64,000 bases of DNA. Origin: Clostridia bacterium (GTDB taxonomy: Bacteria; Bacillota; Peptococcia; DRI-13; UBA5745). The stretch lies in NCBI GenBank assembly GCA_018434325.1, contig JAHDPO010000007.1, positions 266,210 through 330,209 of the forward strand. Direction: 5' to 3'. Of this stretch, positions 1-64,000 are shown one piece after another; positions within the stretch are counted from its first letter, which is position 1, and each line of letters opens with the position of its first letter. The position numbers and the translations under genes are program-made. The notes beneath the pieces were generated by a model. The model had not been told where the DNA came from and searched no databases. It was given only the letters and a program-made list of their open reading frames with translations.

Positions 1-850
1 TGCTGTTTAGCGTATCGATTTCCTGATAGCTTTCGTATTCCGGCATGGCCTGATCATCTTGCTCCTCCCCTTCGGCTTTAGCCTTGGGGCGGCTCTTCGT
101 CACTTCCATGCGAATGGGATAGCGGATATAATCGGAATACTTTTTGATGATTTCCTGGATCTTATACTGCTCCAGATACTGATCAAAATCCTCTTCTCCC
201 TGGTTTTCCTTGATTTCAAGGATAATGGTGGTACCCCAGTCCTCTTTCTCGAAAGGCTCAATGTCATAGCCGTCGGCGCCCTCCGACTGCCAGCGCCAGG
301 CTTCATCGCTGCCATAAGCCTTGCTGATAACAGTGATGCGCTTGCTGACCATGAAAGCGGAATAAAAGCCCACGCCGAATTGGCCGATGATTTCAATGTC
401 CGGGCTGTTGTCCTCTGTGACGGCTCCTGCACTGTCAGCCTCACCGGCCTCGTCAGTCTCGCCGGCAGCCTCTGCGGAGGACTCAGCCTCGTCCTCCCCT
501 TGGCTGGCAGCCTTGGGCTTTTTCAAACTATCCTGATTTTCCTGCCGAAAATCCATAGTACCGCTTTTGGCGATAGTGCCCAGGTTATTTTCCAGCTCAT
601 CCTTCGTCATGCCGATACCGTTATCTTTAATGGTCAGCGTGCGGATATCCTTGTTGGCCTCGATGAATATCTCAAAATCGCCGCGGCTGATATTCAGGCC
701 TTCGGTAAGGCCTTTAAAATACAGCTTGTCCATGGCGTCGCTGGCATTGGAAATCAATTCCCGCAGAAAAATTTCTTTGTGAGTATAAATAGAGTTGATC
801 ATTAAATCTAAAATACGTTTAGATTCCGTCTTAAATGGTTTTTTCTTCAT
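1..850 (-). CDS. htpG: Molecular chaperone HtpG (Hsp90), N-terminal portion. The gene continues beyond the window start.
   Basis: Minus-strand frame from ATG (comp. 848-850) reads [42 protein letters not shown]..., the Hsp90 GHKL N-box. The frame stays open to the window edge, which is why it is absent from the ORF track. ORF 59..805(+) is its antisense shadow. Confidence 0.85.
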
Positions 851-878
851 CGTCTATCCAACCTCCGAAAAAGAATTA

Positions 879-905
879 TTAGCACTCCCAAGCGCTGAGT
901 GCTAA
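879..905 (-). promoter_or_regulatory. CIRCE inverted repeat (HrcA operator) in the htpG leader
   Basis: TTAGCACTC-N9-GAGTGCTAA perfect 9-9-9 palindrome (ttagcactcccaagcgctgagtgctaa), 28 nt upstream of the htpG ATG. Confidence 0.8.
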
Positions 906-909
906 TATA

Positions 910-938
910 GTTATATAACTTCATCCTGTTTTTGTCAA
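910..938 (-). promoter_or_regulatory. Sigma-A-type promoter for htpG (TTGACA-17-TATAAC)
   Basis: Reverse complement of 933-938 is TTGACA and of 910-915 is TATAAC, with a 17-nt spacer. CIRCE lies just downstream. Confidence 0.5.
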
Positions 939-948
939 GGGTTTGTGT

Positions 949-2772
949 CTATTGCCCCTGCCCCCGGGCTGCCGGCAGCTCAAACCAGAAGGAAACGCCG
1001 TCATCCACATTGTCAACCCCAAAGGGGCTCTGGTGGCGCTCCATGGCCGCTTTCACCACGGTAAGCCCCAGGCCGCTGCCGCCGTATTCCCGGCTGCGGG
1101 ATTTATCCGCTTTATAAAAGCTTTCCCAAACCCGCTCTCTTTCTTCTTCGCTGAGTAAGCTACCGCTATTGAATACCTCTATCCTGACCCGGCGGTTTAT
1201 CCTTTCATCCTTTGCTGCCGCAGCAGATACCGCAGCGACAGCGTCCTTGGCCGGCTCCTCCGGTTCCACCTGACCTTCGATGGATAAAATCACGCCTTCC
1301 ATAACATCTTCGTCATAGTCAAAAATACCAGCATTATTCCGGGAGCTTCCTGCCTCGGCAGCCGGCTTATCAATTCCAGCTCTAGTCATAGCTTCGGCGT
1401 CAGCTCCAACTCCGGCAACAGCTTCGGCTTCAGCGCCAGCTCCAGGCCCAGCGCCAGCCCCGGCTTCAAACACGGCCTCTGCTTTAGCATCAGCGCCGGC
1501 TTCAGACGCTGCGCCTGCGGCCGGTTCCGCCTGCTCTGCCGCTGCCGACGATTGCCGTACAGTAACCTCCACCAGCTTTCTGCCCTCCGCATAATGGATG
1601 GCATTGGTCATATAGTTGAGCACCACTTCTTCAATCAGAAATTCGTCGGCTCTAACCCAGGCCTCTGCCGGAGCCACCAATTGAAAATCCAGCTCCTCCG
1701 CTCCCGGCAGAGACTTGCTCCGCCGCATCACCGATTGAACCAAAGAAACAATATCGAAATCCTCCAGATAAAGCTCATCCTGGCCGGCTTCCAAATTATT
1801 TAAGTTCATCAGCTTTTTCACCAGGGCGTTCATCCTGTCGGCCTCGTCGGAAATCACGTGGTAATAATAATCTCTGTCCTCATCGCTGGTCACAACCTTC
1901 TCTTCCAAGGCCTCGGCATATCCCTGAATCAGGGCAATCGGCGTCTTCAGCTCATGGGATATGCTGGACAAAAACTCTTTGCGTTTTTCGTCCAATCTGG
2001 AGATAAATTGAATATCCGCTTCCAGCTGCCGGTTTTTTTCCTGGAGCTCCTGAATAGTCTCCTGCAAATGCTCCGACAAAGCGTTGATGCTGGCGGCCAG
2101 GGATCCGATCTCATCCTGAGAGTCTACCGTGATTTTGCGGGTAAAGTCCAGGTGGGACATGGATTTGGCTATGCCCTCCACAGCCTTGATGGGTTTGGCG
2201 ATCTGGCTGGACAGCCGGGCGCTGATGAAAGCGGAAGCCAATATGCTGAATATGCCGGTAATCAGCAAAAACCGGTTGGCAATGCCTACGCTGTCGGTAA
2301 TGGTCTGTACCGGCGTCCGCAGCAGCAGAAAAAGACCGTTGTCTAAAGAGCCCACCAGATCCAAATACTCCGTTTTCAGCCGCTCGTCGTAGTTGCGGCT
2401 GATTTCAAAAGGCAGGCTGCCTTTTCTGCTGACAAACCCCGGCAGATCAGGCCCTCCCAAAATACCGCGGCGGCCAAAGCCCAGATAGACGGAATCCTGC
2501 CAGGCCATATATACCGCTTCCAGATTAGAGTTAAAGATTACAATCTGGATACCCTGGTTGATCTGCATTTTGGCCAATTCCAGCTCAATATCGGCGCCGC
2601 CGGCGTTATACAAGTGATTAATGGTGGTCATGGAGCGCAAAAGAGAGTTGCCTTTACTGTACAAATAAAACCTCTCCAAAAAAAGGCTGTTGATAAACCA
2701 GCCGAAGATTACCACCAAGGCCACCAGACCGGCCATGAAGGTCAGCAGCTTTCTGCGCATATTGTTTTTCAT
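949..2772 (-). CDS. Sensor histidine kinase (TM-HAMP-HisKA-HATPase) with a large low-complexity insertion in the ATPase domain
   Basis: H-box LSSISHELKTPIALIQGYAEAL, N-box NYMTNAIHYA, G-box SGLGLTVVK. About 125 aa of Ala/Glu/Gly-rich sequence sits between the N-box and the G1 box. There is a 4-bp overlap with the upstream response regulator. Confidence 0.85.
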   Translation of the reverse strand: MKNNMRRKLLTFMAGLVALVVIFGWFINSLFLERFYLYSKGNSLLRSMTTINHLYNAGGADIELELAKMQINQGIQIVIFNSNLEAVYMAWQDSVYLGFGRRGILGGPDLPGFVSRKGSLPFEISRNYDERLKTEYLDLVGSLDNGLFLLLRTPVQTITDSVGIANRFLLITGIFSILASAFISARLSSQIAKPIKAVEGIAKSMSHLDFTRKITVDSQDEIGSLAASINALSEHLQETIQELQEKNRQLEADIQFISRLDEKRKEFLSSISHELKTPIALIQGYAEALEEKVVTSDEDRDYYYHVISDEADRMNALVKKLMNLNNLEAGQDELYLEDFDIVSLVQSVMRRSKSLPGAEELDFQLVAPAEAWVRADEFLIEEVVLNYMTNAIHYAEGRKLVEVTVRQSSAAAEQAEPAAGAASEAGADAKAEAVFEAGAGAGPGAGAEAEAVAGVGADAEAMTRAGIDKPAAEAGSSRNNAGIFDYDEDVMEGVILSIEGQVEPEEPAKDAVAAVSAAAAKDERINRRVRIEVFNSGSLLSEEERERVWESFYKADKSRSREYGGSGLGLTVVKAAMERHQSPFGVDNVDDGVSFWFELPAARGQGQ

Positions 2773-3449
2773 TGAGGAACCTCGAATTTATAGCCGATAT
2801 TTCTCACCGTCTCAATATAATCTCCGCAGAATCCCAGTTTCTGGCGCAGCTTCTTGATATGGGTATCAATGGTCCGGGTATCGCCGTAATAATCATAATC
2901 CCAGACCTGATTGAGGATTTTTTCCCGGGTCAGAGCCACCCCCCGGTGATCGATGAGATAATTAAGAAGCTCGTATTCTTTATAGCTCAGTTCCACGGGC
3001 TGACCGCAGGCAATAACCTTTCTGCCTTCCCGGTCTACGGACAGCTGTCCCATGATTATCGTCTGCAAGTTTTTCTGGCCCTTGCTGCGGCGGATCAAAG
3101 CCTCTACCCGGGCAGCCAATATCCTGGGGCTGAAAGGCTTGGAAATATACTCATCCACACCCAAATCAAAGCCCTTCAATTCGTCCCGCTCTTCTCCCCG
3201 GGCTGTCAGCATGATCACCGGCACATTGGAAACCTTGCGGATTTCCTGGCATACCTGCCAACCGTCCAGCTTCGGCATCATCACATCGAGAATCACCAAA
3301 TCGATACCCTTGACTCCCAAAAAAATATCCAAACCGGCCTGGCCGTCGGCGGCCTCCAAAATCTGGACGCCGGCAGCGCCCAGATAATCGTGGATCAGCT
3401 TACGCATCCGGCTTTCATCATCTACAATTAAAATCTTTAAATCTTTCAT
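2769..3449 (-). CDS. OmpR-family response regulator (REC + winged helix)
   Basis: MKDLKILIVDDE...D54 region LVILDVMMPKLDG; C-terminal wHTH RNIGYKF. Confidence 0.9.
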   Translation of the reverse strand: MKDLKILIVDDESRMRKLIHDYLGAAGVQILEAADGQAGLDIFLGVKGIDLVILDVMMPKLDGWQVCQEIRKVSNVPVIMLTARGEERDELKGFDLGVDEYISKPFSPRILAARVEALIRRSKGQKNLQTIIMGQLSVDREGRKVIACGQPVELSYKEYELLNYLIDHRGVALTREKILNQVWDYDYYGDTRTIDTHIKKLRQKLGFCGDYIETVRNIGYKFEVPQ

Positions 3450-3642
3450 CTATATCACCTGCTTTTTGCTGCTGAAATAATCCTCTTCAATAAGATTCCT
3501 GATTAAGCCTAATTATATAATAGGTTTGTGTCCCTTTTGTGAAAAGGAAATGGCCGGAATAAGGAAAAGGCAATGGGGAAATCATCTCCATTGCCAAAAG
3601 AACCATTAGCCATCTTTGCTTAAGTCTCAGCCCCAGCCGGGC

Positions 3643-5010
3643 TTAGTCCTCTTCCTCTCCCTCGACATCTTCCGCGTCTTCTTCCAACTTGCTAACTAAG
3701 GCTTTTTCTACCCGGTGATCCAGAACCTCTTCCACCTGAACCCGCAAGCCGTAAGCCTCAATCACCGGCGTAGTGCCGTCCTCGGGAATTGTCCGCAGCC
3801 GGCTGAACACCAGGCCGCCTAAGGTATCGAAGGCATCCTGGGGCAGCTTGATATTGAACAGCTTCTCCAACTGCTCTAAGTCCGCCGATCCCGGTACCCG
3901 CCAGGTTTTCTCGTCCACTTGCTGAGTAACCTCAGGAGCCTCGTCGTACTCATCATAGATGTTGCCGACGATCTCCTCCACCAGATCTTCCATAGTGACG
4001 ATACCGCGGGTGCCGCCGTATTCGTCCATTACCACGGCCAGATGAATTTTTTCCCGCTGCATATCCCGGAACAGCACATCCGTAGGCACCTGCTCCGGAA
4101 TGAAGTAGGCCGGCCGCAACAGATCTTTTAATGATTTAGGCTCGGGAGCCAGCATATTGGCCAGATAATCCCGCAAATGCAGAATGCCCACGATGTCGTC
4201 GGCGTCCTCGTCGTACACGGGAAATCGGGTATAACCGTTTTCCAGGATCTCCTGACGGATCACCTCCGGGTCTTCATCGATCCAAAGCATGCAAAGATCG
4301 GTGCGGTGGGTCATCACGTCGGCAGCTTCTTTATTATTGAACTCAAAGACGTTGGTGATCAGCTCTTTTTCGTCGGCGGCAATAGAGCCTTTTTCTTCAC
4401 CGATATCCACCATCATGCGAATTTCTTCTTCCGTCACGTCGCTCATTTCGCCGGAAGGATTGATCCCGAAAAGGTGAAGTATGCCATTGGTGGAGGCCGT
4501 CAGCAGAATAACAACCGGTTTTAATATTTTGCCAATGAATAGGATGACGCCTGCCAAAGAAAAAGCTATGGACTCCCCCTTTTGCAGGCCGATCTGCTTT
4601 GGTACCAGCTCGCCGAATACCAAGGTCACATAAGACAAAACAATGGTAATCAGCACAACGCAGAAATCGTCTACCGCAGCCGGGTCCGTAAACGAAGTGT
4701 GCTCAACGATAAATCTGGCCAGGGGTGCGGAAAAACTGCTGGCAGCGAAGGCGCTGGCCAGAAATCCCGCTAAGGTAACACCGATCTGAATAGTCGATAA
4801 AAACTGACTGGGTTTCTCTAAAAGTACCAAGAGCTTTTTGGCCTTTGGATTGCCTTCTTCCGCCATGCGCTTGATCTTATTGTCGTTAACCGAAATAACT
4901 GCAATCTCACTCATCGTAAAAAAGGCATTGACAAGAATTAAAACCAGTAGAGTTAATAGCCGCCATATCAACGGGTCTTCCAAGAAATATTCCTCCCTAT
5001 ACATATCCAA
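3643..5010 (-). CDS. Hemolysin-family / CorC-TlyC membrane protein (DUF21-CBS pair-CorC_HlyC)
   Basis: N-terminal 4-TM DUF21, tandem CBS, CorC_HlyC C-domain, acidic tail EEDAEDVEGEEED. Confidence 0.8.
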   Translation of the reverse strand: MDMYREEYFLEDPLIWRLLTLLVLILVNAFFTMSEIAVISVNDNKIKRMAEEGNPKAKKLLVLLEKPSQFLSTIQIGVTLAGFLASAFAASSFSAPLARFIVEHTSFTDPAAVDDFCVVLITIVLSYVTLVFGELVPKQIGLQKGESIAFSLAGVILFIGKILKPVVILLTASTNGILHLFGINPSGEMSDVTEEEIRMMVDIGEEKGSIAADEKELITNVFEFNNKEAADVMTHRTDLCMLWIDEDPEVIRQEILENGYTRFPVYDEDADDIVGILHLRDYLANMLAPEPKSLKDLLRPAYFIPEQVPTDVLFRDMQREKIHLAVVMDEYGGTRGIVTMEDLVEEIVGNIYDEYDEAPEVTQQVDEKTWRVPGSADLEQLEKLFNIKLPQDAFDTLGGLVFSRLRTIPEDGTTPVIEAYGLRVQVEEVLDHRVEKALVSKLEEDAEDVEGEEED

Positions 5011-5126
5011 ATTTTAGATAGATGTGGTTATTATATCATAAGTATTGATCAAAAAGCTATTTTTTATGGTATACTTATGATGATTTTTTGTAAAAACATC
5101 ATAGCCTTCCTTTAGGAGGAATTTTC

Positions 5127-6191
5127 ATGTATACAACCGATACGATCCTTGACGTGCCCGGCCTGCTGGTGGGTCAGGCCCAAAACAAGACAGCCCTGAC
5201 CGGTATCACCGTGCTGCTGGCTCCCGCAGGAGCAGTAACCGGCGCCGATTTGCGGGGCGGCGGCAGCGGCACTCGGGAGCTTAATCTCTTTGACCCCGGC
5301 ACCACCACAGATCAGGTCCATGCCGTAGTTTTATCCGGCGGTTCCGCCTTTGGCCTGGATGCCGCCGGCGGCGTTATGGCCTGGCTGGAGGAAAAAGGCA
5401 TTGGCTTTGATACGGGTGTAGCCAGAGTGCCTTTGGTTCCGCAAGCTATTTTATTCGATTTAGGTATAGGGGACAGCCGCATTCGCCCTGATCAGGCCAT
5501 GGCCAGAGAGGCCTGCCAACAGGCTACCGCCGACGGCCGGGAATTGGCCCAAGGCAACTATGGCGCCGGCTGCGGCGCGACCATAGGCAAGCTGCGCCAA
5601 GGCCGGGGCGCCATGAAAAGCGGTATCGGCTCCGCGTCGCTGCGGTTAGCTAACGGTTTTACCGTGGGCGCCATCGTGGCCGTCAATGCTTTAGGTGACG
5701 TCTACGAGGGAGGCCGGATCATTGCCGGCATGTTGGCTACAGATACGACTACAGCTACAGATAGGGCTGCCGCCGCGGCTGACGGGACGGCGCCCCTGCC
5801 CTCCGATGGGGCGGCGCCGCTTTTTGCCGACAGCAGCCGCTGTCTTTTGGCAATGGGCGCCGGTATCGCCGCCGGCCAGCCTTCCAATGCTCCTGCCTTC
5901 GGCGGCAACACCACCATCGGCATTATCGCCTGCAACGGCAGCTTCACAAAAGTCCAGTGCAACAAGATTGCAGCTATGGGTCACAACGGCATGGCCAGGG
6001 CAATCCGGCCCATACACACCACCATGGACGGCGATATGCTTTTTGCTTTAGCTACCGGCGACATGGCCGTCCCCTTGGATGTAGCCGGCGAGATGGCCGC
6101 TATTGTTGTCGAGAGAGCCATTATCAAAGCCGTCAAGGCGGCAGCCCCTGCCGGCGGCTTGCCCTCCTGGCAAAGCTTCGGCCTCAAATGA
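5127..6191 (+). CDS. P1/S58-family peptidase (DmpA-type L-aminopeptidase/D-esterase)
   Basis: GITVLLAP...DLRGGGSGTRELNLFDP...HAVVLSGGSAFGLDAAGGVMAWLEEKGIGF matches the DmpA signature. It contains a Thr/Ala-rich low-complexity insert. Confidence 0.7.
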   Translation: MYTTDTILDVPGLLVGQAQNKTALTGITVLLAPAGAVTGADLRGGGSGTRELNLFDPGTTTDQVHAVVLSGGSAFGLDAAGGVMAWLEEKGIGFDTGVARVPLVPQAILFDLGIGDSRIRPDQAMAREACQQATADGRELAQGNYGAGCGATIGKLRQGRGAMKSGIGSASLRLANGFTVGAIVAVNALGDVYEGGRIIAGMLATDTTTATDRAAAAADGTAPLPSDGAAPLFADSSRCLLAMGAGIAAGQPSNAPAFGGNTTIGIIACNGSFTKVQCNKIAAMGHNGMARAIRPIHTTMDGDMLFALATGDMAVPLDVAGEMAAIVVERAIIKAVKAAAPAGGLPSWQSFGLK

Positions 6192-7129
6192 GCATGCCGC
6201 TAAGCCAATCTTCCGACGACAAATTAACGATTATGGTGACAGGCAGCACTGAAGAGGCAGGAGCCGCTTTAGCGCCGGCGGGCGCCGCCGCAGCCACCTG
6301 CACTGCCGCCGCCCCCAGCCTGGAAGCATATCTTTTAAAGCAAGGCTTCTCCGAGAAACTTCTCAAGGGGCTGCGGCTAAAAAATTGCGTAATGGTAAAT
6401 GGCCGCTGCCACCGCATGATCGATGCCGTAGCCGTCGGCGATGAAATCACCATCCATTGGCCCTCAAGCCCGCCGGACAAACACCTGCTGCCCGCCGCCG
6501 ATCTGGTTGTGCCTATATTATATGAAGACTATTCCTTCATCGCCTTCGATAAACCGCCCGGATTGCCCATTCATCCCAGCGCCCGGCATTACCGCCGCTC
6601 CCTGGGCAATTATTTCGCCGCCCTCTACCCCGGCCTGCCTTTCCGGCCTATCGGCAGACTGGATAAGGATACCACAGGAATTTCTCTGGTGGCCAAGAAC
6701 CCTTTTTGTGCAGCTATCGCCAATCAAAATATTCAAAAGGTATATTACGCTATTTTGGAAGGCACTCTTCCCCAGGATAAAGGCACCGTCGATTTACCCC
6801 TGCTGCGTTTGCCCGGCGACACCATCCAGCGGCAAGTCGAGTCCGGCGGCCAAAGAGCCGTCACTCATTTTCAAGTATTGGGCCGTTACGAAGCCTTTAC
6901 TTTAATTACCGCCGCCTTGGAAACCGGCCGCACCCATCAGATCCGGGCCCATTTTGCCCACTTGGGCTTTCCTTTGGCCGGCGACGGCCTATACGGCGGC
7001 AGCGGGGCCCATATCCGGCGGCAGGCCCTGCATTGCGGCGAAGTCAGCTTCTACGACCCCATAAAACAGCGACAAATCCGGCTTACCTCCCCTTTGCCCG
7101 AAGATATGCAACAGCTGCTTGCCGGCTGA
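6188..7129 (+). CDS. RluA-family 23S rRNA/tRNA pseudouridine synthase (S4-like + PseudoU_synth_2)
   Basis: Start ATG 6188 overlaps the dmpA stop (ATGA). The track ORF 5957..7129 is a 5' over-extension. Motifs: FIAFDKPPGLPIHPS, RLDKDTTGISLVAK, HQIRAHFAHLGFPLAGD. Confidence 0.75.
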   Translation: MSMPLSQSSDDKLTIMVTGSTEEAGAALAPAGAAAATCTAAAPSLEAYLLKQGFSEKLLKGLRLKNCVMVNGRCHRMIDAVAVGDEITIHWPSSPPDKHLLPAADLVVPILYEDYSFIAFDKPPGLPIHPSARHYRRSLGNYFAALYPGLPFRPIGRLDKDTTGISLVAKNPFCAAIANQNIQKVYYAILEGTLPQDKGTVDLPLLRLPGDTIQRQVESGGQRAVTHFQVLGRYEAFTLITAALETGRTHQIRAHFAHLGFPLAGDGLYGGSGAHIRRQALHCGEVSFYDPIKQRQIRLTSPLPEDMQQLLAG

Positions 7130-7178
7130 GTTTAATCCACTGATTCCAAATCCACTGATCCGGAAAGGAAGCGATTCT

Positions 7179-8417
7179 ATGCAAAAACCGCCAGGCCACA
7201 ACCTTGATGTCACCGGCTCTCTACATCAACAGGAACTGTCCACTTTCAATTTTGATAAAATTATCAATCGGCGGGGCAGCGGCTCCCTTAAATATGATTC
7301 CTCGGTAAGGCGGGGTTATCCGGCAGACGTCTTGCCTTTTTGGGTGGCCGACATGGATTTTTCAACGGCTCCCGTCATCCTGGAGGCCTTGCGGGCCAGA
7401 ACGAATCACGGAATCTTCGGCTATACCGAGCCCCAGGAGGGCTACTATAAGGCCGTTCAGGACTGGTGGAAAACTCACCATGAATATAACATAAAAAAAG
7501 AATGGATCCTGGAATCTCCGGGCATCGTCTTCTCCCTTTGCGCCGCCATCAGAGCCTTTACCAGACCCGGCGACAGCATTATCGTCCAAACGCCGGTCTA
7601 TTATCCGTTCTTCAGCGCCATCCAGCTTAACGACCGCAAGCTGGTCAAAAGCCCTCTGACTTATGTGAATAGAGAATATAGCATCGATTTTGAAGCTTTT
7701 GAGGAGCAGATCAAAACCCATAAGGTAAAAATGTTTATCCTTTGCAATCCCCACAATCCTGTGGGTCGGGTTTGGACCTCCTTAGAGCTGCAAAGGCTGG
7801 GCCGGATCTGCAGCCGCAACGGCGTTGTGGTGGTAGCCGATGAGGTTCATTGTGATTTTGTCGCTCCCGGCTTTAAGCACCAGGTATTTGCCGGGCTCCA
7901 TAGCCAATTGGAGCAGATTACGGTCACATTGGCAGCTCCCAGCAAAACCTTCAATCTGGCCGGACTCCAGTTTTCCCACGCGTTTATTGCCAATGAAGAA
8001 ATGCGCAAAGCCTGGCTGGAGCAAAAAGCAGCCACAGGCTATGACGAGCCCAATATCATGGGTATTACCGCCTGCCGGGCCGCTTACGAAAAAGGCCGGC
8101 CCTGGCTGGATAGCCTGCTGAATTATATTAACGACAACGACGCCTTCGTTCAAACCTTTATCAAACAGTATTTCCACGGCATCCACGTGGTTCGCCGCCA
8201 GGGCACCTATCTGCTGTGGCTTGACTGCTGGGGCACCGGCTTTACTCATGAGGAGCTGAACCGGCGGCTGCTGGAAAAGGGTAAGCTCTGGTTTTATGAC
8301 GGCAGCAAATTCGGACAGGAGGGCGAAGGCTTTCAGCGGCTGAATCTGGCCTGCCCCCGGGAAATCCTGTCCGACGCCATGATCCGGCTGGCCGTGGCTC
8401 TGGGCGTTGTCCGCTAG
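7179..8417 (+). CDS. PLP-dependent C-S lyase, MalY/PatB family (cystathionine beta-lyase-like aminotransferase class I/II)
   Basis: FDKIINRRGSGSLKYD start typical of PatB; SKTFNLAGLQ (PLP lysine region). ATG at 7179 is in frame with track ORF 7119. Confidence 0.8.
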   Translation: MQKPPGHNLDVTGSLHQQELSTFNFDKIINRRGSGSLKYDSSVRRGYPADVLPFWVADMDFSTAPVILEALRARTNHGIFGYTEPQEGYYKAVQDWWKTHHEYNIKKEWILESPGIVFSLCAAIRAFTRPGDSIIVQTPVYYPFFSAIQLNDRKLVKSPLTYVNREYSIDFEAFEEQIKTHKVKMFILCNPHNPVGRVWTSLELQRLGRICSRNGVVVVADEVHCDFVAPGFKHQVFAGLHSQLEQITVTLAAPSKTFNLAGLQFSHAFIANEEMRKAWLEQKAATGYDEPNIMGITACRAAYEKGRPWLDSLLNYINDNDAFVQTFIKQYFHGIHVVRRQGTYLLWLDCWGTGFTHEELNRRLLEKGKLWFYDGSKFGQEGEGFQRLNLACPREILSDAMIRLAVALGVVR

Positions 8418-8440
8418 ATTCACGGCTGCTTAAGCCTCCC

Positions 8441-9952
8441 CTAATCGCTGATGGCTTTTCTGACGGCCTTTTGCCACTGGCTATGCAATCTATGGCGCTC
8501 TTCGACGGCCATCGCCGGAATAAAAACCTGATCTGTCCGCCTCAACCGGCGGACTTCTTCTTTTTGCTGCCAAAAACCGCAGGCCAGCCCCGCCAAAGCT
8601 GCCGCTCCCAAAGCGGTGGTTTCCACGGTTTTGGGCCGGTCCACGGGAATATTCAGCAGATCCGCCTGAAATTGCATCAATACATTGCTGACGGCAGCTC
8701 CGCCGTCCACATTAAGGCTGGTCTGGGTAATACCGGAATCAACCGTCATGGCGTCCAACAGATCTTTTACCTGGTAAGCAATCGACTCAAGAACAGCTCT
8801 GGCCATCTGCCGGCGGCCGCTGCCCCTGGTCAGCCCGCAGAGGACTCCCCTGGCTTCCGTATCCCAATAAGGGGCTCCCAAACCCGTAAAAGCCGGTACA
8901 AAATAGACGCCTTCGTTATCCGGACATTCTGCCGCCAGCTGATCGCATTCGGCAGCCGTGCTGATGATCCGCAGCTCATCCCGCAGCCATTTGATAGCGG
9001 AGCCGGCATTAAATACGCTGCCCTCCAGGGCATATTCCACCTCACCCCCAAGGCCCCAGGCAATGGTGGAAAGCAGCCGGTTGGCGGAGCGGATTCGGGA
9101 ATTGCCCGTATTCATCAGCAAAAAGCAGCCGGTACCGTAAGTATTTTTCGCCTGGCCCGCCTCAAAACAGCCTTGGCCAAACAAAGCCGCCTGCTGGTCG
9201 CCGATGGCGCTGCGGATAGGTATGCCGGCCATGTCCTCAATGCCCCGGATACCGGAGGCCACCACCCCGAAATCTCCGGCAGAAGAGCGCACCTCCGGCA
9301 AGATAGAGATGGGAATGCCTAAAAGGCTGCACAACTCCTCATCCCATTTCAGCTCATCGATATTAAACAGCATGGTTCGGGAGGCGTTGGAATAATCGGT
9401 AGCATAGACAGCGCCGCCGGTCAGATTCCAGATCAGCCAGGTGTCGATGGTACCACAGCGCAGCCTGCCCGCCTCCAATAACGGCCGGGCCGTCGCTACC
9501 TCCTCCAGGATCCAGGCCAGCTTCGTTCCGGAGAAATAGGGATCCGCCAGCAAGCCGGTCTTTTCTGTGATCAGGGTCTCCTTGCCTTGCTTGCGCAGCT
9601 CTTCACAGCGGCCGGCCGTCCGCCGGCACTGCCAAACGATAGCCGGATAAACCGGCTTGCCGGTCCGGTCATCCCAGACCACCACCGTCTCCCGCTGATT
9701 GGTGATGCCCAAGGCTGCGATCTCACTGCCTTTGGCTCCGGCTTTTTTGGCGGCTGCCGCCATGGCCAGATACTGGCTGTAAAGAATCTCCATCGGGTCC
9801 TGCTCTACCCAACCGGGCCGGGGATAGCTTTGCTTAAACTCCTGCTGGCCCAAACCGGCCACAGCTCCCTGTTCGTCGAATAAAATCCCCCGGGAGCTGG
9901 TAGTGCCCTGATCCAGGGCCATGATATAACGCGCTTTTCCTTGGTCAGCCAT
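8441..9952 (-). CDS. glpK: Glycerol kinase
   Basis: MADQGKARYIMALDQGTTSSRGILFD..., FGGY N/C domains, 503 aa. Confidence 0.9.
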   Translation of the reverse strand: MADQGKARYIMALDQGTTSSRGILFDEQGAVAGLGQQEFKQSYPRPGWVEQDPMEILYSQYLAMAAAAKKAGAKGSEIAALGITNQRETVVVWDDRTGKPVYPAIVWQCRRTAGRCEELRKQGKETLITEKTGLLADPYFSGTKLAWILEEVATARPLLEAGRLRCGTIDTWLIWNLTGGAVYATDYSNASRTMLFNIDELKWDEELCSLLGIPISILPEVRSSAGDFGVVASGIRGIEDMAGIPIRSAIGDQQAALFGQGCFEAGQAKNTYGTGCFLLMNTGNSRIRSANRLLSTIAWGLGGEVEYALEGSVFNAGSAIKWLRDELRIISTAAECDQLAAECPDNEGVYFVPAFTGLGAPYWDTEARGVLCGLTRGSGRRQMARAVLESIAYQVKDLLDAMTVDSGITQTSLNVDGGAAVSNVLMQFQADLLNIPVDRPKTVETTALGAAALAGLACGFWQQKEEVRRLRRTDQVFIPAMAVEERHRLHSQWQKAVRKAISD

Positions 9953-10057
9953 ATCACCGGCCTCCTTCTATCAATCTTTGCTATTCATACAACAAAACAC
10001 AACCGGCCCTGATCAAAACATGGCAGATTGTGTCCCATTCATCATCTTTATCTATTT

Positions 10058-10369
10058 TCAGTGACAAGGCTTGTCCCGCACCATCCTGGCGCACTGAGTG
10101 ATCAGAATAGTCAGCTCCAGATCGTTCTTGGCGTCCATGGCCGGCAATTTTGCCATTAGGCAACCCTTGTCCGTAGTCACGTATTTAGGCGGCAATTTAT
10201 TCAGCACCAAGGCGCAAGTGTCTAAAAAACATTTTTCGCATTGACACATATCTAATCTGGACATAATCGATCTCGTTTTAGCTAAAATCAATTCCTCCAA
10301 ACTATTACGCAGAGCATATTTTTCGCAGCACTCAGGTATCTCCATAGACTCGGTGGACCTTCCCCTCAT
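10058..10369 (-). CDS. comFB: ComFB-family protein (late competence development protein ComFB-like; 4-Cys)
   Basis: CQCEKCFLDTCALVLNKLPPKYVTTDKG matches the ComFB CxCxxC...LNxLPPKY signature; ~100 aa. Confidence 0.6.
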   Translation of the reverse strand: MRGRSTESMEIPECCEKYALRNSLEELILAKTRSIMSRLDMCQCEKCFLDTCALVLNKLPPKYVTTDKGCLMAKLPAMDAKNDLELTILITQCARMVRDKPCH

Positions 10370-10430
10370 CCGTATTTTGCTTCCGCAAAAAAGCCGCAGC
10401 TGATAAAAATTGTGTCATATTATTATTATG

Positions 10431-11873
10431 CTACCCTTTACTGACAGTTTTGTCAATTTTAAAATAAAGATCAGCCTGCTTCTTATCTGTCTTGATTTTG
10501 GAAATCTGCACAACCGTACGGGTTAGGGCAAACAAAGCAAGAGCGTTGGGGAGAACCATCAGGTTGTTGAACATGTCGGTCAGCTCCCACACCAGATCGT
10601 TAGACATGAGAGTTCCGGCAAAAATAAAGACTAAAGCAATGGCCGAGTATACAGCAGACGCCTTTTTTCCAAAGAGATAGATTACGTTGATTTTGCCGAA
10701 CAAATTCCAGCCCAGTACGGTGGAGAATGCAAAAAAGAACAAACAAACAGCTACAAATATAGCGCCCGGCCCTTCACCCAAAACAGTTCCAAAGGCAGTT
10801 TGGGCCAGATTGGCTTTATTGACGCCTTCCGGAATCACACCGCTGGCCAGAATACCGTCGCTGGTGTACAGGGTGGAGATGACCACCAAGGCGTTTAAGG
10901 TCAGCACCACAAAGGTATCGATAAACACACCTATCATCGCCACAACACCCTGATCATGGGGATTTTGCACGTTGGCCTGGGCATGAGCATGAGGGGTAGA
11001 GCCCATACCGGCCTCGTTGGAAAAAAGTCCCCGCTTAGCCCCTTGGCTGACGGCAGTTTTCAGCGCATAACCAAAGCTGCCGCCAATGATCGCCTGGGGT
11101 TGAAAAGCATAGCGGAAGATCATGCCAAAGGTGGCCGGAAGATACTGTATACGGATGATCAAAACAGCCAGGCCCCCCAGCAAGAACACAGCAGCCATAA
11201 GGGGTACAAGCTTTTCTGTAACAGCAGCCAGCCGCTGGACACCGCCCAGAAAGATAATGCCGCAAATAACAACAAGTATAACGCCAATTATCCAGGCTGG
11301 AAGGCCAAATGCGGTTTCAAAGGTGGCGCCTATGGAATTGGATTGCACCATGCATCCCATAAAACCCAAGGCCAAAATAATAGCAAAGGCAAAGAAGCTG
11401 GCAAGGAATTTGCCGAAAGCTCCCTGAAATGCGGTGGTGATGTAATAGACCGGTCCGCCATGGATAGTGCCGTCTTGATCGGTGATACGGGTCTTTACTG
11501 CCAAGGTTGCCTCGGCATAGATGGTTGCCATTCCCAGAAAAGCAATGATCCACATCCAGAAAATAGCGCCGGGCCCGCCGGTTAAAATAGCTCCTGAAGC
11601 ACCCACGATATTGCCGGTACCCACCTGGGCAGCGATGGCCGTGGTCAGTGCTTGAAAAGAGCTCATACCGCTTGTCTGCTTGCCTCCGCGCAATGAGAGA
11701 TTGCCGAATACTTTCTTCATCCCCTCGCCAAAGCAGCGAATTTGGACAAAACGAGTGGCAACAGTGTACCACAGACCTACCGCAACCAATAAAAAAACCA
11801 AAACATAGCTGGATAAGTAGGTATTGATGGCCGCCACCAAGGGGTAAAGGACTGCTTCTAACTGCTGTAACAT
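10431..11873 (-). CDS. Sodium:alanine/glycine symporter (AGCS family)
   Basis: 11 TM; FQALTTAIAAQVGTGNIVGASGAI motif. True start is MLQQLEAV (comp. ATG 11871-11873) with SD GGAGAG upstream. The track start 11951 runs into the riboswitch terminator. Confidence 0.85.
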   Translation of the reverse strand: MLQQLEAVLYPLVAAINTYLSSYVLVFLLVAVGLWYTVATRFVQIRCFGEGMKKVFGNLSLRGGKQTSGMSSFQALTTAIAAQVGTGNIVGASGAILTGGPGAIFWMWIIAFLGMATIYAEATLAVKTRITDQDGTIHGGPVYYITTAFQGAFGKFLASFFAFAIILALGFMGCMVQSNSIGATFETAFGLPAWIIGVILVVICGIIFLGGVQRLAAVTEKLVPLMAAVFLLGGLAVLIIRIQYLPATFGMIFRYAFQPQAIIGGSFGYALKTAVSQGAKRGLFSNEAGMGSTPHAHAQANVQNPHDQGVVAMIGVFIDTFVVLTLNALVVISTLYTSDGILASGVIPEGVNKANLAQTAFGTVLGEGPGAIFVAVCLFFFAFSTVLGWNLFGKINVIYLFGKKASAVYSAIALVFIFAGTLMSNDLVWELTDMFNNLMVLPNALALFALTRTVVQISKIKTDKKQADLYFKIDKTVSKG

Positions 11874-11895
11874 AATTTTTCTCTCTCCTTTGGAC

Positions 11896-12165
11896 AAAAA
11901 AATAGATCGTGGAGAGAGCCACGATCCGGTGAAAACAGCAGAAGCATCCACCGGATACGTAATTCTACGCAGTCCGGCGGAGCGGTTTCACCTCTGTCCT
12001 TTTGCCTGAGAGATTAACGGAATTACATTCCGTGTTGCACCTTCGGCCCTCGCAATCGAGCTTCTCCAGAGTCACATCTGTGCACAGTCTTCATCCCTTG
12101 AGGGACACCTGAGAGTTTTACTCCTTCGGCAAACCGGATATGGTTACTTTCCTGCGCACTTCATC
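11896..12165 (-). ncRNA. Glycine riboswitch (tandem aptamers) with intrinsic-terminator expression platform
   Basis: Minus-strand reading gives aptamer 1 (...CCGAAGGAGUAA...CUCUCAGGUG...) and aptamer 2 (CUCUGGAGAAG...GCCGAAGGUGCAAC...CUCUCAGGCAAAAGGACAGAG, fwd 11991-12071). A terminator follows: stem GATCGTGG/CCACGATC at 11905-11926 plus U7. It lies immediately 5' of the AGCS symporter. Confidence 0.75.
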
Positions 12166-12214
12166 TGTCCAGATTTAATTGTAGAAGCTAATGTATCATA
12201 CCAGCTTCTATTTG

Positions 12215-14107
12215 TCAAATTAGAGCATCAGCCGCTACAGGCTTAATCAGCGTTTTTTCCTTTGCAATGCTTAATGCCCTCATAGCATTGAGAATAGCCA
12301 GGACAGACACGCCCACATCGGCAAATACCGCGGCCCACATGCTGGCCATGCCCATAGCTCCCAGTATTAAAACCAGGCCCTTGACGCCTAAAGCAAATAC
12401 TGTGTTTTGTTTGGCGATGCCGATGGTCTTGCGGGCGACGGCAATGGCTGCGGCCAACTTTGAGGGCTCGTCGTTCATGATCACTACGTCGGCGGCCTCA
12501 ATAGCCGCGTCACTGCCCAAGGCTCCCATGGCGACGCCCACATCGGCCCGAGCCAATACCGGAGCGTCGTTGATGCCGTCACCGACGAAAACCAGCTTGC
12601 CCTTAGGGGATTTCTCCGCCATCAAAAGCTCCAGCTTGTCGACTTTATCCGCCGGCAAAAGCTGGGTAAAGACCTGGCCGATACCCAATTGTGCCGCCAC
12701 CTTTTTGCCGATGACGTCATTATCGCCGGTGAGCATCACTGTTTTTTTGATACCGCAGGCCTTCAGGCCGGCGATAGCTGCCGCCGCATCTTCTTTAATC
12801 TGATCCTCGATCAGAATGTACCCGGCATAAGCCCCCTGTTTAGCGACGTGAACTAAAGTGCCGACAGGACCTTCCGGCAGCCGGACGCCGGCTTTCTCCT
12901 CCATTAATTTATGGTTGCCGATGTAAACGGTGCTGCCGTCGATTTCCGCTTCTATGCCATAGCCCGGAATTTCCTGGACTTGACCGATTCTCGTCAAATC
13001 AGGCTCTTTACCATAAGCCCGGCGCAGAGACTGGGAAATCGGATGGGTGGAATAGCTTTCGCCCAAGGCCGCCAGCTCCAGCAATTGATCTGCCGGCATG
13101 GCCGCCGGCACAATTTCCGCCACATCAAAGCTGCCCTTCGTCAAAGTGCCTGTTTTATCAAAAACCACAATTTCAGCAGCGGCCAAGGCTTCCAAATAAT
13201 TGCCGCCCTTCACCAGCACGCCCTGCCGGGAGGAGCCGCCCAAGCCGCCGAAGAAGCTTAAGGGAATGGAGATCACCAAAGCACAGGGACAGGAGATAAC
13301 CAAAAAGGTCAGAGCCCGATAGACCCAGTCACTGAATTGAGCCCCGGCAATCACCAGGGGAGGCAGTACCGCCAGGCAGGCGGCAACGATAACCACCGCC
13401 GGCGTATAGTACCTGGCAAAACGGGTGATAAAGCTTTCCATATTGGCCTTTTTGCTGCTGGCATTCTCCACCAGGTCCAATATCCTGGCTACGGTGGATT
13501 GCTCAAACTCTTTGCTTACCTGCATCAGCAGCGTACCGTTTAAGTTGATGCAGCCGCTGAAAATTTCATTGCCCGGCAAGGCTTCCCGGGGCACGGATTC
13601 GCCGGTGAGGGCCGAGGTATCTAAAGTGGAATTACCTTCGGTGATCACTCCGTCCAAAGGCACCCGCTCACCGGGCTTGATCAAAATAATTTCTCCCACC
13701 TGCACCTCTTCCGGGTCAACCTCGATCCATTGCTCCTCCCTCATGATATTGGCATGATCCGGCCGGATATCCATCAAATCGGCAATGGATTTTCTCGATT
13801 TGCTGACCGCCACGGACTGGAAGAGCTCTCCCACCTGGTAAAACAGCATAACGGCAATGCCTTCCCGGTATTCCCCCAAGGCCAGGGCTCCAATAGTAGC
13901 AATAGTCATCAGGAAGTTTTCATCAAAAACCTGGCCCCTTCTGATGTTGCCGGCAGCCCTGAGCAGCACGTCGCCGCCGGCAATCAAATAACTGACCAGA
14001 TAGACGGCGATGAGGATCATTTCATCCGCCGGCAGCAGGATGCCGAGGACATACAGCGCCGCGGCGGCCAGAATTTTATATAGCTGTTTCTTTTGTTTCT
14101 TTGTCAT
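12215..14107 (-). CDS. Heavy-metal P1B-type ATPase, Zn/Cd/Pb type (CadA/ZntA-like), without N-terminal HMA domain
   Basis: TGES, SCPCALVISIP (CPC), DKTGTLT, GDGINDAP. TM8-region FADVGVSVLAILNAMR (Asp typical of Zn/Cd pumps). Confidence 0.85.
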   Translation of the reverse strand: MTKKQKKQLYKILAAAALYVLGILLPADEMILIAVYLVSYLIAGGDVLLRAAGNIRRGQVFDENFLMTIATIGALALGEYREGIAVMLFYQVGELFQSVAVSKSRKSIADLMDIRPDHANIMREEQWIEVDPEEVQVGEIILIKPGERVPLDGVITEGNSTLDTSALTGESVPREALPGNEIFSGCINLNGTLLMQVSKEFEQSTVARILDLVENASSKKANMESFITRFARYYTPAVVIVAACLAVLPPLVIAGAQFSDWVYRALTFLVISCPCALVISIPLSFFGGLGGSSRQGVLVKGGNYLEALAAAEIVVFDKTGTLTKGSFDVAEIVPAAMPADQLLELAALGESYSTHPISQSLRRAYGKEPDLTRIGQVQEIPGYGIEAEIDGSTVYIGNHKLMEEKAGVRLPEGPVGTLVHVAKQGAYAGYILIEDQIKEDAAAAIAGLKACGIKKTVMLTGDNDVIGKKVAAQLGIGQVFTQLLPADKVDKLELLMAEKSPKGKLVFVGDGINDAPVLARADVGVAMGALGSDAAIEAADVVIMNDEPSKLAAAIAVARKTIGIAKQNTVFALGVKGLVLILGAMGMASMWAAVFADVGVSVLAILNAMRALSIAKEKTLIKPVAADALI

Positions 14108-14117
14108 CTTTTCACCT

Positions 14118-14336
14118 TCAGGAAAGGATTACACAATCCGGCTCGATCTTGCTGACAATTTTTCTGGCCTGCTCCAAAATGGATTCGATGAGATTCTCAG
14201 CGGCATTGATAGTCAGCTTCTGAGTGACAAAATTAACGCTGGCGCTTTCCACACCCTCCAGCTTGCTGATAGCGTCTTCCATTTTGGCGGCGCAATGGGC
14301 GCAGCTCAGATCTTCCATTTTGTATACCTTTTTCAT
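14118..14336 (-). CDS. Stand-alone heavy-metal-associated (HMA) domain metallochaperone
   Basis: 72 aa ferredoxin-like HMA fold, metal site LSCAHCAAKME (CxxC). First gene of an operon with the P1B ATPase. Confidence 0.75.
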   Translation of the reverse strand: MKKVYKMEDLSCAHCAAKMEDAISKLEGVESASVNFVTQKLTINAAENLIESILEQARKIVSKIEPDCVILS

Positions 14337-14397
14337 GATTATGCCTCCTCAATTAGATTCGACTGGATTAAGTAAACGTTTTATTAAATCGCCATTT

Positions 14398-14477
14398 GAT
14401 TAAACACATATTTAATTCATCATCATTATATGCTGCGCCGCCGCATTTGTCAACATCGATTAAACAAATATTTAATT
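14398..14477 (-). promoter_or_regulatory. Promoter (TTGACA-17-TATAAT) flanked by two near-identical CzrA/CadC-like ArsR/SmtB operators
   Basis: Sites GATTAAACACATATTTAATT (14398-14417) and GATTAAACAAATATTTAATT (14458-14477). Minus-strand -35 is at 14448-14453 and -10 at 14425-14430. One site abuts the -35; the other overlaps the +1 region. Confidence 0.55.
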
Positions 14478-14771
14478 GAAATTTTAAAATTAAAAGAGCC
14501 TCATTCCAAAGGGAATAAAGGCTCCGTTTGCTATTTCCTTATATTGTCCAGCCTATATTCAATAAATAAACCGTATATTTTGCCCGCCGCCACCTCAAAG
14601 GTCAAACCGAACCTGTCATATAGCTGCTCCGCTGCCGCCACCGTAAGACAGCTTTCCAAGGAATCCTCCATAGCCATCGTCCCCCTTCATCCGGAATCCT
14701 GCGCAGGTCTTCGTCTGTGCTAATACTATTCCAAAGAGGGCTTGAATATGACCGGTGATCTCCCCTGCCGT

Positions 14772-15413
14772 TTAAGCGATATCGTTTGTGTCCGTAATAA
14801 AGTGACTGGCTGAATACAAGGCTTGCTCATCCCCTACAATATAGAGAATATCTCCGCTCAGCAAGGATGAATAGGGGCCGGGGGAGAGAATCGTCTGATC
14901 GCCGCGGTCAATGGCAATGATAGTGGCCCCGGTCTTATGCCAGAAGTTTAAATCGCTGATGGTCCTCCCCGCGATCTTGGAGTTGGGGGGCATGACAATC
15001 TCATAGGGAACAAAAGGAGTGGCTTTCTTGGCGCTGCCTGATGCGTTGATGAGGAACAGCATCTTCTCCATAGCCACGGCAGTTTCCCCGATCTGGCGTT
15101 GCATCCAGGCAAACAGCTCGTTCTTTACATCGGCAACGCTCTGCATCTCCTGATTTTGCCGGACAAACTCTGCCGCCTTTTTTACGGAGCGTATCCACAC
15201 GCCGCTGTTTTTCTTAATGTCGAGAATATCCACATCCTGGAGAAGATGGACAGCCTTGCGAATAGTCTCCGGAGAAACGCCGTACTGTGAAGACAAAACC
15301 GTGCGGCCGGACAGTTTTTGCCCTTCAACATATTTACCGCCCAGAATATCCTGGGCGATGTTGACGGCTATTTTGCGATAAACCGGTAAAGATACTCTCT
15401 TGCTTCTTACCAT
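14772..15413 (-). CDS. GntR-family regulator with C-terminal RCK_C/TrkA-C domain (BusR-like; c-di-AMP-responsive repressor family)
   Basis: N-terminal GntR wHTH (KLSGRTVLSSQYGVSPETIRKAV), central helix, C-terminal TrkA_C (IAGRTISDLNFWHKTGATIIAIDRGDQ). Divergent from the opuA-like operon. Confidence 0.7.
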   Translation of the reverse strand: MVRSKRVSLPVYRKIAVNIAQDILGGKYVEGQKLSGRTVLSSQYGVSPETIRKAVHLLQDVDILDIKKNSGVWIRSVKKAAEFVRQNQEMQSVADVKNELFAWMQRQIGETAVAMEKMLFLINASGSAKKATPFVPYEIVMPPNSKIAGRTISDLNFWHKTGATIIAIDRGDQTILSPGPYSSLLSGDILYIVGDEQALYSASHFITDTNDIA

Positions 15414-15577
15414 AATGTTTCACCGTAATCCTATATAATATAAACTTTTTTATTTCATTATTTTTAGTCTATCACAAAGACCAAATCCCGTCAAAGCAAA
15501 GCCGGTTTCATCCAATTGATTCTCCTAAAAAGCCGGAATATTTTTTGGCAACCCGTTAAAAAAATTCGGTTGGCAGT

Positions 15578-15606
15578 TTGACAAAGTAGCAACTTATTAT
15601 TATAAT
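15578..15606 (+). promoter_or_regulatory. Sigma-A promoter of the opuA-like operon (TTGACA-17-TATAAT)
   Basis: TTGACA 15578-15583, TATAAT 15601-15606. Confidence 0.65.
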
Positions 15607-15646
15607 ATAGAGCGTTAGAGTTGTCACTTATGAGGGAGGAGATGGA

Positions 15647-16645
15647 ATGATGAAGAAAATAAACAGAATTTTGGGGTTGCTTTTGGCATTGATGCTGTTG
15701 GCAGGCAGCCTGGCGGGATGCGCCCCCTCACAGCAAGCAAAAACCTTGACCTTTGCCGATGTGGGCTGGGATTCGATCCTGTTCCATAACGCAGTAGCGG
15801 GAACGGTTGCCGAGACCGTATTCGGCTACCAATGGTCAGAAGTATCCGGCAGTACGCCTATCACCCATGAAGCGGTGAAAAAAGGCGAGATTGACGTCCA
15901 TATGGAAGTGTGGACCGATAACCTTGCCAACTATAAAGATGATATTGAGGCAGGAGCCTTAAAAGAAGTGAGCATCAATTTTGACGACAATGCCCAGGGA
16001 CTTTATGTGCCCCGCTATGTGATCGAAGGCGATGCCGGGCGGGGCATTGAGCCCATGGCGCCCAATCTGAAAACGGTGGCGGATCTGAAAGATTATGCCT
16101 CTCTCTTCAAGGATCCCGAGGATTCCTCCAAGGGCATTATTTACGGCGGCATCGCAGGCTGGGCGATCACCGAAATCATCCACAAGAAGTATCTCCACTA
16201 CGGCCTGGATGCAAACTACAATTACATGGAGCCGGGTACCGATGCGGCCACCAGCGCCGTACTGGTAGCGGCCTACGACAGAGGTGAGCCGGTGGTGGCC
16301 TATTATTGGGAGCCTACCTGGCTGTTGGGCAAATACGACTTCGTCCTTCTTGAGGATGAGCCCTACGACCCGGAGCTATATTTTGAGGGTAAGACCGAGT
16401 GTCCCTCCGTCCGTGTAGCAGTCTGCACCAGCAACGATTTTTACGAAAAGGACCCGGAATTCGTGGCCTTTCTGTCCAAATACCGCACCTCCTCTGCCCT
16501 GACCAGCCAGGCCCTTGCCTATATAGAGGATACCGGCGCCGACTATAAAACGGCGGCCCGATGGTTTTTAAAGGAAAACCGGGATATGGTTGAAACCTGG
16601 CTTACAACAGAGCAGGCAGACAAACTATATGCGGCGATTGAATAG
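15647..16645 (+). CDS. Glycine betaine ABC transporter substrate-binding lipoprotein (OpuAC/ProX-like)
   Basis: Lipoprotein signal LLAGSLAGC; OpuAC fold motifs DVGWDSI, EVWTDN. Confidence 0.85.
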   Translation: MMKKINRILGLLLALMLLAGSLAGCAPSQQAKTLTFADVGWDSILFHNAVAGTVAETVFGYQWSEVSGSTPITHEAVKKGEIDVHMEVWTDNLANYKDDIEAGALKEVSINFDDNAQGLYVPRYVIEGDAGRGIEPMAPNLKTVADLKDYASLFKDPEDSSKGIIYGGIAGWAITEIIHKKYLHYGLDANYNYMEPGTDAATSAVLVAAYDRGEPVVAYYWEPTWLLGKYDFVLLEDEPYDPELYFEGKTECPSVRVAVCTSNDFYEKDPEFVAFLSKYRTSSALTSQALAYIEDTGADYKTAARWFLKENRDMVETWLTTEQADKLYAAIE

Positions 16646-16653
16646 GTGAGATT

Positions 16654-17526
16654 ATGAATTGGCTATTTGATTTTCCTTTTATCATCAGGATAAATACGAA
16701 TGCCATCGACAGGGCGGTGCGCTCCTTTGCCGCCGACCACGCCGCCTTCTTCGACGGAATCAAGGCAGGCCTTACCAATTTTGTGGGGGCCATCAACTGG
16801 CTGCTTAACCACATTCCTTGGTTTGTGTTGGTAGTCCTGGTGTTTTTCCTGGGCTGGAAAGGCCATAAACGGCTTCGTTCCGGCATTGCTTACAGCATCC
16901 TGCTCTGCATTATCGGTATGCTGGGCTTATGGGGCCTGATGAATTTGACCCTTTCCATTGTATTGGCCGGCGTAACCATTGCGCTGCTGCTGGGCTTACC
17001 CGTGGGCGTGCTGCTCTCCGGCTCCGACCGGGCCAATCAGGCGGCCCGGCCGGTGTTGGATATGATGCAAACCATGCCGGTTTTCGTTTATTTGATTCCT
17101 GCGGTGATCTTCTTTGGCATGGGCTCGGCCTCCGCCGTTATTGCAACCGTTATATATGCTATGGTGCCGGTTGTCCGCCTGACCAGCCTGGGAATCCGGC
17201 AGGTGGACGCCGAAGTGGTGGAAGCGGCCCGTTCTTTTGGTTCGACAAAATCCCAGATGCTGTTTAAGGTTCAGGTGCCTCAGGCACTGCCCACGATTAT
17301 GGCCGGCATCAATCAAACGCTGATGATGGCCATGTCCATGGTGGTTACCTGCTCGATGATCGGCGCCCGGGGACTTGGCAATGAAGTGCTCATCGCAGTA
17401 AACCGGATTGAAATATCCCGGGGATTTATGGCCGGCAGCTCGGTGGTTATTCTGGCCATTCTTCTTGACCGCCTGACTCAAGGCTGGTTTTCGGGACGCA
17501 AGAATGCGGGGGATGAACAACAATGA
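16654..17526 (+). CDS. Glycine betaine ABC transporter permease (OpuAB-like)
   Basis: BPD-transport (EAA loop region) permease, 6 TM. Confidence 0.85.
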   Translation: MNWLFDFPFIIRINTNAIDRAVRSFAADHAAFFDGIKAGLTNFVGAINWLLNHIPWFVLVVLVFFLGWKGHKRLRSGIAYSILLCIIGMLGLWGLMNLTLSIVLAGVTIALLLGLPVGVLLSGSDRANQAARPVLDMMQTMPVFVYLIPAVIFFGMGSASAVIATVIYAMVPVVRLTSLGIRQVDAEVVEAARSFGSTKSQMLFKVQVPQALPTIMAGINQTLMMAMSMVVTCSMIGARGLGNEVLIAVNRIEISRGFMAGSSVVILAILLDRLTQGWFSGRKNAGDEQQ

Positions 17527-18698
17527 GCGAAATCATTATTGAAACAAAAAATGTATCGAAGCTATATGGCGTACGCCGCGATGAAGCGGCAGAGCTGCTG
17601 CGGGGGGGCGCCGAAAAGAGCGAGGTATTGAAAAAAACCGGGGTAACCACTGCCTTGTATGATGTAAGCTTGCGAATCCCCCGGGGCAAGATCTTTGTGA
17701 TCATCGGCTTGTCCGGCTCAGGAAAGTCAACGATGGTTCGCTGCTTTAACCGCTTAAACCGTCCTACCTGGGGCTCAATTATATTTGACGGCGTCGATCT
17801 GCTGAAGCTCTCCAATCAGGAGCTGCTGGAATTCAGGCGGCGCAAGGTGTCCATGGTCTTTCAGTCCTTTGGCCTGATGAGTCACCGCAATGTTCTGGGC
17901 AATGTGGCTTATGGACTGGAGGTCTCCGGCATGGGCCGTGAAGAGCGGGAAAAGCGGGCCAGAGAGTCCATTGCCCTCGTAGGACTGGAAGGCTGGGAAG
18001 ATGCCATGATCGGCAACCTGTCCGGCGGTATGCGCCAGCGGGTGGGCCTGGCCCGGGCTTTAGCAAACGACCCGGAAGTGCTTCTGATGGATGAGCCTTT
18101 TTCCGCACTGGACCCATTGGTGCGCAATGATATGCAGTTTGAGCTGCTCTCCATTCAGCGCAAGCTGGGCAAAACCGTGATTTTCATTACCCATGACATT
18201 GACGAGGCCTTCCGTCTTGGCGATACCGTTGCCATCATGCGGGACGGGCGCCTGATCCAGGTAGACACGCCCGAGGGCATGAGCACAAACCCGGCGGACG
18301 AATACGTACGGCGCTTTATTAACTCCGCCGATAAGTCAAAGGTTTTATCGGTGCGCAATATTATGATCACGCCGGTGAGCCTGATTAAGCCCGGCGACGG
18401 TATCGACCATGCCCTCCGGGTGATGCGCAAGAACGAACTGTCTTCCGTTTATGCCGTGGACGGTCAAATGAAGCTAAAAGGTATCCTTACCCTGGCGGAC
18501 GCCATGCGGGCCAAACGGGAAAGCCTGGATCTTTCCGAGATGATTGTGAAGGATATTCCCTCAACCTCTCCCGACGCTTCCGTGGAAGAGATTATACCCC
18601 TGGCAGCCGAATCCTCTTATCCCTTGGCGGTTTTAGACAATGAGGGCCGCCTACAGGGAATCGTAACAAAGGCAAGCGTTTTATCTTCATTAATATAA
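17523..18698 (+). CDS. Glycine betaine ABC transporter ATP-binding protein with C-terminal tandem CBS domains (OpuAA-like)
   Basis: Walker A GLSGSGKST, LSGGMRQRV, Walker B LLMDEPFSALD; CBS pair at C-terminus. Confidence 0.9.
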   Translation: MSEIIIETKNVSKLYGVRRDEAAELLRGGAEKSEVLKKTGVTTALYDVSLRIPRGKIFVIIGLSGSGKSTMVRCFNRLNRPTWGSIIFDGVDLLKLSNQELLEFRRRKVSMVFQSFGLMSHRNVLGNVAYGLEVSGMGREEREKRARESIALVGLEGWEDAMIGNLSGGMRQRVGLARALANDPEVLLMDEPFSALDPLVRNDMQFELLSIQRKLGKTVIFITHDIDEAFRLGDTVAIMRDGRLIQVDTPEGMSTNPADEYVRRFINSADKSKVLSVRNIMITPVSLIKPGDGIDHALRVMRKNELSSVYAVDGQMKLKGILTLADAMRAKRESLDLSEMIVKDIPSTSPDASVEEIIPLAAESSYPLAVLDNEGRLQGIVTKASVLSSLI

Positions 18699-18703
18699 AA
18701 TAA

Positions 18704-18840
18704 TACTATTCTGCGATTAAAATAGCATATATGCCAATCTGCGTGGGCAAAGCCCACTATAGCTATTTATGTGGGCTTGCCCACTGCCGCACTCTGTGCG
18801 GCAAATGAAAAACTAAAGGTTTTTCATTGCAGATTAGTAT
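18704..18840. repeat. MITE-like dispersed repeat, copy 1 (12-bp terminal inverted repeats ATACTATTCTGC / GCAGATTAGTAT, internal hairpins)
   Basis: Left end ATACTATTCTGCGATTAAAATA and right end GCAGATTAGTAT are shared with 32459-32543. Termini are mutually reverse-complementary (11/12). The interior carries hairpins GTGGGCAAAGCCCAC, GTGGGCTTGCCCAC, GCCGCACTCTGTGCGGC and AATGAAAAACTAAAGGTTTTTCATT. Confidence 0.55.
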
Positions 18841-18857
18841 AAGCGCGCTTTTTGCCA

Positions 18858-18895
18858 TAAAAAAATCTACCGGCATAGTCGGTAGATTTTTTTAT
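18858..18895. terminator. Bidirectional intrinsic terminator (opuA-like operon and the ArsR gene converge here)
   Basis: A6-AAATCTACCG-gcatagt-CGGTAGATTT-T7. Confidence 0.7.
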
Positions 18896-18916
18896 GGCAA
18901 AAAGCCGGCGGACTTT

Positions 18917-19327
18917 CTATTTCTCGTCGCCGCAGTGCTTGCGGCCTGCCGGAGTGGGGCATTTGATCATAAAAATATCATCGACAATCTTATGAACCAG
19001 CTCGGCTTCGGCCGTATCGGCCAAGGTATAATGAATCTCTTTACCGATGCGGCGATTGCTGATCAAACCGGAATGCTTCAGCATTTTTAAATGGTGCGAT
19101 ACCGCAGGGGCGCTCATATTGATGGCGGCAGCTATGTTGCAGACGCATTGCTCGCTGTGGCATAGAATCCAGAGGATCCTCAGCCTGGTGCTGTCGCTGA
19201 TCAGCTGAAAAGTCTCCGCCACCCGCTGGAAGGCTCCGCCGCCCGGCATAGACGCCAAAATTTTTTCCGTATCCTGGCCGTGATCATGAGGCAAATAAGC
19301 CCCTTCCGTCGCTGGACTGGTCAACAT
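18917..19327 (-). CDS. ArsR/SmtB-family metalloregulator (CadC-like, alpha3N Cys site)
   Basis: HTH LISDSTRLRILWIL...MSAPAVSHHLKMLKHSGLI; metal site CHSEQCVCNI (CVC as in CadC) plus C-terminal Cys pair. Confidence 0.75.
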   Translation of the reverse strand: MLTSPATEGAYLPHDHGQDTEKILASMPGGGAFQRVAETFQLISDSTRLRILWILCHSEQCVCNIAAAINMSAPAVSHHLKMLKHSGLISNRRIGKEIHYTLADTAEAELVHKIVDDIFMIKCPTPAGRKHCGDEK

Positions 19328-19496
19328 CGGTCCCTCCTATACGTAAGCAAAATGCCGCCCGGCCTAAAATTCCGCCGTCTTTGCAGCTGCCTTTAGTTTA
19401 AGGCTAAAGGCCGGGCTTGTCAATTGCTTCACGCACCAGCCGTGTCCGGGGTCTGCCCCGCTACCCGTCATATCATCCGGGATCTGCCGCGCCGGC

Positions 19497-19769
19497 TTAC
19501 TTCGCCAGCTTATCCAATATTTCATTGACCTCAGCCATCTTGGCCTGCTCCACCAAAGGATCCTCAGAAGCAAAAGCCTCTTTCAGGCAGTGCTCCACAT
19601 GGGCTTTCAGAACCTCCCGGTTGGCTTTGCGCAATATGGACTCCGTAGCCATCAGCTGATTGGAAATATCGATGCAATAGCGATCCTCCTCTACCATTTT
19701 AAGCAGGCCGTCCAGCTGGCCCCGGGCTGTTTTTAACAGCCGGTCAATCATCTCACGTTTCGCCCTCAT
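19497..19769 (-). CDS. csoR: CsoR/RcnR-family copper-sensing repressor
   Basis: 90 aa; Cu(I) ligands in RYCIDISNQ (Cys), HVEHC (His, Cys). Confidence 0.8.
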   Translation of the reverse strand: MRAKREMIDRLLKTARGQLDGLLKMVEEDRYCIDISNQLMATESILRKANREVLKAHVEHCLKEAFASEDPLVEQAKMAEVNEILDKLAK

Positions 19770-19793
19770 TACTCATCCCCTCTATTCACCATA

Positions 19794-22484
<2,691 letters not shown>

Positions 22485-22505
22485 AAAAACTCACCTCGCC
22501 TCTTA

Positions 22506-22525
22506 ACACCCCTCGGGGGTGGTGT
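22506..22525 (-). promoter_or_regulatory. Candidate CsoR operator (GC-rich palindrome) in the copA promoter region
   Basis: ACACCCCTCGGGGGTGGTGT, a pseudo-palindrome of the CsoR-box type (CCC-N-GGG core) 22 nt upstream of copA ATG. A -35 TTGACA (comp. 22555-22560) lies nearby. Confidence 0.45.
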
Positions 22526-22569
22526 ATATATACTATGACATTTATTTTATTCTTTGTCAATAGACAAAA

Positions 22570-22598
22570 TTGCATTCCCTAAAATACTATGCTATAAT
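22570..22598 (+). promoter_or_regulatory. Sigma-A promoter (TTGCAT-17-TATAAT) for the Mn riboswitch-mntP transcript
   Basis: TTGCAT 22570-22575, TATAAT 22593-22598. Confidence 0.6.
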
Positions 22599-22603
22599 AA
22601 CCC

Positions 22604-22749
22604 CAGTCCATGAGGGAGTAGTTTGCGCCGGCGGCGTTGTAAGTCAACATGCTGATCAGATTCTCAGGCTGGTCTGAGACTTGATCTGGCTTACAGTAAA
22701 AAACAAGACTCATGTACAGTGCTTCACTGTACATGAGTCTAATTATTTT
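22604..22749 (+). ncRNA. yybP-ykoY (Mn2+) riboswitch with terminator expression platform
   Basis: Conserved blocks GAGGGAGUAG, UUGUAAGUCAACAUG and CAGGCUGG...UGAGAC. Followed by terminator AGACTCATGTACAGTG-cttc-ACTGTACATGAGTCT + AATTATTTT (22706-22749). Sits directly 5' of mntP. Confidence 0.7.
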
Positions 22750-22790
22750 GCATATAAATTGCTAATGATGATATGAGGAGGCAATATTAA

Positions 22791-23351
22791 ATGAAACTTT
22801 GGGAGTTGTTTTTGGTAGCCGTAGCCTTATCGATGGACGCATTTGCTGTTTCCATCTGCAAGGGCTTATCCATGCAAAGAGCCGATATAAAAAATGCTGT
22901 TTTAGTCGGCGGCTATTTCGGCATATTTCAAGGATTGATGCCTTTGATCGGCTATTTCCTCGGCTCTCAGTTTTCCGATAAGATTGTAGCCTTCGATCAC
23001 TGGATAGCATTCGTCTTGCTTGGTCTCATCGGCAGCAAGATGATTAAAGAAAGCCTGGATTCCCATCAGGAGGGGGAATCCTGTAATTTATCCTTTGGCG
23101 CTATGCTGCCCTTAGCTATAGCCACCAGCATCGACGCCCTGGTAGTCGGCCTTACTTTTTCTTTGCTGGAGGTCAATATCCTGCCGGCTGTAATCTTTAT
23201 CGGCGTTATTACTTTCATCCTGTCGGCTCTCGGCGTCAAGGTCGGCAATATTTTTGGCTGCAGGTTTAAGGCCAAGGCGGAGTTTGCCGGCGGTTTTATC
23301 CTGATCCTGATCGGATTGAAAATTTTGCTGGAGCATTTGATGCATCCCTGA
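22791..23351 (+). CDS. mntP: Manganese efflux pump MntP
   Basis: 186 aa, 6 [24 protein letters not shown]... typical MntP/YebN start with a duplicated DUF204 half. Confidence 0.85.
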
Positions 23352-23431
23352 TGGCGCCACGGCTTTCCGCTTTAAGCAAATCTTAAGCTTTTATCCGCGA
23401 TTTTTAATAGTCCTTACCCGAAAATTTTAAT

Positions 23432-23478
23432 TTCTCCTTGCTACAATCAAAGTAATCCAAGCAAGGAGGAATTTTTTT
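23432..23478 (+). terminator. Intrinsic terminator after mntP; its 3' arm contains the Shine-Dalgarno of the next gene
   Basis: TTCTCCTTGCT-N17-AGCAAGGAGGA + T7, ending one nt before ATG 23479. AAGGAGGA (23463-23470) is the SD of the glycosyltransferase. Confidence 0.6.
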
Positions 23479-24663
23479 ATGCTTACCGAAATAAAGGCTG
23501 CGCCTATTATGGCCAAGCCAAAACTATTAATCCTGACCTGCCGCTTTGGTATGGGCCATTATTCAGCAGCGGCCAGCCTTGCCGAAGACATCCTGACTCA
23601 AAACGCCAAGGCTGATGTTATGATCTGCGATATTTACGAAAAAGCTTTTCCCCGGGCTTGCCCGGCCATTTATGAAGCTTACTCTTTGCTGGCCGGTAAA
23701 GGCTGGGCTATATACAACCTGGCTTACCAAAAAACCACGGCCGCCCGGCAGTCGGGCAATAATAGCGGCCACAGCCAGCTCCGCCGCCTTTTGCTAAAAG
23801 CCTTGTCTAATGTTATTGAAGAATTTCAGCCGGATATTATCATCTCTACATACTCTTTATGCTCCATGCTGACTTCCTGCTATAAAGCCGGCTCCAAAAG
23901 CTCCATTCCTTTGATTACCTATATTACGGATATAACCAGCCATAATGTCTGGATCAATGATTATACCGATTATTATTTCGTAGCCGATAAAACCACCCGC
24001 CAGTCGTTGATCGGCCAAGGCGTAGCCGCCCGCAAGATCGTCGTCAGCGGCATCCCGGTAAGAATGGAATTCAAGAATCCTGCGGCCCGGGATTACACTG
24101 CCGCTGCGGCAAAGAGAGAGCTGCTGATCATGGGGGGCGGCCTGGGAATTTTACCGGAAAACCGGGATTTTTATCTCCGCTTAAACGAGGAACCCGGCCT
24201 CCATACCACGATCATCACGGGAAAAAACCGGCGCTTATATAAAAAACTGGCGGGAAAGTATGATAATATTACCGTTTTAGGCTATACCGATGAAGTATAC
24301 CGTTATATGAGCCAAGCCCATCTTCTGCTTTCCAAGCCGGGAGGCATCACCTTATTTGAAGCCATTTATGCCGGACTGCCGATAGCTTCCTTTACCCCAT
24401 TATTAAAGCAGGAGATCGCCAACGGCGCTTTTATCCGGGACAAAGGCCTGGGCATCTTGCTGGACAAAAACCCCGCTAAGGCCGCCACAGCATTGATTGA
24501 GCTGCTTAAGGATAAAAAAGCCCTGGAGAATATGCAAAAAAATATGGAGCGATTGAAAGCCGGCATACAAACCGATGATCTGTTCAGTCTGCTGGCCGGC
24601 CTGGCAGCTGCCAATGCTTTCGGCCGCCAGGAAAACCCCGACCTGGAGGCCTTAGCATGTTAA
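23479..24663 (+). CDS. MGDG-synthase/UgtP-like diacylglycerol glycosyltransferase (GT28-like N-domain + GT1 C-domain)
   Basis: KLLILTCRFGMGHYSAAASLAEDI (MGDG_synth N-domain signature); C-terminal PGGITLFEAIYAGLP. The start could alternatively be Met-11 (23509). Confidence 0.7.
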   Translation: MLTEIKAAPIMAKPKLLILTCRFGMGHYSAAASLAEDILTQNAKADVMICDIYEKAFPRACPAIYEAYSLLAGKGWAIYNLAYQKTTAARQSGNNSGHSQLRRLLLKALSNVIEEFQPDIIISTYSLCSMLTSCYKAGSKSSIPLITYITDITSHNVWINDYTDYYFVADKTTRQSLIGQGVAARKIVVSGIPVRMEFKNPAARDYTAAAAKRELLIMGGGLGILPENRDFYLRLNEEPGLHTTIITGKNRRLYKKLAGKYDNITVLGYTDEVYRYMSQAHLLLSKPGGITLFEAIYAGLPIASFTPLLKQEIANGAFIRDKGLGILLDKNPAKAATALIELLKDKKALENMQKNMERLKAGIQTDDLFSLLAGLAAANAFGRQENPDLEALAC

Positions 24664-25388
24664 AGGGCTTGTTGATTCTTTTTATCCTGCCCTTAATTTT
24701 CTGGATTAGCTATTGTCTGCTGCCTACCCTTTGGCACAAAAGGTTGAAAAGCCATAGCCTGTCTATTGGACAAGCTCCCATCAGGCCCTTGCTTTTGACC
24801 TTCGACGACGGGCCGGACCAACGGTATACGGCTGAGCTTCTGGATCTGCTGCGCAAGGAACAGGTTAAAGCTTTGTTTTTTATCCTGCTGGATAAAGCAA
24901 CGGCCCGGCCGGAGCTGGTAGACCGCATTCTGGCCGAAGGCCACCAGCTGGGGCTCCATGGCCTCGACCACAAATCCATGTGGCTGATGCATCCGGCGGA
25001 AGTAAAAGACAGGTTTGACCGGGCCTGCCGGTTGTGCCGCCGCCAGGGCTGGCGACCTATATACTATCGTCCTCCTCACGGCCAAGTAAACTTATTTACG
25101 ATTGCCGCCGCAAAAAAAGCCGGTTTCATCCCCATGTTTTGGACGGCCATGGCCCAGGACTGGCAGCGGCAGGCTTCCGCCTTTTCTATTTATGAAAAGT
25201 TGAAAAAACGCTGTAAACCAGGGACGGTGATCTGCCTGCACGACTCCGGCCAAGGCAGCGGCGGTACTATCCATGGCCCGGCCAAAACTATAGAGGCTTT
25301 ACGCCGTTTTCTCCCTGAGGCCAAAGAACAGGGCTACACCTTTATAACGCCTCAACAGAAAAATTTCGTTATAACGGAAGGATCATAA
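24657..25388 (+). CDS. Polysaccharide deacetylase (NodB homology domain, CE4)
   Basis: LLLTFDDGPDQRYTAELLDLLRKEQVKALFF; His motifs HGLDH. Confidence 0.75.
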   Translation: MLKGLLILFILPLIFWISYCLLPTLWHKRLKSHSLSIGQAPIRPLLLTFDDGPDQRYTAELLDLLRKEQVKALFFILLDKATARPELVDRILAEGHQLGLHGLDHKSMWLMHPAEVKDRFDRACRLCRRQGWRPIYYRPPHGQVNLFTIAAAKKAGFIPMFWTAMAQDWQRQASAFSIYEKLKKRCKPGTVICLHDSGQGSGGTIHGPAKTIEALRRFLPEAKEQGYTFITPQQKNFVITEGS

Positions 25389-25390
25389 AC

Positions 25391-26443
25391 ATGCCAAGCG
25401 CTTCCTCATTATTCAAAAAACCCCGCTATCTCTGGAGCGGTCTGCTCTTTTTAATTTTACTCAGCCTGACTTTTACAGCTATTACAAGAGATCTTGATTT
25501 GGATCTGCTGCGGCAGGTTATTCCCCGGTTAAATCCCTGGTATTTCTTTTCAGGCCTATTGGTGATGCTGGCTTTCTTCGGCTGCCAGGCATTAAATTAT
25601 CGCTGCCTGCTGATGTCGCTGGGTCAGCCTGCTTCCTTCTTAAGCTGCTTAAAATACTCCTTCATCGATTTTTATTTCAGCGGCGTCACCCCTGCCACCA
25701 TGGCGGGCCAGCCGGCGCAGCTTGTCTATATGGCCAAAGACGGCATCAATCTGGGAGCCTCCTCTCTGACCTTGCTGCTCTTTAACATGTCCTATCATTT
25801 AGGTATTTTACTGCTGACCCTGGCCGCCTTTCTTTTCCGGGGCTTTCGGCTTTTTGCCGGCATTGGTCTTTTGAAATATACGGCCTTCCTGGGGATCGTC
25901 GTCCATGTTTTTCTGATGCTGCTTTTTTTGACGGCTATTTTCCAGGCCGATTGGCTGGAAAAGCCGGCCGCTCATCTTATCCCCCTTTTGGCCCGCTTTA
26001 AGCTGATTAAAAATCCGGCGAAAACCAAAGAACATCTGCGGCAGCAACTGGAAGAATACCGGCAAGGAGCCCAATATATCAAAGAACATCCGGGCATGCT
26101 GCTGCAATTGCTTTTTCTAACCGTTTGCCATTTGGTATTTTTCTTGGTTGTACCTTATTTTGCTTATCGAGCCTTTGGTTTTACCGGCTCTTCACCGCTG
26201 GAGATCATGGTTGCCCAGCTATTGCTGACCCTGACGGTGGAATCTTTACCTCTGCCGGGAGGCTTAGGCGTAGCGGAAGCCGGCTTTCTTCTGCTTTATG
26301 GTCCGATTTTTGGCTTGCTGCTCACACCGGCATTATTGGTCTGCCGGGGCCTCAACTATTACCTGCCGCTTTTGGCCGGCGCCGGCGTCGCCGGCATTAC
26401 CAGCCTGCGCAGCAATATAAAAAATATCGTGCATATCAATTGA
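25391..26443 (+). CDS. Flippase-like / lysylphosphatidylglycerol-synthase-TM-region family membrane protein (UPF0104)
   Basis: ~8 TM; C-terminal LPLPGGLGVAEAGF motif typical of UPF0104/LPG_synthase_TM. Confidence 0.5.
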   Translation: MPSASSLFKKPRYLWSGLLFLILLSLTFTAITRDLDLDLLRQVIPRLNPWYFFSGLLVMLAFFGCQALNYRCLLMSLGQPASFLSCLKYSFIDFYFSGVTPATMAGQPAQLVYMAKDGINLGASSLTLLLFNMSYHLGILLLTLAAFLFRGFRLFAGIGLLKYTAFLGIVVHVFLMLLFLTAIFQADWLEKPAAHLIPLLARFKLIKNPAKTKEHLRQQLEEYRQGAQYIKEHPGMLLQLLFLTVCHLVFFLVVPYFAYRAFGFTGSSPLEIMVAQLLLTLTVESLPLPGGLGVAEAGFLLLYGPIFGLLLTPALLVCRGLNYYLPLLAGAGVAGITSLRSNIKNIVHIN

Positions 26444-26460
26444 TTACACGTCATTACCTA

Positions 26461-26504
26461 AAAAAACTTCCCCTTGGGCTTTTTGCCCGGGGGAAGTTTT
26501 TTTA
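26461..26504. terminator. Bidirectional intrinsic terminator
   Basis: A6-CTTCCCC-ttgggctttttgcccgg-GGGGAAG-T8, between convergent operons. Confidence 0.7.
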
Positions 26505-26527
26505 TCTTTATTATTGCATTTTATTTG

Positions 26528-27466
26528 CTATTTGGCAATCAGGCCTTTTTCCTGCAGGAATTCTTTAATCACCACATTGACGTCCTTGCCTTCCACGTCT
26601 ACGGCATAGGTCAGATCCGTCATGACTTCACTGGGGAAAAGGCCGCCCAGCTTATTCAGCACTTCTTCCAGATTGGGAGCCACTTCCTTCATCTCTTCAA
26701 ACAGAGCTTCCCGCACTAAAACGGCGCCATTATACTCCGGGAAGAAGCCCTTGTCGTCGACCAGTGTTTTCATGTTGGACTTGCGGTTGAGGCCGTCGGT
26801 GGCATAAACGACGGTCACATCAATATTGCCGCTATCTACCGCCGAATACTTAAGACCGATATCGATTTGCTTCGCTTCTTTAAAGTTCAGACCGTAAAAC
26901 TCCGTCAAGGGGTTAAACTTGGCGCTGCCTTCCTCAGTGAAGAAATCATGCTCGGCCCCAAAGACCAGCTCACCTGCCACCTGGGCCAGATCGCTGACGG
27001 TTTCCATCTTGTACTTCTCATAAACTGCCGGAGCTACGCCTAAAACATAGGTATTATTGAGGCCCAGCTTATCCAGCAGCCTAACTCCCTCATCCTTGGC
27101 CTCTTCGTTGACAAAATCATAGAGATTCTTCCCCTCCGGTACATCCGAGGGATCCAAATGCAAGAATGTGGTGAGGAGAGTGCCGTCGTAGCTGTTCATC
27201 AAATCGGCGTCTCCTTTGATAATAGTATTGTAACTATTGACGGGAGCCATTTCTTCCCTGATCTCCACTTTGGCGTCTGTGTGCTCTTCAACCAGCAGCT
27301 TAACCGCCCTGTGCACCAGCCACATTTCGGAAAACTGTCCATCGTAGATGATGATCGTATCCTTTTTGCCGCCGGCTTGAGGAGCAGATCCTCCACAGCC
27401 GGCCAGCATAAGCAGCATCGCTGCACATAAGCATACCGACAGCCATTTCATCATGTTCTTCTTCAT
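26528..27466 (-). CDS. Osmoprotectant (choline/carnitine/glycine betaine) ABC transporter substrate-binding lipoprotein (OpuCC/OpuBC-like)
   Basis: Lipobox LMLAGCGGS; OpuAC-superfamily fold. Confidence 0.8.
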   Translation of the reverse strand: MKKNMMKWLSVCLCAAMLLMLAGCGGSAPQAGGKKDTIIIYDGQFSEMWLVHRAVKLLVEEHTDAKVEIREEMAPVNSYNTIIKGDADLMNSYDGTLLTTFLHLDPSDVPEGKNLYDFVNEEAKDEGVRLLDKLGLNNTYVLGVAPAVYEKYKMETVSDLAQVAGELVFGAEHDFFTEEGSAKFNPLTEFYGLNFKEAKQIDIGLKYSAVDSGNIDVTVVYATDGLNRKSNMKTLVDDKGFFPEYNGAVLVREALFEEMKEVAPNLEEVLNKLGGLFPSEVMTDLTYAVDVEGKDVNVVIKEFLQEKGLIAK

Positions 27467-27492
27467 CGTATCCCTTCCTTTCCTGTTGATAT

Positions 27493-28101
27493 TTATATGG
27501 TTTTGCGGGGGGAAAAACGGCGATATAGGCGCTTTTCAATGTGAGACATTATACCGTCGCAGCCCACCGCCATTACCATCAACGCTAACGTGCCGGACAT
27601 GATCATCGTCATGTTGGAAACCCGGATACCCCGATAAATCAAACTGCCCAAGCCGCCGCCGCCTACGAAAGTGGCAAACACCGCCGTACCAACCGAGGTA
27701 ACGGCAGCAATTCTGATGCCCGTAAAAATCAGCGGAAAAGCAATAGGCATCTCCACATGCCACAGGCGGTACAGCTTCGTCATGCCCATGCCCTGAGCCA
27801 CCTCTTTGATGGCCGGATCCACTTCGCTTAAGCCCACGTAAGTATTTTGTACCACCGGCAGCAGCGAATAAAGCAGCAGGCCGATGACCACCGTAGCCTT
27901 GCCGGCTCCCAGGAAAACCATGATAATGCCCAAAAGCGCCAGGGCCGGCATAGTTTGCAGCACCTCTACAACCCAGAGAATGATCTTGCGGACGCTTTTG
28001 TAAAAATAGGCCAGAATGCCCAAAGGCACACCGATAATAATCGTCAAGGCCACAGCTGCCAGCACCAGATAAAGGTGGCTCATAATCATGTCGAGGGTCA
28101 T
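27493..28101 (-). CDS. ABC transporter permease (OpuCD/OpuBD-like)
   Basis: BPD_transp_1, 5-6 TM. Confidence 0.8.
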   Translation of the reverse strand: MTLDMIMSHLYLVLAAVALTIIIGVPLGILAYFYKSVRKIILWVVEVLQTMPALALLGIIMVFLGAGKATVVIGLLLYSLLPVVQNTYVGLSEVDPAIKEVAQGMGMTKLYRLWHVEMPIAFPLIFTGIRIAAVTSVGTAVFATFVGGGGLGSLIYRGIRVSNMTMIMSGTLALMVMAVGCDGIMSHIEKRLYRRFSPRKTI

Positions 28102-28736
28102 TTGCTGTCCCTCCTTAATTGCTTCGGAATCAGGGCCTTGCGCAAAAAATCGATGGCCAGACTAAAAAGCAAGGCCATGATCGCCGCCGGTATGGCGCCG
28201 GCAATGATCAAAGCGTTGTTGTTGCTGGAGACGCCGGCATAGATCAGCTCGCCCAAGCCCCCCAAGCCGATCATGGCTGCCAGCACGGCCCAGCTTACGG
28301 TGTATACGGTAGATATCCGCAAGCCTGTAATAATAGAAGGAAGGGCCAGGGGCACTTCCACCTTCATTAAAATCTGGAAAGGCGACATGCCGCAACCTCT
28401 GGCGGCCTCTTTGAAGTTTTCGGAAACATTAATAATGCCTACATAAGTGTTTTTTAATATAGGGAATATGGCATAAATAGTCAGAGCGATAACCACCGTA
28501 GAGGGGACCATACCATTATAGAGAAAAAGCAGGCCGATAAAAACGATGCCGGGGATTGTCTGAAAAACCGATATAACCGGCAGGATAAGATTAGCGCGCT
28601 TAGGCATCCGGGAAAGCAAAATTCCTAAAATAAAAGCGATAACAAAAGCAAAGACCACGGAAACGACCACGTACCAAAAGTGAGTAACGATGGCCGAAGA
28701 TAACCGTTTGCCATAAAGAGCTAAAAAATGGCTCAT
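28098..28736 (-). CDS. ABC transporter permease (OpuCB/OpuBB-like)
   Basis: BPD_transp_1; 4-bp overlaps with its neighbours. Confidence 0.8.
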   Translation of the reverse strand: MSHFLALYGKRLSSAIVTHFWYVVVSVVFAFVIAFILGILLSRMPKRANLILPVISVFQTIPGIVFIGLLFLYNGMVPSTVVIALTIYAIFPILKNTYVGIINVSENFKEAARGCGMSPFQILMKVEVPLALPSIITGLRISTVYTVSWAVLAAMIGLGGLGELIYAGVSSNNNALIIAGAIPAAIMALLFSLAIDFLRKALIPKQLRRDSK

Positions 28737-29854
28737 TGGCTATCCCCCCAGACGGCATCCGCCAGGGATTTAGCCATACTGGTCTTCGTGACGATGCCGG
28801 CAATGGTTCCGTCGTGATTCAGCACCACAACGTAACTATCCTGGCCATTGAGCAGCTTATCGAAACAAATCTGAGCATCCTCATCCACGTAAGATACCGC
28901 ATTTTCCTGGGTGATCAAGGGTTCGATGGTTTTTAAATCCTTGCCGTGATTACGGATGCTTTTGATGGATACCGTGCCGGCATAGGTATCATCAAGGTTC
29001 TTGACCAGCAGGGTATCGACTTTGCGCCGGGCCATCTGCTGAATGGCTTCCCGTACACCCCGGTTGCGATAGCAACTGTAAATATCCGACCGCATAAAAT
29101 CAGCAGCCGTCTGAGGCAAAGCCTCTTGATCTTTTGAGTGCTTGCCCATGAAGCTGCGAATCAAATCGTCGGCGGGATTTTCCAGCATCTCTTCCGGTGC
29201 GGCTATCTGGACAATCTTACCCTTATTCATGAAGATGATTTTGTCGGCCATATTAAGGGCCTCATCCATATCATGGGTCACAAAAACAATGGTTTTGTTT
29301 AATTTTTTTTGGAGCTTGCTGACTTCATCCTGGAGGATGCGGCGGGTCATGGGATCCAAAGCGCCAAAAGGCTCATCCATCAGCACGATAGGCGGTGACG
29401 CGGCTAATGCCCGCAGCACCCCGATCCGCTGCTGCTGGCCGCCGGACATTTCGGAAGGATACTTATGCGCATATTCTTCATAGGGCATATCAACCAAGGC
29501 CAGAAGCTCCCGAACAATCTTATTGCATCTGGCCTTTTCATAATTCAAAAGTTTGGGCACCACAGAAATATTCTGCTCCACCGTCATGTTGGGAAACAAG
29601 CCGATCTGCTGAATAACATACCCGATAGATCGCCGCAGCTTGACCTTATCGATCTGCGAGATATCCTGATCATCAATGAATATCTTCCCCTTGTCCGGCT
29701 CGATCAAACGGTTGATCGTCTTAAGGGTGGTCGTCTTGCCGCAGCCGCTGGGCCCTATCAAGACGGTAAATTCTCCGGTGGCAATCTCCAGATTCAAGTC
29801 GTCCAAAATCAGAGACTCCCCATATCTTTTGCTTACATGTTCAAAACGTATCAT
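28733..29854 (-). CDS. Osmoprotectant ABC transporter ATP-binding protein with tandem CBS domains (OpuCA-like)
   Basis: GPSGCGKTT, SGGQQQRIGVLRA, LMDEPFGALD; C-terminal CBS pair. Confidence 0.9.
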   Translation of the reverse strand: MIRFEHVSKRYGESLILDDLNLEIATGEFTVLIGPSGCGKTTTLKTINRLIEPDKGKIFIDDQDISQIDKVKLRRSIGYVIQQIGLFPNMTVEQNISVVPKLLNYEKARCNKIVRELLALVDMPYEEYAHKYPSEMSGGQQQRIGVLRALAASPPIVLMDEPFGALDPMTRRILQDEVSKLQKKLNKTIVFVTHDMDEALNMADKIIFMNKGKIVQIAAPEEMLENPADDLIRSFMGKHSKDQEALPQTAADFMRSDIYSCYRNRGVREAIQQMARRKVDTLLVKNLDDTYAGTVSIKSIRNHGKDLKTIEPLITQENAVSYVDEDAQICFDKLLNGQDSYVVVLNHDGTIAGIVTKTSMAKSLADAVWGDSQ

Positions 29855-29945
29855 TTATTTCCCCCTCCCGCTCGCGCTCTCTCTTCAACATCTCCTTAAT
29901 CTTTTGCTGGATTCTTAACGGATAATGAATAAACTCATGGAATAA

Positions 29946-29974
29946 GTATAATATAAATAGGAATAAGCTGTCAA
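29946..29974 (-). promoter_or_regulatory. Sigma-A promoter of the opuC-like operon
   Basis: Reverse complement TTGACA (29969-29974), 16-17 nt spacer, ATTATA/TTATAC. Confidence 0.5.
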
Positions 29975-30016
29975 ACCCACAGAGGAAGAATCCTCAGAAA
30001 ACCGCACAGGAATGCG

Positions 30017-30048
30017 AAAAAAACGCTGTATCGGCCAGCGTTTTTTTC
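30017..30048. terminator. Intrinsic terminator (3' of the YdjG-like gene)
   Basis: A7-ACGCTG-tatcggc-CAGCGT-T7. Confidence 0.7.
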
Positions 30049-30125
30049 GTAAATTTTTTTCTATTTCCTGGGAAATAATAGCATTTATTTGCCGATCAGC
30101 AATTTTATTAGTTGCTTACACTATT

Positions 30126-30833
30126 TTAATTACGGGATAGCATTAAAGGCGAGCCACAGTACTCACATTGGTTTTTGCTGCCGGGGCTGATCCAATTATG
30201 GGCGCCGCAGCTGCGACAGCTAACGGCTTCTGCCGAAGGCGGCTGATACTGGCCATAGCCCTGATTTGGCGGATATCCGTAACCATCCCGGAAAACCTGA
30301 TCGGAACCTCTGCCGCCATAATACGGCTGGCGCTGATAGACGGGCGCCTGACGATGTAAAAGACGGATCTCATTGCGGTTTTCATCGATATAGGCTTGCT
30401 CAAAATACCCCATCTTAATCATCTTTTTCAGTTCCTTGCAGGCCATACTTTCTTTGACGCCGGCAAAAGCAGCAATATGAGGAATAAAAGTCAAATCATG
30501 ATTGACGATGGCATCGATATAGCACCGGTAGCGGCCGCCTTCTATGCTTCTTTTCTTTGCGGTGCGTAAGGAAGCCAGACCGCCACAGAAAAAGAAAACA
30601 GCAAAAAGCAGTTCCGTAACACCACCCTGATAGCTGTCAAAGAACGCTCCCAAAAATACCACGCCTATAAACAGCATCAGCCAGCCTACCATCGGCAGCT
30701 TTCTGTCTTTTTCTACTACCGCCCTTTTGTCTGTGGTCAGCTTCCTGATCAGCAGATATAAGCCCACCGGCCAGAAAAAAATCAGCCATAAAATTATCGC
30801 TACCCAGGAGGGGCCTGTTCTTTGCTTAATCAT
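30126..30833 (-). CDS. Membrane protein with C-terminal zinc ribbon (YdjG-like): 3 TM, cytoplasmic domain, Tyr/Gly/Gln/Pro-rich linker, CxxC...CxxC
   Basis: TM helices in the first 100 aa; low-complexity YGYPPNQGYGQYQPP; CRSCGAH...CEYCGSP zinc ribbon. Confidence 0.6.
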   Translation of the reverse strand: MIKQRTGPSWVAIILWLIFFWPVGLYLLIRKLTTDKRAVVEKDRKLPMVGWLMLFIGVVFLGAFFDSYQGGVTELLFAVFFFCGGLASLRTAKKRSIEGGRYRCYIDAIVNHDLTFIPHIAAFAGVKESMACKELKKMIKMGYFEQAYIDENRNEIRLLHRQAPVYQRQPYYGGRGSDQVFRDGYGYPPNQGYGQYQPPSAEAVSCRSCGAHNWISPGSKNQCEYCGSPLMLSRN

Positions 30834-30834
30834 C

Positions 30835-31560
30835 TCAAATCTGTTCCGTCCTTTTTTCTTTGATTTCCCGGCTTCTAAGCCGCAAAAGGCCCAGAATATC
30901 CGCCGTCAGCAGGTTCACTTGTTTTTCCACATCGATAGCGCCGGGCTTGTCCTTTTCCTGCCCTTCCTGCAAAACGTATTTTAACTCCCGGATCCTTTCC
31001 GTCAGCCCCTCATCCATACTGGAGACACTGGAATAATCGCTGTATTTGACGGCTTCCTCTATTTGCTTTAACTGCCGGCCATATTGCCGGTTGGCAGGTT
31101 CCTGGCCTAAAGCCCTGATATCCGCTTCCAAACCCCGCATGAAAATCACCGACGGCATTGTCCTGGCGCCGCCGCCTCTGCCGCCGCTGCCTGCTGCCGC
31201 CGCCATCATCAGGATCAGAAGGAAAGCCAGGATCAGGATCACCTCTAAAACAGCCAACAACCGCGGCGACGCTCCTAAAAGCAGCAAAAGCAAGGACAGG
31301 GATACGGCAGCTGTGCCATACATGAAAAATAGGGAATATACCCCGATCCGCAGCCCCGAGCCTAAACCGGCTTTCGGCATGTCTTCAAACCAGATAAATC
31401 CGGCTATCGGCAGTATTTCTCCTAAAACAATGAAAAACAGACTTACCCAATGAATGTTTTTCTGATTCGGAAAAATCCCCATAAACAACACTACGGTAGC
31501 GAAGAGGAGGATCAAGCCCATAACAGCCGCCAATCTGGTCTTTCTGCTTTTGATCATCAT
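30835..31560 (-). CDS. Polytopic membrane protein with C-terminal cytoplasmic helical domain (YdjH-like)
   Basis: True start MMIKSRK (comp. 31558-31560) with SD GGAGGAACC upstream. 4 TM + Gly-rich segment + helical C-terminal domain. ATGA overlap with the upstream SPFH gene. Confidence 0.6.
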   Translation of the reverse strand: MMIKSRKTRLAAVMGLILLFATVVLFMGIFPNQKNIHWVSLFFIVLGEILPIAGFIWFEDMPKAGLGSGLRIGVYSLFFMYGTAAVSLSLLLLLLGASPRLLAVLEVILILAFLLILMMAAAAGSGGRGGGARTMPSVIFMRGLEADIRALGQEPANRQYGRQLKQIEEAVKYSDYSSVSSMDEGLTERIRELKYVLQEGQEKDKPGAIDVEKQVNLLTADILGLLRLRSREIKEKRTEQI

Positions 31561-32444
31561 GGTTCCTCCGCTAGCCGGCCACAGTGGGGACAAAATTTGC
31601 TGCCGGCAGCAATTGCCTTTTGGCAATCAGGGCAGATTTGCCCTAAACGGCTGCCGCATTCAGGGCAGAATTTTGCCCCTTCAATAAAGACCGGCTTATT
31701 GCAGTCAGGGCAATAGCCTGCCAGCTCCTCACTGATAATAATCATCTCGGCTTTTTTGGCTAAAGCATTTTTTAGCTTGCGCACCGCCTGATCATCCTCC
31801 GGCACACTGATATCATTGATGAAAAAATGAACCAGCTCTATGCCGTATTCATCAAAATCCGGCTTGATCCGTTCCTGCAAATACAGGGATATCTCTTCCA
31901 AATAAGCATTGATCTCCAAAATACTGACTTTCTTGTGGATGAGGTAAGAAGATAAAGCGTCTTTGATTCTGGTCAGATAAAAACCCCGGAAATATTGGAT
32001 CAGATTGTCTTTATCAAAGACGGGCATAGCGCCTACCAGTTTGACCAGAAATTTTTTGGTGTCGGTGATTCTGATGCCAAATTGACCAAAGGAGCGCAAG
32101 GGAACGAAAATTCCGTAGCGGGGATCCTGGACCTGCACCGGCGTGGCCGTACCCCATTTGATATCCAATAAGTAAGCTTTATTGACAAACCAGACTTCGG
32201 CGCTAAAAGGTGAACGGCCGCCAAAAGGCAATTTTGACATACCGGCAAGCAGCGGGATATTTTCTGTGTTCAAAACATACCTGCCGCTGGGGAATATGTC
32301 CAAAGCTATGCCGTCTTTAAAAAGCACTGCTTCCTGAGACTCGTTTACGATCAGCTGGGTGCGGGTGCTCAGGCTCTCGTTGGGAAATTTCCAGGCACAT
32401 ACCCGGTCGCCGCCGTTATATTTAACTACATCGATCATCGCCAT
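31557..32444 (-). CDS. SPFH/Band-7-like (Band_7_1, YdjI-like) protein fused to a C-terminal double zinc ribbon
   Basis: N-terminal ~230 aa Band_7_1-type fold (FGIRITDTKKFLVKLVG...). C-terminal CPDCNKP...CPECGSR...CPDCQKA...CPHCGRL (DZR). Confidence 0.6.
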   Translation of the reverse strand: MAMIDVVKYNGGDRVCAWKFPNESLSTRTQLIVNESQEAVLFKDGIALDIFPSGRYVLNTENIPLLAGMSKLPFGGRSPFSAEVWFVNKAYLLDIKWGTATPVQVQDPRYGIFVPLRSFGQFGIRITDTKKFLVKLVGAMPVFDKDNLIQYFRGFYLTRIKDALSSYLIHKKVSILEINAYLEEISLYLQERIKPDFDEYGIELVHFFINDISVPEDDQAVRKLKNALAKKAEMIIISEELAGYCPDCNKPVFIEGAKFCPECGSRLGQICPDCQKAIAAGSKFCPHCGRLAEEP

Positions 32445-32458
32445 GGCTTTTCCTCCTT

Positions 32459-32543
32459 ATACTATTCTGCGATTAAAATATGGAATATTTTAATCTGGCA
32501 ATTCTTGATTGCCACTGCGCCCGGGGCGCAGGCAGATTAGTAT
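32459..32543. repeat. MITE-like dispersed repeat, copy 2 (same termini as 18704-18840, shorter core)
   Basis: ATACTATTCTGCGATTAAAATA...GCAGATTAGTAT. Internal hairpin CTGCGCCCGGGGCGCAG. Lies 14 nt upstream of the SPFH gene start codon and downstream of the HD-GYP stop. Confidence 0.55.
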
Positions 32544-32655
32544 TATCCTAAACCAATTATATGTTTTTCGCCGCTCAGGCGCAATAAGAAAGGGCCTCAA
32601 AAAGGCCCTTTCCGGTATAATATAATCAAATCTTAATCCGGCTTTAATTTTTCAT

Positions 32656-33756
32656 TTAAAAGCCGGGGGGATCTAAAAACGTCTGCCTGATTACGAGGTT
32701 GAGGCATTGGCGGTCATTATATAAATCCAATATATCCCCGTTATCCAGCACCTGCACCACCGGCCTCATAGCAAATTCATTATTGACCACCATAGCGATT
32801 TTACCATTTGACAATTCCACTAAACTGCCCAGGGGATAAGGATTGATCTTTGACAGAAAAGCCATTATGATATCGTAATCAAAGAAAGTACCGACGCCGC
32901 TCATCATATACTCCATAGCCTCCGCCGGCTGCATGGGCTGCCGGTAAGGCCGGTTGGAAGTCAGGGCGTCATAAACATCGGCCACGGCTATAATCCGGCT
33001 CAGCAGCGGGATCTCGTCTCCCCGCAATCCCAGAGGATAACCGGTACCGTCATATTTCTCATGATGGTACATAACGCCATACCAAAGTTCGTCATTGCCG
33101 ATATCTTTGTTGGATAAGTACTTGAAACCTTCCGGCGAATGGTTTTTAATTATCCTGTACTCCTCTGCATCCAGGCGGGAAGATTTATTGATGATCTGTA
33201 TGGGGATAGAGATTTTGCCGATATCGTGCATCATGGCGCATTTGCCCATTTGCTTGAGATTCTTGTGGCTGAAGCCAAGAGCCTGAGCTATCGCGATGGA
33301 TACCACGGCGACGCTTAAAGAGTGATGGTACGTATATTCGTCAAAACTCTTCAGGTTATTGATATTGACCATGGTCCGTTTGTCCTTGATTATGGTATTG
33401 ACCAGCTGCGCTATCCCATCGTCAAACTGCTTGACTTTCGAAGACAGCGTACTCTGATCCGCCTGCTCCACCAGATAAAAAACATCTTCCAAAGTAGTCA
33501 GCAATTCCTGGCGCAGTATGGGTCCTACCGCCGGCAGTTCTTTAGGTATACTGATCAATGCCGACGGTTTGAAGGCAGATAAAACCTTAACTTCACGAAC
33601 ACCGTTTTTCGTGATCTTATCAATTAAATATTTTGTTAAGACCGTATTCTTGGCTATAAGCGGCACTCGCCCCTCTTGGGAGGAATAAACGCCTTCATCC
33701 AAGATCATACCCTCAATTAATTCACTTACCGGCAGTCTCTTGCTCATGGCTTTCAC
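32656..33756 (-). CDS. HD-GYP domain c-di-GMP phosphodiesterase with N-terminal regulatory domain
   Basis: HDIGKISIP ... HHEKYDGTGYPLGLRGDEIPLLSRIIAVADVYDAL. Confidence 0.85.
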   Translation of the reverse strand: MKAMSKRLPVSELIEGMILDEGVYSSQEGRVPLIAKNTVLTKYLIDKITKNGVREVKVLSAFKPSALISIPKELPAVGPILRQELLTTLEDVFYLVEQADQSTLSSKVKQFDDGIAQLVNTIIKDKRTMVNINNLKSFDEYTYHHSLSVAVVSIAIAQALGFSHKNLKQMGKCAMMHDIGKISIPIQIINKSSRLDAEEYRIIKNHSPEGFKYLSNKDIGNDELWYGVMYHHEKYDGTGYPLGLRGDEIPLLSRIIAVADVYDALTSNRPYRQPMQPAEAMEYMMSGVGTFFDYDIIMAFLSKINPYPLGSLVELSNGKIAMVVNNEFAMRPVVQVLDNGDILDLYNDRQCLNLVIRQTFLDPPGF

Positions 33757-33853
33757 TCCAATAGCTTATATTTAGCAGACTTTACATCTATTTTGATCCA
33801 TGTTATTCTATAATTGTATTATTTTGTATTTTGTTTTGGCAAGGAGGTCAATT

Positions 33854-34438
33854 ATGATCAATAATCCTGTCCTTGATTGTATTCGCAGCCGCAGGAGCAT
33901 CCGGCATTTTGACGAGCAGCAAATTCGCTCCGAAGAACTGGACGCCTTATTGGAAGCCGCCATCTGGGCGCCCAGCGGTGGCAACAGCCAGAGCTGGCTC
34001 TTTACCGCCATCCAAAATCAAAGTCTCCTTTTTGAGCTAAACGCCATTGTACGTCAGGCCTTTCAGCACTGGGTGCCTGATGATGATTACCCTGCTAAGC
34101 TAAATGCCAAAACAAAGGCTCAGGATGAAAACTACAATTTTTATTATCATGCTCCCACGCTGATCATAGCCTCCAACCGGCCGGGTTATGCCAACGCTAT
34201 GGCTGATTGCTCTTTGGCCCTGGAAAATATTTTTTTGGCCGCCAATTCTCTGGGCTTGGGCAGCTGCTATATCAATCAGCTTCATTGGCTGCGGGATGAT
34301 GAAAATGTCAGAGCCTTTCTCTATGAGCTGGGCATTCCCAGAAAACACATCATCTGCAATGCCGCCGCTATCGGCTACATCAAGAAAACTCCGGATATAC
34401 CCCCGCGCAAAGAAAACACCATAAAGATTATCAAATAA
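33854..34438 (+). CDS. Nitroreductase-family oxidoreductase (FMN-dependent)
   Basis: IRSRRSIRHF...APSGGNSQSW. ATG 33854 with SD AAGGAGG. The track start 33800 is an over-extension. Confidence 0.8.
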   Translation: MINNPVLDCIRSRRSIRHFDEQQIRSEELDALLEAAIWAPSGGNSQSWLFTAIQNQSLLFELNAIVRQAFQHWVPDDDYPAKLNAKTKAQDENYNFYYHAPTLIIASNRPGYANAMADCSLALENIFLAANSLGLGSCYINQLHWLRDDENVRAFLYELGIPRKHIICNAAAIGYIKKTPDIPPRKENTIKIIK

Positions 34439-34482
34439 TCACCGCGGAGCGAAGAACCGGACCGCAATGCTGATTTTTACTT

Positions 34483-36036
34483 CTATTCTTCAAAGCCTTC
34501 CTTATACAGAACCGTCCGGTTGCGCCCCTGCCCCTTTGCCTGATACATGGCCTGATCCGCATAGCGGATGGTGGCTTCAAAGCCCCGCTCATGCCTGCCG
34601 GCTGCCACGCCGAAGCTGGCAGTGACGGCTATTGCCGTATCCTGATAAACCACAGGCTGCCCTTCTATGCATTGCCGCAGGCGCTCCGCCAGATATACCG
34701 CCGCCTTCTCGCCCGTATCCGCCGCCAGGATGATAAACTCCTCACCGCCGTAGCGGGCCAGCAAATCATAGGATCGCAAGGCTTTTTTTATCCTTGCCGA
34801 TATCACTTTTAAAACCTGATCCCCCGCCTCATGGCCGTAAGTATCATTCACTCGTTTAAAATGATCCAGATCAAACAAAATAAGACAATAGGGACTCCAT
34901 TTCCGCTTAACCATAGCATCATGGCGCTCCGCCAGCTCCTGAAAATAACGGCGGTTAAAAAGGCCTGTAAGACCGTCGGTATGGGCTACTTCCTCCAAGC
35001 GGTCAAGCAGCATTACCGTATCGGTAATATCCCGGATCAGGATAACCCAACCCTTCAATTTGCCTTTGGGATTGTATAGTCCATTCAGCGTAGTGTTATA
35101 ATGCCGGATCTGCTCTTCTGCCGGCTTGAGCCGGAAATTAGCCTCCCGGGTCTGAGCGCTGAGACAGTGCCTGCTTAACTCTTCCGGCCAATCATTGATC
35201 AAGGTAACGTCACTGCCTTTTGCCAGGACCTGCAGCTGAGGGAAAATACCGTAGGCGGCAGGATTAGCGCTGAGAAACCCCATATCTCCATCCACTAAAA
35301 TAAAAGCCTCCCCCACCACATCCAAAGCGATGGCAGAGCCTTGAGGGATGATGTCGAATAAATCATAGCGCATAATATTGATGTAGAAAAAAACATTCAG
35401 CACCGCCAAAGACAGCGGCGTGTAATTGATCCCTAAGGTATCGACTTTCAAAACAAACAGGATATCGGCCGTCACCGGCATCAAAGCGCCCACCAGGAGC
35501 AGCACCAACTGGCTTCTGTACTTCTGATGCCAGCTGCCCAGCCTGCCGGCCAGGATGAGACAAGCCAATGCCATACAAAGCAAGCTGTAAAAATGATTGA
35601 TATAATAAAGCCGCCCCGGCGTCACCTCCAAATAGGGAACCGGTGCAACCACATTATACTGATAAGCAGTATAGATTAATCCGTGCAGGTTTGTGGTCCA
35701 AAGCAATACTACCACGGCCACCGGAACGACCAGCAGCAGGGCAATGACGGCGGGTCTGTTCCAGGTGCTTTCACAATAATCGGACACAAAGAGCAAATAT
35801 AGGGGGGCAATGAAAGCCGCACCCAGGTACATCACCTTCAACGCCGTAAAACCGGCGCTGGTATTGCCTGCCGTAACCTCCAGCAGATAGCCTAAAGCAA
35901 AAAGAAATACCGCCGTATCCAGTACGATAAAATAGCCTCTTTTGGCGCTGCGGCAACAGAACATGGTGAAAACGCCAAGAAAAACCGTGATGATCAAAGC
36001 AGCCACCATAATACAGGCGACAATCAGTTTTACCAC
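34483..36036 (-). CDS. Membrane sensor diguanylate cyclase (multi-TM N-domain - PAS - GGDEF)
   Basis: 7-8 TM, then RYGGEEFIILA (GGEEF), RxxD I-site present. Confidence 0.85.
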   Translation of the reverse strand: MVKLIVACIMVAALIITVFLGVFTMFCCRSAKRGYFIVLDTAVFLFALGYLLEVTAGNTSAGFTALKVMYLGAAFIAPLYLLFVSDYCESTWNRPAVIALLLVVPVAVVVLLWTTNLHGLIYTAYQYNVVAPVPYLEVTPGRLYYINHFYSLLCMALACLILAGRLGSWHQKYRSQLVLLLVGALMPVTADILFVLKVDTLGINYTPLSLAVLNVFFYINIMRYDLFDIIPQGSAIALDVVGEAFILVDGDMGFLSANPAAYGIFPQLQVLAKGSDVTLINDWPEELSRHCLSAQTREANFRLKPAEEQIRHYNTTLNGLYNPKGKLKGWVILIRDITDTVMLLDRLEEVAHTDGLTGLFNRRYFQELAERHDAMVKRKWSPYCLILFDLDHFKRVNDTYGHEAGDQVLKVISARIKKALRSYDLLARYGGEEFIILAADTGEKAAVYLAERLRQCIEGQPVVYQDTAIAVTASFGVAAGRHERGFEATIRYADQAMYQAKGQGRNRTVLYKEGFEE

Positions 36037-36174
36037 ACCAGTTCTTCCTCTCAGGTTGATTTACCAAGCGCCTGCCATATCGCCGCGCTGCATTTTTACG
36101 ACATATAGCACCTTTATTTACCATTATAGCATATTTATTAGTAATTGGGAATCATTATTGTTTCCTGCGGAGAT

Positions 36175-36220
36175 AAAAAAACCATGGATCGATGGTGCAA
36201 AACCAACCCATGGTTTTTTT
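36175..36220. terminator. Intrinsic terminator
   Basis: A6-ACCATGG-N20-CCATGGT-T7; directly 3' of the small basic ORF. Confidence 0.6.
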
Positions 36221-36221
36221 G

Positions 36222-36371
36222 CTATTTATCATTACCCGGTTTATGGCGGCTGCCGGATTGATTTTTGGCGTTGCGGCTTTCACCGTCCAAAGCGCTTTCT
36301 GCCATGGTAGGGCCGCCCTTGGCCTTCTTCTTGCGGATTTCCTTAGGATCGATCTGACTGTCTTTGGCCAT
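36222..36371 (-). CDS. Small basic protein, 49 aa (possible minor small acid-soluble spore protein)
   Basis: MAKDSQIDPKEIRKKKAKGGPTMAESALDGESRNAKNQSGSRHKPGNDK, with SD GGAGGA 13 nt upstream. Not in the ORF track (shorter than the cutoff). Overlaps the tlp 3' end by 29 nt. Confidence 0.35.
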   Translation of the reverse strand: MAKDSQIDPKEIRKKKAKGGPTMAESALDGESRNAKNQSGSRHKPGNDK

Positions 36372-36573
36372 AAGAAGACTCTTCCTCCATCTCCCGGGCC
36401 ATTTGCGGAATGGCCTGGGCCCGCCGCTGATTTTTGGCGGCCAGCTCTTTTTTCATTTTCTCATCCGAGGTCTTCTGAATCATCTCTTCGGCCAGCTCCA
36501 TATTTCTCTTTGTGTCCTTAATGGTTTCCTTAATTTTTTGGGCATTGTCGCATCTGTTATCGGGTTTGCTCAT
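36343..36573 (-). CDS. tlp: Small acid-soluble spore protein Tlp-like
   Basis: MSKPDNRCDNAQKIKETIKDT...EEMIQKTSDEKMKKE resembles the Tlp N-terminus (PNPDDRSDNVEKLQ). SD AAGGAGGA upstream. Confidence 0.5.
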   Translation of the reverse strand: MSKPDNRCDNAQKIKETIKDTKRNMELAEEMIQKTSDEKMKKELAAKNQRRAQAIPQMAREMEEESSYGQRQSDRS

Positions 36574-36858
36574 GATTTACTCCTCCTTGAATCATTTAGG
36601 TGATTGCGTGATTATTGCCTGATTATTGTTTGATTAAGGCTCAAGGTTTATACGGCTTAAATGGTTGAGAAATTGACCAGACAGGGAGCTATTTGTGCAA
36701 AAATTACGTTTGTATGCAATTAGCCGGCGTGAATCTGCACACAAACGAAAAAATTGTACAGAAACTGCCCTGGCTCCGAGAGGTCACTGCCCCCGCCGCC
36801 AAGACCTCGGCCTGGATTCGCACTCTCGGTGAAAGAGCGCTTGATGGAATTTTTTTTA

Positions 36859-36887
36859 TTGACAACCTAAAAATGGGGTGCTATATT
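36859..36887 (+). promoter_or_regulatory. Sigma-A promoter of the aro-pheA operon (TTGACA-17-TATATT)
   Basis: TTGACA 36859-36864, TATATT 36882-36887. Confidence 0.6.
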
Positions 36888-36917
36888 AAAAAATAAGAAA
36901 TTTAAGGCGGTTGCATT

Positions 36918-37034
36918 ATGTCTGACCTTCGTTGCTCCACAACTGAATTCCTGTTTAGCTTTAGCCAGAGCTTTAGCTTTGGCTATTTTTGCTGTGGAAA
37001 AACGAATAAAGGATATGGATCGTCGTCGTCCTGA
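36918..37034 (+). CDS. Phe/Tyr-rich leader peptide (38 aa) of a putative ribosome-mediated attenuator
   Basis: MSDLRCSTTEFLFSFSQSFSFGYFCCGKTNKGYGSSSS. That is 6 Phe and 2 Tyr, with 6 Phe in a 14-residue run. SD AAGGCGG 8 nt upstream. Stop TGA at 37032-37034. Confidence 0.6.
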   Translation: MSDLRCSTTEFLFSFSQSFSFGYFCCGKTNKGYGSSSS

Positions 37035-37065
37035 TATGATTGAAATGAAATGTAGTGATCATTGA

Positions 37066-37102
37066 GCGGTGGGATTCAGCAAAGGAATCCCACCGCTTTT
37101 TT
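37066..37102 (+). terminator. Attenuator intrinsic terminator between leader ORF and aroB
   Basis: GCGGTGGGATTC-agcaaag-GAATCCCACCGC (12-bp perfect stem) + T6, 31 nt after the leader stop and 38 nt before aroB ATG. Confidence 0.75.
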
Positions 37103-37140
37103 GTATAAGCATGATATTAAGAGTTTGGAGGAATCGGCTT

Positions 37141-38214
37141 ATGATACAGCTTGATATTAACCTGCCGGGCCGCAGTTATCCCATCCTGATCGGGGAAAAT
37201 ATCCTGCAAGAACAGTCCCGGGTTTTAGCCAGCTATTGCCCCGGCGGTATGGCAGCAGTGGTGTCCGACGAAAAAGTCTGGTCCCTGCATGGCCCTTATC
37301 TGGAAGAAATCTTAAAGGGTCTGGGGCTGGCCTATACTGCCGTGATCATCCCCCAGGGGGAAACCAGCAAATCTCTGGCCATGCTGGAAAAGCTGTACAA
37401 AGAATTTTTTCGCTGCGGCTTAAAGCGCCTCCATGCTGTGCTTGCCTTCGGCGGCGGCGTCACCGGCGATCTGGCAGGCTTTGCCGCCTCCACTTACATG
37501 CGGGGCCTGCCTTTTATCCAGATTCCCACCACTCTTTTATCTCAGGTGGACTCCAGTGTCGGCGGCAAGGTGGCCGTCAACCTGGAGGAAGGAAAAAATT
37601 TGGTGGGCAGCTTCTATCAGCCTGATCTGGTGCTGGCTGACACAGGCCTTTTGGCAAGCCTGCCTCAGCGGGAATGGCTGTCGGGCCTGGCGGAAGTAGT
37701 CAAATATGCCGCTATCGGTGAAGAAAGCCTGATCCCCCTCCTGAAAAGTCCTGAAACAATCCGGCAAAATCTCGAGCAAATCGTTTATCTCTGCTGTAAG
37801 CGAAAGGCTTATTATGTGGAAAAAGACGAGCGCGATACGGGCGACAGGATGTTCCTTAATTTCGGCCATACCTTCGGCCATGCCATTGAGAAATATCATG
37901 ATTACCAAAAGTATAATCATGGGGAAGCTGTAGCCATCGGTATGGCCCTGGCCGCCCGCACCGGCGAGCTATTGGGTCTCAGCCGAGACGGTGTTGCGGC
38001 AGCCCTGGCGGGGATTATGGACCAGGCAGGGCTTTCTTACGTCCTTGACGACGACCTGCAAGAAATCATCCCTTTGATGACGGGGGACAAAAAAAATCAA
38101 AGCAGTGAAATTACTCTGGTGCTGCTGCAAAGGCTGGGATGCCCCTTCCTTCACGCCATCAGCCAGCAAGAGCTTCTACATCTGTTAAAGGAGGCGGTAT
38201 CAAGCCATGCATAG
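37141..38214 (+). CDS. aroB: 3-dehydroquinate synthase
   Basis: MIQLDINLPGRSYPILIGENIL...; glycine-rich NAD loop GGGVTGDLAGF; HTFGHA. The track start GTG 37069 lies inside the terminator, so ATG 37141 is used. Confidence 0.85.
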   Translation: MIQLDINLPGRSYPILIGENILQEQSRVLASYCPGGMAAVVSDEKVWSLHGPYLEEILKGLGLAYTAVIIPQGETSKSLAMLEKLYKEFFRCGLKRLHAVLAFGGGVTGDLAGFAASTYMRGLPFIQIPTTLLSQVDSSVGGKVAVNLEEGKNLVGSFYQPDLVLADTGLLASLPQREWLSGLAEVVKYAAIGEESLIPLLKSPETIRQNLEQIVYLCCKRKAYYVEKDERDTGDRMFLNFGHTFGHAIEKYHDYQKYNHGEAVAIGMALAARTGELLGLSRDGVAAALAGIMDQAGLSYVLDDDLQEIIPLMTGDKKNQSSEITLVLLQRLGCPFLHAISQQELLHLLKEAVSSHA

Positions 38215-39412
38215 CAAAGCCAGAAAGGTTGCCGGGTTCCCTGCCGGCTCCATCAAAATGCCACCCTCAAAAAGCATATCCCACCGGGCCGTCATCTGCG
38301 CCGGCCTGGCGGCAAGTTCCCTGCCTATCGATAATCTCGTTTATTCCCAGGATATTGAGGCCACCAGCCGCTGCATGAAACTCATCCGCCAGCCCGGCGC
38401 CCTTCTTGATTGCGGTGAATCCGGTTCCACCCTCCGCTTTCTGATTCCCCTGGCGGCGGCCTTGACGGGCAAGACCGCCTTTACCGGCCAGGGCCGGCTT
38501 TTGGCCCGGCCCCAAGGGCCCTATATCGAGGCTTTGGCCGGTCACGGCATAACCCTTGAGTATACGGATAACCTGCTCCGGCTGGAAGGCAGTCTCAAAT
38601 CCGGCTTATATACCCTTCCCGGCGACGTCAGTTCTCAATTTATCTCTGGCCTGCTCTTTGCTCTGCCTTTAGTGGCCGGGGAAAGTGAAATAGTGGTCAC
38701 CAGCCCCTTGCAATCCAAAGCCTACGTAGATCTGACCATCGACGTAATGGACCACTTCGGCGTCAGCGTTCAGCATGAGGATTACCGGCGCTTTAAAGTG
38801 CCGGGAGGACAGCAATATAAAAGCCGGCCTTTCACCGTAGAAGGCGATTATTCCCAGGCCGCTTTTTTTCTGGCGGCAAGCGCCTTGGGCAGCCAGTGCC
38901 AATGCCTCGGCCTTTCCCCCCATTCCAGGCAAGGCGATAAAAAAATCCTGGATATTCTCCGGGCAAGCGGCGTCGATTTGGAATGGAGTCCCGCAGGCGG
39001 GGTGACCGCCAAAGCCGGCCCTCTGCCCTATAAAGCTCAGACCGTCGATATTGCGGAAATTCCCGATTTGGTTTCGCCCTTAGCCGCCTTTTTCTGCTTC
39101 TGTCAGGGCCAAAGCCGCATTGAAAACGGCGCCCGCCTAAGGCTCAAAGAAAGCGACAGGCTGGCCACCGTTACGGAAGAGCTGAATAAGCTGGGGGCCC
39201 GGATCACCATTGAAGGAGACGCTCTGGTTATCAATGGTGTGGAAACGCTGGCCGGCGGCAGAATCAGCGGCCGGGGAGATCACCGCATTGCCATGATGGG
39301 CGCGGTGGCGGCAGTCAGAAGCCGGGGACCGGTTTATATTGAAGATAGCGGCTGTGTCGCTAAATCCTACCCTCACTTTTGGGAGGATTTTGAAAAGGAG
39401 AAGCGGTTATGA
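38207..39412 (+). CDS. aroA: 3-phosphoshikimate 1-carboxyvinyltransferase (EPSP synthase)
   Basis: PPSKSISHRAVICAGLA...; EPSPS fold, 401 aa; overlaps aroB by 8 nt. Confidence 0.85.
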   Translation: MHSKARKVAGFPAGSIKMPPSKSISHRAVICAGLAASSLPIDNLVYSQDIEATSRCMKLIRQPGALLDCGESGSTLRFLIPLAAALTGKTAFTGQGRLLARPQGPYIEALAGHGITLEYTDNLLRLEGSLKSGLYTLPGDVSSQFISGLLFALPLVAGESEIVVTSPLQSKAYVDLTIDVMDHFGVSVQHEDYRRFKVPGGQQYKSRPFTVEGDYSQAAFFLAASALGSQCQCLGLSPHSRQGDKKILDILRASGVDLEWSPAGGVTAKAGPLPYKAQTVDIAEIPDLVSPLAAFFCFCQGQSRIENGARLRLKESDRLATVTEELNKLGARITIEGDALVINGVETLAGGRISGRGDHRIAMMGAVAAVRSRGPVYIEDSGCVAKSYPHFWEDFEKEKRL

Positions 39413-40476
39413 GCAATGTTTGGGGACAAAGGATCAAGGTTAGTATATTCGGGGAATCTCACGGTCCGGCCATCGGCGTCACAATAGGCGGCCTGCCTCC
39501 CGGCTTTCCTGTCGATTGGGCCAAGGTGAGTGCGGCAATGGCCCGCCGGGCGCCGGGGTCGGGGGATATTGCTACTCCCAGGCAAGAGAAAGACCAATGG
39601 GAAATCCTCTCCGGCATGATGGAGGACAAAACCAGCGGCGCTCCCCTTTGCGCCATTATCCGCAATCAGGATACCCGCTCCCGGGATTACAACCCCCATC
39701 TTTTACGGCCCGGCCATGCCGACTACACCGCCTGGGTCAAATACAAAGGCTTTAACGATTACCGGGGGGGCGGCCATTTTTCCGGCCGGCTCACCGCCTG
39801 CCTGGTTTTTGCCGGAGCCATTGTCCAGCAGATCCTGGAGAGCCGGGGCATCAGCCTTGGGGGTCGGATTTCCAGCATCCATAATATAGCCGACAGTCCC
39901 GGCGAGCCGGAGGAGATGGCGGCGCTGACCGCCAAAGCTTTTCCCGTATTCGATGAGGCCGCAGGACTTAAGATGAAGGAAGCTATTTTGCGGGCTAAGG
40001 CAGACGGCGATTCCCTGGGGGGGATCATCGAATGCGCCGCCTGGAACCTGCCGGCGGGACTGGGAGAGCCCTTCTTCGATTCTGCGGAAAGCGTGATTTC
40101 TGCCATGATGTTTTCCATCCCCGGTATTAAAGGCATTGAATTCGGCGACGGCTTCCACCTGACAACAATGACAGGTTATGGCGCCAATGACCAGCTGGAA
40201 ATCAGCGGGGATCGTATCCGGCTGAAAAGCAATCACAACGGCGGCATCAACGGCGGCATCACCAACGGTAATCCTCTGGTTTTCCGCCTGGCCGTCAAGC
40301 CTACCCCCACTATTCACAAAAAACAAACCACGGTGGACATCGCAAAAATGGAGACTACGGAAACCTCCTTCGGCGGCCGCCATGATCCCTGCATCGTACC
40401 CAGAGCTTTGCCGGCAGCCCTGAGCGCTTTGGCCCTTTGCCTGCTGGACCTTCTTTTGATGAATGATGCCTGTTAA
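39409..40476 (+). CDS. aroC: Chorismate synthase
   Basis: FGESHGPAIGVTIGGLPPG; GRHDPCIVPRA. Confidence 0.9.
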   Translation: MSNVWGQRIKVSIFGESHGPAIGVTIGGLPPGFPVDWAKVSAAMARRAPGSGDIATPRQEKDQWEILSGMMEDKTSGAPLCAIIRNQDTRSRDYNPHLLRPGHADYTAWVKYKGFNDYRGGGHFSGRLTACLVFAGAIVQQILESRGISLGGRISSIHNIADSPGEPEEMAALTAKAFPVFDEAAGLKMKEAILRAKADGDSLGGIIECAAWNLPAGLGEPFFDSAESVISAMMFSIPGIKGIEFGDGFHLTTMTGYGANDQLEISGDRIRLKSNHNGGINGGITNGNPLVFRLAVKPTPTIHKKQTTVDIAKMETTETSFGGRHDPCIVPRALPAALSALALCLLDLLLMNDAC

Positions 40477-40539
40477 AATCCAATTCATGATCAAGCTTTA
40501 ATAAAACTTTGATAAACATAGAGAAAAGAGGAATGGCAA

Positions 40540-41544
40540 ATGATTATTATTCTCAAACCCGGCACCGAACCGGCCGAAAGGGAGCCTATCGAAAAATTGC
40601 TGATCAGCAAAGGTATCATCGTCCAAAATATTCTGGGCGAATCCACCAGCATGATCGGCATGGCCGGCGACACCTCCAGCATATCCGAGGACACGATTTT
40701 GCGCTTTCCCTGCGTGGAGCGGGTGCTGCGGGTTAAAGAGCCCTATAAGCTGGCCGGCCGCAAGTTTCATCCTGCCGACAGCACTTTTGATATCTGCGGC
40801 CGCAAAATAGGAGGCGGTGAGTTTACCGTCATTGCCGGGCCCTGTTCCGTGGAAAGCGAAGAGCAGATTCTCTCCATTGCCCGCGACGTCAAAATGTCGG
40901 GAGCCGGCTTCTTACGGGGCGGCGCTTTCAAGCCGCGGACCTCTCCTTATGCTTTCAAAGGCTTGGGTCTGGATGGCCTGGAGCTATTGAAGATCGCCAG
41001 GGAAAAAACAGGGCTGCCCATCGTTACGGAAATCATGTCGCCGGAATATCTCGACGCCTTTGCCGAAGACGTAGATATTATCCAAATCGGCGCCCGCAAT
41101 ATGCAGAATTTCACCCTGCTCTCCCAAGTCGGCGCTTTGGGCAAGCCGGTATTATTGAAGCGGGGCCTTTCTTCCACCATCGACGAATTGCTGATGGCAG
41201 CGGAGTACGTCATGGCCGGCGGCTCCCAACAGGTCATTCTCTGCGAGCGGGGTATCCGCACCTTTGAGACGGCTACCAGAAATACGCTGGATCTTTCGGC
41301 AGTACCTGTGCTTCATGCCAAATCTCACTTGCCGGTGATCATCGATCCCTCCCATGCCACAGGTTACTGGCATTTGGTGGAGCCCATGGCTTTGGCTGCC
41401 GTAGCGGCGGGAGCCGACGGCCTGATCATCGAGGTGCACAACCATCCCGAAGCCGCCCTTTGCGACGGCGCTCAGTCCGTAACGCCTCAGGTTTTCCATC
41501 GCATCATGGATAAGGTGAAGAAGATCCGGGAGATTATTGCCTGA
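40540..41544 (+). CDS. 3-deoxy-7-phosphoheptulonate (DAHP) synthase, type I-beta with N-terminal ferredoxin-like regulatory domain
   Basis: N-terminal ~70 aa FL/ACT-like domain; catalytic motifs IAGPCSVES, GAFKPRTSPY, IQIGARNMQN. Confidence 0.85.
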   Translation: MIIILKPGTEPAEREPIEKLLISKGIIVQNILGESTSMIGMAGDTSSISEDTILRFPCVERVLRVKEPYKLAGRKFHPADSTFDICGRKIGGGEFTVIAGPCSVESEEQILSIARDVKMSGAGFLRGGAFKPRTSPYAFKGLGLDGLELLKIAREKTGLPIVTEIMSPEYLDAFAEDVDIIQIGARNMQNFTLLSQVGALGKPVLLKRGLSSTIDELLMAAEYVMAGGSQQVILCERGIRTFETATRNTLDLSAVPVLHAKSHLPVIIDPSHATGYWHLVEPMALAAVAAGADGLIIEVHNHPEAALCDGAQSVTPQVFHRIMDKVKKIREIIA

Positions 41545-41612
41545 TCAGCCATTGATACCTGTAATACCCACTAAAAAATGATAAAAATTTATATCAGGAA
41601 GGATGATTAAAT

Positions 41613-42743
41613 ATGAATAACAAAGAAAAATTAGAGGTTTTGCGTCAGGACATCGACAGTGTCGACCGGGAGCTGGTGACCCTTTTCGGCAAACGGATGA
41701 ACGCCGTCAAGGAGATTGGCCGGATAAAGACGGAAGGCAATATGGCTATTCTCGATAAAGACCGGGAGCAAAAGGTTATTGAAAAAGCCCTGGCCCTGGC
41801 TGATGACGAGTTGAAAGCTGAAACCATTTCTTTCATGAGAACCCTGATGGCTTTGTCGAAAATGAAGCAATCGAAGGATATGAGCATGACCAGCCCCGTG
41901 GATTTCCCTGCTTCTGCTGCGAAAAAGACGGAAAATATCAAGGTAGCCTACCAGGGCGTCACCGGCGCCTGGAGTCAACAGGGAGCCGTCCGTCTCTTCC
42001 CGCAAGCCGAGCTTTGCCAATTCGAGTATTTTGAAGACGTCTTCAATGTGGTAAAATCAGGAGGAGCCGACTACGGCGTTTTACCTATTGAAAATTCTCA
42101 AACCGGCGCCATCGGCGAAGTTTACGACCTGTTGAAAAAGCATTCCTGCTATATTGTGGGCGAGGTCTGGATCACCATTGCCCAGTGCCTGCTGGCTACT
42201 CAAGGCACTGAGCTGGCCGATATCCGGGAGGTTTTCTCCCACCCCGAAGGCTTCGGCCAAAGCCGCCGCTTCCTCAAAGGCAAAAACTGGGATCTGACAG
42301 CCTGCCGCAACACTGCCGTAGCCGCGCAAATGGTGGCTGAGAAAAACAGCCCCAAATATGCTGCCATCGGTTCCCGCCAGGCAGCGCAAGCCTACGGTCT
42401 GAACGTGTTAGTTCCCGATATCATGGACAGCGCCAACAATAAAACCCGCTTCATCGTTATTGCCGGCCAGCCCATTTACGATGAAAGCTGCAGCATAACC
42501 AGCGTTACTTTCTCCACCGCGCATAAAAGCGGCGCTCTCTGTGCCGTTTTGGAAAGCTTCATGCTGGCCGGCATCAACCTGACCAGGATCGAGTCCCGGC
42601 CCGTCAGCCAGGATCGTTACCGCTTCTTTGCCGATCTGCAGACCAATATCCTTGCCGAATCTACCCGTGACGCTTTGAGTCAGGCAGCCACCCAATGCGA
42701 TTATTTCGAGGTTTTAGGCTGCTACTCTACTACAGAAGAATAA
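41613..42743 (+). CDS. pheA: Bifunctional chorismate mutase / prephenate dehydratase (P-protein) with ACT domain
   Basis: CM_2 helix LRQDIDSVDRELVTLFGKRM; PDT domain KVAYQGVTGAWS...TRF; C-terminal ACT. Confidence 0.85.
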   Translation: MNNKEKLEVLRQDIDSVDRELVTLFGKRMNAVKEIGRIKTEGNMAILDKDREQKVIEKALALADDELKAETISFMRTLMALSKMKQSKDMSMTSPVDFPASAAKKTENIKVAYQGVTGAWSQQGAVRLFPQAELCQFEYFEDVFNVVKSGGADYGVLPIENSQTGAIGEVYDLLKKHSCYIVGEVWITIAQCLLATQGTELADIREVFSHPEGFGQSRRFLKGKNWDLTACRNTAVAAQMVAEKNSPKYAAIGSRQAAQAYGLNVLVPDIMDSANNKTRFIVIAGQPIYDESCSITSVTFSTAHKSGALCAVLESFMLAGINLTRIESRPVSQDRYRFFADLQTNILAESTRDALSQAATQCDYFEVLGCYSTTEE

Positions 42744-42747
42744 TGCC

Positions 42748-43260
42748 GTGAAAAATATTGCTTTTATCGGTTTGCCCGGCTGCGGCAAAACCACAGTCTC
42801 CCAAAAGGTTGCCGCAGCCTTGGGCCGGGCCTGGTACGACAGTGATCTGGAAATTGAGACGCGGGCAGGGATGAGTATTCCGCAGATTTTTGCCGAAAAA
42901 GGCGAGGAATATTTTCGCAGCCTGGAAAGCCAATGCATCGCCGGCCTGATAGCCAAGGAACCGGCGGTGATTGCCTTAGGTGGCGGGGCCGTGCTGCGTA
43001 ACGGCGGCTTAATTAAGGATAATGCCATTGTCATCTATTTGAGCCGTGATGCAAAAAGCATCTTAGCCACGCTGCCGCCGGGCTCCCGGCCTTTGCTGGC
43101 AGGCAAGCCCCCCGAGGAAACCCTGGCGGCTTTGCAAGCCCTTTATGAACAGCGGCGGCAGCTTTACGAAAGCCTGCAGGATATTAAAATCGACAACGAA
43201 GGTTCCATTGAAGAAGCAGTGGAAAAAGTCCTGAATGCATTGGAAATATTGGAAGCATAG
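42748..43260 (+). CDS. aroK: Shikimate kinase
   Basis: Walker A GLPGCGKTT; 170 aa. Confidence 0.85.
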   Translation: MKNIAFIGLPGCGKTTVSQKVAAALGRAWYDSDLEIETRAGMSIPQIFAEKGEEYFRSLESQCIAGLIAKEPAVIALGGGAVLRNGGLIKDNAIVIYLSRDAKSILATLPPGSRPLLAGKPPEETLAALQALYEQRRQLYESLQDIKIDNEGSIEEAVEKVLNALEILEA

Positions 43261-43274
43261 GAGGTATCGGTGCT

Positions 43275-43808
43275 ATGGGGAGCATGGATTCTGCGGAAAA
43301 GTTGAATAATACGGCCGGCATTGGCGGCATCGCCGTCAGATTGCTGGTGATTAACGGACCTAACCTTAACCTGCTGGGCCGGCGGGAACCGGATGTCTAC
43401 GGCCGCCAAACTTACGAGGATTTAGTGAGACTAATCAAAGAGCAAGCGGCACAGAAGGGTCTGGAGGTTGCCATCTGTCAAAGCAACCATGAGGGAGAAA
43501 TCATTGACGCCATTCATCAGGCCACCGGCAAGTATGACGGCCTGGTCATCAATCCCGGCGCCTACACGCATTACAGCTATGCCATCTTCGACGCCATTAA
43601 AGCCGTCGGCCTCCCTGCCGTGGAAGTGCATCTCTCCAACATTGCCGCCCGAGAGGAGTTCAGACGCCATTCGGTAACCGCCGCCGCTTGCCTGGGGCAA
43701 ATCAGCGGCCTGGGCTTCCACGGCTATCTGGCCGCCATGGATTATCTGGCTGGGCGCTTGGCAAGCCGAGGTGGCGCCGGCGCCGGCAAGGCGGCAGCCG
43801 ATGAATAG
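43275..43808 (+). CDS. aroQ: Type II 3-dehydroquinate dehydratase
   Basis: LLVINGPNLNLLGRREPDVYG...HLSNIAAREEFR; N- and C-terminal extensions relative to the canonical ~150 aa. Confidence 0.85.
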   Translation: MGSMDSAEKLNNTAGIGGIAVRLLVINGPNLNLLGRREPDVYGRQTYEDLVRLIKEQAAQKGLEVAICQSNHEGEIIDAIHQATGKYDGLVINPGAYTHYSYAIFDAIKAVGLPAVEVHLSNIAAREEFRRHSVTAAACLGQISGLGFHGYLAAMDYLAGRLASRGGAGAGKAAADE

Positions 43809-44664
43809 CGGCAGCGGCACTATCACCGGCGCCACCAGGCTGCTGGCCGTGATCGGCCACCCCGTCAGCCATAGCCTGTCGCCCCAGATCCACAACCGGT
43901 TTGCTGCCTCTTTGAATCTGTCTTACGCCTATTTAGCCTTTGACGTTACCCCGGAAACATTGCCGGATTTCATGGCAGCGGCCCGCTCCCTGAATATTGC
44001 AGGCTTCAATGTGACCATGCCCTTAAAAAGCCTCGTCCTCCCCCAATTGGACGAAATAGCTGCCAGCGCTGATTTGTATGGAGCGGTCAACACCGTCGTC
44101 TATAGGGAAGGCAGATTCAGCGGCCACAATACCGACGGCCAAGGCTTTCTGCTGTCCCTGGCTCATGCCGGCCTTGATCCGGCCAAAGCTAACGCCCTGA
44201 TTCTGGGCGCCGGCGGCGCTGCCAGAGCTGTAGCCATGGCCCTGCTGCAAAAGGGCGCCCGGGTGCAGCTTGCCTGCCGCCGCCCGGACAAAGCTCTTTC
44301 TTTGGAAGGTGCGGCCTATTGTTCTTGGAGCGAAATTGCAAACATCATCGAGGCTGAAGACTGCAATCTGCTGATTAACGCTACGCCTCTGGGCATGGAG
44401 GGCAGTTCCCCTTCCGGCGGTCCGGATGAGAGCGGTAATTTTACGGATCTCTCCTTCCTTAACAGCCTCAGACCCGGCGCTTTAGTCTACGATTTAATTT
44501 ACGCTCCCCGGGAGACTCTCTTGCTGCATCAAGCCAAAGCCAAGGGCTTTGCCGTCATGAATGGCTTAGCCCATCTCGTCTGCCAAGCTGCCTTGTCCTT
44601 TGAGTTCTTTACCGGCCAGGCGCCTGGCCGGGATACCATAGCGGAATTAATCTCCTCACTATAA
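43801..44664 (+). CDS. aroE: Shikimate dehydrogenase
   Basis: LLAVIGHPVSHSLSPQIHN; GAGGAARAV. ATG 43801 overlaps the aroQ stop (ATGAATAG). Confidence 0.85.
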   Translation: MNSGSGTITGATRLLAVIGHPVSHSLSPQIHNRFAASLNLSYAYLAFDVTPETLPDFMAAARSLNIAGFNVTMPLKSLVLPQLDEIAASADLYGAVNTVVYREGRFSGHNTDGQGFLLSLAHAGLDPAKANALILGAGGAARAVAMALLQKGARVQLACRRPDKALSLEGAAYCSWSEIANIIEAEDCNLLINATPLGMEGSSPSGGPDESGNFTDLSFLNSLRPGALVYDLIYAPRETLLLHQAKAKGFAVMNGLAHLVCQAALSFEFFTGQAPGRDTIAELISSL

Positions 44665-44671
44665 CGTATAT

Positions 44672-44697
44672 GCCGGCAACGCCGGCTTTCTTTTTAT
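44672..44697 (+). terminator. Intrinsic terminator of the aro-pheA operon
   Basis: GCCGGC-aac-GCCGGC + TTTCTTTTT; its T-tract overlaps the convergent rsgA stop codon. Confidence 0.65.
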
Positions 44698-45821
44698 CTT
44701 CCTTTATTTTTTTGCCGGAAATGGTCCCTCATTCTTTTCATCTCAGCCATTCCGCCAAACATCGCATTGATTTTCTCCGCTTCGATCTCTTTAGAGGAAA
44801 GACCGTCGTACCTGGCTTCCTTTTTCAACTTCTGATAGCTCTCCAGACGCCGGCTGTCCAGCTCCCCCGTTTCCAAAGCCCGGCGCACAGCGCAGCCCGG
44901 CTCTGTCGTATGGCCGCAATCCCGAAAGCGGCATTGCCCGACTAATTCGTCTATATCGGCAAAGGATTTGGATAAATTGACAGCCTCCACCCCCAGTTCG
45001 CGCATGCCCGGCGTATCAATAACAATACCGCCCTGGGGCAAAACCAGCAGCTCTCTGCGGGTGGTTGTGTGCCGGCCTTTATCCTCCCAGCCGATGTCCC
45101 CCGTGGCCAAAAGCTTTTCTCCCGCCAGTTCATTGATCAGCGTGGATTTGCCTACGCCGGAAGAACCGATGAAGGAGGCAGTGATCCCCGGCTGTAAATA
45201 AGGCAGCAGCCTGTGGCAAGAAGCCCGGTCATAACCTGAGGTGGTGATTACGTCGGCGCCGGCGGCAATCCCGGAGACCTCCAAAGTAACGCCGCTTAAA
45301 TTTTCACAAAGATCGGCTTTGGTCAATACGACTACAGGTGTGGCGCCGCTGCTCCAGGCCACCGCCAAATAGCGCTCCAGCCGACTTAAGTTGTAGTCAT
45401 TATTTAAAGCCATACAAATGAACACTATGTCAATATTAGCGGCTACCACCTGCCTTTGCTGACCGGTGCCGGCGGCGGTACGTTCAAAAGCACTTTTACG
45501 GCTTAACACCTGCTGGATAATAGCGTTGCCGCCACTTCCACCATTGCCGCCGCCATCGCCGGGACTGCCGCCGCTGCCGCCCTTAGGGAGATCGGCCAGG
45601 ACAAAATCGCCTACGGCAGGATATTCCGCCAACTCCTTTACCTTATAGCGAAATTTCCCGGAGATTTCCGCCAGATACTCCCCTTCCTTCGTTACTATCT
45701 TATATAGGTCTTTATATTGTGAAACCACTCTCCCCAGACACCAGCCGGAATAAAGAGCCGCTTCCTCAAAATGCTGCTGGCTTGCACCGTAGCGAATTAA
45801 TTGATTCAACATTGTTCGCAC
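44694..45821 (-). CDS. rsgA: Ribosome small-subunit-dependent GTPase A (RsgA/YjeQ) with a Gly-rich insertion
   Basis: VVLTKADL, GSSGVGKSTLINEL, zinc knuckle CRFRDCGHTTEPGCAV; insert KGGSGGSPGDGGGNGGSGGN. Confidence 0.85.
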   Translation of the reverse strand: MRTMLNQLIRYGASQQHFEEAALYSGWCLGRVVSQYKDLYKIVTKEGEYLAEISGKFRYKVKELAEYPAVGDFVLADLPKGGSGGSPGDGGGNGGSGGNAIIQQVLSRKSAFERTAAGTGQQRQVVAANIDIVFICMALNNDYNLSRLERYLAVAWSSGATPVVVLTKADLCENLSGVTLEVSGIAAGADVITTSGYDRASCHRLLPYLQPGITASFIGSSGVGKSTLINELAGEKLLATGDIGWEDKGRHTTTRRELLVLPQGGIVIDTPGMRELGVEAVNLSKSFADIDELVGQCRFRDCGHTTEPGCAVRRALETGELDSRRLESYQKLKKEARYDGLSSKEIEAEKINAMFGGMAEMKRMRDHFRQKNKGR

Positions 45822-46147
45822 CTCACGTATTTGAAATTATCGGTAAAACAAAAAGGGCATAGTCGGCCGACTATACCCAAGCAGTCCTTATAAAGCACTG
45901 TTGGTCATAGCCATCCAATGGGAACATTACTGCACAACAAATAAACGATTGAATATCGTATTTTTGATGCTAATGCAATGACTGTTCCTTATCGGACAAT
46001 GACCAAACACACGCCTCTTTTCTCTTCAAATCAGTGCAACACTGTGCTCACAGTATAACCCCATAGCCGGCTTTTGACAATAGACGAATTTTCCAGCCGA
46101 TGTTTGCTGTATAATAAACGATATTACATTTAGAAAGGACATCAGAT

Positions 46148-46585
46148 ATGATACGCGATTTATTGCCACAGGATAAAGAGATATTTATGACAATGGCGAA
46201 GGAATTCTACTCCTCGGCAGCGGTAGTCCATAATGTCGATCCGGAGAATTTCCAGAAAACCTTTAATGCAGCAATGGACAAATCCCCCTTCATCCGCGTT
46301 CTGATTATCGCGGCGGCACAAACCCCTGCCGGCTACGCTCTTTTGTCCTTTACCTATTCAAACGAGGCCGGCGGCATTGTGGTACTGATTGAGGAGCTAT
46401 ATATAAATGAAGCTCATAGAAGCAAAGGATTAGCAAGCGAGTTTTTTGCTTTTCTGGAACAGGAATACCCTTTGGCAAAGCGCTTCCGCCTTGAGGTCAG
46501 AAAAGACAACAAAAAGGCTATCGCTTTGTATCGGAAACTTGGTTACCAAAGCCTGGATTATGTGCAGATGATCAAAGACAGCTGA
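46148..46585 (+). CDS. GNAT-family N-acetyltransferase
   Basis: LIEELYINEAHRSKGLASEFFAF (acetyl-CoA binding motif A region). Confidence 0.7.
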   Translation: MIRDLLPQDKEIFMTMAKEFYSSAAVVHNVDPENFQKTFNAAMDKSPFIRVLIIAAAQTPAGYALLSFTYSNEAGGIVVLIEELYINEAHRSKGLASEFFAFLEQEYPLAKRFRLEVRKDNKKAIALYRKLGYQSLDYVQMIKDS

Positions 46586-46645
46586 TCCCTTTTGTCCCCA
46601 CCTTGACCTGGTACAGCCGGCTAAACCTCATCTGAAAGAATTGAT

Positions 46646-47923
46646 TCAGCAGCACTGCCCGTCTGTCAAGGTCTGTATCGGCTTGTTTCGGCGGCGAATT
46701 TTGTATTGGCGTTTGTATTCGTACATCCTTTCATCGGCAGCACACAGCAAATCACCGGCCAACATGGTGTTGCTGCTGCCTACAGAAATAACGCCGTAGC
46801 TTATACTGTACTCATAAGCGATAGCCGGACCGAAGCGGCAGCGAGCTAAGTGATTGCGCAGGGTTTCCAGCCGTTTTTTGGCGTCCTCCGGCTCCCAGTC
46901 TTGGACCAGCAGCATAAATTCATCGCCGCCGATACGGCAGGCAACGGCATCGGCAGAAAATTCCCGCAGAGCCTTTGCTACTTGAATAATATACTGATCC
47001 CCTTCGGAATGACCGAACTGATCATTGACAAGCTTAAGATTATCTATATCGACAAAACACAAGATGAAACTGTACTTTGCAGCCAGCCATTCGTTCAGTA
47101 CCTGCATGCCATAATGCCGGTTATATATTTGAGTCAGCGTATCGTAATTGGCAATGCTTTGCAGGTTATTTAACTGTTCCCTTTCACTGCTGACGTCAGT
47201 GAGGACAAAGGCCAGGGCATTGCGCTGGTGCCAATGTAAAGGGTGAGCCGATACGGAATAATACCGGACGCCGGTATTGTTTGACAACTCCAATTCCCTT
47301 GCATGAGTTTCTTCTTTATTGACTATGGCCTGAGCCTGCCTTCTTAGCCATTTACGCAGCTGCTGCCGGGAATCCGGATCCGCCAGCGCTTCATCGATCT
47401 CCCGGCTGACGAACAGCCACTCCCCCGTATCCGTATCTGTCACGATAATCCATTGAGCAATTTGCTCCGCCAAAATTTCAAAAAGGTTTTTATTCTGCAT
47501 AAGAATGTGATTTTCTTTTTGCCGGATTTCTATCTCTTTTAATAAAGCGTTGCGCTGCCGCTCAAGCTGGCCGGTCATGTCGTTAAATGCTGCGGAAAAA
47601 TCGCCCATAAAATCAACGCGCTGCTGATAATCTCCTTTGGCCACTTGCTGAGTCTGCCATGTCAAATGCTTCAGCGAAGCGTGAAGAGCCTTGAGCGGAG
47701 CAGCTATTTCATTTTTGGGCGGCGGCAGCTTGATATTTAAATTGCCTTTGGATATGGCTTTCGCCAAAGCCGTAGTTTCCAGGACGGATTGGGAAAACTC
47801 TGTCAAACCCTGGCCTAACTCCCGAAAGCCCTCGGGCAGTTCCTCTAAATTCAGCACAGCCTGGTCAGGATCATAGATCACATTTTTTAAGTAATCAAGC
47901 AACAGCTTAGCTACAGGGTCCAA
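46646..47923 (-). CDS. Cytoplasmic diguanylate cyclase (N-terminal helical sensor + PAS-like + GGDEF)
   Basis: RIGGDEFMLL (GGDEF), YNRHYG; no TM. Confidence 0.8.
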   Translation of the reverse strand: MDPVAKLLLDYLKNVIYDPDQAVLNLEELPEGFRELGQGLTEFSQSVLETTALAKAISKGNLNIKLPPPKNEIAAPLKALHASLKHLTWQTQQVAKGDYQQRVDFMGDFSAAFNDMTGQLERQRNALLKEIEIRQKENHILMQNKNLFEILAEQIAQWIIVTDTDTGEWLFVSREIDEALADPDSRQQLRKWLRRQAQAIVNKEETHARELELSNNTGVRYYSVSAHPLHWHQRNALAFVLTDVSSEREQLNNLQSIANYDTLTQIYNRHYGMQVLNEWLAAKYSFILCFVDIDNLKLVNDQFGHSEGDQYIIQVAKALREFSADAVACRIGGDEFMLLVQDWEPEDAKKRLETLRNHLARCRFGPAIAYEYSISYGVISVGSSNTMLAGDLLCAADERMYEYKRQYKIRRRNKPIQTLTDGQCC

Positions 47924-48024
47924 AACCTTCAGCTCTCTTTCATAATAACCGAATAATAACCGACAGATCTCTTGGCATCTCTCAGATTTTTTATGCTATA
48001 ATTATAGTCAAATTAACGAATAAG

Positions 48025-48399
48025 GTGGCAACAATGAACGCCGAATCGATAAGATGCCGTCATTGCGGCGCAATGATCCATTTTGCAGAGGATCAGGAGT
48101 CTGCTCAATGTGAATATTGTCTGTCTTTAGTCAAAAGAGGGCGGACAAAGCAGAAAAAAGCAAAGCAGGTAAAATCAGAATCCATTGTATCGGCCAAACA
48201 CAGCCCATTACCTGCTGCACCTCAGACTGCTGCCCCATCATCACCGGCCGGCCCATCAGCTTCTGCGGGACCGGGCAGGCTGCCATATTCCACGCCAAAA
48301 GCTAAGGAAAACGATGATTTGCCAAAGCCCTTAATCATCCTGTTGCTAGTTTTCTACGCCATAATTTTTACTATTGTTATTCTATTTTCATACGTCTAA
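48025..48399 (+). CDS. Hypothetical protein: N-terminal zinc ribbon, Lys-rich and Ala/Pro-rich linker, C-terminal TM anchor
   Basis: CRHCGAM...CEYCLSL; the C-terminus PLIILLLVFYAIIFTIVILFSYV is hydrophobic. Confidence 0.45.
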   Translation: MATMNAESIRCRHCGAMIHFAEDQESAQCEYCLSLVKRGRTKQKKAKQVKSESIVSAKHSPLPAAPQTAAPSSPAGPSASAGPGRLPYSTPKAKENDDLPKPLIILLLVFYAIIFTIVILFSYV

Positions 48400-48463
48400 T
48401 TTTTATTCCTGTTATAATCCGCTGATTTTAGGCAATTCTAAAAGCCAAAAGGAGGATAATAAC

Positions 48464-48616
48464 ATGGACCCCAGACAAAAACCTTTTAAGCGCATATCTC
48501 TTGACGGTGACATTGACAGGCCGATTCCCGAAGATATATATCCCGTGCTGGACACTGATCTTGCCCGTGACAACCTTGAAAATGATATCTCCGCCGCCGA
48601 TTTACAAGATTTATAA
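48464..48616 (+). CDS. Hypothetical small acidic protein (50 aa)
   Basis: Strong SD AAGGAGGA 6 nt upstream of ATG 48464; MDPRQKPFKRISLDGDIDRPIPEDIYPVLDTDLARDNLENDISAADLQDL. Confidence 0.4.
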   Translation: MDPRQKPFKRISLDGDIDRPIPEDIYPVLDTDLARDNLENDISAADLQDL

Positions 48617-48735
48617 CGAATGAATATATTAATTTGTATTACTATATCACAAACACCGTTAAAACAAAAGTAATTACTGTTTAATCCGGTATCGCATAAG
48701 ATTATTCGAGGAGGCTATGGGGTACCGGTTCTCGC

Positions 48736-48786
48736 AAAAAAAGCCCTCCCGCAACCTTAGCAGGCTGCGCAGGAGGGCTTTTTTTG
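48736..48786. terminator. Bidirectional intrinsic terminator (3' end of the long catabolic operon)
   Basis: A7-GCCCTCC-N22-GGAGGGC-T8. Confidence 0.7.
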
Positions 48787-48790
48787 ATCT

Positions 48791-50071
48791 TTATACGCAG
48801 ATAAGCGCGGGGTTTTCCAAATACTTTTGCAGGGTTTGCAGAGCAGCGCCGATGGCGGCGCCGTCCAGCACCCGATGATCATAGGTGATAAATACGGTCA
48901 TCATGGTACGAATGCAGATCTGATCCTGATATACCGCCGGCTTCTTTACGGTGCGGCCAAAGCCAATAATGGCTACCTGGGGCGGACTGATAATCGGCGT
49001 TCCGGTATCAATGGGGAACATGCCCACATTGGTGAGGGTAAAGGTGCCTCTGCTCTGCTCGCCGGGCAGCAGTTTGTTTTCCCGGGCCCGCACAGCCACT
49101 TCCCGCAAGGCCTGGCTTAACTCCAGCAGGCTCATTTGTTCGGCGCTCGCAATCACCGGCACCATCAGGCCGATATCCGTGGCCACCGCCGTGCCCAGAT
49201 TGACATTGGGATAAGTGGTGATATTGGCGCCGTCAAAAGTCGAATTAAGCAGGGGGTTTTTCTGCAGCGTCCTGATCGTGGCCATGGTCAGCAAATCGTT
49301 CAGCGTGATCTTCCGGCTCAGGAAGGCTTCGTTTTCCAGCAGCTTGCTGCGGAAATCCACCAGGTCGGTAACGTCAAACTCCACGGTGTTATTGCATTGA
49401 GCCATACTGTGCAGGCTCTCAAACATATTGTTGGCTACGGCTCGCTTCAGGCCCGCCAACGGCGTAATCACAGGCTGGCCGCTGACGGTGAGCTTGCCTG
49501 CCGCTGCGCTTGACCCAGCGGCGGCTACGGCAGACATATCAGATACTCCGGCTGTACCGATGGCGGCCGTGGTGGCTGTGGCGCCGCCGGTTTGGGCTGC
49601 CAGCACGTCCTTGGCCACAATGCGGCTGTTGATGCCGCTGGGCTTGACCATTCGCAGATCTACCAGGTTTTGCCGGGCCAGCTTTTTAGCGTAGCCGGTT
49701 GCATTAATGCGACCCTGGGCGGATACCGGAGGCGCGGCGACCGGCACAGCCACGGCCGGCGCAGCCGCGACCGGTGCGGCGGCAGCCGGCGCAGCGGCTG
49801 AAGCATCGCCTCCTTGCAGGGCAGAATACTCCTCCTGATTGGCGGCAATGTAACCGATGGCGCCGCCTACGGGGATCACATCCCCCTCCCGGGCAACGAT
49901 ATGGAGCAGCCCGTCATAAGGAGATAAGCATTCAATGATGTTTTTCTCGTTTTCATATTCCATTACCACCTGGCCGGCGGCAAGCTGCTCCCCTTCTTTC
50001 GCACGCCAGCTGGTGATCGTTCCCTCGATCATGGTTAGGCCCGCTTTAGGCATGACTAATGTAAAGCTCAT
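48791..50071 (-). CDS. Dihydrolipoamide acyltransferase E2 (lipoyl domain - Ala/Pro linker - E3-binding - catalytic domain)
   Basis: Lipoyl-lysine region; AAAPAAAAPVAAAPAVAVPVAAPP linker; catalytic DHRVLDGA. Confidence 0.85.
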   Translation of the reverse strand: MSFTLVMPKAGLTMIEGTITSWRAKEGEQLAAGQVVMEYENEKNIIECLSPYDGLLHIVAREGDVIPVGGAIGYIAANQEEYSALQGGDASAAAPAAAAPVAAAPAVAVPVAAPPVSAQGRINATGYAKKLARQNLVDLRMVKPSGINSRIVAKDVLAAQTGGATATTAAIGTAGVSDMSAVAAAGSSAAAGKLTVSGQPVITPLAGLKRAVANNMFESLHSMAQCNNTVEFDVTDLVDFRSKLLENEAFLSRKITLNDLLTMATIRTLQKNPLLNSTFDGANITTYPNVNLGTAVATDIGLMVPVIASAEQMSLLELSQALREVAVRARENKLLPGEQSRGTFTLTNVGMFPIDTGTPIISPPQVAIIGFGRTVKKPAVYQDQICIRTMMTVFITYDHRVLDGAAIGAALQTLQKYLENPALICV

Positions 50072-50140
50072 GTTTTATTTGCTTTGTCCGCATATTTGCG
50101 CGACAAATCCTTCCTTTCCCTATAAATTTGCTACGGAGTG

Positions 50141-51109
50141 CTAGAGCATTTTGCGGATGGCGGCTGCAATCTGCTCTGCATCGGGTATAGCGTACTTTTC
50201 TAATTCAATATTGTAGGGCAGAGGAACATCCAGGGCGGCAACACGAACAACGGGGCCGTCCAGCTCATCGTACATTTCTTCCTGCATCATGGCTGCAATT
50301 TCTGCGCCGACGCCGGAGGTTTTGTTGCTTTCTTCCACAACCATGGCCCGATGGGTTTTGCTGACGGAACGCCGTACTGCTTCTTTATCAAAGGGTACCA
50401 ATGTACGGGGATCCAATACCTCGACGCTGACGCCTTCCTTGGCCAGGGCCTCGGCTGCTTCCAGGGCTCTGCCCACCATCAAACCGATGGCGATTACGGT
50501 AACATCGCTGCCTTCCCGCTTGATATCGGCTACGCCAAAGGGAATGGTGTACTCTTCCTCGGGTACTTCCCCCTTTGTCTTATAAAGCTGCTTATGCTCA
50601 AAGAACATAACCGGGTTGTCGTTGCGGATGGCTTCTTTCAGCAGGCCCTTGGCATCGTAAGCATTGGAAGGGCTGGCAACCAGCAGACCGGGAGAGTGCA
50701 TATACAGACTTTCCAGACAGTTGGAATGCTCGCCGGTGGCGCCGAAGGAAGATCCCATGGCGCTGCGGATTACTAAGGGCAGCTTATATTCCGGCCCATG
50801 CATATACCGCCATTTGGCTATGCAATGATAGATCTCCGCGAAGGCCACCAAAGAAAAGTCGGCATACATCAGTTCAACGCAAGGCCGCAGACCGGTTTCC
50901 GCAGCGCCCATGGCCGCGCCGATGAAGGCCATTTCCGAAATGGGAGTGTTGCGAACCCGCTTGGGGCCGAATTCCTCCAGCATGCCCCGGGTAATTCCAA
51001 ATATATTGCCAAATTCGGCGATGTCCTCGCCAAAGACTAAAATCCTGTCATCCCGCCGCATTTCTTCTTTCATCGCGTCGCCGACGGCCTGTGCAAAAGT
51101 GACCAGCAT
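50141..51109 (-). CDS. 2-oxoacid dehydrogenase E1 component beta subunit (transketolase-like)
   Basis: Transket_pyr + Transketolase_C, 322 aa. Confidence 0.85.
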   Translation of the reverse strand: MLVTFAQAVGDAMKEEMRRDDRILVFGEDIAEFGNIFGITRGMLEEFGPKRVRNTPISEMAFIGAAMGAAETGLRPCVELMYADFSLVAFAEIYHCIAKWRYMHGPEYKLPLVIRSAMGSSFGATGEHSNCLESLYMHSPGLLVASPSNAYDAKGLLKEAIRNDNPVMFFEHKQLYKTKGEVPEEEYTIPFGVADIKREGSDVTVIAIGLMVGRALEAAEALAKEGVSVEVLDPRTLVPFDKEAVRRSVSKTHRAMVVEESNKTSGVGAEIAAMMQEEMYDELDGPVVRVAALDVPLPYNIELEKYAIPDAEQIAAAIRKML

Positions 51110-51139
51110 ACTATTTCCTCCTCGTTTCTTTCCTGTTAT

Positions 51140-52102
51140 TTAAACGTACAAGTATTCGTAGATTTCTTCCGGCGTGATGGCGGGGCTGGCTTCGGCAAAG
51201 GCGATAGCCCTTTCCATTTCGTCGTCGAACTGCTGATACATATTGTCGATAGTAGCCTGATCGATAATCTTTTTATCCAAAAGCAGTTTTTCCATCTTAG
51301 CCACGCTGTCTTTTTGCATCCATTCCTCAGTGACCTTTTTATCCCGGTAAGGCGTCTGATCGCCCTCGAAATGGCCCCTCCAGCGATAGTTTTTGCACTC
51401 CAGCACAGCCGGGCCGTTGCCTGCCCGGATATGATCCGTCAGCTTCTTGGCGGCTTCGTAAACGTTCAATACGTCAGTGCCGTCGGCAATGGCCGAGGGC
51501 ATACCGTAGGAGGCGGCTCTGTCGGCGGCGGGATTAGGCACGGAGGAGCCTTGGGAAACGTGGGTGGAAATCCCGAACTGGTTATTGTCGCAGACAAACA
51601 GCACCGGCAGCTTCCAGACGGCAGCCAGGTTCATGGCTTCATGAACGGGGCCCCTGTTAGCGGTACCGTCGCCGTAGAAAGTGTAAGCGATGTTGTCGAT
51701 ACCGTCATATTGCAGGCGCATGGCTGCACCGCCTGCCAGACCGATATCGCAGGCCAAAGTGGCGGAAAAGCCCAACATGTTGTATTTGAGCTGGGAAACG
51801 TGATTGACGCCGCCCCGGCCGCCGGCATTACCGGTGCGCTTGGCCATGATTTCCGAGAAGGCGGTTTCCAGGCTGACGCCCAGCAGATTGGCAACAGCAA
51901 TGCAGCGATGACTGTTTTTGAAGTAGTCGCCCTGCTGCCGGGTGGCCAGGGTGCCGGCGTAGCAGGCTTCGCCGCCGAGACCGCTGTGGATGTGGCCGGG
52001 GATTTTGCCCAGAGCATAGGTATCCACCAATTTTTTTTCAAATAACCGGCAATGCAAAAGCTCTTCATACAACTTCACTAAAAATTCGTTACTGTATTCC
52101 AT
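51140..52102 (-). CDS. 2-oxoacid dehydrogenase E1 component alpha subunit (TPP-dependent)
   Basis: MEYSNEFLVKLYEELL start (comp. ATG 52100-52102, SD AAGGAG); TPP motif GDGTANRG...CDNNQFGIS, YRWRGHFEGD. Confidence 0.85.
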   Translation of the reverse strand: MEYSNEFLVKLYEELLHCRLFEKKLVDTYALGKIPGHIHSGLGGEACYAGTLATRQQGDYFKNSHRCIAVANLLGVSLETAFSEIMAKRTGNAGGRGGVNHVSQLKYNMLGFSATLACDIGLAGGAAMRLQYDGIDNIAYTFYGDGTANRGPVHEAMNLAAVWKLPVLFVCDNNQFGISTHVSQGSSVPNPAADRAASYGMPSAIADGTDVLNVYEAAKKLTDHIRAGNGPAVLECKNYRWRGHFEGDQTPYRDKKVTEEWMQKDSVAKMEKLLLDKKIIDQATIDNMYQQFDDEMERAIAFAEASPAITPEEIYEYLYV

Positions 52103-52147
52103 GTGCTTTTTCTCCTTACTTTGTGATTTTGAAGGTGACAAAAGGGG

Positions 52148-53533
52148 TTAGCGGTTGACCATATGAATAGCCCGTTTTTCCACCGCCAGAGCGGCTTCCC
52201 TGACGGCTTCGCCCACTGTGGGATGGCCATGTATGGTGCTGATCAGGTCATTTACGGTGGCTCCCATCCGAATGGCTAAAGCTCCCTCCATGATCAGATC
52301 CGTGGCCCGGGGGCCGGCCATGTGCATACCTAAGACCTTATGGTCTCCTGCAGCCGCCACAATTTTGATCAAGCCCACGCCCCCGTTCATAATCAAGGAC
52401 TTGCCGTTGGCCGCCAGAGGGAAGATGCCTGTTGCGTAAGGGATATTCTTCGCCTGGCAGGCTTCTTCCGTCAGGCCGACGGTAGCGATTTCCGGCGCCG
52501 TATAAACGCAGGAAGGGTTGGTACTTTCATCATAAAACGCTTCATGACCCAGGGCATTTTCCGCCGCAATCTCTCCTTGAACGGAGGCCACATGGGCCAG
52601 CATCGTTCTCGAAGTACAGTCGCCAATAGCATATATGCCGGGCACGTTGGTTTCCATCCGGCTGTTGGCAATGATAAAGCCTCTTTCCTGAAGGATACCG
52701 GCTGCTTCCAGACCCAGGCCGACCGTATTGGGCCGGCGGCCGGTGCAAACGAGAACCTGCTCGCCCTCAACCAGGGTCTTCCTGCCATCCACATCAACCT
52801 GAACCCTTGCAAGAAAGCCGCCATCCGTAACGGCCATAACCTTGGCTGCCGTCAGGATCTTTATGCCGTTCTTCTCCAACTGTTTGCGGGCGGCCCGGGC
52901 GATTTCTTTATCGATCATCGGCAAAACTTCCGGCAGCATCTCGATCACCGTCACATCTGTACCAAAACTGCTGTAGGCTGTGGCCATCTCGATGCCGATA
53001 ACGCCGCCGCCAATGATCACCATGGAAGCGGGCGGCCGGCTTAAATTCAGCCCTTGGGTGGAATCGATACATTTGGGACTGTCCAGACCGGGTACCGACG
53101 GCATTATCGGCAAAGAGCCGGTGGCAATGATGATTTTATCGGCGCTGAGGCTGCGCTTGCCCGAGGCTTCCGTAACCTCCAGGGTTTTTGGCCCCGTAAA
53201 ACAGGCCGCACCGGAAATCACTTCCACGTCGGCAGCCTTCAAAAGCTGAGTGACGCCCCGGACAAGCTTGGCAGTAATTTGGCTTTTATTCTTTTGCACC
53301 TGGGCAAAGTCCAACTGAGGAACCGCAATAACACCGGCCAAGGCGCCGTATTTGGCTTCCGCCAGCAGCTCCGCGCTGTGCAGCAATGCCTTCATCGGAA
53401 TGCAGCCGATATTCAGACAGGTGCCGCCCAGATGTTCCTTTTCGACCAGGGCGACCTTTGCCCCAAGCTGGGCAGCCCGGATAGCGGCAACGTAACCGCC
53501 CGGGCCGCCGCCGATCACAATCATACTCGTCAT
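52148..53533 (-). CDS. Dihydrolipoyl dehydrogenase E3
   Basis: VIGGGPGGYVAAIRAAQLG, redox disulfide GGTCLNIGCIP, HAHPT region. Confidence 0.9.
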   Translation of the reverse strand: MTSMIVIGGGPGGYVAAIRAAQLGAKVALVEKEHLGGTCLNIGCIPMKALLHSAELLAEAKYGALAGVIAVPQLDFAQVQKNKSQITAKLVRGVTQLLKAADVEVISGAACFTGPKTLEVTEASGKRSLSADKIIIATGSLPIMPSVPGLDSPKCIDSTQGLNLSRPPASMVIIGGGVIGIEMATAYSSFGTDVTVIEMLPEVLPMIDKEIARAARKQLEKNGIKILTAAKVMAVTDGGFLARVQVDVDGRKTLVEGEQVLVCTGRRPNTVGLGLEAAGILQERGFIIANSRMETNVPGIYAIGDCTSRTMLAHVASVQGEIAAENALGHEAFYDESTNPSCVYTAPEIATVGLTEEACQAKNIPYATGIFPLAANGKSLIMNGGVGLIKIVAAAGDHKVLGMHMAGPRATDLIMEGALAIRMGATVNDLISTIHGHPTVGEAVREAALAVEKRAIHMVNR

Positions 53534-53555
53534 TACTTATGATCTCCTTTGTTTT

Positions 53556-54833
53556 CTATTTCGTGATGCTGGGCAGCAGCATAGAAATCTGCGGGATGAA
53601 GGTAATCGCCAAAAGGGCTACGATACCGGCCAGAATGAAAGGCACTATTTTTCTGCAAATTTCTGATACGCTGGTTCCCGATATGCGGCAAGCCACGTAA
53701 AGATTGATGCCTACAGGGGGGGTAATCAGGCCGATTGCCATATTGACCGTCAAAAATACGCCGGCATGAACCAGATCCACGTTTAAAGCGTTGAGAATGG
53801 GAATCATAATCGGTAAAAGAATGTAGAAAGCGGAGCTGGCGTCCAGGAAGCAGCCGGCAATCAGGAAGATTACGTTGATCAGCAGCAGCAGCACCACTTT
53901 GCTGGAGCTGACATTCAGCAGCCAGGCGGAAAAATCCGAGGCGATGTGGGAGGTGGTCAAAAGCCAGGCAAAGACGCTGGCGCAAGCCACGATGTACATA
54001 ACTACGCCGGAGGAGATAGCCGAGTCCACAAAAAGATTCCAAAGGTTTTTGATTTTGATTTCTTTATAAACGAAAATACCGACGATCAAACCGTAAACCA
54101 CCGCAACGCCGGCGGCCTCGGTGGGAGTAAACACACCGCCGTAAATACCGCCCAAGATGATAACCGGCGTCAAAAGGCCCCAAATGGCATCTTTGAAAGC
54201 TATCCACATCTCCTGCCTGGAGGCCTTGGGCTGGATAACAATCTTGTCGTTGTTGCGGGAGGACCAGCGGGCAGCGACAACGTAGGCGATACCCACGACG
54301 ATACCGGGAATGATGCCGCCGCTGAATACCTTGCTGACGGAAACATCGGCAATGGAAGCGTAAATAACGAAGGCAATACTGGGGGGGATAATGATGCCGA
54401 TGGCGCCGGAGGCGGCCATCAAGGCGGAGGACATGCCCTTGTCATAGCCCAGCCGGGACATAGCGGGAATCAAAACGCTGCCCAGAGCCGCCACAGTGGC
54501 GGGGCCGGAGCCGGAGATGGCGGCAAAGAAACAGGACACTACCACCAACACGCCGATCATACCGCTTTTGCGGTGGCCGACGCAAACCGTGGCAAAGTGA
54601 ATCAGCCTTTTGGAAATACCGGCATAGTCCATGATCACGCCGGCCAAAATAAAGAAAGGAATGGCCAGCAGCGTAAATTTGCCGATGGCGGAATACATGA
54701 TGCTGGGGAACATGGCTAGGGGATAACCGCCGTAAACCAGGCCCACCAGGGTGGAAAGGGACAACGAAATAGCGATGGGGATATTCAAAAAGATGAAAAG
54801 AAAAAATAGTCCAAAGAGTATCAATGCTAGCAT
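53556..54833 (-). CDS. dctM: TRAP transporter large permease subunit
   Basis: 12-TM DctM fold, 425 aa. Confidence 0.85.
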   Translation of the reverse strand: MLALILFGLFFLFIFLNIPIAISLSLSTLVGLVYGGYPLAMFPSIMYSAIGKFTLLAIPFFILAGVIMDYAGISKRLIHFATVCVGHRKSGMIGVLVVVSCFFAAISGSGPATVAALGSVLIPAMSRLGYDKGMSSALMAASGAIGIIIPPSIAFVIYASIADVSVSKVFSGGIIPGIVVGIAYVVAARWSSRNNDKIVIQPKASRQEMWIAFKDAIWGLLTPVIILGGIYGGVFTPTEAAGVAVVYGLIVGIFVYKEIKIKNLWNLFVDSAISSGVVMYIVACASVFAWLLTTSHIASDFSAWLLNVSSSKVVLLLLINVIFLIAGCFLDASSAFYILLPIMIPILNALNVDLVHAGVFLTVNMAIGLITPPVGINLYVACRISGTSVSEICRKIVPFILAGIVALLAITFIPQISMLLPSITK

Positions 54834-55342
54834 ATAACCTGCTCCTCCCCTGCTTTAGGCTCCTGGCCTCTCCACAGCCGTAAGAACTCAAGAATACCGG
54901 CCTGCAGGCTGCGAACAGCGATAAATAAGCCGCCTACAGGCATAGCCAGGCCTTGCAGAGCCGAAGGAAGGTGGAGAGCCGGGGTCATGGATTTCAACAT
55001 GATCTGATTACCGACCATCTCGAAGCCCAGGTAAACCATGAAACACATAGTGGCTAAGGAGCAGACCATGGAGAGCAGGACAAAGACAGCCTGACCCTTG
55101 CGAGGGAATTGATCCACAACGAAGCTCATGCCCAGATGAGAGTATTTTTTGTAACCGGCGGCAATGCCCAGCATGGAAACCCAGACAAAGGCCATAACCG
55201 TCAGCTCTTCCGTAAAGGAAAAGGAATTGGCAAGCAGATAGCGGCTTACAACATTGGCAAAATTCATTACCGTCATAAAAGCCAGAAAGATAACAATCAG
55301 TGTTTCCTCGATATAGTCAAGGATTTTTAATACCATTTTCAT
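54827..55342 (-). CDS. dctQ: TRAP transporter small permease subunit
   Basis: 4-TM DctQ, 171 aa, overlaps dctM by 7 nt. Confidence 0.8.
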   Translation of the reverse strand: MKMVLKILDYIEETLIVIFLAFMTVMNFANVVSRYLLANSFSFTEELTVMAFVWVSMLGIAAGYKKYSHLGMSFVVDQFPRKGQAVFVLLSMVCSLATMCFMVYLGFEMVGNQIMLKSMTPALHLPSALQGLAMPVGGLFIAVRSLQAGILEFLRLWRGQEPKAGEEQVIC

Positions 55343-55468
55343 AATTTCCTCACGATGACCTTTCTGTCATTTTTATATAGAGAGGAAGGGGAAGCCTTAG
55401 CTTGCGCCCTTCCTCTATTTTGCAATACATTAAAATGATGGATTCTGCCGGCAGCCAACCGGAGAAAA

Positions 55469-56521
55469 TTAGAACTTATAGCCAAAGGCGGCAAAGACAT
55501 CTACGCCAATCTTATCCTTGTACATTTCATAGACGGGAGCCGCAGCCTTCTGGAAAGCGGCGATTTCTTCGGGTGTCAACTCGTTGATTTCCATAACTTT
55601 AGAGAATTCCTCAATGATCTGGGCGTCTTTATCCCGGGAGGCTTTAACCTGAGCTGCACCGGCTGCCTTGCCGGCTTCTTCAAAGATGGCTTTCTCTTCG
55701 TCGCTGAGGCTCTTCCACAGCTTGCCGCTGCTCATGATCATGAAAGGATCATAAGAGTAGTTCCAGATGGTCATGTACTTTTGGACTTCCTGGATCTTGG
55801 CGCTGCGGATAGTGTCATAGGGATTTTCCTGGCCGTCGATGGTGCCCTGCTGCAGAGAGGTAAAAACCTCGCCGAAGTTCATGGCTGTGGGATCGGCGCC
55901 GAAGAGCTTATAGAGCTCCACATACATAGCGATAGGTGGTGTACGGACCTTCATTCTGGCCAGGTCGGCAGGGGCATGAACGGGACGGACGTTGTTGGTC
56001 AGCTGACGGAAGCCGTTTTCGCCCATGCCCAGGACTTTAACGCCTTTTTCTTCGATCATGGAGGCCAGCATTTTGCCGCCTTCGCCGTTAAAGAGAATTT
56101 CGTCTACGCTGTCATAGCCTTTGGTGAACAGCCAGGGCATGGAAGTGACGGTGAGACGGGGATCAAAGCCAGTCATGTTAATAACGGAACGCATGTCCAA
56201 ATCAGTGATGCCGGTGAAGAGCATTTCCGTACCCTTTTGCAGGTCGCCGCCGGAAAGCTGCTCGTTGGGGAAAATCGATACGGTATATTTGCCGTTGGTT
56301 TTTTCTTCGATAATTCTCTTGAATTCTTTGGCGCCAACCATCCAAACGCTGGCTTCACCGGTAGTTACGTTCATTTTCAGGTCGATAGCCTTAACGGGAG
56401 CCTGAGTGGCTTGCGTGGAACCCTGGGAAGCGGGCTGCGCGCCGCCTTGAGAACTGCCGCAGCCGGCCAGCAAGCCGGTGATCAGTAATAAGCACAATAA
56501 CGTAGAAACTAGCTTTTTCAT
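55469..56521 (-). CDS. dctP: TRAP transporter substrate-binding lipoprotein
   Basis: Lipobox LLAGCGSS. DctP family. Start MKKLVS (comp. 56519-56521, SD GGAGGA) is preferred over upstream Met 56536. Confidence 0.8.
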   Translation of the reverse strand: MKKLVSTLLCLLLITGLLAGCGSSQGGAQPASQGSTQATQAPVKAIDLKMNVTTGEASVWMVGAKEFKRIIEEKTNGKYTVSIFPNEQLSGGDLQKGTEMLFTGITDLDMRSVINMTGFDPRLTVTSMPWLFTKGYDSVDEILFNGEGGKMLASMIEEKGVKVLGMGENGFRQLTNNVRPVHAPADLARMKVRTPPIAMYVELYKLFGADPTAMNFGEVFTSLQQGTIDGQENPYDTIRSAKIQEVQKYMTIWNYSYDPFMIMSSGKLWKSLSDEEKAIFEEAGKAAGAAQVKASRDKDAQIIEEFSKVMEINELTPEEIAAFQKAAAPVYEMYKDKIGVDVFAAFGYKF

Positions 56522-56574
56522 TTTCTGTTCCTCCATTCGATTTATGTTTCTTCCTTAGACATAAAATAAGTCCG

Positions 56575-57465
56575 TTATTTCTCTCCGCTGATTACTACCC
56601 CCATTCTTTCTTCAATGATTTTTATACAAGCGCAATGGTCTTCATTACCCAGATTGCGGGCTCCCACTTGCTCCATGTATTCTAAAGCCAAAGCCGCAAA
56701 GGGAATTTCAACTCCCATGCCGGCAGCCAGCTCCACAGCGTTGCTGAGATCCTTTTGATGCAGTATGGTTTTGGCGCTGGGCCGGAAGTCCCGCGCTATG
56801 ATCTTTGGCGCCTTTTCGCTAAGAACGGTACTGGCCGCATAGCCGTCCTTGATGGCGGCAAACAATACCGTCGGATCAATGCCGGCTTTTTGGGCAAAGG
56901 CGAAGGCCTCACCCATGGCCAAGATATTGCAGCCGACGATCATGTTATTGGCCAGCTTGGCAATATTGCCGCTGCCGATAGGTCCCATGTAGGTTACCCG
57001 CCGGCCGATACAATACAAAAGCTCCCTTATAGTCTCAACAGCTTCACAATCGCCGCCGCACATCAGCACCAGTTCGCCGGAAATCGCAGCTCTTTCACCG
57101 CCGCTGACAGGAGAATCTACCAGCTGCACGCCGGCGGCACAGGCCATAGGATATAAATCTTGCAGAATATGAGGAGCCGTAGAGCTCAAATCAATAATGA
57201 TAGCGTCTTCTCTGGCGTTCTGGAGAATTGTACGTATTGTGCTTTCAACACTTTTGTTGCTGGGCAAGCTGAGAAATATGAATTGACAGATTTTTGCGAT
57301 ATTTGCAGCGCTGTCTTCAGTAATACCGCCGGATTGGCGGAAGGATTCCATTTTACTTTCATTTACGTCATAGCCGACAACGGTCAAGCCGCTTTTGGCG
57401 AGAAGATTCTTCGCCATGGGAAGCCCCATTGTCCCTAACCCGATCATCCCGATTTTTTTCATCAT
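56575..57465 (-). CDS. NAD(P)-dependent 3-hydroxyisobutyrate/tartronate-semialdehyde-reductase-family (HIBADH-like) dehydrogenase
   Basis: GMIGLGTMGLPMAKNL (Rossmann), 6PGD-like C-domain; first gene of the ten-gene operon. Confidence 0.8.
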   Translation of the reverse strand: MMKKIGMIGLGTMGLPMAKNLLAKSGLTVVGYDVNESKMESFRQSGGITEDSAANIAKICQFIFLSLPSNKSVESTIRTILQNAREDAIIIDLSSTAPHILQDLYPMACAAGVQLVDSPVSGGERAAISGELVLMCGGDCEAVETIRELLYCIGRRVTYMGPIGSGNIAKLANNMIVGCNILAMGEAFAFAQKAGIDPTVLFAAIKDGYAASTVLSEKAPKIIARDFRPSAKTILHQKDLSNAVELAAGMGVEIPFAALALEYMEQVGARNLGNEDHCACIKIIEERMGVVISGEK

Positions 57466-57521
57466 CTTCCCTCCGGCGTGATCTATGTTATGAATCTTTT
57501 TTGCCTGTTTAACTTATTCGT

Positions 57522-57730
57522 CTTGTTATACAAGTATGATAATTCTCAACGATTAATTTGTCAACAATCAATTTTTAAGAAAACCCATATAAATAATAGG
57601 AAACCCTTACACTGCTTGAAAAAACTATGTCTCTGCCTGGCTTTCTCGCCGTCGGTACGAGGCGGCAGCCACAGCTGAAAGCGGTATTGACAAAATCTTT
57701 CCGCAATATTATCATACATGTATTACAAGA
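57522..57730. promoter_or_regulatory. Divergent promoter region with two palindromic GntR-type operator candidates (TGTnnTACAAG)
   Basis: Minus promoter: rc TTGACA 57559-57564, rc TATCAT 57536-57541, palindrome CTTGTTATACAAG at 57522-57534 over +1. Plus promoter: TTGACA 57687-57692, TATCAT 57710-57715, palindrome CATGTATTACAAG at 57718-57730 over +1. Confidence 0.5.
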
Positions 57731-57756
57731 TAAACAAGATGAAAGAGGTGGTTATT

Positions 57757-58548
57757 ATGACAGAAGAAGTGAAGCTGCTGGATCAAGCCATTTCTAAGTA
57801 CATTCGGCCCTTGACTTATCCGGTGGCTTTCAAGTTTCTTAAGGAAGGAGAAGAGCTGCCGGCCCGCACGAAGGTTCCCACCCGTGATTTCGGATATCCT
57901 ATTGCCTTTTGTCAGGCCATGAGCCTGGCCCGCAAATACGGCTGGGCGGTAGCTCTCTATCAGCAGGACCAGGCTTGTCCCCTGGGTCAGGTGATATTGG
58001 GCTATAAAGAAGAGCCGGATTTCGTCAAAGGCGGCAACCTGGTTCATCCTTTGTATGTGGGCAGCGAAGAGGCAGGCAAGCTGACCCAATCCACCACTCC
58101 CAAAAAACCGGTACCCGACACCAGCGCCATTTTATTGGCCCCTCTGCATCTTTGCAGTTTTGAACCGGACGGCGTGGTCTGTTATGGCAATGGAGCGCAG
58201 ATTACCCGTTTCGTCCAGGGCGCGCTCTACAATACCGGCGGCTATATCGAGTCCCGCTTTGCCGGACGAGGCGCTTGCGGCGGCGAGGTAATTGTGCCCA
58301 TCGCAGAAAACCGCTGCAACGTGATCATTCCCGGCGGCGGCGAGCGGGTTTTTGCCATAACCGACGACAACGAGCTGGCTTTTGCTATGCCCGCCGGCAA
58401 ATTCAAGGATGTCATCGAAGGCCTGGAGGCCACCCATAAAGGCGGCGTAGCCCGTATTCCCACTCCTTTTGCCGGTATTGCGGCCCAGCCTAAATTCCCC
58501 GTATATTACAATGAGCTGGCTGCCTATTGTGGTTTGCAGAATGAATAG
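57757..58548 (+). CDS. DUF169-family protein (uncharacterised, COG2043)
   Basis: Start MTEEVKLLDQ with SD GAGGTGG. The conserved DUF169 core (FGYPIAFCQAMSLARKYGW..., CPLGQ) is Cys-containing and of unknown function. Confidence 0.6.
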   Translation: MTEEVKLLDQAISKYIRPLTYPVAFKFLKEGEELPARTKVPTRDFGYPIAFCQAMSLARKYGWAVALYQQDQACPLGQVILGYKEEPDFVKGGNLVHPLYVGSEEAGKLTQSTTPKKPVPDTSAILLAPLHLCSFEPDGVVCYGNGAQITRFVQGALYNTGGYIESRFAGRGACGGEVIVPIAENRCNVIIPGGGERVFAITDDNELAFAMPAGKFKDVIEGLEATHKGGVARIPTPFAGIAAQPKFPVYYNELAAYCGLQNE

Positions 58549-58739
58549 ACTTTTTGGTTGTATGCATAATCCTTCCCCCCTTTCCTGAGTTTTCTTGTTA
58601 AAATTTGCACAATTAAGTGTGAGAGTAAGGTCAATACTAAAGAATAGCTTGAAAACTTTTAAAAAGTATGATTAATTATTGTTATGACGTTAAAGATAAT
58701 ACAAGTCTGACATCTAATAATAATTAGGTAGGGGTGCAT

Positions 58740-59480
58740 ATGGATTATTATATAACCGGCAAGTTAACCAGAAGCGAAGAGATTTACAATATGATGCTGC
58801 AAAACATCATTAACGGCGTTTGGACGGTAGATGAAAAAATTCCTTCGGAAAATCAGCTGTGCAAGATATACAACACCAGCAGAGCCAGCATACGTATGGC
58901 GATTACCATGCTGCAAAGCAAGGGTTTTCTGAAAACCAGGCAGGGAATCGGCTCCTATGTCTGTATTCCTGCCGGCTATCATGAGTTTATCAAATACAGC
59001 AGCGCCAGTCCCCTGCAAATAGACGAGCAGCACCGGCTTTTTATCGAATTCCGGCAGGCCGTGGAGGGCAAGGCCTTCGAGCTTTTCGTACTGCGGGCCG
59101 AAAAAGAGGATTACGAAGAGATGCGCAATGCCGTTGAAAATATGAAGCTGCATTTTGACGACGGCGTAAAATTCAACGCAGATGACCTTAATTTTCATAA
59201 CGCAATATACAAAGGTTCAAAAAATAATTTCATTATCAATTCCATTCAGATGAACATGGCTGTAATGAGATCTTATTTTGAAAAGATCAATCTGTTCATG
59301 ACGCCGGATCAGCGTAAGGACGTAAGTCTGCGCCATGAGGCCATCTATATGGATTTATGCAACGGTAAAGTGCGCTCCTCCAAAGAGCGGTTGAATCACG
59401 AAATTGTGCAGTACTATCACAATATGCATCAATTTGCTCTGCCTGATCACAGCGAGGAGGACGAAGAAAAAGCAAAATAA
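58740..59480 (+). CDS. GntR-family transcriptional regulator, FadR subfamily (wHTH + FCD ligand-binding domain)
   Basis: PSENQLCKIYNTSRASIRMAITMLQSKGFL (GntR HTH); all-helical FCD C-domain. Confidence 0.8.
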   Translation: MDYYITGKLTRSEEIYNMMLQNIINGVWTVDEKIPSENQLCKIYNTSRASIRMAITMLQSKGFLKTRQGIGSYVCIPAGYHEFIKYSSASPLQIDEQHRLFIEFRQAVEGKAFELFVLRAEKEDYEEMRNAVENMKLHFDDGVKFNADDLNFHNAIYKGSKNNFIINSIQMNMAVMRSYFEKINLFMTPDQRKDVSLRHEAIYMDLCNGKVRSSKERLNHEIVQYYHNMHQFALPDHSEEDEEKAK

Positions 59481-59516
59481 ACAAGCCGCCTAAAGTGGCG
59501 GCGGAATGGAGCAAAT

Positions 59517-59990
59517 ATGATCCGGACAGTCCATGGTTCAGTCAAAGAGGCTGTAGCCTTTCGCTTAGGACCCGGTATGGATGTAATGAATGGGATCAAG
59601 GAAGCCTGCCAGCAGGAAGGCATCAAAAACGGCGTGGTGCTTAGCGCCATTGGCAGCCTGGACGGCGCCACCGTTTGCAATCCCATGCCGGTCAGCACAG
59701 CGAAGTTTGGTTTTGGCTACGGCAAACCCACTGAGTTTGTAGGACAGATTGAGTTGATTTCCGCCAACGGCACCATCTGCCACGGCGATAATGGCGAAGT
59801 CCTGCTGCACCTCCATTGCAGCCTCAGCGACCGCAACGGCAACGCTTACGGCGGCCATATGGTCGAGGGGATGAATAAAGTACTGATGACTACGGATGTG
59901 ATCGTCGGCGTGCTGGATAAGATTGACATGATCCGCCGCTATGATGAGGAAACCGGCGTGCCTATGTTTCATCCCGAGCCCCTGAAATAG
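59517..59990 (+). CDS. PPC/DUF296-domain protein
   Basis: 157 aa; GTICHGDNGEVLLHLHCSLSD matches the DUF296 (PCC) beta-sheet core. Confidence 0.55.
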   Translation: MIRTVHGSVKEAVAFRLGPGMDVMNGIKEACQQEGIKNGVVLSAIGSLDGATVCNPMPVSTAKFGFGYGKPTEFVGQIELISANGTICHGDNGEVLLHLHCSLSDRNGNAYGGHMVEGMNKVLMTTDVIVGVLDKIDMIRRYDEETGVPMFHPEPLK

Positions 59991-60024
59991 CTTCGGCTAG
60001 CGGGCTGAATATAAACTTCTGTGA

Positions 60025-60059
60025 CAGGGCGGACAGCTTCGGCTGCCCGCCCTGCTTTT
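60025..60059 (+). terminator. Intrinsic terminator
   Basis: CAGGGCGGACAGC-ttcg-GCTGCCCGCCCTG + CTTTTG. Confidence 0.6.
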
Positions 60060-60067
60060 GGCTGATA

Positions 60068-61555
60068 TTATTGAGGGATCGATGGCTTTTCTCCATTGTT
60101 ATTTATTGAAACGGTAAACCGGGCAAACAACTCCGGACGACTGCCGATACCAAGCTTTTTATACAGGTTCCTAATGTGATATTTCGCGGTATCAAAAGCA
60201 ATATCGAGGCTGACGGCTATCTGTTTTATGGTGAGTCCCTGCAGCAGCAAGGCGGCGATTTCCTTTTCCCGGGGCGTCAGATTCAGACTGTCAAAGCGGT
60301 CCGCCTGCTCCACCCGTTTTTGCGCTTCGGACATGGTGAGCCTGCGCAAGTCATCTGACCAATCGGCTGAAAACAAATAGCCGGAATAGGCGGGAGATAA
60401 GAGTAAAAATATGATAAATAGAATTGCCGATGAGGCCATGGCCGTCCCGTGAAGAACGGAAGGCATCGCTGCCAAAAGATCAGGCACGAGATACATCAAC
60501 ACGCTGACCGGCATAATGACGGCGGCAACCAGCTTGAACAGTCGAAAATCTCCGAACCTGTTCAAAACGCACCCCAGTAGATAGATTCCGGCAAGATATC
60601 CGATCAGTTGAAGGCCGTGGAGCGACATGGCGGCCATGCGAAGGGCGGACCCTGCCGGCGCATACATGAGAGCATAGCTGCCGACCAAGGCGATAAAAAA
60701 CAGGTTGCACATCACCCACACGCTGCATCTGAGCAGGATTTGCAGCAGAACGCACAGCAAAACGGCCGCCAGGCCGAAAGCCCCGCATAGAATCATTGCC
60801 TCCGGCTCCGCCGCACCCGGCAGGTAAATAAAGAACATATCGATAAAGTACATTGCCATAAAGAAATACAGCATAAGCCAAACGGCAGGGCCTAATCCTT
60901 TTCCCTGTCTGTTTCGTACGTGTTCGAAGTCTTTTGCCCGGTATGCAGCCAAGCTGATGACGGTGCCGGCGACCAGCAGAACCATGAAGATACGCAGCCC
61001 CGCCGGAGAGAGCAAGGGAAATCCCGCGTTGATCCTGGCCAGCGCATAAAAAAACGAGATAAGGACTATACCCCAAAACCGCTCGGTATTGTTGAGGACA
61101 AAGGCATAGGAATATCCGCCGCTTACGGCACAGCCGCCGATTCCGGCCATAAACAGCATGGCAAAGCTAAGACTTACGGCGCTGTCCGGAAGCAACAGCC
61201 AAAAAAGGAACCCCACAGACGCAATGACGGCGGATAGCCTTGAGATAGCCGACAGGTTCTTTTGGTTTGAAAAAATAAATAGAACCCCTGCACCCAGGCA
61301 ATAGGAACCAGCCGCCAGCGTAACGGCGCCAAGGCCGAACAGGCTGTAATCGCTTTTGAAGAGTACCTCTTGCATGTTGGCAAAGATCATAGCCAGAGGA
61401 AAGGCAAAGAAATACGGCAAATGACTGCGCCGGATATTTTTCAGGCGCAGCGTCTCCTGGACGTTCCATAACCGGAGGATGGCGGAAAGCAAACGGGACG
61501 GATAGCTTGCCCGTGCAGCTTCCTGCTTGTCCGCAGCAAATAGATATGTTTGCAT
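60068..61555 (-). CDS. Membrane-embedded LuxR-family one-component regulator (~10-12 TM + C-terminal LuxR HTH)
   Basis: C-terminal LTPREKEIAALLLQGLTIKQIAVSLDIAFDTAKYHIRNLYKKLGI; the preceding ~420 aa are polytopic and hydrophobic. The exact start is uncertain. Confidence 0.75.
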   Translation of the reverse strand: MQTYLFAADKQEAARASYPSRLLSAILRLWNVQETLRLKNIRRSHLPYFFAFPLAMIFANMQEVLFKSDYSLFGLGAVTLAAGSYCLGAGVLFIFSNQKNLSAISRLSAVIASVGFLFWLLLPDSAVSLSFAMLFMAGIGGCAVSGGYSYAFVLNNTERFWGIVLISFFYALARINAGFPLLSPAGLRIFMVLLVAGTVISLAAYRAKDFEHVRNRQGKGLGPAVWLMLYFFMAMYFIDMFFIYLPGAAEPEAMILCGAFGLAAVLLCVLLQILLRCSVWVMCNLFFIALVGSYALMYAPAGSALRMAAMSLHGLQLIGYLAGIYLLGCVLNRFGDFRLFKLVAAVIMPVSVLMYLVPDLLAAMPSVLHGTAMASSAILFIIFLLLSPAYSGYLFSADWSDDLRRLTMSEAQKRVEQADRFDSLNLTPREKEIAALLLQGLTIKQIAVSLDIAFDTAKYHIRNLYKKLGIGSRPELFARFTVSINNNGEKPSIPQ

Positions 61556-61605
61556 GTAATCGCCTCCGCCGATTTACAATGTTGCATATCGGAAAGGTTG
61601 GGGTT

Positions 61606-61911
61606 TCATAAAATAGTATATTCCCTTAAGGAAATAATTTCAAGACAACTCTCGTGCATAACATGTCTGAGAAAAATACCCACGACAGCCGGGTCAAATT
61701 GGGTTCCGGAATTCTTCCTGATTTCTCTTAACGCCTTTTCCTGGCTCATGCCTTTGCGATATACACGGTCGTGGGTCATGGCGTCGAAGGCGTCGGCCAC
61801 CGCAAGTATCCGGCAGGGCAAGGGGATTTCTTCACCCTTGAGCCCATAAGGAACACTTCGCCTTCCATTCCCCCTATTACGGAGCTCACATTCAGCTGCA
61901 CTGTAAAAGTT
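61606..61911 (-). pseudogene. Remnant of an HD-GYP domain gene (C-terminal ~100 aa only, no start codon)
   Basis: The frame opens right after a TGA at 61912-61914 and reads ...[48 protein letters not shown]... (degenerate GYP-GL-GEEIPL region + C-terminal helices). There is no HD catalytic part and no ATG. The upstream end overlaps the flavodoxin 3' end. Confidence 0.5.
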
Positions 61912-62446
61912 TCAGCTGCTCAAGCATGCCGCCGATGCTGGATCTGTCTGTAAAATCCACAACCTGCCCGTAGGTGGACAGCATCATTTTCTCTTCAACG
62001 TTTAAGTCTGCCGCCGCTTTCTTTCTGATGGTTCCTACCATCACGCTCATCATAATGCGATGGCTGAAACTGAGCCTCGGATAGTCAATACCGCCCCGGA
62101 AATGGAACAGCTTAATTTTCTCCCTCATCTCGGGGGTGAGCGCCTTGGACAATGAGCGGCAGATATTGGCGATATTTTCTTCATCGTGTACATCGGCAGC
62201 CCCCACAGTAAACAAATACAGGTCTTTATCCTTAATTGTAGGAAAGGCCTTCGTGATCAGGGAAAGGCCGTTTACGCCGCCGGCATAAAGGCCGCCGCCA
62301 TAAATGATCGTATCGTAATTCTGTAAAAGCTCCGCTTTTATCTTTCCTGCCTCCGCCAAATCCGCCCCTATCTCCTGAGCTATCCAACCGGCATATTTTT
62401 CCGTAAAACCATAACAGGATTTATAAACGACTATTACTTTTGCCAT
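61892..62446 (-). CDS. Flavodoxin-like fold protein
   Basis: [26 protein letters not shown] (flavodoxin phosphate-binding loop), 184 aa. Confidence 0.7.
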
Positions 62447-62885
62447 ATTGCCTTTTCATCCTTTCCAGATTGTCAAAAACCGCCTCTACCGTGTTTCTGG
62501 CGCTTGCCAGCAGATCATCATCAATGCCCTCAAAAAGCTGTTCCAGAAAAGCCGCCCCCCCGGCTTCAAACTCTGCGAAAAATTGAAAGGTTTTCTCCGT
62601 CAAGGCTACGGACAGGTTGCGTTTATCCTGCTCGTTTACGCTAAGGGCCACATAACCTTTGGCGGAGAGAGCCTCCAGCATTTTTCGCACATTCTGGCGG
62701 CTGCTGCCGATAAACTCCGCTATTTCCGTGACTGACGGCTGCTGTATTTCCATATTAAAAATCATGGCAAGCAGCAGCCATTGCTTCAAGCTGATCTCCT
62801 CCAAAACAGCATCACCCAGGGTCTGCAGCTTATTGGCAACGAGAAAAATGCTGCCAAAAAGGTATTCTTTAGTTGGAATGTCCAT
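62421..62885 (-). CDS. MarR-family transcriptional regulator
   Basis: wHTH PSVTEIAEFIGSSRQNVRKMLEALSAKGYV...DKRN. Confidence 0.8.
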   Translation of the reverse strand: MDIPTKEYLFGSIFLVANKLQTLGDAVLEEISLKQWLLLAMIFNMEIQQPSVTEIAEFIGSSRQNVRKMLEALSAKGYVALSVNEQDKRNLSVALTEKTFQFFAEFEAGGAAFLEQLFEGIDDDLLASARNTVEAVFDNLERMKRQYGKSNSRL

Positions 62886-62931
62886 TTGGGAATCCTCCTC
62901 ATAATAAGCAACCTATTGCCCATTATTTTAT

Positions 62932-62999
62932 GCAATAGATTGCGTTTTGTCAATAGAATTTAACCTTTGATTGCCCGACGGCATATTATGGGCTATAAT
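62932..62999. promoter_or_regulatory. Intergenic region with palindrome GCAATAGATTGC, a repeated CAATAGA half-site, and a TTGCCC-17-TATAAT promoter
   Basis: Palindrome 62932-62943. Second CAATAGA at 62951-62957. TATAAT 62994-62999 faces the downstream membrane-protein gene. Confidence 0.4.
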
Positions 63000-63044
63000 G
63001 GAAATATCAAGGTCAGCAGGTAAAATAGACGGGAGGCGTTGAGA

Positions 63045-63341
63045 ATGATCATTACTCTTAAGAATCGTATGGGAGTCTTACGGGAATGCAAGCTGGGTTT
63101 TAGCTGGACTACTTTATTTTTGGGCGTGTTTGTTCCCTTATTCAGGAAAGATTGGTCCTGGACCTTGATCATGTTCCTCGCCGCGCTGCTGACTCGCGGG
63201 CTTTCATGGCTTGTCTTCCCCTTCTTTTATAATAAGATGTATATAAAAGGGCTGCTAAAGGACGGGTTTCGGCCGGCAACCATAGATGCAAGAGATATCC
63301 TGGCCAAAGAAGGCTACGGTGAATTTGATATAGAACTTTAA
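63045..63341 (+). CDS. Small membrane protein (2 TM), hypothetical
   Basis: ATG 63045 with SD GGGAGG; FSWTTLFLGVFVPLF and WTLIMFLAALLTRGLSWLVFPFF hydrophobic segments. Confidence 0.5.
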   Translation: MIITLKNRMGVLRECKLGFSWTTLFLGVFVPLFRKDWSWTLIMFLAALLTRGLSWLVFPFFYNKMYIKGLLKDGFRPATIDARDILAKEGYGEFDIEL

Positions 63342-63370
63342 ATGTGTAAAAAAAGCTCGAAAATCTTTAT

Positions 63371-63399
63371 TTGACAAATTAGTTTTTTTCACTTATACT
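63371..63399 (+). promoter_or_regulatory. Sigma-A promoter of the cold-shock protein gene (TTGACA-17-TATACT), followed by a ~120-nt 5' UTR
   Basis: TTGACA 63371-63376, TATACT 63394-63399. Confidence 0.55.
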
Positions 63400-63521
63400 T
63401 ATGAAGTGTTCTAAATGTATTAGATTGATTGCCACGAGCTGTAAGTCAATTATCATTTTGGCTTCAGCACTTGTGGCTTTTTCTTTGCTCTAGAATAATT
63501 AAAATTTAGGAGGTATCATCA

Positions 63522-63734
63522 ATGAATAGTGGTACTGTAAAATGGTTTAATGCTGACAAGGGTTTTGGTTTCATCACCAATGATAACGGAGGAGACGACG
63601 TTTTTGTACACTTCTCCGCTATTCAAAGCAGCGGATTCCGCTCTTTAAACGAAGGTCAAAGAATCAACTTCGATATTGAGCAAGATCCTAAAGACAGCCG
63701 TAAGCTTCGGGCCGTCAATGTCAGCCTTGCTTAA
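63522..63734 (+). CDS. Cold-shock protein (CspA family, S1-like OB fold)
   Basis: [15 protein letters not shown] (RNP1), VFVHFSAI (RNP2); 70 aa. Confidence 0.9.
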
Positions 63735-63744
63735 GCAATCAAAA

Positions 63745-63772
63745 GCGCCGTCTCCTCGGAGGCGGCTTTTTT
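63745..63772 (+). terminator. Intrinsic terminator of csp
   Basis: GCCGTCTCC-tcg-GGAGGCGGC + T6. Confidence 0.7.
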
Positions 63773-63800
63773 ATTGCCTTTTTTATTGTTTTCTCATTGC

Positions 63801-64000
63801 TTATTCGGTGGATTGCATTGGCTTGCCGCGGCTTTCAAGGGCGCCGCTGCTGCGAAAAGAAGTAGGACTGGCGCCGAATTCCCGGTCAAAGCAGCGGCTG
63901 AACGTGCGCACGGAGTTAAAGCCCACGGCAGCGGCGATATCGTAGGCAGGCATGTCGGTTCCCAAAAGCAGCCCGGCGGCAACCCACAGGCGGAAAAAGA
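63801..64000 (-). CDS. AraC/XylS-family regulator, C-terminal HTH portion (N-terminus beyond window end)
   Basis: Minus-strand frame ...MPAYDIAAAVGFNSVRTFSRCFDREFGASPTSFRSSGALESRGKPMQSTE*, stop comp. 63801-63803. Not in the ORF track because it is truncated. Confidence 0.65.
   Translation of the reverse strand, partial: FFRLWVAAGLLLGTDMPAYDIAAAVGFNSVRTFSRCFDREFGASPTSFRSSGALESRGKPMQSTE

Follow-up and report, generated by a model that had tools for sequence, protein, structure and literature searches.

We asked which regulator reads two nearly identical sites that bracket the promoter of an operon for a stand-alone HMA metal-binding protein and a P-type ATPase, located in a 64,000-nt stretch of DNA from a Clostridia bacterium (hereafter the window), and whether the ArsR/SmtB-type protein encoded about 4.5 kb away could be that regulator, as a sequence-only reading of the same DNA had proposed. 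Published operators of the ArsR/SmtB family consist of one or two inverted repeats of the 12-2-12 type, situated at the start of transcription or close to it, and some of the regulators are remotely encoded (PMC8790569). For comparison we collected about 90 related loci (given L numbers below), 60 of which came from a scan with the ATPase using one genome per species and about 30 from exact-protein look-ups of ArsR homologues. The comparative evidence argues that the two sites, named A and B, are operators of the dimeric ArsR/SmtB repressor encoded at 19327..18917, which would act on them in trans; we give this reading a probability of roughly 0.8.

The hma–ATPase operon

The ATPase gene begins 10 nt downstream of hma, and the features of the locus are collected in Table 1. 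When compared with TIGR01512, the model for the cadmium family of P1B-2 enzymes, the ATPase scored 524.3 bits (cut-off 313.5), and its translation displays CPC (in SCPCALV), N-x7-K (in QNTVFALGVK) and DVG-x7-N (in ADVGVSVLAILN). The combination of CPC, N-x7-K and DxG-x7-N is the P1B-2 signature of Zn/Cd/Pb pumps in Arguello's classification, and both this signature and the family model place the predicted enzyme in the P1B-2 class. It carries no fused N-terminal HMA or other metal-binding domain, which in part explains why it scored below the cut-offs of the ZntA equivalog models.

The promoter of the operon is identical in loci L001 and L002. The hma leader gave a folding z-score of -0.4 against shuffled sequences and no match in Rfam when examined for a riboswitch or attenuator, and thus no alternative at the RNA level was found. 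The terminator-like hairpin directly upstream of site A would shield the hma promoter from transcription arriving from upstream. Preceding this hairpin (14520-14499), also on the minus strand, there is a 48-aa ORF at 14531-14677 (MAMEDSLESCLTVAAAEQLYDRFGLTFEVAAGKIYGLFIEYRLDNIRK) having a GGGGGA ribosome-binding site; it gave no match in a Pfam search, and the DNA around it is kept in L001 and L002.

Table 1. Coordinates of the features of the locus, in window numbering and ordered along the minus strand.
Feature	Position	Strand	Description or basis
copA	19794..22484	minus	
csoR	19497..19769	minus	
arsR promoter	19395..19423	minus	TTGACA-17-TAAACT; without TTAAAC-type operator
arsR	18917..19327	minus	ArsR/SmtB-family repressor, 136 aa, 'subfamily W'; PF01022, NF033788, AF2 model
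Window-specific block	14755..18917		4,163 bp; busR-like gene and opuA genes, between arsR and the hma promoter region
opuA genes	15647-18698	plus	Glycine-betaine ABC transporter
busR-like gene	14772..15413	minus	Regulator with GntR and TrkA_C domains (BusR architecture)
Terminator-like hairpin	14499..14520	minus	Directly upstream of site A
Site A	14458..14477		Putative operator, promoter-distal; plus strand GATTAAACAAATATTTAATT, minus strand AATTAAATATTTGTTTAATC
hma–ATPase promoter	14425..14453	minus	Sigma-70 type, TTGACA (14453-14448)-17-TATAAT (14430-14425); 12/12 consensus
Site B	14398..14417		Putative operator, promoter-proximal; plus strand GATTAAACACATATTTAATT, minus strand AATTAAATATGTGTTTAATC
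B'	14383-14400	minus	3 mismatches to the palindrome; 16-bp phase with site B
B''	14367-14384	minus	3 mismatches to the palindrome; 16-bp steps after site B
hma	14118..14336	minus	Stand-alone HMA metal-binding protein, 72 aa; PF00403 (E = 2.1e-14), CAHC motif
ATPase gene	12215..14107	minus	P1B-2-type (Zn/Cd/Pb class) P-type ATPase, 630 aa; TIGR01512 and translation motifs

Two operator-like sites flank the promoter core

Sites A and B, each 20 nt long, are identical at 19 of 20 positions and lie exactly where the sequence-only reading had placed them, with the single difference that it had described. A search of both strands with the 20-mer, allowing three mismatches, found these two as the sole matches in the window, for which the chance expectation was 0.01 matches; none of 100 dinucleotide-preserving shuffles gave two or more. 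The looser regular expressions ATTAAA-N6-TTTAAT and AACA-N2-TATT again returned only sites A and B. Apart from two weak phased matches beside site B, the window held no further operator copies by either the mismatch search or the looser expressions, and there is consequently no TTAAAC-type site at the arsR, copA or opuA promoters. The two phased matches, B' and B'', may be auxiliary sites; a B'-like site 16 bp past site B, with two mismatches and thus better than that of the window, is also found in L001, L002 and L014.

Site A (14477 to 14458) ends 4 nt upstream of the -35 element and site B (14417 to 14398) begins 7 nt after the -10 element, hence covering approximately +1/+2 to +20 from the predicted start, which agrees with the earlier description of one site abutting -35 and the other lying over +1. 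In each site one half is perfect (GTTTAAT) and the other degenerate (ATTAAAT instead of ATTAAAC), and site A agrees with ATTAAAC-N4-GTTTAAT at 13 of its 14 specified positions. To call the sites imperfect 7-6-7 palindromes, as had been done, is acceptable for these two copies, but the motif underlying them in the relatives is an 18-nt palindrome, ATTAAACRA-TYGTTTAAT, that recurs upstream of orthologous hma genes.

The palindrome recurs at orthologous promoters

The palindrome is conserved among distant Clostridia: non-redundant related loci amounting to about 1.08 Mb contained 13 perfect copies of ATTAAAC-N4-GTTTAAT, every one of them at an hma/ATPase promoter. The palindrome started 7–15 nt after a good -10 element in 24 related promoters, which is the position equivalent to site B, and with this constant placement it was kept between diverged flanks at loci encoding ATPase orthologues only 53–68% identical. 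Site A was conserved in place solely in L001, L002 and L062/63, its centre being 59 to 65 bp from that of site B among the relatives. As site A is thus confined to the closest relatives, the basic operator would be site B, to which site A was added in this clade. These comparisons support the original proposal of ArsR/SmtB-type operators placed so as to repress.

The zinc sensors CzrA of Staphylococcus aureus and Bacillus subtilis and the cyanobacterial SmtB and ZiaR, all of the alpha5 type, have TGAACA-type operators. The half-site of the window sites and their relatives is TTAAAC/GTTTAA, as against TGAACA/TGTTCA of the CzrA type, and the sequence-only assignment of a CzrA-type core could thereby be kept in part: geometry and inner core AACA..TGTT are shared, but the half-site is another. 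We accordingly describe the window operator, from its sequence, as a variant of the 12-2-12 TGAACA type and not as a member of it. A second ArsR subfamily, which resembles CadC/CzrA and has an SHQL recognition helix together with an alpha5 DxH..HxxE motif, also forms arsR-hma-ATPase operons. Its loci carry ataTGAACA-N4-TTCAtat at the same promoter position, and the loci with an ArsR of the window's own subfamily (W) carry TTAAAC palindromes. The kind of operator thus varies with the repressor subfamily, which is what would be seen if the proteins recognise the respective sites.

Two further observations concern operator-like repeats in the relatives. In L005, L008, L010, L057, L006 and L019 (Hungatella, Blautia and others) canonical ATATGAACA-NN-TGTTCATAT operators follow the -10 of orthologous hma–ATPase operons, about 60–100 nt upstream of hma, with an ArsR gene within 10 kb only in L006; remote encoding of the repressor seems common in this operon family. 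Just past the arsR stop codon, L062:500-600 and L061:8440-8530 contain four direct repeats like RYGTTTGYYAAAT, which resemble operator half-sites and are absent from the window.

The ArsR protein and its probable sensor site

The product of arsR passed the curated domain thresholds of PF01022 (HTH_5, 60.5 bits against a cut-off of 22, E = 1.4e-16) and NF033788 (88.6 bits against 55), scores that place it by sequence in the ArsR/SmtB family. The AF2 model, with a mean pLDDT of 86.7, predicts a winged-helix fold with helices at residues 30-43, 46-57, 62-68 and 73-86, strands at 89-94 and 97-102 and a last helix at 106-118, corresponding to the canonical order alpha1-alpha2-alpha3-alphaR-beta-beta-alpha5. 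The nearest solved structures were those of Listeria CadC (Lmo1102), SmtB, NmtR and CzrA, with E values from 1e-13 to 1e-10. Neither tblastn nor an HMM search of all six-frame ORFs revealed a second ArsR/SmtB gene in the 64-kb window, in line with what had been stated before.

A database search for the subfamily gave 343 matches. An alignment of 118 near-full-length homologues showed H14, H16, C56, H57, C61, H78, H79, H112 and D116 to be invariant or nearly so, while E59 was found in 97% and C123 in 94%; the recognition helix reads SAPAVSHHL. An ungapped alignment to SmtB residues 32-116 showed that the alpha5 motif DxH-x10-H-x2-(H/E) is absent from the window protein. The SmtB ligand positions fall on D104, A106, D117 and M120, of which only D104 is kept, at 68% conservation. 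In the same alignment C61 pairs with C61 of SmtB, and H14 and H16 lie at the N-terminal alpha3N ligand region of SmtB.

The alpha3N site, as defined in CadC, consists of two N-terminal Cys residues together with a CxC in alpha3 (PMC11672702). The CadC-like CVC site earlier ascribed to the window protein is borne out for C61, but C63 is present in only 27% of the 118 homologues and the N-terminal Cys pair is absent. Judged by its residues, the protein thus has neither the CadC-type alpha3N ligand set nor the alpha5 sensor of the CzrA/SmtB type, and since it fits neither class, a modified, His-containing alpha3N site is most likely its sensor. A limited literature search for a characterised member of subfamily W gave general ArsR/SmtB papers only.

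Because the promoter of arsR is without such an operator, the gene is probably not autoregulated in this genome. The classical arrangement of an autoregulated arsR-efflux operon was found solely in L084; the window has no operator-like site within 19395-19423. Overlapping the -10 (TAAACT) of the arsR promoter there is an inverted repeat, CCTTTAG-N7-CTAAAGG, at 19390-19410 on the minus strand, which is kept in L002 and of which the 3' half is kept in L061; it could be a site for another factor.

W-type repressors are linked to palindrome-bearing operons

W-type ArsR proteins with 53–93% identity to that of the window are linked to hma/P1B-2 ATPase operons having TTAAAC palindromes, in six gene arrangements. 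These are arsR-hma-ATPase with promoter and operator in the spacer between arsR and hma (L002, L062/63, L070 and L074); hma-ATPase-arsR (L064/65); arsR convergent and downstream of the operon (L011, L079, L089 and L091); arsR 8 kb away (L014); arsR 4.5 kb away (this window); and a two-gene operon of arsR and ATPase, whose own promoter has the palindrome 8 nt past the -10 (L084). The last is, at the level of sequence, the cleanest link between subfamily W and the TTAAAC motif. Among 13 W proteins for which the gene context was read, 12 have such an ATPase at most 10 kb away or, for a single protein, immediately downstream on a different contig. For one protein (P0005) the long contig L061 is interrupted by a prophage, so that the linkage is visible solely on the two short contigs L062/63. 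L078 (56% identity) is the exception, with a DJ-1/PfpI gene adjoining and no ATPase nearby. The proposal that the ArsR gene 4.5 kb away encodes the likely partner in trans is strengthened by this synteny and in particular by L002, in which arsR lies directly upstream of hma.

A conserved metal island was seen in L091:1-16366, L079 and L089, comprising genes for a CadC/CzrA-like ArsR, a W-type ArsR, the hma–ATPase operon in the opposite orientation (ATPase<-hma), copA->csoR, a MATE transporter and feoAB. In L091 its neighbours are relaxase, MobC and ArdC-type genes, a setting that suggests carriage on a conjugative element.

An insertion separates arsR from its predicted target

Locus L002, from a Clostridia MAG, encodes an ATPase and an ArsR that are 92% and 93% identical, respectively, to those of the window. 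It is collinear with the minus strand of the window in the order copA, csoR, arsR, small ORF, site A, promoter, site B, hma and ATPase, with copA-csoR-arsR-hma-ATPase being contiguous, and the 4,163 bp at 14755-18917 of the window correspond to 13 bp in L002. As arsR is adjacent to hma in more distant lineages too, the contiguous state is ancestral and it is the window that carries an insertion. By this comparison, the separation of arsR from the operon results from a busR-opuA insertion into the stretch from the stop codon of arsR to the hma promoter region and is not a designed long-range circuit; the predicted action of arsR in trans would be due only to this block having come between it and an ancestrally adjacent target.

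The same spacer is interrupted differently in other genomes. A Mu-like prophage at L061:8690-16399, with genes for an HTH_3 repressor, a DDE/Mu transposase, AAA_22, Gam, GemA and Mor, sits immediately upstream of the place that site A has in the sister contigs L062/L063; the junction reads ...aaaaacttttaaaaag followed by tgtacag, and arsR is split from the operon in that genome. In L001 an extra 1.24 kb (L001:1100-2343), in which we saw no convincing ORF, lies between the small ORF with its terminator and site A and is absent from both the window and L002. Taken with the block in the window, this suggests that the arsR–hma spacer has been struck by insertions repeatedly. A long AT-flanked hairpin (aaaaaaatctaccgactatgccggtagattttttt, 18860-18900), which looks like a bidirectional terminator and was not called by the terminator scan, lies in the window where the arsR gene and the convergent opuA operon end, after the stop codon of arsR.

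The copper module has a putative operator of its own

Upstream of the operon on the minus strand, copA is followed by csoR and arsR, with opuA on the plus strand and the busR-like gene thereafter. Just past the -10 of the copA promoter (TTGACA-17-CATAGT) there is a GC-rich palindrome, ACACCACCCCCGAGGGGTGT, at 22525-22506 of the minus strand, which looks like a CsoR-type operator for the copA-csoR operon. No TTAAAC site was found at the copA promoter and no GC-rich palindrome at the hma promoter. With a separate type of operator at the promoter of each module, the cis-elements lend no support to the suggested cross-talk between copper and Zn/Cd regulation, and that part of the sequence-only reading was not upheld. 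No terminator was detected between csoR and arsR, so that transcriptional read-through from csoR into arsR, which is possible judging from the sequence, is the sole open route to such cross-talk.

Other candidates for the factor reading sites A and B

The most serious competitor to the local ArsR is another W-type paralogue encoded outside the 64 kb viewed here, with the local arsR serving something else. Such a partner would agree with the local arsR promoter being free of an operator, with the two ArsR genes found side by side in L079, L089 and L091, and with the many orthologous operons that lack a nearby ArsR gene. However, orthologues of the local ArsR are syntenic with the operon in the six arrangements described, the one in L002 being immediately adjacent and the window differing from it by a clean insertion only, and the second gene of the two-ArsR islands is of the CadC/CzrA-like kind with an SHQL helix, paired elsewhere with TGAACA operators. 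We consider an outside paralogue unlikely. About 20 orthologous hma–ATPase loci have no ArsR gene within 10 kb, and 11 of these have a TTAAAC-type palindrome (eight perfect, three with two mismatches). When 23 loci lacking an obvious ArsR gene were searched by HMM for overlooked ones in all six-frame ORFs, only the already known L006 gene was found. These 11 palindromes, with neighbours as different as a serine recombinase gene in L024 of Anthropogastromicrobium aceti and an AraC-family gene in L009 of Emergencia timonensis, could also speak for an unlinked factor of another family binding the palindrome, the linkage to W-type ArsR then reflecting co-transfer of metal-resistance genes. No alternative regulator is shared by or conserved beside the operator loci without ArsR, though, and in the minimal arsR–ATPase operon of L084 the palindrome is the only promoter element; moreover, the motif is a variant, by one base per half, of the documented ArsR/SmtB repeat of TGAACA type at the same position. 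We regard such a factor as distinctly less probable than the outside paralogue.

That the repeats have no regulatory role at all, being an AT-rich UP-element-like sequence or a chance local duplication, would suit the location of site A at the place of a UP element and the AT-rich surroundings, but is very improbable in view of the low chance expectation and of the palindrome being kept at the same -10 offset while the flanks and the ATPases diverged. The gene immediately upstream of the operon on the same strand, in the window as in L001, is the busR-like one. BusR is a c-di-AMP-responsive repressor of GntR/RCK_C architecture, and control of the hma–ATPase promoter by its relative through sites A and B could be imagined from this position. 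The DNA signal read by BusR is a pair of GAC motifs at a spacing of 22 bp (PMC8517857), but no GAC-N20-24-GTC pattern occurs at the hma promoter (14337-14560), and the palindrome is conserved in many loci where busR is absent, including L002, which is devoid of the whole busR-opuA block. On motif and phylogenetic distribution taken together, the busR product was thus ruled out as the binder of the two sites.

A model for repression and metal release

With the W-type ArsR as the preferred regulator, we propose the following model, in which DNA binding, repression, the identity of the metal and the role of site A are all deduced from sequence comparison. Without metal, the dimeric repressor would occupy site B (+1 to about +20) and thereby block open-complex formation or promoter escape at this promoter of consensus strength; it would also sit on site A (about -59 to -40, beside the -35), which may add occupancy or cooperativity. 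Binding of a divalent soft or borderline metal to the sensor residues would lower the affinity for DNA and allow expression of the HMA protein and the P1B-2 ATPase, the inducing metal being most probably Zn, Cd or Pb, as judged from the signature of the pump. The predicted sensor is of a modified alpha3N type, formed by H14 and H16 of the N-terminal arm together with C56, H57 and C61 at the alpha2/alpha3 junction, and H112, D116 and C123 may contribute.

Relation to characterised ArsR/SmtB systems

The predicted system resembles those of CzrA, SmtB and ZiaR in the winged-helix ArsR fold, in an operator that is a perfect or imperfect inverted repeat with the core AACA-NN-TGTT, one or two copies of which lie over or beside the start of transcription of a gene for metal efflux, and in the expected release of the repressor by metal. 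It differs from them in the half-site, being TTAAAC and not TGAACA, in lacking the alpha5 motif, in having SHHL instead of SHQL in the recognition helix, and in probably not being autoregulated through this operator in the window. With CadC of S. aureus plasmid pI258 and of Listeria (Lmo1102), the alpha3N sensor of Cd, Pb and Zn, it shares the SHHL helix, a Cys at the N-terminus of alpha3 (C61 in the window, C58 in CadC) and an operator over +1 at the gene for a P1B-2 ATPase (cadA in CadC), regulation in the window being predicted; Lmo1102 was the best match among solved structures (E = 1.1e-13). Unlike CadC, however, subfamily W has an invariant H14-x-H16 in place of the N-terminal Cys pair, mostly lacks the second Cys of the CxC, has the additional invariant residues C56, H57, H112 and D116, and in most arrangements does not have arsR as the first gene of the ATPase operon.

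Published descriptions offer precedents for both a modified sensor site and remote encoding. AztR of Anabaena is a Zn/Cd/Pb sensor that uses a modified alpha3N site alone and controls a P1B ATPase (PMC11672702), and AzuR is an SmtB-type regulator encoded far from its 12-2-12 target (PMC8790569). Both differ from the protein studied here in belonging to another phylum and in having operators of the TGAACA type.

It is tempting, at somewhat less than even odds in our estimate, to see in the window protein a representative of a hitherto uncharacterised ArsR/SmtB sensory class that would be widespread among Clostridia of the gut and the environment and would often reside on mobile metal islands. 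Such a class would be distinguished by an invariant His-x-His N-terminal arm, by C56, H57 and C61 at the alpha2/alpha3 junction, by an H112/D116/C123 cluster on or after alpha5 and by an operator dialect of its own, namely the TTAAAC palindrome; its expression would usually be constitutive and not autoregulated, and it might select metals differently from both CadC and CzrA.

The understanding of metal sensing as such is unchanged by these results, which instead give a candidate pair of repressor and operator for an efflux operon of the Zn/Cd/Pb type in Clostridia that have been little studied. The predicted, seemingly long-range regulatory link arose simply by insertion of an osmoprotectant-uptake module between the repressor gene and its target. 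An operator consensus and a set of likely sensor residues are now at hand for this ArsR subfamily, and may be of use for regulon annotation and for choosing parts for metal biosensors.

Follow-up and report, generated by a model that had tools for sequence, protein, structure and literature searches.

Two copies of a probable TAA/TTA-targeting MITE family with a hairpin-filled interior in a Clostridia genome

Two short intergenic repeats and their surroundings

Two copies of a short repeat are found in the window, by which we mean the whole 64-kb stretch of DNA analysed here, and both are intergenic. Copy 1 lies behind opuAA (17523–18698, with ABC_tran and CBS domains), the third gene of an opuAC-permease-opuAA operon, between the opuAA stop codon (18696–18698) and a terminator, as stated in the preliminary description. 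Its core starts 5 nt past this stop, and the TAA that borders the core on the left starts 2 nt past it. The terminator downstream of copy 1 is a 28-bp perfect palindrome (GCTTTTTGCCATAAAAAAATCTACCGG ... CCGGTAGATTTTTTTATGGCAAAAAGC, 18848–18905), bidirectional and common to opuAA and the convergent arsR gene. Copy 2 is on the strand opposite to that of its neighbours, an HD-domain gene and an SPFH/zinc-ribbon gene (minus strand), and stops, on the upstream side, 1 nt short of the Shine-Dalgarno sequence of the latter. The upstream region of the SPFH gene (32546–32585, minus strand), which has columns invariant in three species, includes a TATAAT box (ACATATAATTGG) immediately upstream of where copy 2 is inserted; this region is context and lies outside the element, and the box is presumably the promoter of the SPFH gene.

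Some further features of these two locations were recorded. The right arm of the terminator palindrome differs in the sister strain (L041) at five consecutive bases (GGTTT vs ATGGC), and hence the version found in the window is a block change that perfects the palindrome. This change (18893–18897) looks like a template-switch (quasipalindrome) mutation. A relative with a 93% identical OpuAA has an ordinary and quite different terminator at the same position. Inside copy 2, a weak sigma-70-like match (32487–32515, minus strand; GTGGCA-17-TAAAAT, 9 of 12 positions) is directed to the SPFH gene and would, if active, be an element-borne promoter; the count of such matches in the region was not above that in shuffles. 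Elsewhere in the window, a glycine riboswitch aptamer (RF00504, 57.9 bits; 11984–12079, minus strand) lies directly upstream of a gene of the sodium:alanine symporter family (10431–11951, minus strand), and there are paralogous gene sets within 20 kb (12521–12598 and 20349–20426; 15647–18698 and 26528–29854). Two P-type ATPases, one of which has HMA domains and is beside arsR and csoR-like regulators, share a 78-nt stretch with 79% identity, and two OpuA-type glycine-betaine ABC transporter operons are present on opposite strands.

The 22-mer at the left end of the repeat, ATACTATTCTGCGATTAAAATA, has exactly two matches in the window, at 18703–18724 and 32459–32480, for an expected count of 0.02, and at least two matches were obtained in 0 of 100 shuffles. 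The right end, GCAGATTAGTAT, was also found twice, at 18829–18840 and 32532–32543, where it closes both elements, and its reverse complement equals the left terminus at 11 of 12 positions. Both shared ends, and the relationship of one to the other, had been noticed from the outset. The similarity between the left parts of the two copies reaches 39 nt (82% identity).

Alignment and nhmmer searches place the core of copy 1, which is 136 bp and internally deleted, at 18704–18839 (plus strand). It is flanked by TAA at 18701–18703 and by the same trinucleotide at 18840–18842. The left terminal inverted repeat (TACTATTCTGCGATTAAAAT, 18704–18723) is identical in all copies found, and the right one (18820–18839, minus strand; reverse complement TACTAATCTGCAATGAAAAA) has 1 mismatch in 19 nt to the terminal-repeat pattern. 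Copy 1 had earlier been given a start at 18704, one base inside the 22-mer used to define it, which starts at 18703; given a duplication of 3 bp, this is nevertheless the true first base of the core. The core of copy 2 (32460–32542, plus strand, 83 bp) was delimited by alignment, by nhmmer and by its absence from a relative, L035, and the alignment with the empty site there places the flanking TTA trinucleotides (TAA on the gene strand) at 32457–32459 and 32543–32545. Searches of the 64-kb window with mismatched versions of the terminal-repeat pattern and with an nhmmer profile found no third copy.

Full-length copies, derivatives and distribution

The first 20 nt of the element, used for an exact scan, matched at 12 loci in species-representative genomes, at 10 loci in metagenomes and at none in viral contigs. 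Once duplicates and chance matches in coding sequences were dropped, 17 independent insertions were left, spread over at least 8 MAGs or metagenomes; four of them are in a single MAG (OH_PDB_132) and two in the window. The matches dropped include L003/L017 (Mariniphaga) and L013, where the 20-mer occurs by chance inside coding sequence. The hosts are Clostridia, Oscillospiraceae and Bacillota MAGs, and the metagenomes are of the digester type. The copies are thus dispersed over unrelated loci in several genomes; a count of copies was one of the checks suggested in the preliminary description. By the exact 20-mer there are 2–4 copies per genome, a number that exact matching undercounts and that is low and atypical for a burst-amplified MITE.

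Most copies are 164–169 bp long and have one architecture, with a left terminus (TACTATTCTGC), seven hairpins (H1–H7) that follow back to back, and a right terminus (GCAGATTAGTA). The inverted repeat is lengthened by one arm each of H1 (5') and H7 (3'), so that the full element has terminal inverted repeats of about 20 bp (TACTATTCTGCGATTAAAA ... TTTTAATTGCAGATTAGTA; in degenerate form, TACTAWTCTGCRATTAAAA), and not of 12 bp as first described from the two copies in the window. When TACTATTCTGCGATTAAAA is compared to the reverse complement of the right end (TACTAATCTGCAATTAAAA), 17 of 19 positions agree in most copies. Core sizes in the family range from 40 to 170 bp, and the interior consists of hairpins only, with no transposase gene and no coding capacity. 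Copies from one genome share 93–96% identity, but only 80–92% with those of other, unrelated genomes, which fits amplification within a lineage.

Compared to these full-length copies, both copies in the window are internal-deletion derivatives of an element of approximately 166 bp that have retained both termini. In copy 1, the left terminal repeat is followed by a remnant that joins the 5' half of H1 with the 3' part of H4, then by H5 in duplicate, by H6 and H7, and lastly by the right terminal repeat, and the alignment of copy 1 to full-length copies has a gap over H1 (3')-H2-H3. Its hairpins, identified from the minimum-free-energy fold and from the homologous hairpins in the alignment, are H5a (18743–18757), H5b (18771–18784), H6 (18785–18803) and H7 (18804–18828), all on the plus strand. 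It was recovered by nhmmer with E = 4e-20 and shares 91% identity with L006/L012 over 130 aligned nt. Copy 2 (nhmmer E = 9e-23; 93% identity to the left half of L002) consists of the left terminal repeat, H1 (32471–32495), H2 (32496–32514), H3 (32515–32531) and the right terminus GCAGATTAGTA (32532–32542), as aligned on the plus strand, and H4–H7 are deleted. A deletion between two GCAGA repeats, one opening H4 and the other in the terminus, would account for the passage from H3 to the right terminus. The proposal of a MITE-like family, first made from these two copies, is supported by dispersed relatives, a duplicated target and an empty site, but the two are not themselves full elements, which have seven hairpins in about 166 bp.

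Shorter forms occur elsewhere too. A 43-nt mini copy (L016, 5128–5170) retains only part of H1 between its left and right termini and has intact TAA duplications, and a degenerate remnant of about 50 nt (L007, 5173–5229) lies behind a GH109-like gene. In a second subfamily, the same 20-bp termini, flanked by TTA, enclose an unrelated, GC-rich and hairpin-filled interior of 164–194 bp (L005, 436–631; L015, 4312–4483 and 11807–11972; L020, 157–328). The termini that the subfamilies share imply that a single transposase acts on two or more non-autonomous families.

The elements also coincide with the ends of contigs. The Logan short-k assemblies of the organism represented by the window that include the opuAA or the SPFH gene (L023–L028, L030–L034 and L042) all end inside an element, in copy 1 after about 48 nt and in copy 2 within the loop of H1, and only the NCBI MAG assemblies cross the elements. 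The elements thus fragment de Bruijn assemblies. The breaks were considered as a sign of high copy number and judged ambiguous; copy number, strain variants or a hairpin-related loss of coverage may be their cause.

Target-site duplication and empty sites

With the element core read as TACT...AGTA, the trinucleotide to the left is TAA at 12 and TTA at 5 of the 17 sites. The right flank is identical to the left at 12 of the 17 and matches it at two of three bases at 4 more, and in every case the left and right flanks agree in being of the TAA or of the TTA type. As this state covaries on both sides, the pattern points to a duplicated target of 3 bp, TWA. A search for a duplication of TA or TAT had been suggested earlier, and though a duplication is indeed present it is neither of these but 3 bp of TAA or TTA. 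A TA duplication of the IS630 type was rejected because the extra A/T would have to switch sides between copies.

The site of copy 2 is precisely empty in L035, a metagenomic relative with an SPFH protein 86% identical to that encoded in the window, and the flanks are conserved on both sides (TTTAGGATAAGGAGG; GGATAAGGAGG; with a wider flank, ...TTTAGGATAAGGAGGAAAAGCCATG). On the gene strand, the window reads ...TTTAGGA-TAA-(83 nt)-TAA-GGAGGAAAAGCCATG where L035 reads GGA-TAA-GGAGG, and what is missing from L035 is the whole 83 nt together with one TAA. A third relative (67% identity) is also without the element at this site. Copy 1 is absent downstream of opuAA in relatives with OpuAA proteins that are 93, 90 and 87% identical, where the spacers have diverged and give no exact boundaries, and L035 thus provides the one exact empty site. 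In the sister strain (GCA_018436295.1, approximately 99% identity), both copies are present with 1–3 SNPs. An empty site in a related strain had been proposed as a check of the insertion, and it was found; the alternative picture, of two copies only in a conserved untranslated region with no insertion polymorphism, is not what these genomes contain.

In six or seven cases, the insertion point coincides exactly with the TAA stop of a long ORF. The left TAA is the stop codon of ORFs of 144–467 codons in L004, L005, L006/L012, L009 and L016, or of 95–467 codons if L008, a probable further case, is counted; in L016 it is the 43-nt mini copy that is placed on the stop codon, that of the 467-codon ORF. 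In one of the L015 copies (L015b), it is the right flank that serves as stop codon, for an ORF of 402 codons on the opposite strand. As an insertion into a TAA stop regenerates the stop, such sites are tolerated, which explains why copy 1 is pressed against the opuAA stop.

These flanks also bear on whether the element could be a palindromic element that moves as single-stranded DNA by means of a Y1/HUH transposase, of the REP/REPIN-RAYT type or the IS200/IS605 'PATE' type. The enzyme would recognize H1 and H7 and insert the element 3' of a TAA, and the second TAA would simply be the end of the element. H1 and H7 are similar subterminal hairpins, each 11 nt from an end, the interior is composed entirely of hairpins, and their conservation, which shows no strand bias (see below), fits a role at the DNA level. 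However, the termini are symmetric, with true inverted repeats of 20 bp, and TAA and TTA switch jointly on both sides at a fixed orientation of the element, which fits a duplicated target. No TnpA/RAYT-like gene adjoins any copy. The ends of IS200/IS605 elements are asymmetric and are not terminal inverted repeats, and REP units are single hairpins of 20–40 nt that depend on RAYT and have neither terminal inverted repeats nor a target duplication. REP, BIME and REPIN sequences do resemble the family in being extragenic palindromes, in some cases in hairpin clusters and often in the space from a stop codon to a terminator or from one cistron to the next, but in the family the terminal repeats are clear, the target is duplicated and one site is precisely empty. 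The marks of an element derived from REP/REPIN or IS200/IS605, namely asymmetric ends that lack terminal repeats, no duplication and a Y1 partner, were not found, and we regard this origin as very unlikely.

Conserved hairpins, relationships and source of mobility

The hairpins of copy 1, which include a perfect 10-bp stem (AATGAAAAAC/GTTTTTCATT) recorded in the preliminary description, are real, with a fold z of -14.3 for copy 1 together with its terminator and of -4.5 for copy 2. In the predicted RNA folds, each copy pairs within itself, with the Shine-Dalgarno sequence of the SPFH gene left unpaired and the opuAA terminator intact. In an eight-helix model of 12 full-length copies, 93.8% of cells are paired and both sides have changed, in a compensatory manner, in 15 of 65 pairs, values that were reached in 0 of 500 column shuffles, and slid controls were 33–41% paired. 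The hairpins are thus maintained, mostly H2, H3, H5, H6 and H7, and the compensatory conservation of seven hairpins exceeds what simple decay of a transposon predicts. An alternative fold with two four-way junctions instead of one eight-helix rosette is also available. G·U pairs (15) and A·C mismatches (17) are about equal in number, with no strand bias. As G·U is not above A·C and the elements occur in both orientations to transcription, the constraint is not tied to a single RNA strand, and its level may be that of DNA or that of RNA in either orientation; templated 'quasipalindrome' mutation, rather than selection, may also account for the pairing.

A structured RNA whose ends pair had been put forward as the alternative to a mobile element. 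On such a reading the repeat would be a conserved cis-regulatory or independent RNA in a leader or 3' untranslated region, and the very stable multi-helix folds, the covariation and the orientation of most copies, which is that of the flanking genes, are what it would predict. The genes next to the copies, which include those for isocitrate dehydrogenase, CbiD, a corrin methylase, a pyridoxal-type kinase, a flavoprotein, TsaE, a Clp protease and a SEC-C protein, opuAA and the SPFH gene, are unrelated housekeeping genes, which argues against an RNA specific to a gene class. Copies are found in 5' and 3' untranslated regions and in operon spacers, in both orientations, and the precise absence at the orthologous site, the target-site duplications and the lack of a bias for G·U over A·C are further points against an RNA. 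At gathering score, Rfam 15 matched the element neither in the window, where its one match was the glycine riboswitch, nor at five loci that have full-length copies, and when matches to L022 were ranked by E-value the element was overlapped only by a chance ALIL pseudoknot (E = 0.64, 17 bits, with a gathering score of 50). There is no doubt that the element is co-transcribed and folds, but this is not its primary identity, and the RNA reading is largely refuted, with only a minimal chance left to it.

The main reading is therefore that the repeat is a non-coding MITE family of approximately 166 bp that is mobilized in trans and targets TWA, with deletion derivatives as the two copies in the window, and we put its probability at roughly 0.87. 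MITEs are defined by their size, terminal repeats, target duplication and the absence of a transposase (PMC11602168, PMC3184786). Using thresholds of about 50–800 bp for size, at least 10–15 bp for terminal inverted repeats and 2–10 bp for the duplication, the family agrees with this definition in each respect, and it is also dispersed and variably present, with no transposase inside. Like prokaryotic MITEs generally, it is small (83–169 bp), intergenic and polymorphic between relatives, and it has deletion derivatives and subfamilies that share terminal repeats only; it is unlike them in its low observed copy number per genome and its unusually regular chain of seven palindromes.

No autonomous insertion sequence with the same terminal repeats was detected among the 22 exact 20-mer matches, the fetched loci, plasmids or phages, and blastn against plasmids and phages gave no match. 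Pfam searches found no transposase among 50 ORFs of the window and no transposase domain in the ORFs tested that flank copies. Several ORFs of 399–404 aa that end exactly at the start of an element were considered as a TnpB/omega-RNA or transposase partner and rejected, as they match isocitrate dehydrogenase, CbiD and a GH109-like oxidoreductase in Pfam. The TWA duplication is diagnostic of PIF/Harbinger elements and Tourist MITEs, whose DDE transposases are related to those of bacterial IS5, though the bacterial IS5 target is given as ANT (PMC4482050). The family shares this duplication with the IS5/PIF-Harbinger (PHIS) superfamily, and our best guess is that the parent element is related to IS5/PIF-Harbinger; PIF/Harbinger and Tourist elements are eukaryotic, and the likeness to the family lies in the length and sequence of the duplication alone.

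A transposase acting in trans would cut TWA (TAA or TTA) with a 3-bp stagger, leaving a duplicated TAA or TTA on each side of the new copy. Since TAA doubles as a stop codon that is regenerated, copies at gene ends, in operon spacers and in untranslated regions would be tolerated, and an element that folds on itself would leave an adjacent Shine-Dalgarno sequence or terminator free. Deletions removed H1 (3')-H3 from copy 1 and H4–H7 from copy 2. The analysis shows the dispersal, the terminal repeats, the duplicated target, an empty site, the deletion derivatives and the compensatory conservation of the hairpins; we infer a DDE-type mechanism, as we do the reason for the upkeep of the hairpins and any effect on expression.

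Among the systems compared, the nearest functional analogue is bcr1, an element of about 155 bp from the Bacillus cereus group (Group A bcr repeats), which has short flanking direct repeats and a non-conserved genomic distribution, is co-transcribed, and preserves a cruciform-like structure through compensatory changes (PMC3184786). Though bcr1 is also a Firmicute element and of similar size, it has 5-bp direct repeats and two stem-loops, whereas the elements described here have a 3-bp TWA duplication, terminal repeats of 20 bp and seven hairpins; there is no apparent sequence relationship, and the two are set apart on the basis of description. In Correia elements the duplicated target is TA, and IHF sites and promoters are present. 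Like the RUP and BOX elements of pneumococcus, Correia/NEMIS elements of Neisseria are small, have terminal inverted repeats, are found beside genes and are co-transcribed, and their hairpins can affect mRNA processing; BOX elements are modular, with a variable number of units (PMC3184786, PMC2229807). The family has no sequence similarity to any of these and a different target.

One reading of what maintains the hairpins adds to the MITE reading and does not replace it. The array may be under selection for a function of the host or of the element, as an mRNA stabilizer or insulator in polycistronic transcripts (like REP or bcr1), as a DNA cruciform, or as a protein-binding scaffold that unites the terminal repeats. 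The pairing statistics, the self-contained folds that keep the Shine-Dalgarno sequence and the terminator free, the presence of elements within operons without T-tracts, and the same phenomenon in bcr1 (PMC3184786) all speak for such selection. However, neither the ratio of G·U to A·C nor the orientation to genes, which is of both kinds (W1 vs W2/L002), favours a transcribed strand, derivatives that lack three or four hairpins persist, and template-switch mutation, of which the block change at 18893–18897 is a likely example, can re-perfect palindromes with no selection at all. A selected function is unlikely, though far from negligible.

A bolder version starts from H4, which reads as a degenerate right end, TATA and a left end (GCAGAATGGCA-TATA-TACTAATCTGC), a layout that suggests an origin by fusion of two shorter elements. 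According to this version, the family would be a bacterial counterpart of the Tourist/Harbinger MITEs at TWA, the 166-bp form would be a fusion of two sub-elements of about 80 bp, and the palindromes would be actively maintained because they are needed for transposition or for harmless residence in operons. Taken as a whole, this is speculative and decidedly unlikely. Palindromes that serve transposition could do so by joining both terminal repeats or by presenting hairpin DNA, and if either transposition or operon residence needs them, the family would be a model for structure-dependent persistence of MITEs and for stop-codon-targeted insertion.

The repeat is real but, on the MITE reading, fairly ordinary selfish DNA, and it would represent a new kind of biology only if the hairpin array proves functional. 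In practical terms, the elements break short-k assemblies, are useful as strain markers, and may be mistaken for riboswitch-like RNAs in comparative screens. A full-text literature search for the terminus sequences returned unrelated primers only, and no description of the family was found in the sources searched. The analysis adds a probable MITE family to the poorly studied, uncultured Oscillospiraceae and Clostridia of digesters and guts. It is a clean bacterial case of the TWA duplication that is typical of Harbinger and Tourist elements, and it shows how an element that targets TAA can land harmlessly on stop codons and in operon spacers.

Follow-up and report, generated by a model that had tools for sequence, protein, structure and literature searches.

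Can an SPFH protein with zinc ribbons work at the membrane with partners of its own and no PspA beside it? This question is raised by three genes of a Clostridia bacterium, which lie in a window of 64,000 nucleotides (the whole stretch of DNA that was analysed). To our knowledge, YdjI/SamI of Bacillus subtilis is the sole YdjI-type SPFH protein that has been studied, and it is understood through PspA together with YdjG and YdjH. In that species, where pspA-ydjGHI has been renamed pspA-samGHI, the soluble YdjI forms foci at the membrane only with the help of the membrane proteins YdjG and YdjH; YdjI in turn binds PspA and is required for PspA membrane foci (PMC8581546). According to a 2026 preprint, SamI restrains SamGH signalling and PspA is dispensable for the phenotype (10.64898/2026.02.06.704340). 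In this study we show that the operon encodes a YdjI/SamI-type SPFH scaffold protein with a new set of partners; it belongs to a known kind of membrane-stress module and is not a new kind of system. The three tightly coupled genes, all on the minus strand, are:

31557-32444, minus strand: g1, a soluble YdjI/SamI-type SPFH (Band_7_1) protein with a C-terminal double zinc ribbon, 295 aa (Pfam, BLASTP)
30835-31560, minus strand: g2, a 4-TM protein with a Gly-rich loop and a predicted cytoplasmic four-helix bundle, 241 aa (hydropathy, AlphaFold model)
30126-30833, minus strand: g3, a 3-TM protein with a predicted cytoplasmic winged helix and a C-terminal zinc ribbon, 235 aa (hydropathy, predicted model)

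Re-reading the sequence confirmed the gene coordinates of the original prediction (30126-32444) as well as the ATGA overlap between g1 and g2 (g1 stop at 31559-31557, g2 ATG at 31560-31558). At the g2/g3 junction a 2-nt overlap had been claimed; the sequence reads ATT TGA G ATG, which is a 1-nt spacer, and the coupling is still tight. Gene callers start g2 at the next ATG and thus give it 240 aa. The elements around the genes are:

32579-32584, minus strand: -35-like hexamer TTGCGC of the inferred operon promoter, 17 nt upstream of a perfect TATAAT (sequence)
32556-32561, minus strand: -10 hexamer TATAAT, resembling the sigma-A and not the sigma-W type, invariant in the window and in the related loci L001 and L002
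32460-32543, unstranded: MITE-like insertion of 84 nt in the 5' UTR, with imperfect terminal inverted repeats ATACTAWTCTGC
32452-32458, minus strand: ribosome-binding site AAGGAGG of g1, 7 nt ahead of the ATG at 32444 (sequence)
30013-30051, unstranded: terminator-like hairpin with a 16-bp stem and A/T tracts on both sides, 75 nt past the g3 stop

Since the start and stop codons overlap or lie 1 nt apart, a single conserved promoter stands upstream and a terminator-like hairpin follows downstream, g1-g2-g3 is one operon. The hairpin separates g3 from a glycine-betaine (Opu-type) ABC operon directly downstream, an adjacency shared by the closest relative (L001) alone, and it is followed by a strong promoter-like site, TTGACA-18-TATACT (11/12; 29974-29945, minus strand). 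The only promoter visible in the leader of g1 is the predicted sigma-A-like TTGCGC-17-TATAAT, whose -35-like block is also conserved in the aligned leaders of L001 and L002; reading the leader for the sigma-W motif TGAAAC...CGTA revealed none. The promoter looks like one for sigma-A rather than for a stress ECF factor, which counts against an envelope-stress reading of the operon.

A mobile-repeat insertion had been predicted in the leader, and it is there. The 84-nt element is bordered by TA duplications (32544-32545 and 32458-32459) and stops 2 nt short of the AGGAGG core of the g1 ribosome-binding site, and it is missing from the leaders of L001 and L002, where AGGA-TA-AGGAGG is contiguous. 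Its terminal repeats occur four times in the window (0.45 expected), and a second copy of the element lies at 18703-18840. The leader RNA has a predicted fold in which the terminal-repeat stem encloses three hairpins (-42.5 kcal/mol, z=-4.7). The sole match of an Rfam scan of the whole window at gathering scores was a glycine riboswitch outside the leader.

The identity of the first gene is clear. g1 matches Band_7_1 (PF13421) over residues 18-218 with 167.7 bits (cut-off 24, E=3.5e-49), Band_7 (PF01145) with 28.1 bits (cut-off 23.6) and DZR (PF12773) over residues 245-289 with 40.5 bits (cut-off 27.3), and it carries four CxxC motifs (at 245, 260, 271 and 285), which is the architecture that had been predicted for it. 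In BLASTP it aligns with B. subtilis YdjI, here taken from a recovered pspA-ydjGHI locus (L084), at E=5e-18 and 24% identity (g1 residues 13-290, YdjI 19-320). Judged from this alignment, g1 is a distant full-length homologue of YdjI with the same SPFH plus C-terminal zinc-ribbon architecture. Its sequence is also that of a soluble protein without an intrinsic membrane anchor: the maximal Kyte-Doolittle hydropathy over 19 residues is 0.86, and the threshold for a hydrophobic segment was 1.6. SPFH assemblies of HflK/C type close their cages with a long coiled-coil region, which g1 lacks, and no solved PF13421 structure was detectable by sequence. The combination of SPFH and zinc ribbon had been called poorly characterised, which is only partly true, given that YdjI itself is built in this standard way, as are more than 3000 proteins in the databases. 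YdjI has one ribbon, g1 two and most close relatives of g1 five, so the two ribbons of g1 represent a reduced form. Across g1 homologues, ribbon number was not correlated with how many zinc-ribbon partner genes there are (Spearman rho 0.11, p=0.36).

The two membrane proteins are of a different kind from those of B. subtilis. g2 has four hydrophobic segments, and in its AlphaFold model four TM helices are followed by a Gly-rich loop (124-132) and by four helices on the cytoplasmic side (134-240), in agreement with the 4-TM protein with Gly-rich segment and helical tail first proposed. For g3, hydropathy (three hydrophobic segments), CxxC motifs at 206 and 223 and the predicted model likewise bear out three TM helices, a disordered Y/G/Q-rich stretch (164-197) and a terminal zinc ribbon (202-230), so that both flanking proteins of the operon do carry zinc ribbons, with four CxxC motifs in g1 and two in g3. 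The winged-helix domain of g3 (about 98-158) had been overlooked. Neither the g2 family nor the g3 family has a Pfam model, and our literature search found no published description of either. Domain searches of g2 and g3 gave no TPM, protease or AAA domain, and NfeD had no match in g2, g3 or their family members. DUF2852 gave sub-threshold matches in 11 of 18 g3-family members.

Are g2 and g3 nevertheless YdjH and YdjG in disguise? They were tried as homologues of YdjH, YdjG or PspA by BLASTP, profile hmmsearch and hhalign, with negative results except for the zinc ribbon. Neither the g2 nor the g3 profile exceeded an hhalign probability of 3.1% against YdjH, which itself matches TPM_phosphatase (PF04536) at E=7.7e-22 (sequence from L084), and YdjH as phmmer query had no match in any of 80 related loci. 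The match of g3 to YdjG is confined to a generic 24-residue zinc ribbon (hhalign 54%); the N-terminal 162 residues of g3 reach 0.2%. Of the YdjI/YdjH/YdjG likeness in the original prediction, the YdjI part therefore stands and the other two parts fall, and with no YdjH-like or YdjG-like protein among g2 and g3, its "reversed order" I-H-G has no meaning for this locus.

What remains in common with ydjGHI is nonetheless substantial. g1 and YdjI/SamI share Band_7_1, a soluble SPFH protein ending in zinc ribbon(s) and full-length similarity, and in both cases the SPFH gene is encoded with two membrane proteins, one of them bearing a cytoplasmic zinc ribbon. In contrast, the studied operon has no pspA, its SPFH gene comes first and its promoter looks sigma-A-like, not sigma-W-like. 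YdjI has a low-complexity linker and a single ribbon, g1 no such linker and two ribbons. YdjH is a membrane-anchored TPM-domain protein, whereas g2 spans the membrane four times and continues in a cytoplasmic helical bundle. In YdjG, two zinc ribbons at the N-terminus precede a globular (NTF2-like) domain and a C-terminal TM (PMC11237479); g3 has three TM helices, a winged helix and a C-terminal ribbon.

The arrangement is not peculiar to this genome. All three families occur together in 36 of 80 related species-level loci, 33 of them with the order found here (S-M-W), so the trio is a real conserved unit, arranged in this way far beyond chance. The 80 loci, 57 of which contain a g2-like gene, span several phyla and come from Clostridia, Paenibacillus/Cohnella, Erysipelothrix, Eggerthellaceae, 'Deltaproteobacteria' MAGs and Sumerlaeota, and intergenic gaps are mostly below 30 nt. 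These counts come from non-iterated domain models, because iterated g3 and YdjG HMMs drifted via the shared zinc ribbon. In nine related loci the third gene beside a g2-like gene is a true YdjG homologue (the third-position protein of L077 matches YdjG at E=9e-18). The g2-type and YdjG-type partners are therefore members of a single evolutionary pool from which YdjI proteins draw their partners, and these loci link the trio to ydjGHI in evolution. A recurrent extra partner gene was also sought: 955 flanking ORFs were clustered and 150 were scanned against Pfam, with lineage-specific synteny as the only outcome (for example obg/rpmA/hom in Paenibacillus and a MerR-like gene in Eggerthellaceae).

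PspA is consistently missing from this picture. In the window, tblastn with B. subtilis PspA gave a best E of 1.4, which upholds the statement that no pspA is adjacent, and loci L001-L083 had no tblastn match at E<=0.01. Nor was PspA_IM30 among the 25 families, each with at least two members, listed for the 150 flanking ORFs, so that it occurs there at most once.

Hence, on balance, we favour the reading that the operon encodes a self-contained, membrane-anchored SPFH complex of YdjI/SamI type. It draws on how the domains are arranged, on g1 being a homologue of YdjI, on the cytoplasmic position of all soluble domains, on the strict co-occurrence of the three families and on the lack of PspA nearby. 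g1, being soluble, would be unable to bind the membrane alone. By analogy with YdjGHI/SamGHI, g2 and g3 may be the dedicated inner-membrane partners that recruit it to the cytoplasmic face, where g1, despite lacking a long coiled coil, might oligomerise and organise or restrain them. The outcome could be a sub-membrane scaffold, a brake or an envelope-stress sensor that would need no PspA encoded in the operon. With no homology between g2 or g3 and YdjH or YdjG, the analogy is drawn only through g1 and the gene linkage; the nine loci with a true YdjG homologue in place of g3 beside a g2-like gene strengthen it. A functional analogy, with membrane partners recruiting a soluble SPFH protein in an envelope-stress role, is still plausible.

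It might also be that the module works exactly like YdjGHI and recruits or nucleates a PspA/IM30 (ESCRT-III-like) protein encoded elsewhere, with g2 and g3 as non-homologous replacements of YdjH and YdjG. The dependence of PspA foci on YdjI and the binding of the two proteins (PMC8581546) would fit, as would the nine YdjG-bearing loci and the proposal by Ravi et al. that abbreviated Band-7 operons act with PspA in trans (PMC11237479). However, PspA was found neither in the window nor within about 5-8 kb in the 80 related loci (flanking ORFs sampled), and this consistent unlinking argues against an obligatory partnership; moreover, in B. subtilis PspA is not needed for the SamI phenotype (10.64898/2026.02.06.704340). 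We therefore regard this explanation as rather unlikely.

More speculative, and to our mind doubtful, is a broader version of the self-contained complex, in which YdjI-type SPFH proteins are the hub of a widespread PspA-independent module. Here the scaffold and a g2-like 4-TM adaptor would be constant and the third subunit swappable, being a 3-TM winged-helix, a YdjG or a leucine-rich-repeat (LRR) surface-receptor protein. The cytoplasmic zinc ribbon that they share ('CxxCGA...CxYCG') might serve as the docking tag by which each third subunit is recognised, and the g3 winged helix, presumably not DNA-binding, could be an ESCRT-II-like adaptor for membrane-remodelling proteins.

The same domain could instead make g3 a membrane-tethered transcription regulator, gated by the SPFH protein, that signals from membrane to DNA. 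The middle domain of g3 does have a winged-helix fold in the predicted model, and its recognition helix is devoid of conserved basic or polar residues for DNA contact: no position from 128 to 141 has more than 44% K/R among 73 sequences, and position 134 is D/E in 68% of them. Such signalling appears improbable.

A still smaller chance is left to an anti-phage or abortive-infection system with an SPFH/zinc-ribbon sensor that triggers membrane effectors. Some conflict systems reportedly include SPFH and zinc-ribbon proteins, and distant PF13421 homologues lie on a Butyrivibrio plasmid beside restriction-modification and toxin-antitoxin genes and on three uncultured phage contigs; these distant members, in unrelated contexts, were all that the plasmid and phage searches returned. 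Against this, none of the three proteins had a PADLOC family at E<=1, PHROG matches were to zinc ribbons only, the neighbours are housekeeping genes (obg, rpmA, hom, a pheB-type ACT gene, ABC transporters) rather than defence islands, and the module is vertically conserved within Paenibacillus at a single syntenic position. Finally, a quality-control pair of SPFH-protease or SPFH-NfeD type (like HflK/C-FtsH or stomatin-NfeD), for which it counts that these are the best-understood bacterial SPFH operons, is hardly tenable and largely refuted by domain content, as g2 and g3 lack NfeD, protease and AAA domains and g1 lacks a TM anchor and a long coiled coil.

SPFH-NfeD operons (QmcA-YbbJ, YqiK-YqiJ, FloT-YuaF, archaeal stomatin-STOPP) also co-transcribe an SPFH gene with a small multi-TM partner, the two presumably acting jointly at the membrane, but their SPFH proteins belong to PF01145 with their own membrane anchor and coiled coils, and their partner has the NfeD OB-fold domain. 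In LiaI/LiaF-LiaH small multi-TM proteins anchor a soluble stress protein, and the g3 N-terminus weakly matches LiaI-LiaF-TM (PF22570) at 18.6 bits, below the cut-off of 27 (E=0.0033), with weak matches (E<=0.1) in 5 of 18 g3-family members; the studied locus, though, has no LiaH/PspA, Toastrack domain or two-component system. Archaeal 'Meth_adaptin' ESCRT loci link a single protein with SPFH, coiled-coil and zinc-ribbon parts to membrane-remodelling genes and have a glycine-betaine ProX gene nearby, as an Opu-type operon follows g3 here, yet their Vps4, ESCRT-III and adaptin-like genes are absent from our locus (Makarova et al. 2024, PMC10936438).

In conclusion, we characterized a locus that extends a known system rather than establishing a new principle. 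Together with dozens of relatives it shows that the YdjI-type scaffold is more often encoded without PspA, and it supports the recent view of a PspA-independent role for the SPFH module. Testable partner proteins are now defined in culturable Paenibacillus and Clostridium species, and there is a hint that a tethered zinc ribbon may be common to all types of third subunit.

Three ORFs were read on the minus strand of the window between 30126 and 32444, and a MITE-like element lies in the leader of the first gene, with a second copy elsewhere in the window:

31557-32444, minus strand: g1, SPFH protein, 295 aa, stop TGA
30835-31560, minus strand: g2, membrane protein, ATG overlapping the g1 TGA as ATGA
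30126-30833, minus strand: g3, membrane protein, start 1 nt past the g2 stop
32460-32543: MITE-like element copy 1, 84 nt, imperfect ATACTAWTCTGC terminal inverted repeats, TA flanks
18703-18840: MITE-like element copy 2, about 138 nt, same ends ATACTAWTCTGC, TA flanks

The sequence confirms the predicted ATGA overlap of g1 and g2 (in public gene calls g2 starts one codon later, giving 240 aa). Coupling of g2 and g3 is also real, but the 2-nt overlap originally described there is slightly wrong, because the junction reads TGA-G-ATG and thus contains a 1-nt spacer.

The protein g1 matches Pfam Band_7_1 (167.7 bits, E=3.5e-49) as well as Band_7 and DZR, all above cut-off. A sequence scan shows CxxC four times in it and no hydrophobic segment, so the predicted SPFH protein with a double zinc ribbon is indeed present. 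More than 3000 database homologues were found, mostly 'SPFH domain-containing proteins' of ~432 aa in which a low-complexity linker is combined with multiple ribbons. The homologues carry between one and five ribbons, typically five, so g1 of the window is a compact two-ribbon form.

The original prediction compared all three proteins to YdjI, YdjH and YdjG of B. subtilis. A genuine pspA-ydjGHI locus came from a search of metagenome contigs with the primer that Scholz et al. 2021 (PMC8581546) give for cloning ydjG. According to Pfam, its YdjG begins with TFIIB-type zinc ribbons, a TPM domain is present in YdjH, and YdjI combines Band_7_1 with a single C-terminal ribbon, in agreement with Ravi et al. 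2024 (PMC11237479). Full-length alignment of g1 to YdjI gave 24% identity (E=5e-18); both combine Band_7_1 with C-terminal ribbon, but YdjI has one ribbon and g1 two. Whether searched singly or as profiles of their families, g2 and g3 gave no match to YdjG, YdjH or PspA beyond 24 residues of zinc ribbon. The likeness to YdjI is thus confined to g1; g2 and g3 belong to different families, and the comparison holds for the first protein only.

In B. subtilis the membrane arrival of soluble YdjI depends on YdjG and YdjH (PMC8581546), and according to a 2026 preprint SamI, as YdjI has been renamed, restrains SamGH signalling independently of PspA (10.64898/2026.02.06.704340). By analogy, we propose that g2 and g3 anchor g1 at the membrane, where it would act as a scaffold or stress sensor. 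Of this picture, the domain architecture and the linkage of the genes are established, and the contacts among the proteins and their role in the cell are inferred. Judged by charge distribution, the soluble domains of g2 and g3 would all be cytoplasmic, in the same compartment as soluble g1.

The trio is conserved well beyond the window. Among 80 related species-level loci, in which ORFs were assigned with non-iterated models, 36 encode an SPFH protein together with g2-like and g3-like proteins, 33 of these in the exact order. A g2-like gene occurs in 57 of the 80, the g3-like gene is often duplicated (up to four copies), and gaps between module genes are mostly below 30 nt. Carriers are Clostridia, Paenibacillus/Cohnella, Erysipelothrix, Eggerthellaceae, 'Deltaproteobacteria' MAGs and Sumerlaeota. 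The flanks of the 80 loci hold no further recurrent family beyond lineage synteny. As predicted, no pspA is adjacent: tblastn detected no PspA in the window or the fetched loci, and the families that a Pfam scan listed for 150 ORFs from the flanks do not include it. YdjI itself is encoded beside pspA, and PspA acting in trans on the module is an alternative that we consider rather unlikely.

Hydrophobic segments (four in g2, three in g3) and the structure model of g3 support the predicted four- and three-TM proteins, the latter with a terminal zinc ribbon (two CxxC motifs). The model, built on an alignment of 18 sequences (pLDDT 76), shows three TM helices, a compact three-helix and beta-hairpin domain at ~98-158 (pLDDT 85-95), a Y/G/Q-rich disordered segment at 164-197 and the ribbon at 202-230. 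Such a domain might suggest a membrane-tethered transcription factor. Across 73 g3 family members the putative DNA-contacting helix has a conserved acidic and no conserved basic residue, and therefore we read the domain as a probable protein-binding winged helix; a transcription factor seems improbable. Neither g2 nor g3 has a significant match in Pfam, NCBIfam, PADLOC or PHROG. Of the remaining readings, anti-phage defence is very improbable, and an NfeD or protease-type pair, another known kind of SPFH partner, even less probable. The g2 family has no Pfam model; it comprises 486 representatives (50% identity clusters, E<=1e-3), uniformly ~232 aa long. In the literature searched, the trio and the g2 and g3 families are nowhere described.

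The third gene varies. In nine loci the order is SPFH gene, g2-like gene and a true YdjG homologue with N-terminal ribbon, globular domain and TM segments (L077 against YdjG, E=9e-18 over 277 residues). In five Lachnospiraceae loci it is of a zinc ribbon-TM-LRR-like type and g2 is absent. In L010, L011, L029, L035 and L062 (Lachnospiraceae/Acetatifactor) a ~600-690-aa ORF follows the SPFH gene, and L049 has a 640-aa ORF two ORFs downstream. By eye, the L010 and L029 sequences combine an N-terminal zinc ribbon and one TM segment with a large extracellular leucine-rich-repeat-like domain, which points to a form of the module that includes a surface receptor. A similar CxxCG...CxYCG ribbon occurs in every type of third gene, and the g3 HMM matched all of them but only one g1 protein, although g1 proteins carry ribbons. 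What these loci have in common is an SPFH-ribbon protein together with a membrane protein presenting a cytoplasmic ribbon. In five Eggerthellaceae loci (L028, L041, L047, L053, L061) a ~366-aa gene with a by-eye MerR-type HTH motif lies in the upstream flank, in some directly upstream of the module; it could be a lineage-specific regulator.

A predicted TTGCGC-17-TATAAT promoter is conserved in the aligned leaders of the window and of L001 (the closest relative) and L002. Only the window leader carries 86 additional nt, the 84-nt element plus a duplicated TA, ending 2 nt short of the AGGAGG core of the ribosome-binding site. Copy 1 is thus an insertion relative to the orthologous leaders, and together with copy 2 it bears out the mobile repeat first suspected there. 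The TA flanks of both copies are consistent with TA target-site duplication; their internal hairpins differ in sequence. Copy 2 sits shortly past the 3' end of a gene; we take the C-terminus of its product to be an OpuA-type CBS region. The leader RNA has a strong fold, at -42.5 kcal/mol (z=-4.7) and reaches the gathering score of no Rfam family; the sole such match in the whole window is a glycine riboswitch aptamer (RF00504, 11984-12079, minus strand, 57.9 bits, E=2.3e-9). A 78-nt direct repeat (12521-12598 and 20349-20426, 79% identity) is probably a conserved motif of two paralogous genes, not a mobile repeat.

Directly downstream of the SPFH operon lies a four-gene glycine-betaine-type ABC transporter operon (26528-29854, minus strand; ABC_tran+CBS, two BPD_transp_1, OpuAC), which has a strong promoter-like site of its own (29974-29945). 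This adjacency is kept in L001 and not in the other loci. In archaeal ESCRT loci a ProX gene occurs near SPFH-zinc-ribbon genes (Makarova et al. 2024, PMC10936438), a parallel that may be coincidence. Just upstream (32656-36036) are an HD-GYP-type (HD_5/HD) gene and a 7TM-GGDEF diguanylate cyclase gene, a c-di-GMP context common to L001 only.

In conclusion, YdjI-type SPFH-ribbon proteins were already known, and the new part is a widely conserved partner set without PspA. The trio is no surprise at the level of principle, but it should be useful to researchers of Psp systems and of SPFH proteins.

Follow-up and report, generated by a model that had tools for sequence, protein, structure and literature searches.

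We report a conserved leader upstream of the shikimate and phenylalanine genes of a Clostridia bacterium, which very probably, as judged from sequence comparison and RNA modelling, acts as a ribosome-mediated (leader-peptide) transcription attenuator and makes expression of the operon depend on how much charged tRNA-Phe and tRNA-Tyr is available. Some relatives probably sense tRNA-Trp as well. An initial annotation of the same DNA had proposed a leader-peptide attenuator at this site, and this reading is supported by the conservation of aromatic codons, by the association of the leader with aro operons and by antiterminator complementarity at the level of the family. The window, i.e. the whole stretch of DNA analysed, comprises 64,000 nt of the forward strand of contig JAHDPO010000007.1 (assembly GCA_018434325.1, positions 266,210-330,209); all positions below are those of the window, and all features lie on its + strand.

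Anatomy of the leader and its operon

The leader begins with a sigma-A-type promoter carrying an extended -10 element (36859..36887). The -35 hexamer TTGACA (36859-36864) is followed by a 17-nt spacer and by TGC-TATATT, with the TG at 36879-80 and the -10 hexamer TATATT at 36882-36887. The site matches 11/12 consensus positions and is the top promoter-like site within 36000-45500; the promoter noted in the initial annotation is present as described. A Shine-Dalgarno-like AAGGCGG (36904..36910), which overlaps the 5' strand of helix P1 (36906-36912, see below), would serve a leader ORF of 38 codons plus stop (36918..37034). This ORF starts with ATG 36918, 31 nt past the -10 element, ends with TGA 37032-37034 and encodes the peptide MSDLRCSTTEFLFSFSQSFSFGYFCCGKTNKGYGSSSS. 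Its putative regulatory codon run, codons 11-24 (36948..36989), reads F L F S F S Q S F S F G Y F and holds six Phe codons and one Tyr codon; a second Tyr follows as codon 33. Ribosome binding motif, ORF and aromatic codon cluster had all been recognized in the initial annotation, and we find each of them at its place. A further mini-ORF at 37036-37065 shows no conservation and was dismissed.

Aromatic codons make up 8/38 codons of the leader, compared with a share of 6.7% in the proteins which the operon encodes (binomial P = 3e-3). Measured against shuffles of the U-rich leader ORF itself the enrichment is modest (P = 0.046 only), and the window alone is therefore suggestive, while the decisive support for an attenuator is comparative. 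The RNA of the window's leader is strongly folded (z-score = -5.75).

The leader ends in an intrinsic terminator, the candidate attenuator (37064..37102), with a 14-bp stem, a 7-nt loop and U6. The hairpin (37064-37098) consists of the perfect 12-bp core GCGGTGGGATTC/GAATCCCACCGC already noted in the initial annotation, which can be extended to 14 pairs, and the U-run reaches to 37102. Only 38 nt separate the end of the terminator from aroB; they include the Shine-Dalgarno sequence of aroB and contain no plausible promoter. The longest ORF for aroB opens at GTG 37069, a purely mechanical call which had been suspected to be wrong. The real start is ATG 37141, which is preceded by GGAGG at 37127-37131 and is used by the 100% identical public protein P0001 (357 aa). 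From there extends, as confirmed by Pfam, an operon of eight genes in the order aroB, aroA, aroC, DAHP synthase, pheA, aroK, aroQ and aroE (37141..44664), in which the pheA product is a chorismate mutase-prephenate dehydratase (CM_2+PDT). The eight genes provide all seven steps of the shikimate pathway plus pheA, and a terminator-like site (44672-44686) follows the last of them.

Recurrence and covariation in relatives

An AroB-based locus search of genome and metagenome collections yielded two close relatives; the other loci it returned were at most 45% identical and without leader. Intermediate relatives were reached through a protein database and contig look-ups. In total we compared 13 leaders, representing twelve lineages plus the near-identical L001.

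From the -35 element through the U-run the window's leader is 96.3-98.0% identical to L001/L002. The aroB coding DNA of L001/L002 is 81.5% identical to that of the window (64-65% at third codon positions), and identity in the 100 nt upstream of the -35 element is about 51%, i.e. random. The promoter is invariant in L001/L002 except for one spacer base, and the near-total conservation also covers the 29 untranslated nucleotides from the leader stop to the terminator. Promoters of similar type precede the leader in L090, L092, L093, L094, L096, L100, L103 and L106.

The leader recurs in six more aroB-led operons (L090/L091, L092, L093, L094, L096 and L097), whose AroB proteins are 55-66% identical. 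Peptide-based searches added five contexts (L098, L099, L100-102, L103-104 and L105-106), each of which has the ORF immediately before an aro operon that is led by DAHP synthase and differs in gene order. Counted by lineage, aroB follows the leader in eight cases and DAHP synthase in five, so that the leader tracks the first gene of the operon, and in 13/13 contexts the ORF is found directly 5' of a co-directional aro operon. At P0011/L095, where aroB is internal to the operon and stands behind tyrA, no leader was found. When 107 loci, the window included, were scanned for the motif in six frames, the peptide core turned up only in these leaders, once per locus and always upstream of the operon. 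A peptide-profile search among 1.84 billion representatives returned 17 clusters at E<=1e-3; in a 90%-identity cluster set it returned 52 clusters at E<=1. None of the leader peptides bears a functional name; two are listed as 'hypothetical protein'. As a side observation, the start codon of the DAHP synthase in L103/L104 has been mis-called.

Start codon and open reading frame are kept in 13/13 leaders at lengths of 31-52 codons, and the eleven tabulated leaders have a purine-rich, SD-like motif 8-15 nt before the start. Towards its N- and C-terminal ends the ORF has diverged completely, and the length of these parts varies. Phe/Tyr/Trp codons, counted in eleven leaders, number 8-12 in frame 0 versus 2-7 in frames +1/+2, which bears out the expectation that leader ORF and Phe codons would be conserved in relatives. 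Aromatic codons occupy 48/78 codon positions just 5' of the hairpin P6 (see below) and 22/24 in its unpaired loop. The family uses UUU, UUC, UAU, UAC and UGG, the P6 loop the first four of these, and at unpaired positions aromatic codons are replaced by aromatic codons. A terminator follows 16-33 nt past the leader stop in 13/13 leaders. We regard this comparative evidence, drawn from the sequences of the family, as strong support for an attenuator.

Two helices accompany the codon run. P4 (36936..36998) pairs UCCACA (36936-36941) with UGUGGA (36993-36998) and encloses the regulatory codons; 4/6 of its pairs are changed on both sides, for example from CCACA/UGUGG to CCGCA/UGCGG. P6 (36962..36990) lies within the codon run, has the form UAGCCAGAGC-UUUA-GCUUUGGCUA followed by UUUUU, and scores terminator-like. 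It is present in 12/12 leaders with energies of -10.4 to -15.6 kcal/mol, and in 11 of them 0/300 shuffles were equally stable. Its compensatory changes include AGCC/GGCU to AACC/GGUU (L090) and CCAG/UUGG to CCGU/ACGG (L100). The two arms of P6 are exactly the S-Q-S and the S-F-G codons, and the codon adjacent to the loop varies freely (S, C, G, R). In the terminator stem 9/14 pairs are changed on both sides, and L001/L002 swap U-A for U-G. Taken together, P4, P6 and the terminator are 90.2% paired across the family versus 39-50% in slid controls. Compensatory changes affect 16 of their pairs, a number matched by 0/500 shuffles. Since the MAFFT alignment misplaces the 5' parts of L098/L099 and part of P4, these covariation counts are conservative.

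We propose that P6 is an RNA-polymerase pause hairpin. A NusG-type pause motif, TTNTTT, was considered for the sequence after P6 and dropped: by eye it is exact only in some leaders (TTATTT in L090, L103 and L106), and the window reads CTATTT.

Alternative pairings and the proposed switch

The end of the leader ORF (codons 32-38, 37011..37030), here called region 2, has two possible partners, the SD/start region and the 5' arm of the terminator. With the former it forms P1/P2 (37011-37024), with the latter the candidate antiterminator (37015-37030). In the minimum-free-energy fold of the window, 36906-36912 and 36917-36923 pair with 37011-37024. The candidate antiterminator strand corresponds to the last ~30 nt of the ORF and keeps this place across the family. 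Cognate pairs of region 2 and terminator arm reach a mean of -15.2 kcal/mol versus -11.9 kcal/mol for non-cognate pairs, and only 54/20000 permutations attain the cognate mean. The complementarity is present in most relatives; the duplex has z = -3.5 to -5.5 in L094, L096, L097, L098 and L099, and in the three most distant members (L100, L103 and L106) it does not rise above shuffles.

For the window itself the result is mixed. The mutually exclusive antiterminator that an attenuator calls for is supported at the family level, by covarying complementarity at the ORF end, but the window's own duplex of region 2 and terminator arm (2:3) is weak (-11.1 kcal/mol, z = -0.9, with many G-U pairs), and another segment is the best partner. 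This alternative antiterminator strand, ACUGAAUUCC (36942..36951), is the window's best complement to the terminator 5' arm plus loop, GGGAUUCAG, with -15.5 kcal/mol versus a shuffle best of -12.9 +/- 1.8. The pairing forms in a modelled state with one stalled ribosome and an occupied ribosome binding site, and the strand is not clearly conserved beyond the clade of the window. We infer that it may serve as antiterminator here.

With a ribosome modelled at the stop codon, the probability of the 2:3 pairing falls to 0-0.07 in 7/9 leaders, the window included, and in L099 P(terminator) rises from 0.35 to 0.86. In equilibrium folding of the window with ribosome footprints the terminator wins in all modelled states (P = 0.96), and any switch in the window must therefore be kinetic and co-transcriptional, a kind of switch on which equilibrium folding gives no information. 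Sequestration of the SD by P1 was considered as a universal feature and rejected. P1 appears in several minimum-free-energy folds but reaches significance in L094 and L097 alone (z = -3.1 and -4.9); in the other leaders, the window's among them, it does not exceed shuffles, and the role given to P1 below is therefore hypothetical.

We propose the following course of events. Transcription would start ~7 nt past the -10 element, near 36894, and a ribosome would load at the leader's ribosome binding site with the polymerase still within the leader. P6 with its U-rich tail (36962-36990) may keep the polymerase waiting for this ribosome. When aromatic aminoacyl-tRNAs are plentiful, the ribosome would pass codons 11-24, reach the stop at 37032 and cover region 2 (37011-37030); the terminator (37064-37102) would then form, and transcription would stop before aroB. 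When they are scarce, the ribosome would stall in the Phe/Tyr run and melt P6 and P4, leaving region 2 free; the freed strand (in the window possibly 36942-36951) would pair with the newly made 5' arm of the terminator and permit read-through into aroB-aroE. If the ORF is not translated at all, the SD/start region would pair with region 2 (P1/P2) and the terminator would form, so that the default state would be off.

Transcription and translation are reportedly largely uncoupled in B. subtilis, and synchrony of ribosome and polymerase in a Firmicute would therefore need a pause. The simple attenuator model leaves unexplained why the family conserves nothing more strongly than a hairpin composed of its own regulatory codons, and why the nucleotides of the leader are near-invariant between close relatives. 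It is conceivable, though in our judgement rather unlikely, that the leader family is more than a plain codon-hunger attenuator, namely a pause-and-release device or, alternatively, the carrier of a nascent-chain arrest core. A pause-and-release device could comprise the codon-built P6 with its U-rich tail and, in several members, the long-range helix which sequesters the ribosome binding site. It could hold the polymerase for a single pioneer ribosome and thus allow only one round of sensing, in which the codon run could integrate Phe, Tyr and Trp. If true, such a device would provide an inbuilt remedy for the absence of coupling that is reported for Firmicutes.

Competing explanations and known systems

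Compared with other attenuator leaders, the peptide core is unusually well conserved: G-Y-F hardly varies, and S-Q-S and C-C-G occur frequently in clusters which share <50% identity. This would be expected if the leader were a nascent-peptide sensor like TnaC, SecM or the Erm leaders, with the core ...FSQSF(Y)FSFGYFCC... bringing elongation to a halt within the exit tunnel, perhaps under the influence of free aromatic amino acids, and with scarcity of charged tRNA not being the signal. We consider such a sensor improbable. Nearly all conserved non-aromatic residues are encoded by nucleotides paired in P6 or P4, and residue changes come with compensatory changes in the partner strand (S to N with GGC to GGU; Q to V with UUU to UAC). 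The residue adjacent to the P6 loop is free, and the invariant G-Y-F corresponds to GGN UAY UUU, that is, to the end of P6 and the U-rich tail. The conserved residues track the pairing of P6 and P4, and RNA pairing together with selection for aromatic codons therefore accounts for the conservation of the peptide.

The coincidence of the S-Q-S and S-F-G codons with the P6 arms would also fit another explanation. In a riboswitch-type or a protein- or tRNA-binding RNA, P4-P6 would recognize an aromatic amino acid, an intermediate of the pathway or a regulatory protein as its ligand and would control the terminator, and the ORF would be a by-product of U-rich conserved sequence. The strong fold of the leader, the covariation of P4 and P6 and the near-total nucleotide conservation in close relatives, which extends into the untranslated 29 nt before the terminator, would fit such an RNA. 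It would not explain why start codon and open frame persist in every leader despite diverged ORF ends, with the purine-rich motif in all eleven tabulated, nor why aromatic enrichment is confined to frame 0. Aromatic-for-aromatic swaps among UUU, UUC, UAU and UAC at positions free of pairing, the distance held between stop and terminator, and the lack of a match to any Rfam model likewise speak against it, and we think this explanation improbable.

Gene callers predict the leader as a protein of 40-52 aa in dozens of assemblies, and the peptide has two adjacent Cys and its own strong terminator. A separate small-protein gene that has a promoter and terminator to itself and no part in aro control, whether it encodes a hydrophobic or aromatic peptide, a bacteriocin or a RiPP precursor, is nevertheless very improbable: the ORF stands co-directionally and directly before an aro operon in every context, whichever gene comes first, the gap of 38 nt between terminator and aroB leaves no room for a plausible promoter, no modification or export genes adjoin the leader in the listed contexts, and the C-terminal half of the peptide is unconserved. 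A divergent T-box leader, directly responsive to uncharged tRNA-Phe or tRNA-Tyr, would fit the length of ~205 nt, the terminal terminator and the amino-acid genes of a Firmicute, but is effectively refuted, as RF00230 has no match in the window's leader at E<=10 or in eight relatives at E<=1, and neither an antiterminator T-box sequence nor a specifier-loop/K-turn architecture appears in the inspected Rfam alignments and folds. The same search found a T-box at L096 663-906, which as a positive control indicates that the method works.

More generally, all 4227 Rfam models returned no relevant family (whole window at the gathering threshold; 36600-37300 at E<=10; eight homologous loci at E<=1); weak matches to Xoo2, Yfr19 and MicF reflect only the terminator or the P6 hairpin. 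The enterobacterial Phe leader (pheL), the Trp, His, Leu and Thr leaders and the Lactococcus leu/phe leader, all of which we take to be represented as Rfam families, gave no match either (window leader at E<=10; eight loci at E<=1). Literature searches on the peptide motif strings and on Clostridia aro leader peptides returned nothing specific. The leader belongs to a conserved Clostridia family for which these searches found no description; the principle itself has long been known.

In Firmicutes, aromatic amino-acid genes are more familiar as targets of T-box, TRAP or protein-repressor control. T-box leaders (RF00230) resemble the window's leader in being 5' leaders that end in a terminator and in the signal, which is probably tRNA charging in both; they bind the tRNA directly, whereas sensing via the ribosome is proposed here, and T-box features are missing. 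In overall layout the leader equals the E. coli pheL-pheA and pheST attenuators of the trpL/hisL/leuL class as these are outlined in PMC11802643: promoter, ribosome binding site and short ORF, a cluster of codons for the end product, a terminator that just precedes the first structural gene, and a terminator 5' arm with a predicted alternative partner. Homology of sequence or structure was not found (no Rfam match). Unlike these systems, the window's family mixes Phe, Tyr and sometimes Trp codons, which alternate with Ser/Gln/Gly instead of being consecutive, and it has a conserved hairpin made of the regulatory codons. The predicted competitor for region 2 is the RBS/start region and not the region of the regulatory codons; the entire common pathway plus pheA would be controlled; and the host is a spore-forming Clostridia-type Firmicute.

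Aromatic leader peptides do have Gram-positive precedents in C. glutamicum aroR and in a candidate from Acholeplasma. According to the summary of Neshat et al. 2014 in PMC11802643, the aroR leader peptide (Phe-Tyr-Phe) lies upstream of aroF and mediates attenuation of the DAHP-synthase operon, which is induced by Phe limitation. As summarized there, aroR shares with the window's leader the Gram-positive host, the Phe and Tyr codons and, very probably, attenuation; by description alone, it differs in belonging to Actinobacteria and in having three regulatory codons versus 8-12, and a conserved core motif and an embedded hairpin set the window's family apart. The relationship appears to be one of analogous function, and homology across the phyla is unlikely. 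Brewer et al. 2021 (PMC8632094) describe the uORFC-13-1 motif as a candidate uORF attenuator that occurs only upstream of aroF, in 24 sequences from Acholeplasma and environmental or unknown organisms. Its parts are -35/-10 elements, a ribosome binding site, a start codon, a U-run that supplies 'at least one' codon for Phe, a neighbouring intrinsic terminator and 'another base-paired substructure' (PMC8632094). Compared by description only, those members of our family that precede DAHP synthase (L098-L106) fit this motif, and P6 could equal its extra substructure; the window's copy differs in preceding aroB.

Among Firmicutes, ribosome-mediated transcription attenuation that senses an amino acid has been described for Streptococcus leuA (PMC5314783), and branched-chain leader-peptide attenuators are also reported for S. 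aureus ilv-leu (PMC5794164) and Listeria ilv (PMC5864092). These sense another amino acid than the window's leader, and their sequences are unrelated. 'Putative attenuators' before aromatic supraoperons of some Firmicutes in the Merino database are unspecified terminator/antiterminator predictions (PMC1173090).

The family would add a well-populated member (>50 peptide clusters) to the short list of Gram-positive leader peptides that sense amino acids. Recognition of the leader corrects mis-called starts, both of the DAHP synthase in L103/L104 and of the GTG 37069 ORF, and for metabolic engineering deletion of the attenuator would be an obvious route to deregulated aromatic production. If Firmicutes are generally uncoupled, a conserved ribosome-dependent attenuator that contains a pause-like hairpin would offer a handy natural model in which to study the synchrony of ribosome and polymerase. 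Above all, the attenuator would explain how the aromatic pathway is controlled in poorly studied, mostly uncultured Clostridia, including lineages from gut metagenomes.

Leader anatomy and the aro operon

All the features that the initial annotation had described between 36859 and 37102 were found in place. A promoter-like site (TTGACA-17-TATATT with TG upstream, 11/12 consensus positions), the top-scoring one between 36000 and 45500, is followed by an SD-like AAGGCGG (36904-36910) and by a 38-codon ORF from ATG 36918 to TGA 37032-37034. Its product, MSDLRCSTTEFLFSFSQSFSFGYFCCGKTNKGYGSSSS, is encoded with six Phe and one Tyr in codons 11-24 and a second Tyr at codon 33. The terminator comprises a 14-pair hairpin (37064-37098) with 12 perfect Watson-Crick core pairs and a 7-nt loop, and a U-run to 37102. 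A mini-ORF at 37036-37065 (ATG ATT GAA ATG AAA TGT AGT GAT CAT TGA) begins one base past the leader stop and ends inside the base of the terminator stem; it is probably fortuitous because it lacks an SD and is missing from three aroB-led relatives (L090, L092 and L093).

The suspected mis-call of aroB at GTG 37069 was also real: this codon merely opens the longest mechanical ORF, and the true start is ATG 37141, preceded by GGAGG and located 38 nt beyond the U-run, where the identical public protein (357 aa) begins. The DAHP synthase of L103/L104 is over-extended in the same way, being called from 5158, a position within the leader that precedes its terminator (5173-5193); a plausible start is ATG 5228 with AGGAGGA ahead. 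Pfam assignments bear out the aroB-headed shikimate operon with pheA (37141-44664), consisting of eight co-directional genes (aroB, aroA, aroC, DAHP synthase, pheA, aroK, aroQ and aroE), with pheA encoding a chorismate mutase/prephenate dehydratase and a terminator-like site at 44672, 3' of the operon.

The divergent genes upstream of the leader encode a Tlp small acid-soluble spore protein and a GGDEF protein (Pfam); this fits a spore-forming Firmicute host, and the nearest genomes are MAGs labelled Clostridiales/Clostridia. Between the Tlp gene and the leader promoter, about 190 nt (36655-36850) are missing in the close relatives L001 and L002. This segment holds an imperfect 40-nt inverted repeat (36679-36718/36736-36775, 70% complementary), does not fold clearly better than shuffles (z = -1.7), and could be a small insertion or remnant element. 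The sole above-threshold Rfam match within the window is a glycine riboswitch aptamer at 11984-12079 on the reverse strand (57.9 bits, gathering score 32, E = 2.3e-9).

Conservation and codon selection

Taken alone, the window leader is suggestive, not conclusive. Its RNA fold is far more stable than shuffles (z = -5.75), and 8 of its 38 codons are aromatic versus 6.7% in the proteins of the operon (P = 3e-3). Owing to the U-richness of the region, at least eight aromatic codons also arise in 4.6% of trials in which the bases of the ORF are shuffled.

L001 and L002 are the two closest genomes, with AroB at 86% identity. From the -35 through the U-run they match the window at 96-98% of positions, compared with 81.5% over the aroB coding DNA (64-65% at third positions) and 51%, no more than random, over the 100 nt that precede the -35. 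The sole amino-acid change common to both leaders, Cys25 to Trp (TGC to TGG), puts an extra Trp codon at the end of the aromatic run; Trp codons are present also in the L094, L096, L097 and L106 leaders. Cys6Arg and the loss of one Ser codon are confined to L001. Other single-base changes lie in the promoter spacer, just 5' of the ATG and between stop and terminator, and in the terminator stem a U-A pair has changed to U-G. Among relatives with AroB 55-66% identical, found via the protein database, a recognisably homologous leader precedes aroB in six further lineages (L090/91, L092, L093, L094, L096 and L097). The leader ORF and its aromatic codons are thus conserved upstream of aroB in close and more distant relatives alike.

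A profile built from the leader peptides was run against called small ORFs of public assemblies. It matched 17 clusters at E<=1e-3 among 1.84 billion representatives and 52 at E<=1 among 90%-identity clusters; none of the matched clusters bears a functional name, two being labelled 'hypothetical protein'. All five matches whose context was examined lie directly upstream of an aro operon led by DAHP synthase, not aroB, with the order DAHPS-tyrA-aroB-aroA-aroC(-pheA) or just DAHPS-pheA. Since the leader stands before aroB or DAHP synthase alike, the element tracks the first gene of the aromatic operon. In a six-frame scan of 107 loci, window included, the core motif occurred in these leaders only; neither AroB loci of other phyla nor a relative whose aroB is internal to the operon, behind tyrA, contained it. 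In the gut-metagenome lineage L100-L102, DAHP synthase starts about 240 nt beyond the leader terminator, after an interval (about 5170-5417) that contains more GC-rich hairpins around 5250-5345 and could represent a second, serial regulatory element.

All 13 leaders (twelve lineages plus the near-identical L001) retain a start codon and a frame that stays open for 31-52 codons, and a purine-rich motif precedes the start in all eleven tabulated, while the N- and C-terminal parts of the ORF have diverged completely. Frame 0 holds 8-12 Phe/Tyr/Trp codons in the eleven leaders counted; the other frames hold 2-7, mostly with stops. The codon run contains a hairpin, P6, whose loop is free of pairing constraint; of the 24 loop codons counted, 22 are aromatic, via UUU, UUC, UAU and UAC, and the six codons 5' of P6 are aromatic in 48 of 78 cases, with all five aromatic codons in use. 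The first base of the 3'-arm codon beside the loop, by contrast, is free to vary, and Ser, Cys, Gly and Arg all occur there. This pattern in the sequences argues that the target of selection is aromatic codon identity, not one nucleotide string and not one peptide.

Conserved helices and candidate antiterminator pairing

Covariation supports three helices: P6 (36962-36985), P4, which encloses the codon run (36936-41 with 36993-98), and the terminator. For these helices, an unrefined MAFFT alignment shows pairing in 90% of cells versus 39-50% with slid partners, and sixteen pairs have changes on both sides, a number reached by none of 500 shuffles. P6 is present in 12/12 leaders at -10 to -16 kcal/mol (-6.1 in L096), always with a UAYUUU-like sequence 3' of it. 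The S-Q-S and S-F-G codons form the two arms of P6; in L100, Gln has become Val (CAG to GUU) and the partner Phe has become Tyr (UUU to UAC), a double change that preserves both pairing and aromatic identity. The nearly invariant peptide G-Y-F corresponds to GGN UAY UUU, the 3' end of P6 plus its U-rich tail (36962-36990, with equivalents in all relatives). A simple scan rated P6 terminator-like; within the leader ORF it may serve as a pause site or as a weak first terminator.

Region 2, the last 30 nt of the ORF plus 17 nt, was tested as candidate antiterminator strand against the terminator 5' arm in nine leaders. Cognate pairs averaged -15.2 versus -11.9 kcal/mol for non-cognate ones, and only 54 of 20000 permutations matched the cognate mean. 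Pairing was 3.5-5.5 SD above shuffles in L094, L096, L097, L098 and L099, and region 2 covaries with wholly different terminators (AUUCAAUGAGCC with GGUUCAUUGAA in L098, GAAAGCCCGUU with GAUGGGCUUUC in L099); no complementarity above chance was found in L100, L103 and L106. When the 3' arm was modelled as not yet transcribed, a ribosome on the aromatic codons let the antiterminator form, though in L090, L094 and L097 only with the ribosome-binding site occupied too. With the ribosome modelled at the stop codon, the antiterminator was gone in seven of nine leaders, window included, and the terminator probability in L099 rose from 0.35 to 0.86. The stop codon lies 16-33 nt ahead of the terminator in every leader, a spacing at which a ribosome terminating there would cover region 2, not the terminator.

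A candidate for the mutually exclusive antiterminator expected from the initial annotation is seen as a covarying pairing across the nine-leader set, but is weak in the window itself, where region 2 (37015-37030) reaches only -11.1 kcal/mol with the terminator arm (z = -0.9). The best window complement of that arm is ACUGAAUUCC (36942-36951, -15.5 kcal/mol), and the terminator always wins at equilibrium in modelled folding. The minimum-free-energy fold of the window has region 2 bound to the SD/start region (36906-36923), a sequestering helix that is significant in two relatives only.

Attenuation model, alternatives and precedents

The reading as a leader-peptide attenuator is supported, chiefly by the comparison with relatives. 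A nascent-peptide arrest sensor would account for the conserved core peptide; we consider it improbable, as the conserved non-aromatic residues are those whose nucleotides are paired, and they change together with compensatory partners. An RNA that binds a ligand or a protein and whose ORF is incidental, slightly less probable still, would account for the extreme conservation of nucleotides as well as for the covarying helices. It leaves unexplained why aromatic selection is frame-specific and acts at the codon level, why the start signals are conserved and why the stop-to-terminator distance is fixed. That the ORF is a free-standing small-protein gene is very unlikely given its invariable place before aro operons and the lack of a promoter downstream. 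A T-box can practically be dismissed, as Rfam searches that detected a T-box elsewhere gave no match for the leader in the window or in 8 relatives. That T-box match (L096, 663-906, reverse strand) scores 75.6 bits, short of the gathering score of 93, with E = 9e-15, and is located upstream of a divergent gene adjoining the aro leader.

The attenuation principle is shared with E. coli pheL/pheA, pheST and trpL. Gram-positive precedents exist: in C. glutamicum, aroF is preceded by aroR, a leader with Phe-Tyr-Phe (PMC11802643), and Leu-rich leaders are described in Streptococcus (PMC5314783) and S. aureus (PMC5794164). A further precedent is uORFC-13-1, a candidate motif found ahead of aroF in Acholeplasma and in environmental DNA (PMC8632094); compared by description only, it may be the same or a sister family. 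We found no description of the window leader family in the papers searched, its motif strings were unmatched there, and Rfam holds no model for it. The window leader very probably follows a known attenuation principle, in a family for which no description was found.

We propose that the leader controls the aro operon by ribosome-mediated transcription attenuation. Leader RNA that is not translated would place region 2 on the ribosome-binding region and terminate. P6 and its U-rich tail may act as a polymerase pause giving time for ribosome loading, in parallel to the pause-assisted, ribosome-dependent attenuators described in B. subtilis. A ribosome passing through the Phe/Tyr run to the stop codon would mask region 2, and the terminator would form. 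Under shortage of Phe-tRNA or Tyr-tRNA, the ribosome would stall at codons 11-24 and melt P6 and P4, and the freed upstream strand would capture the terminator 5' arm, allowing read-through into aroB-aroE.
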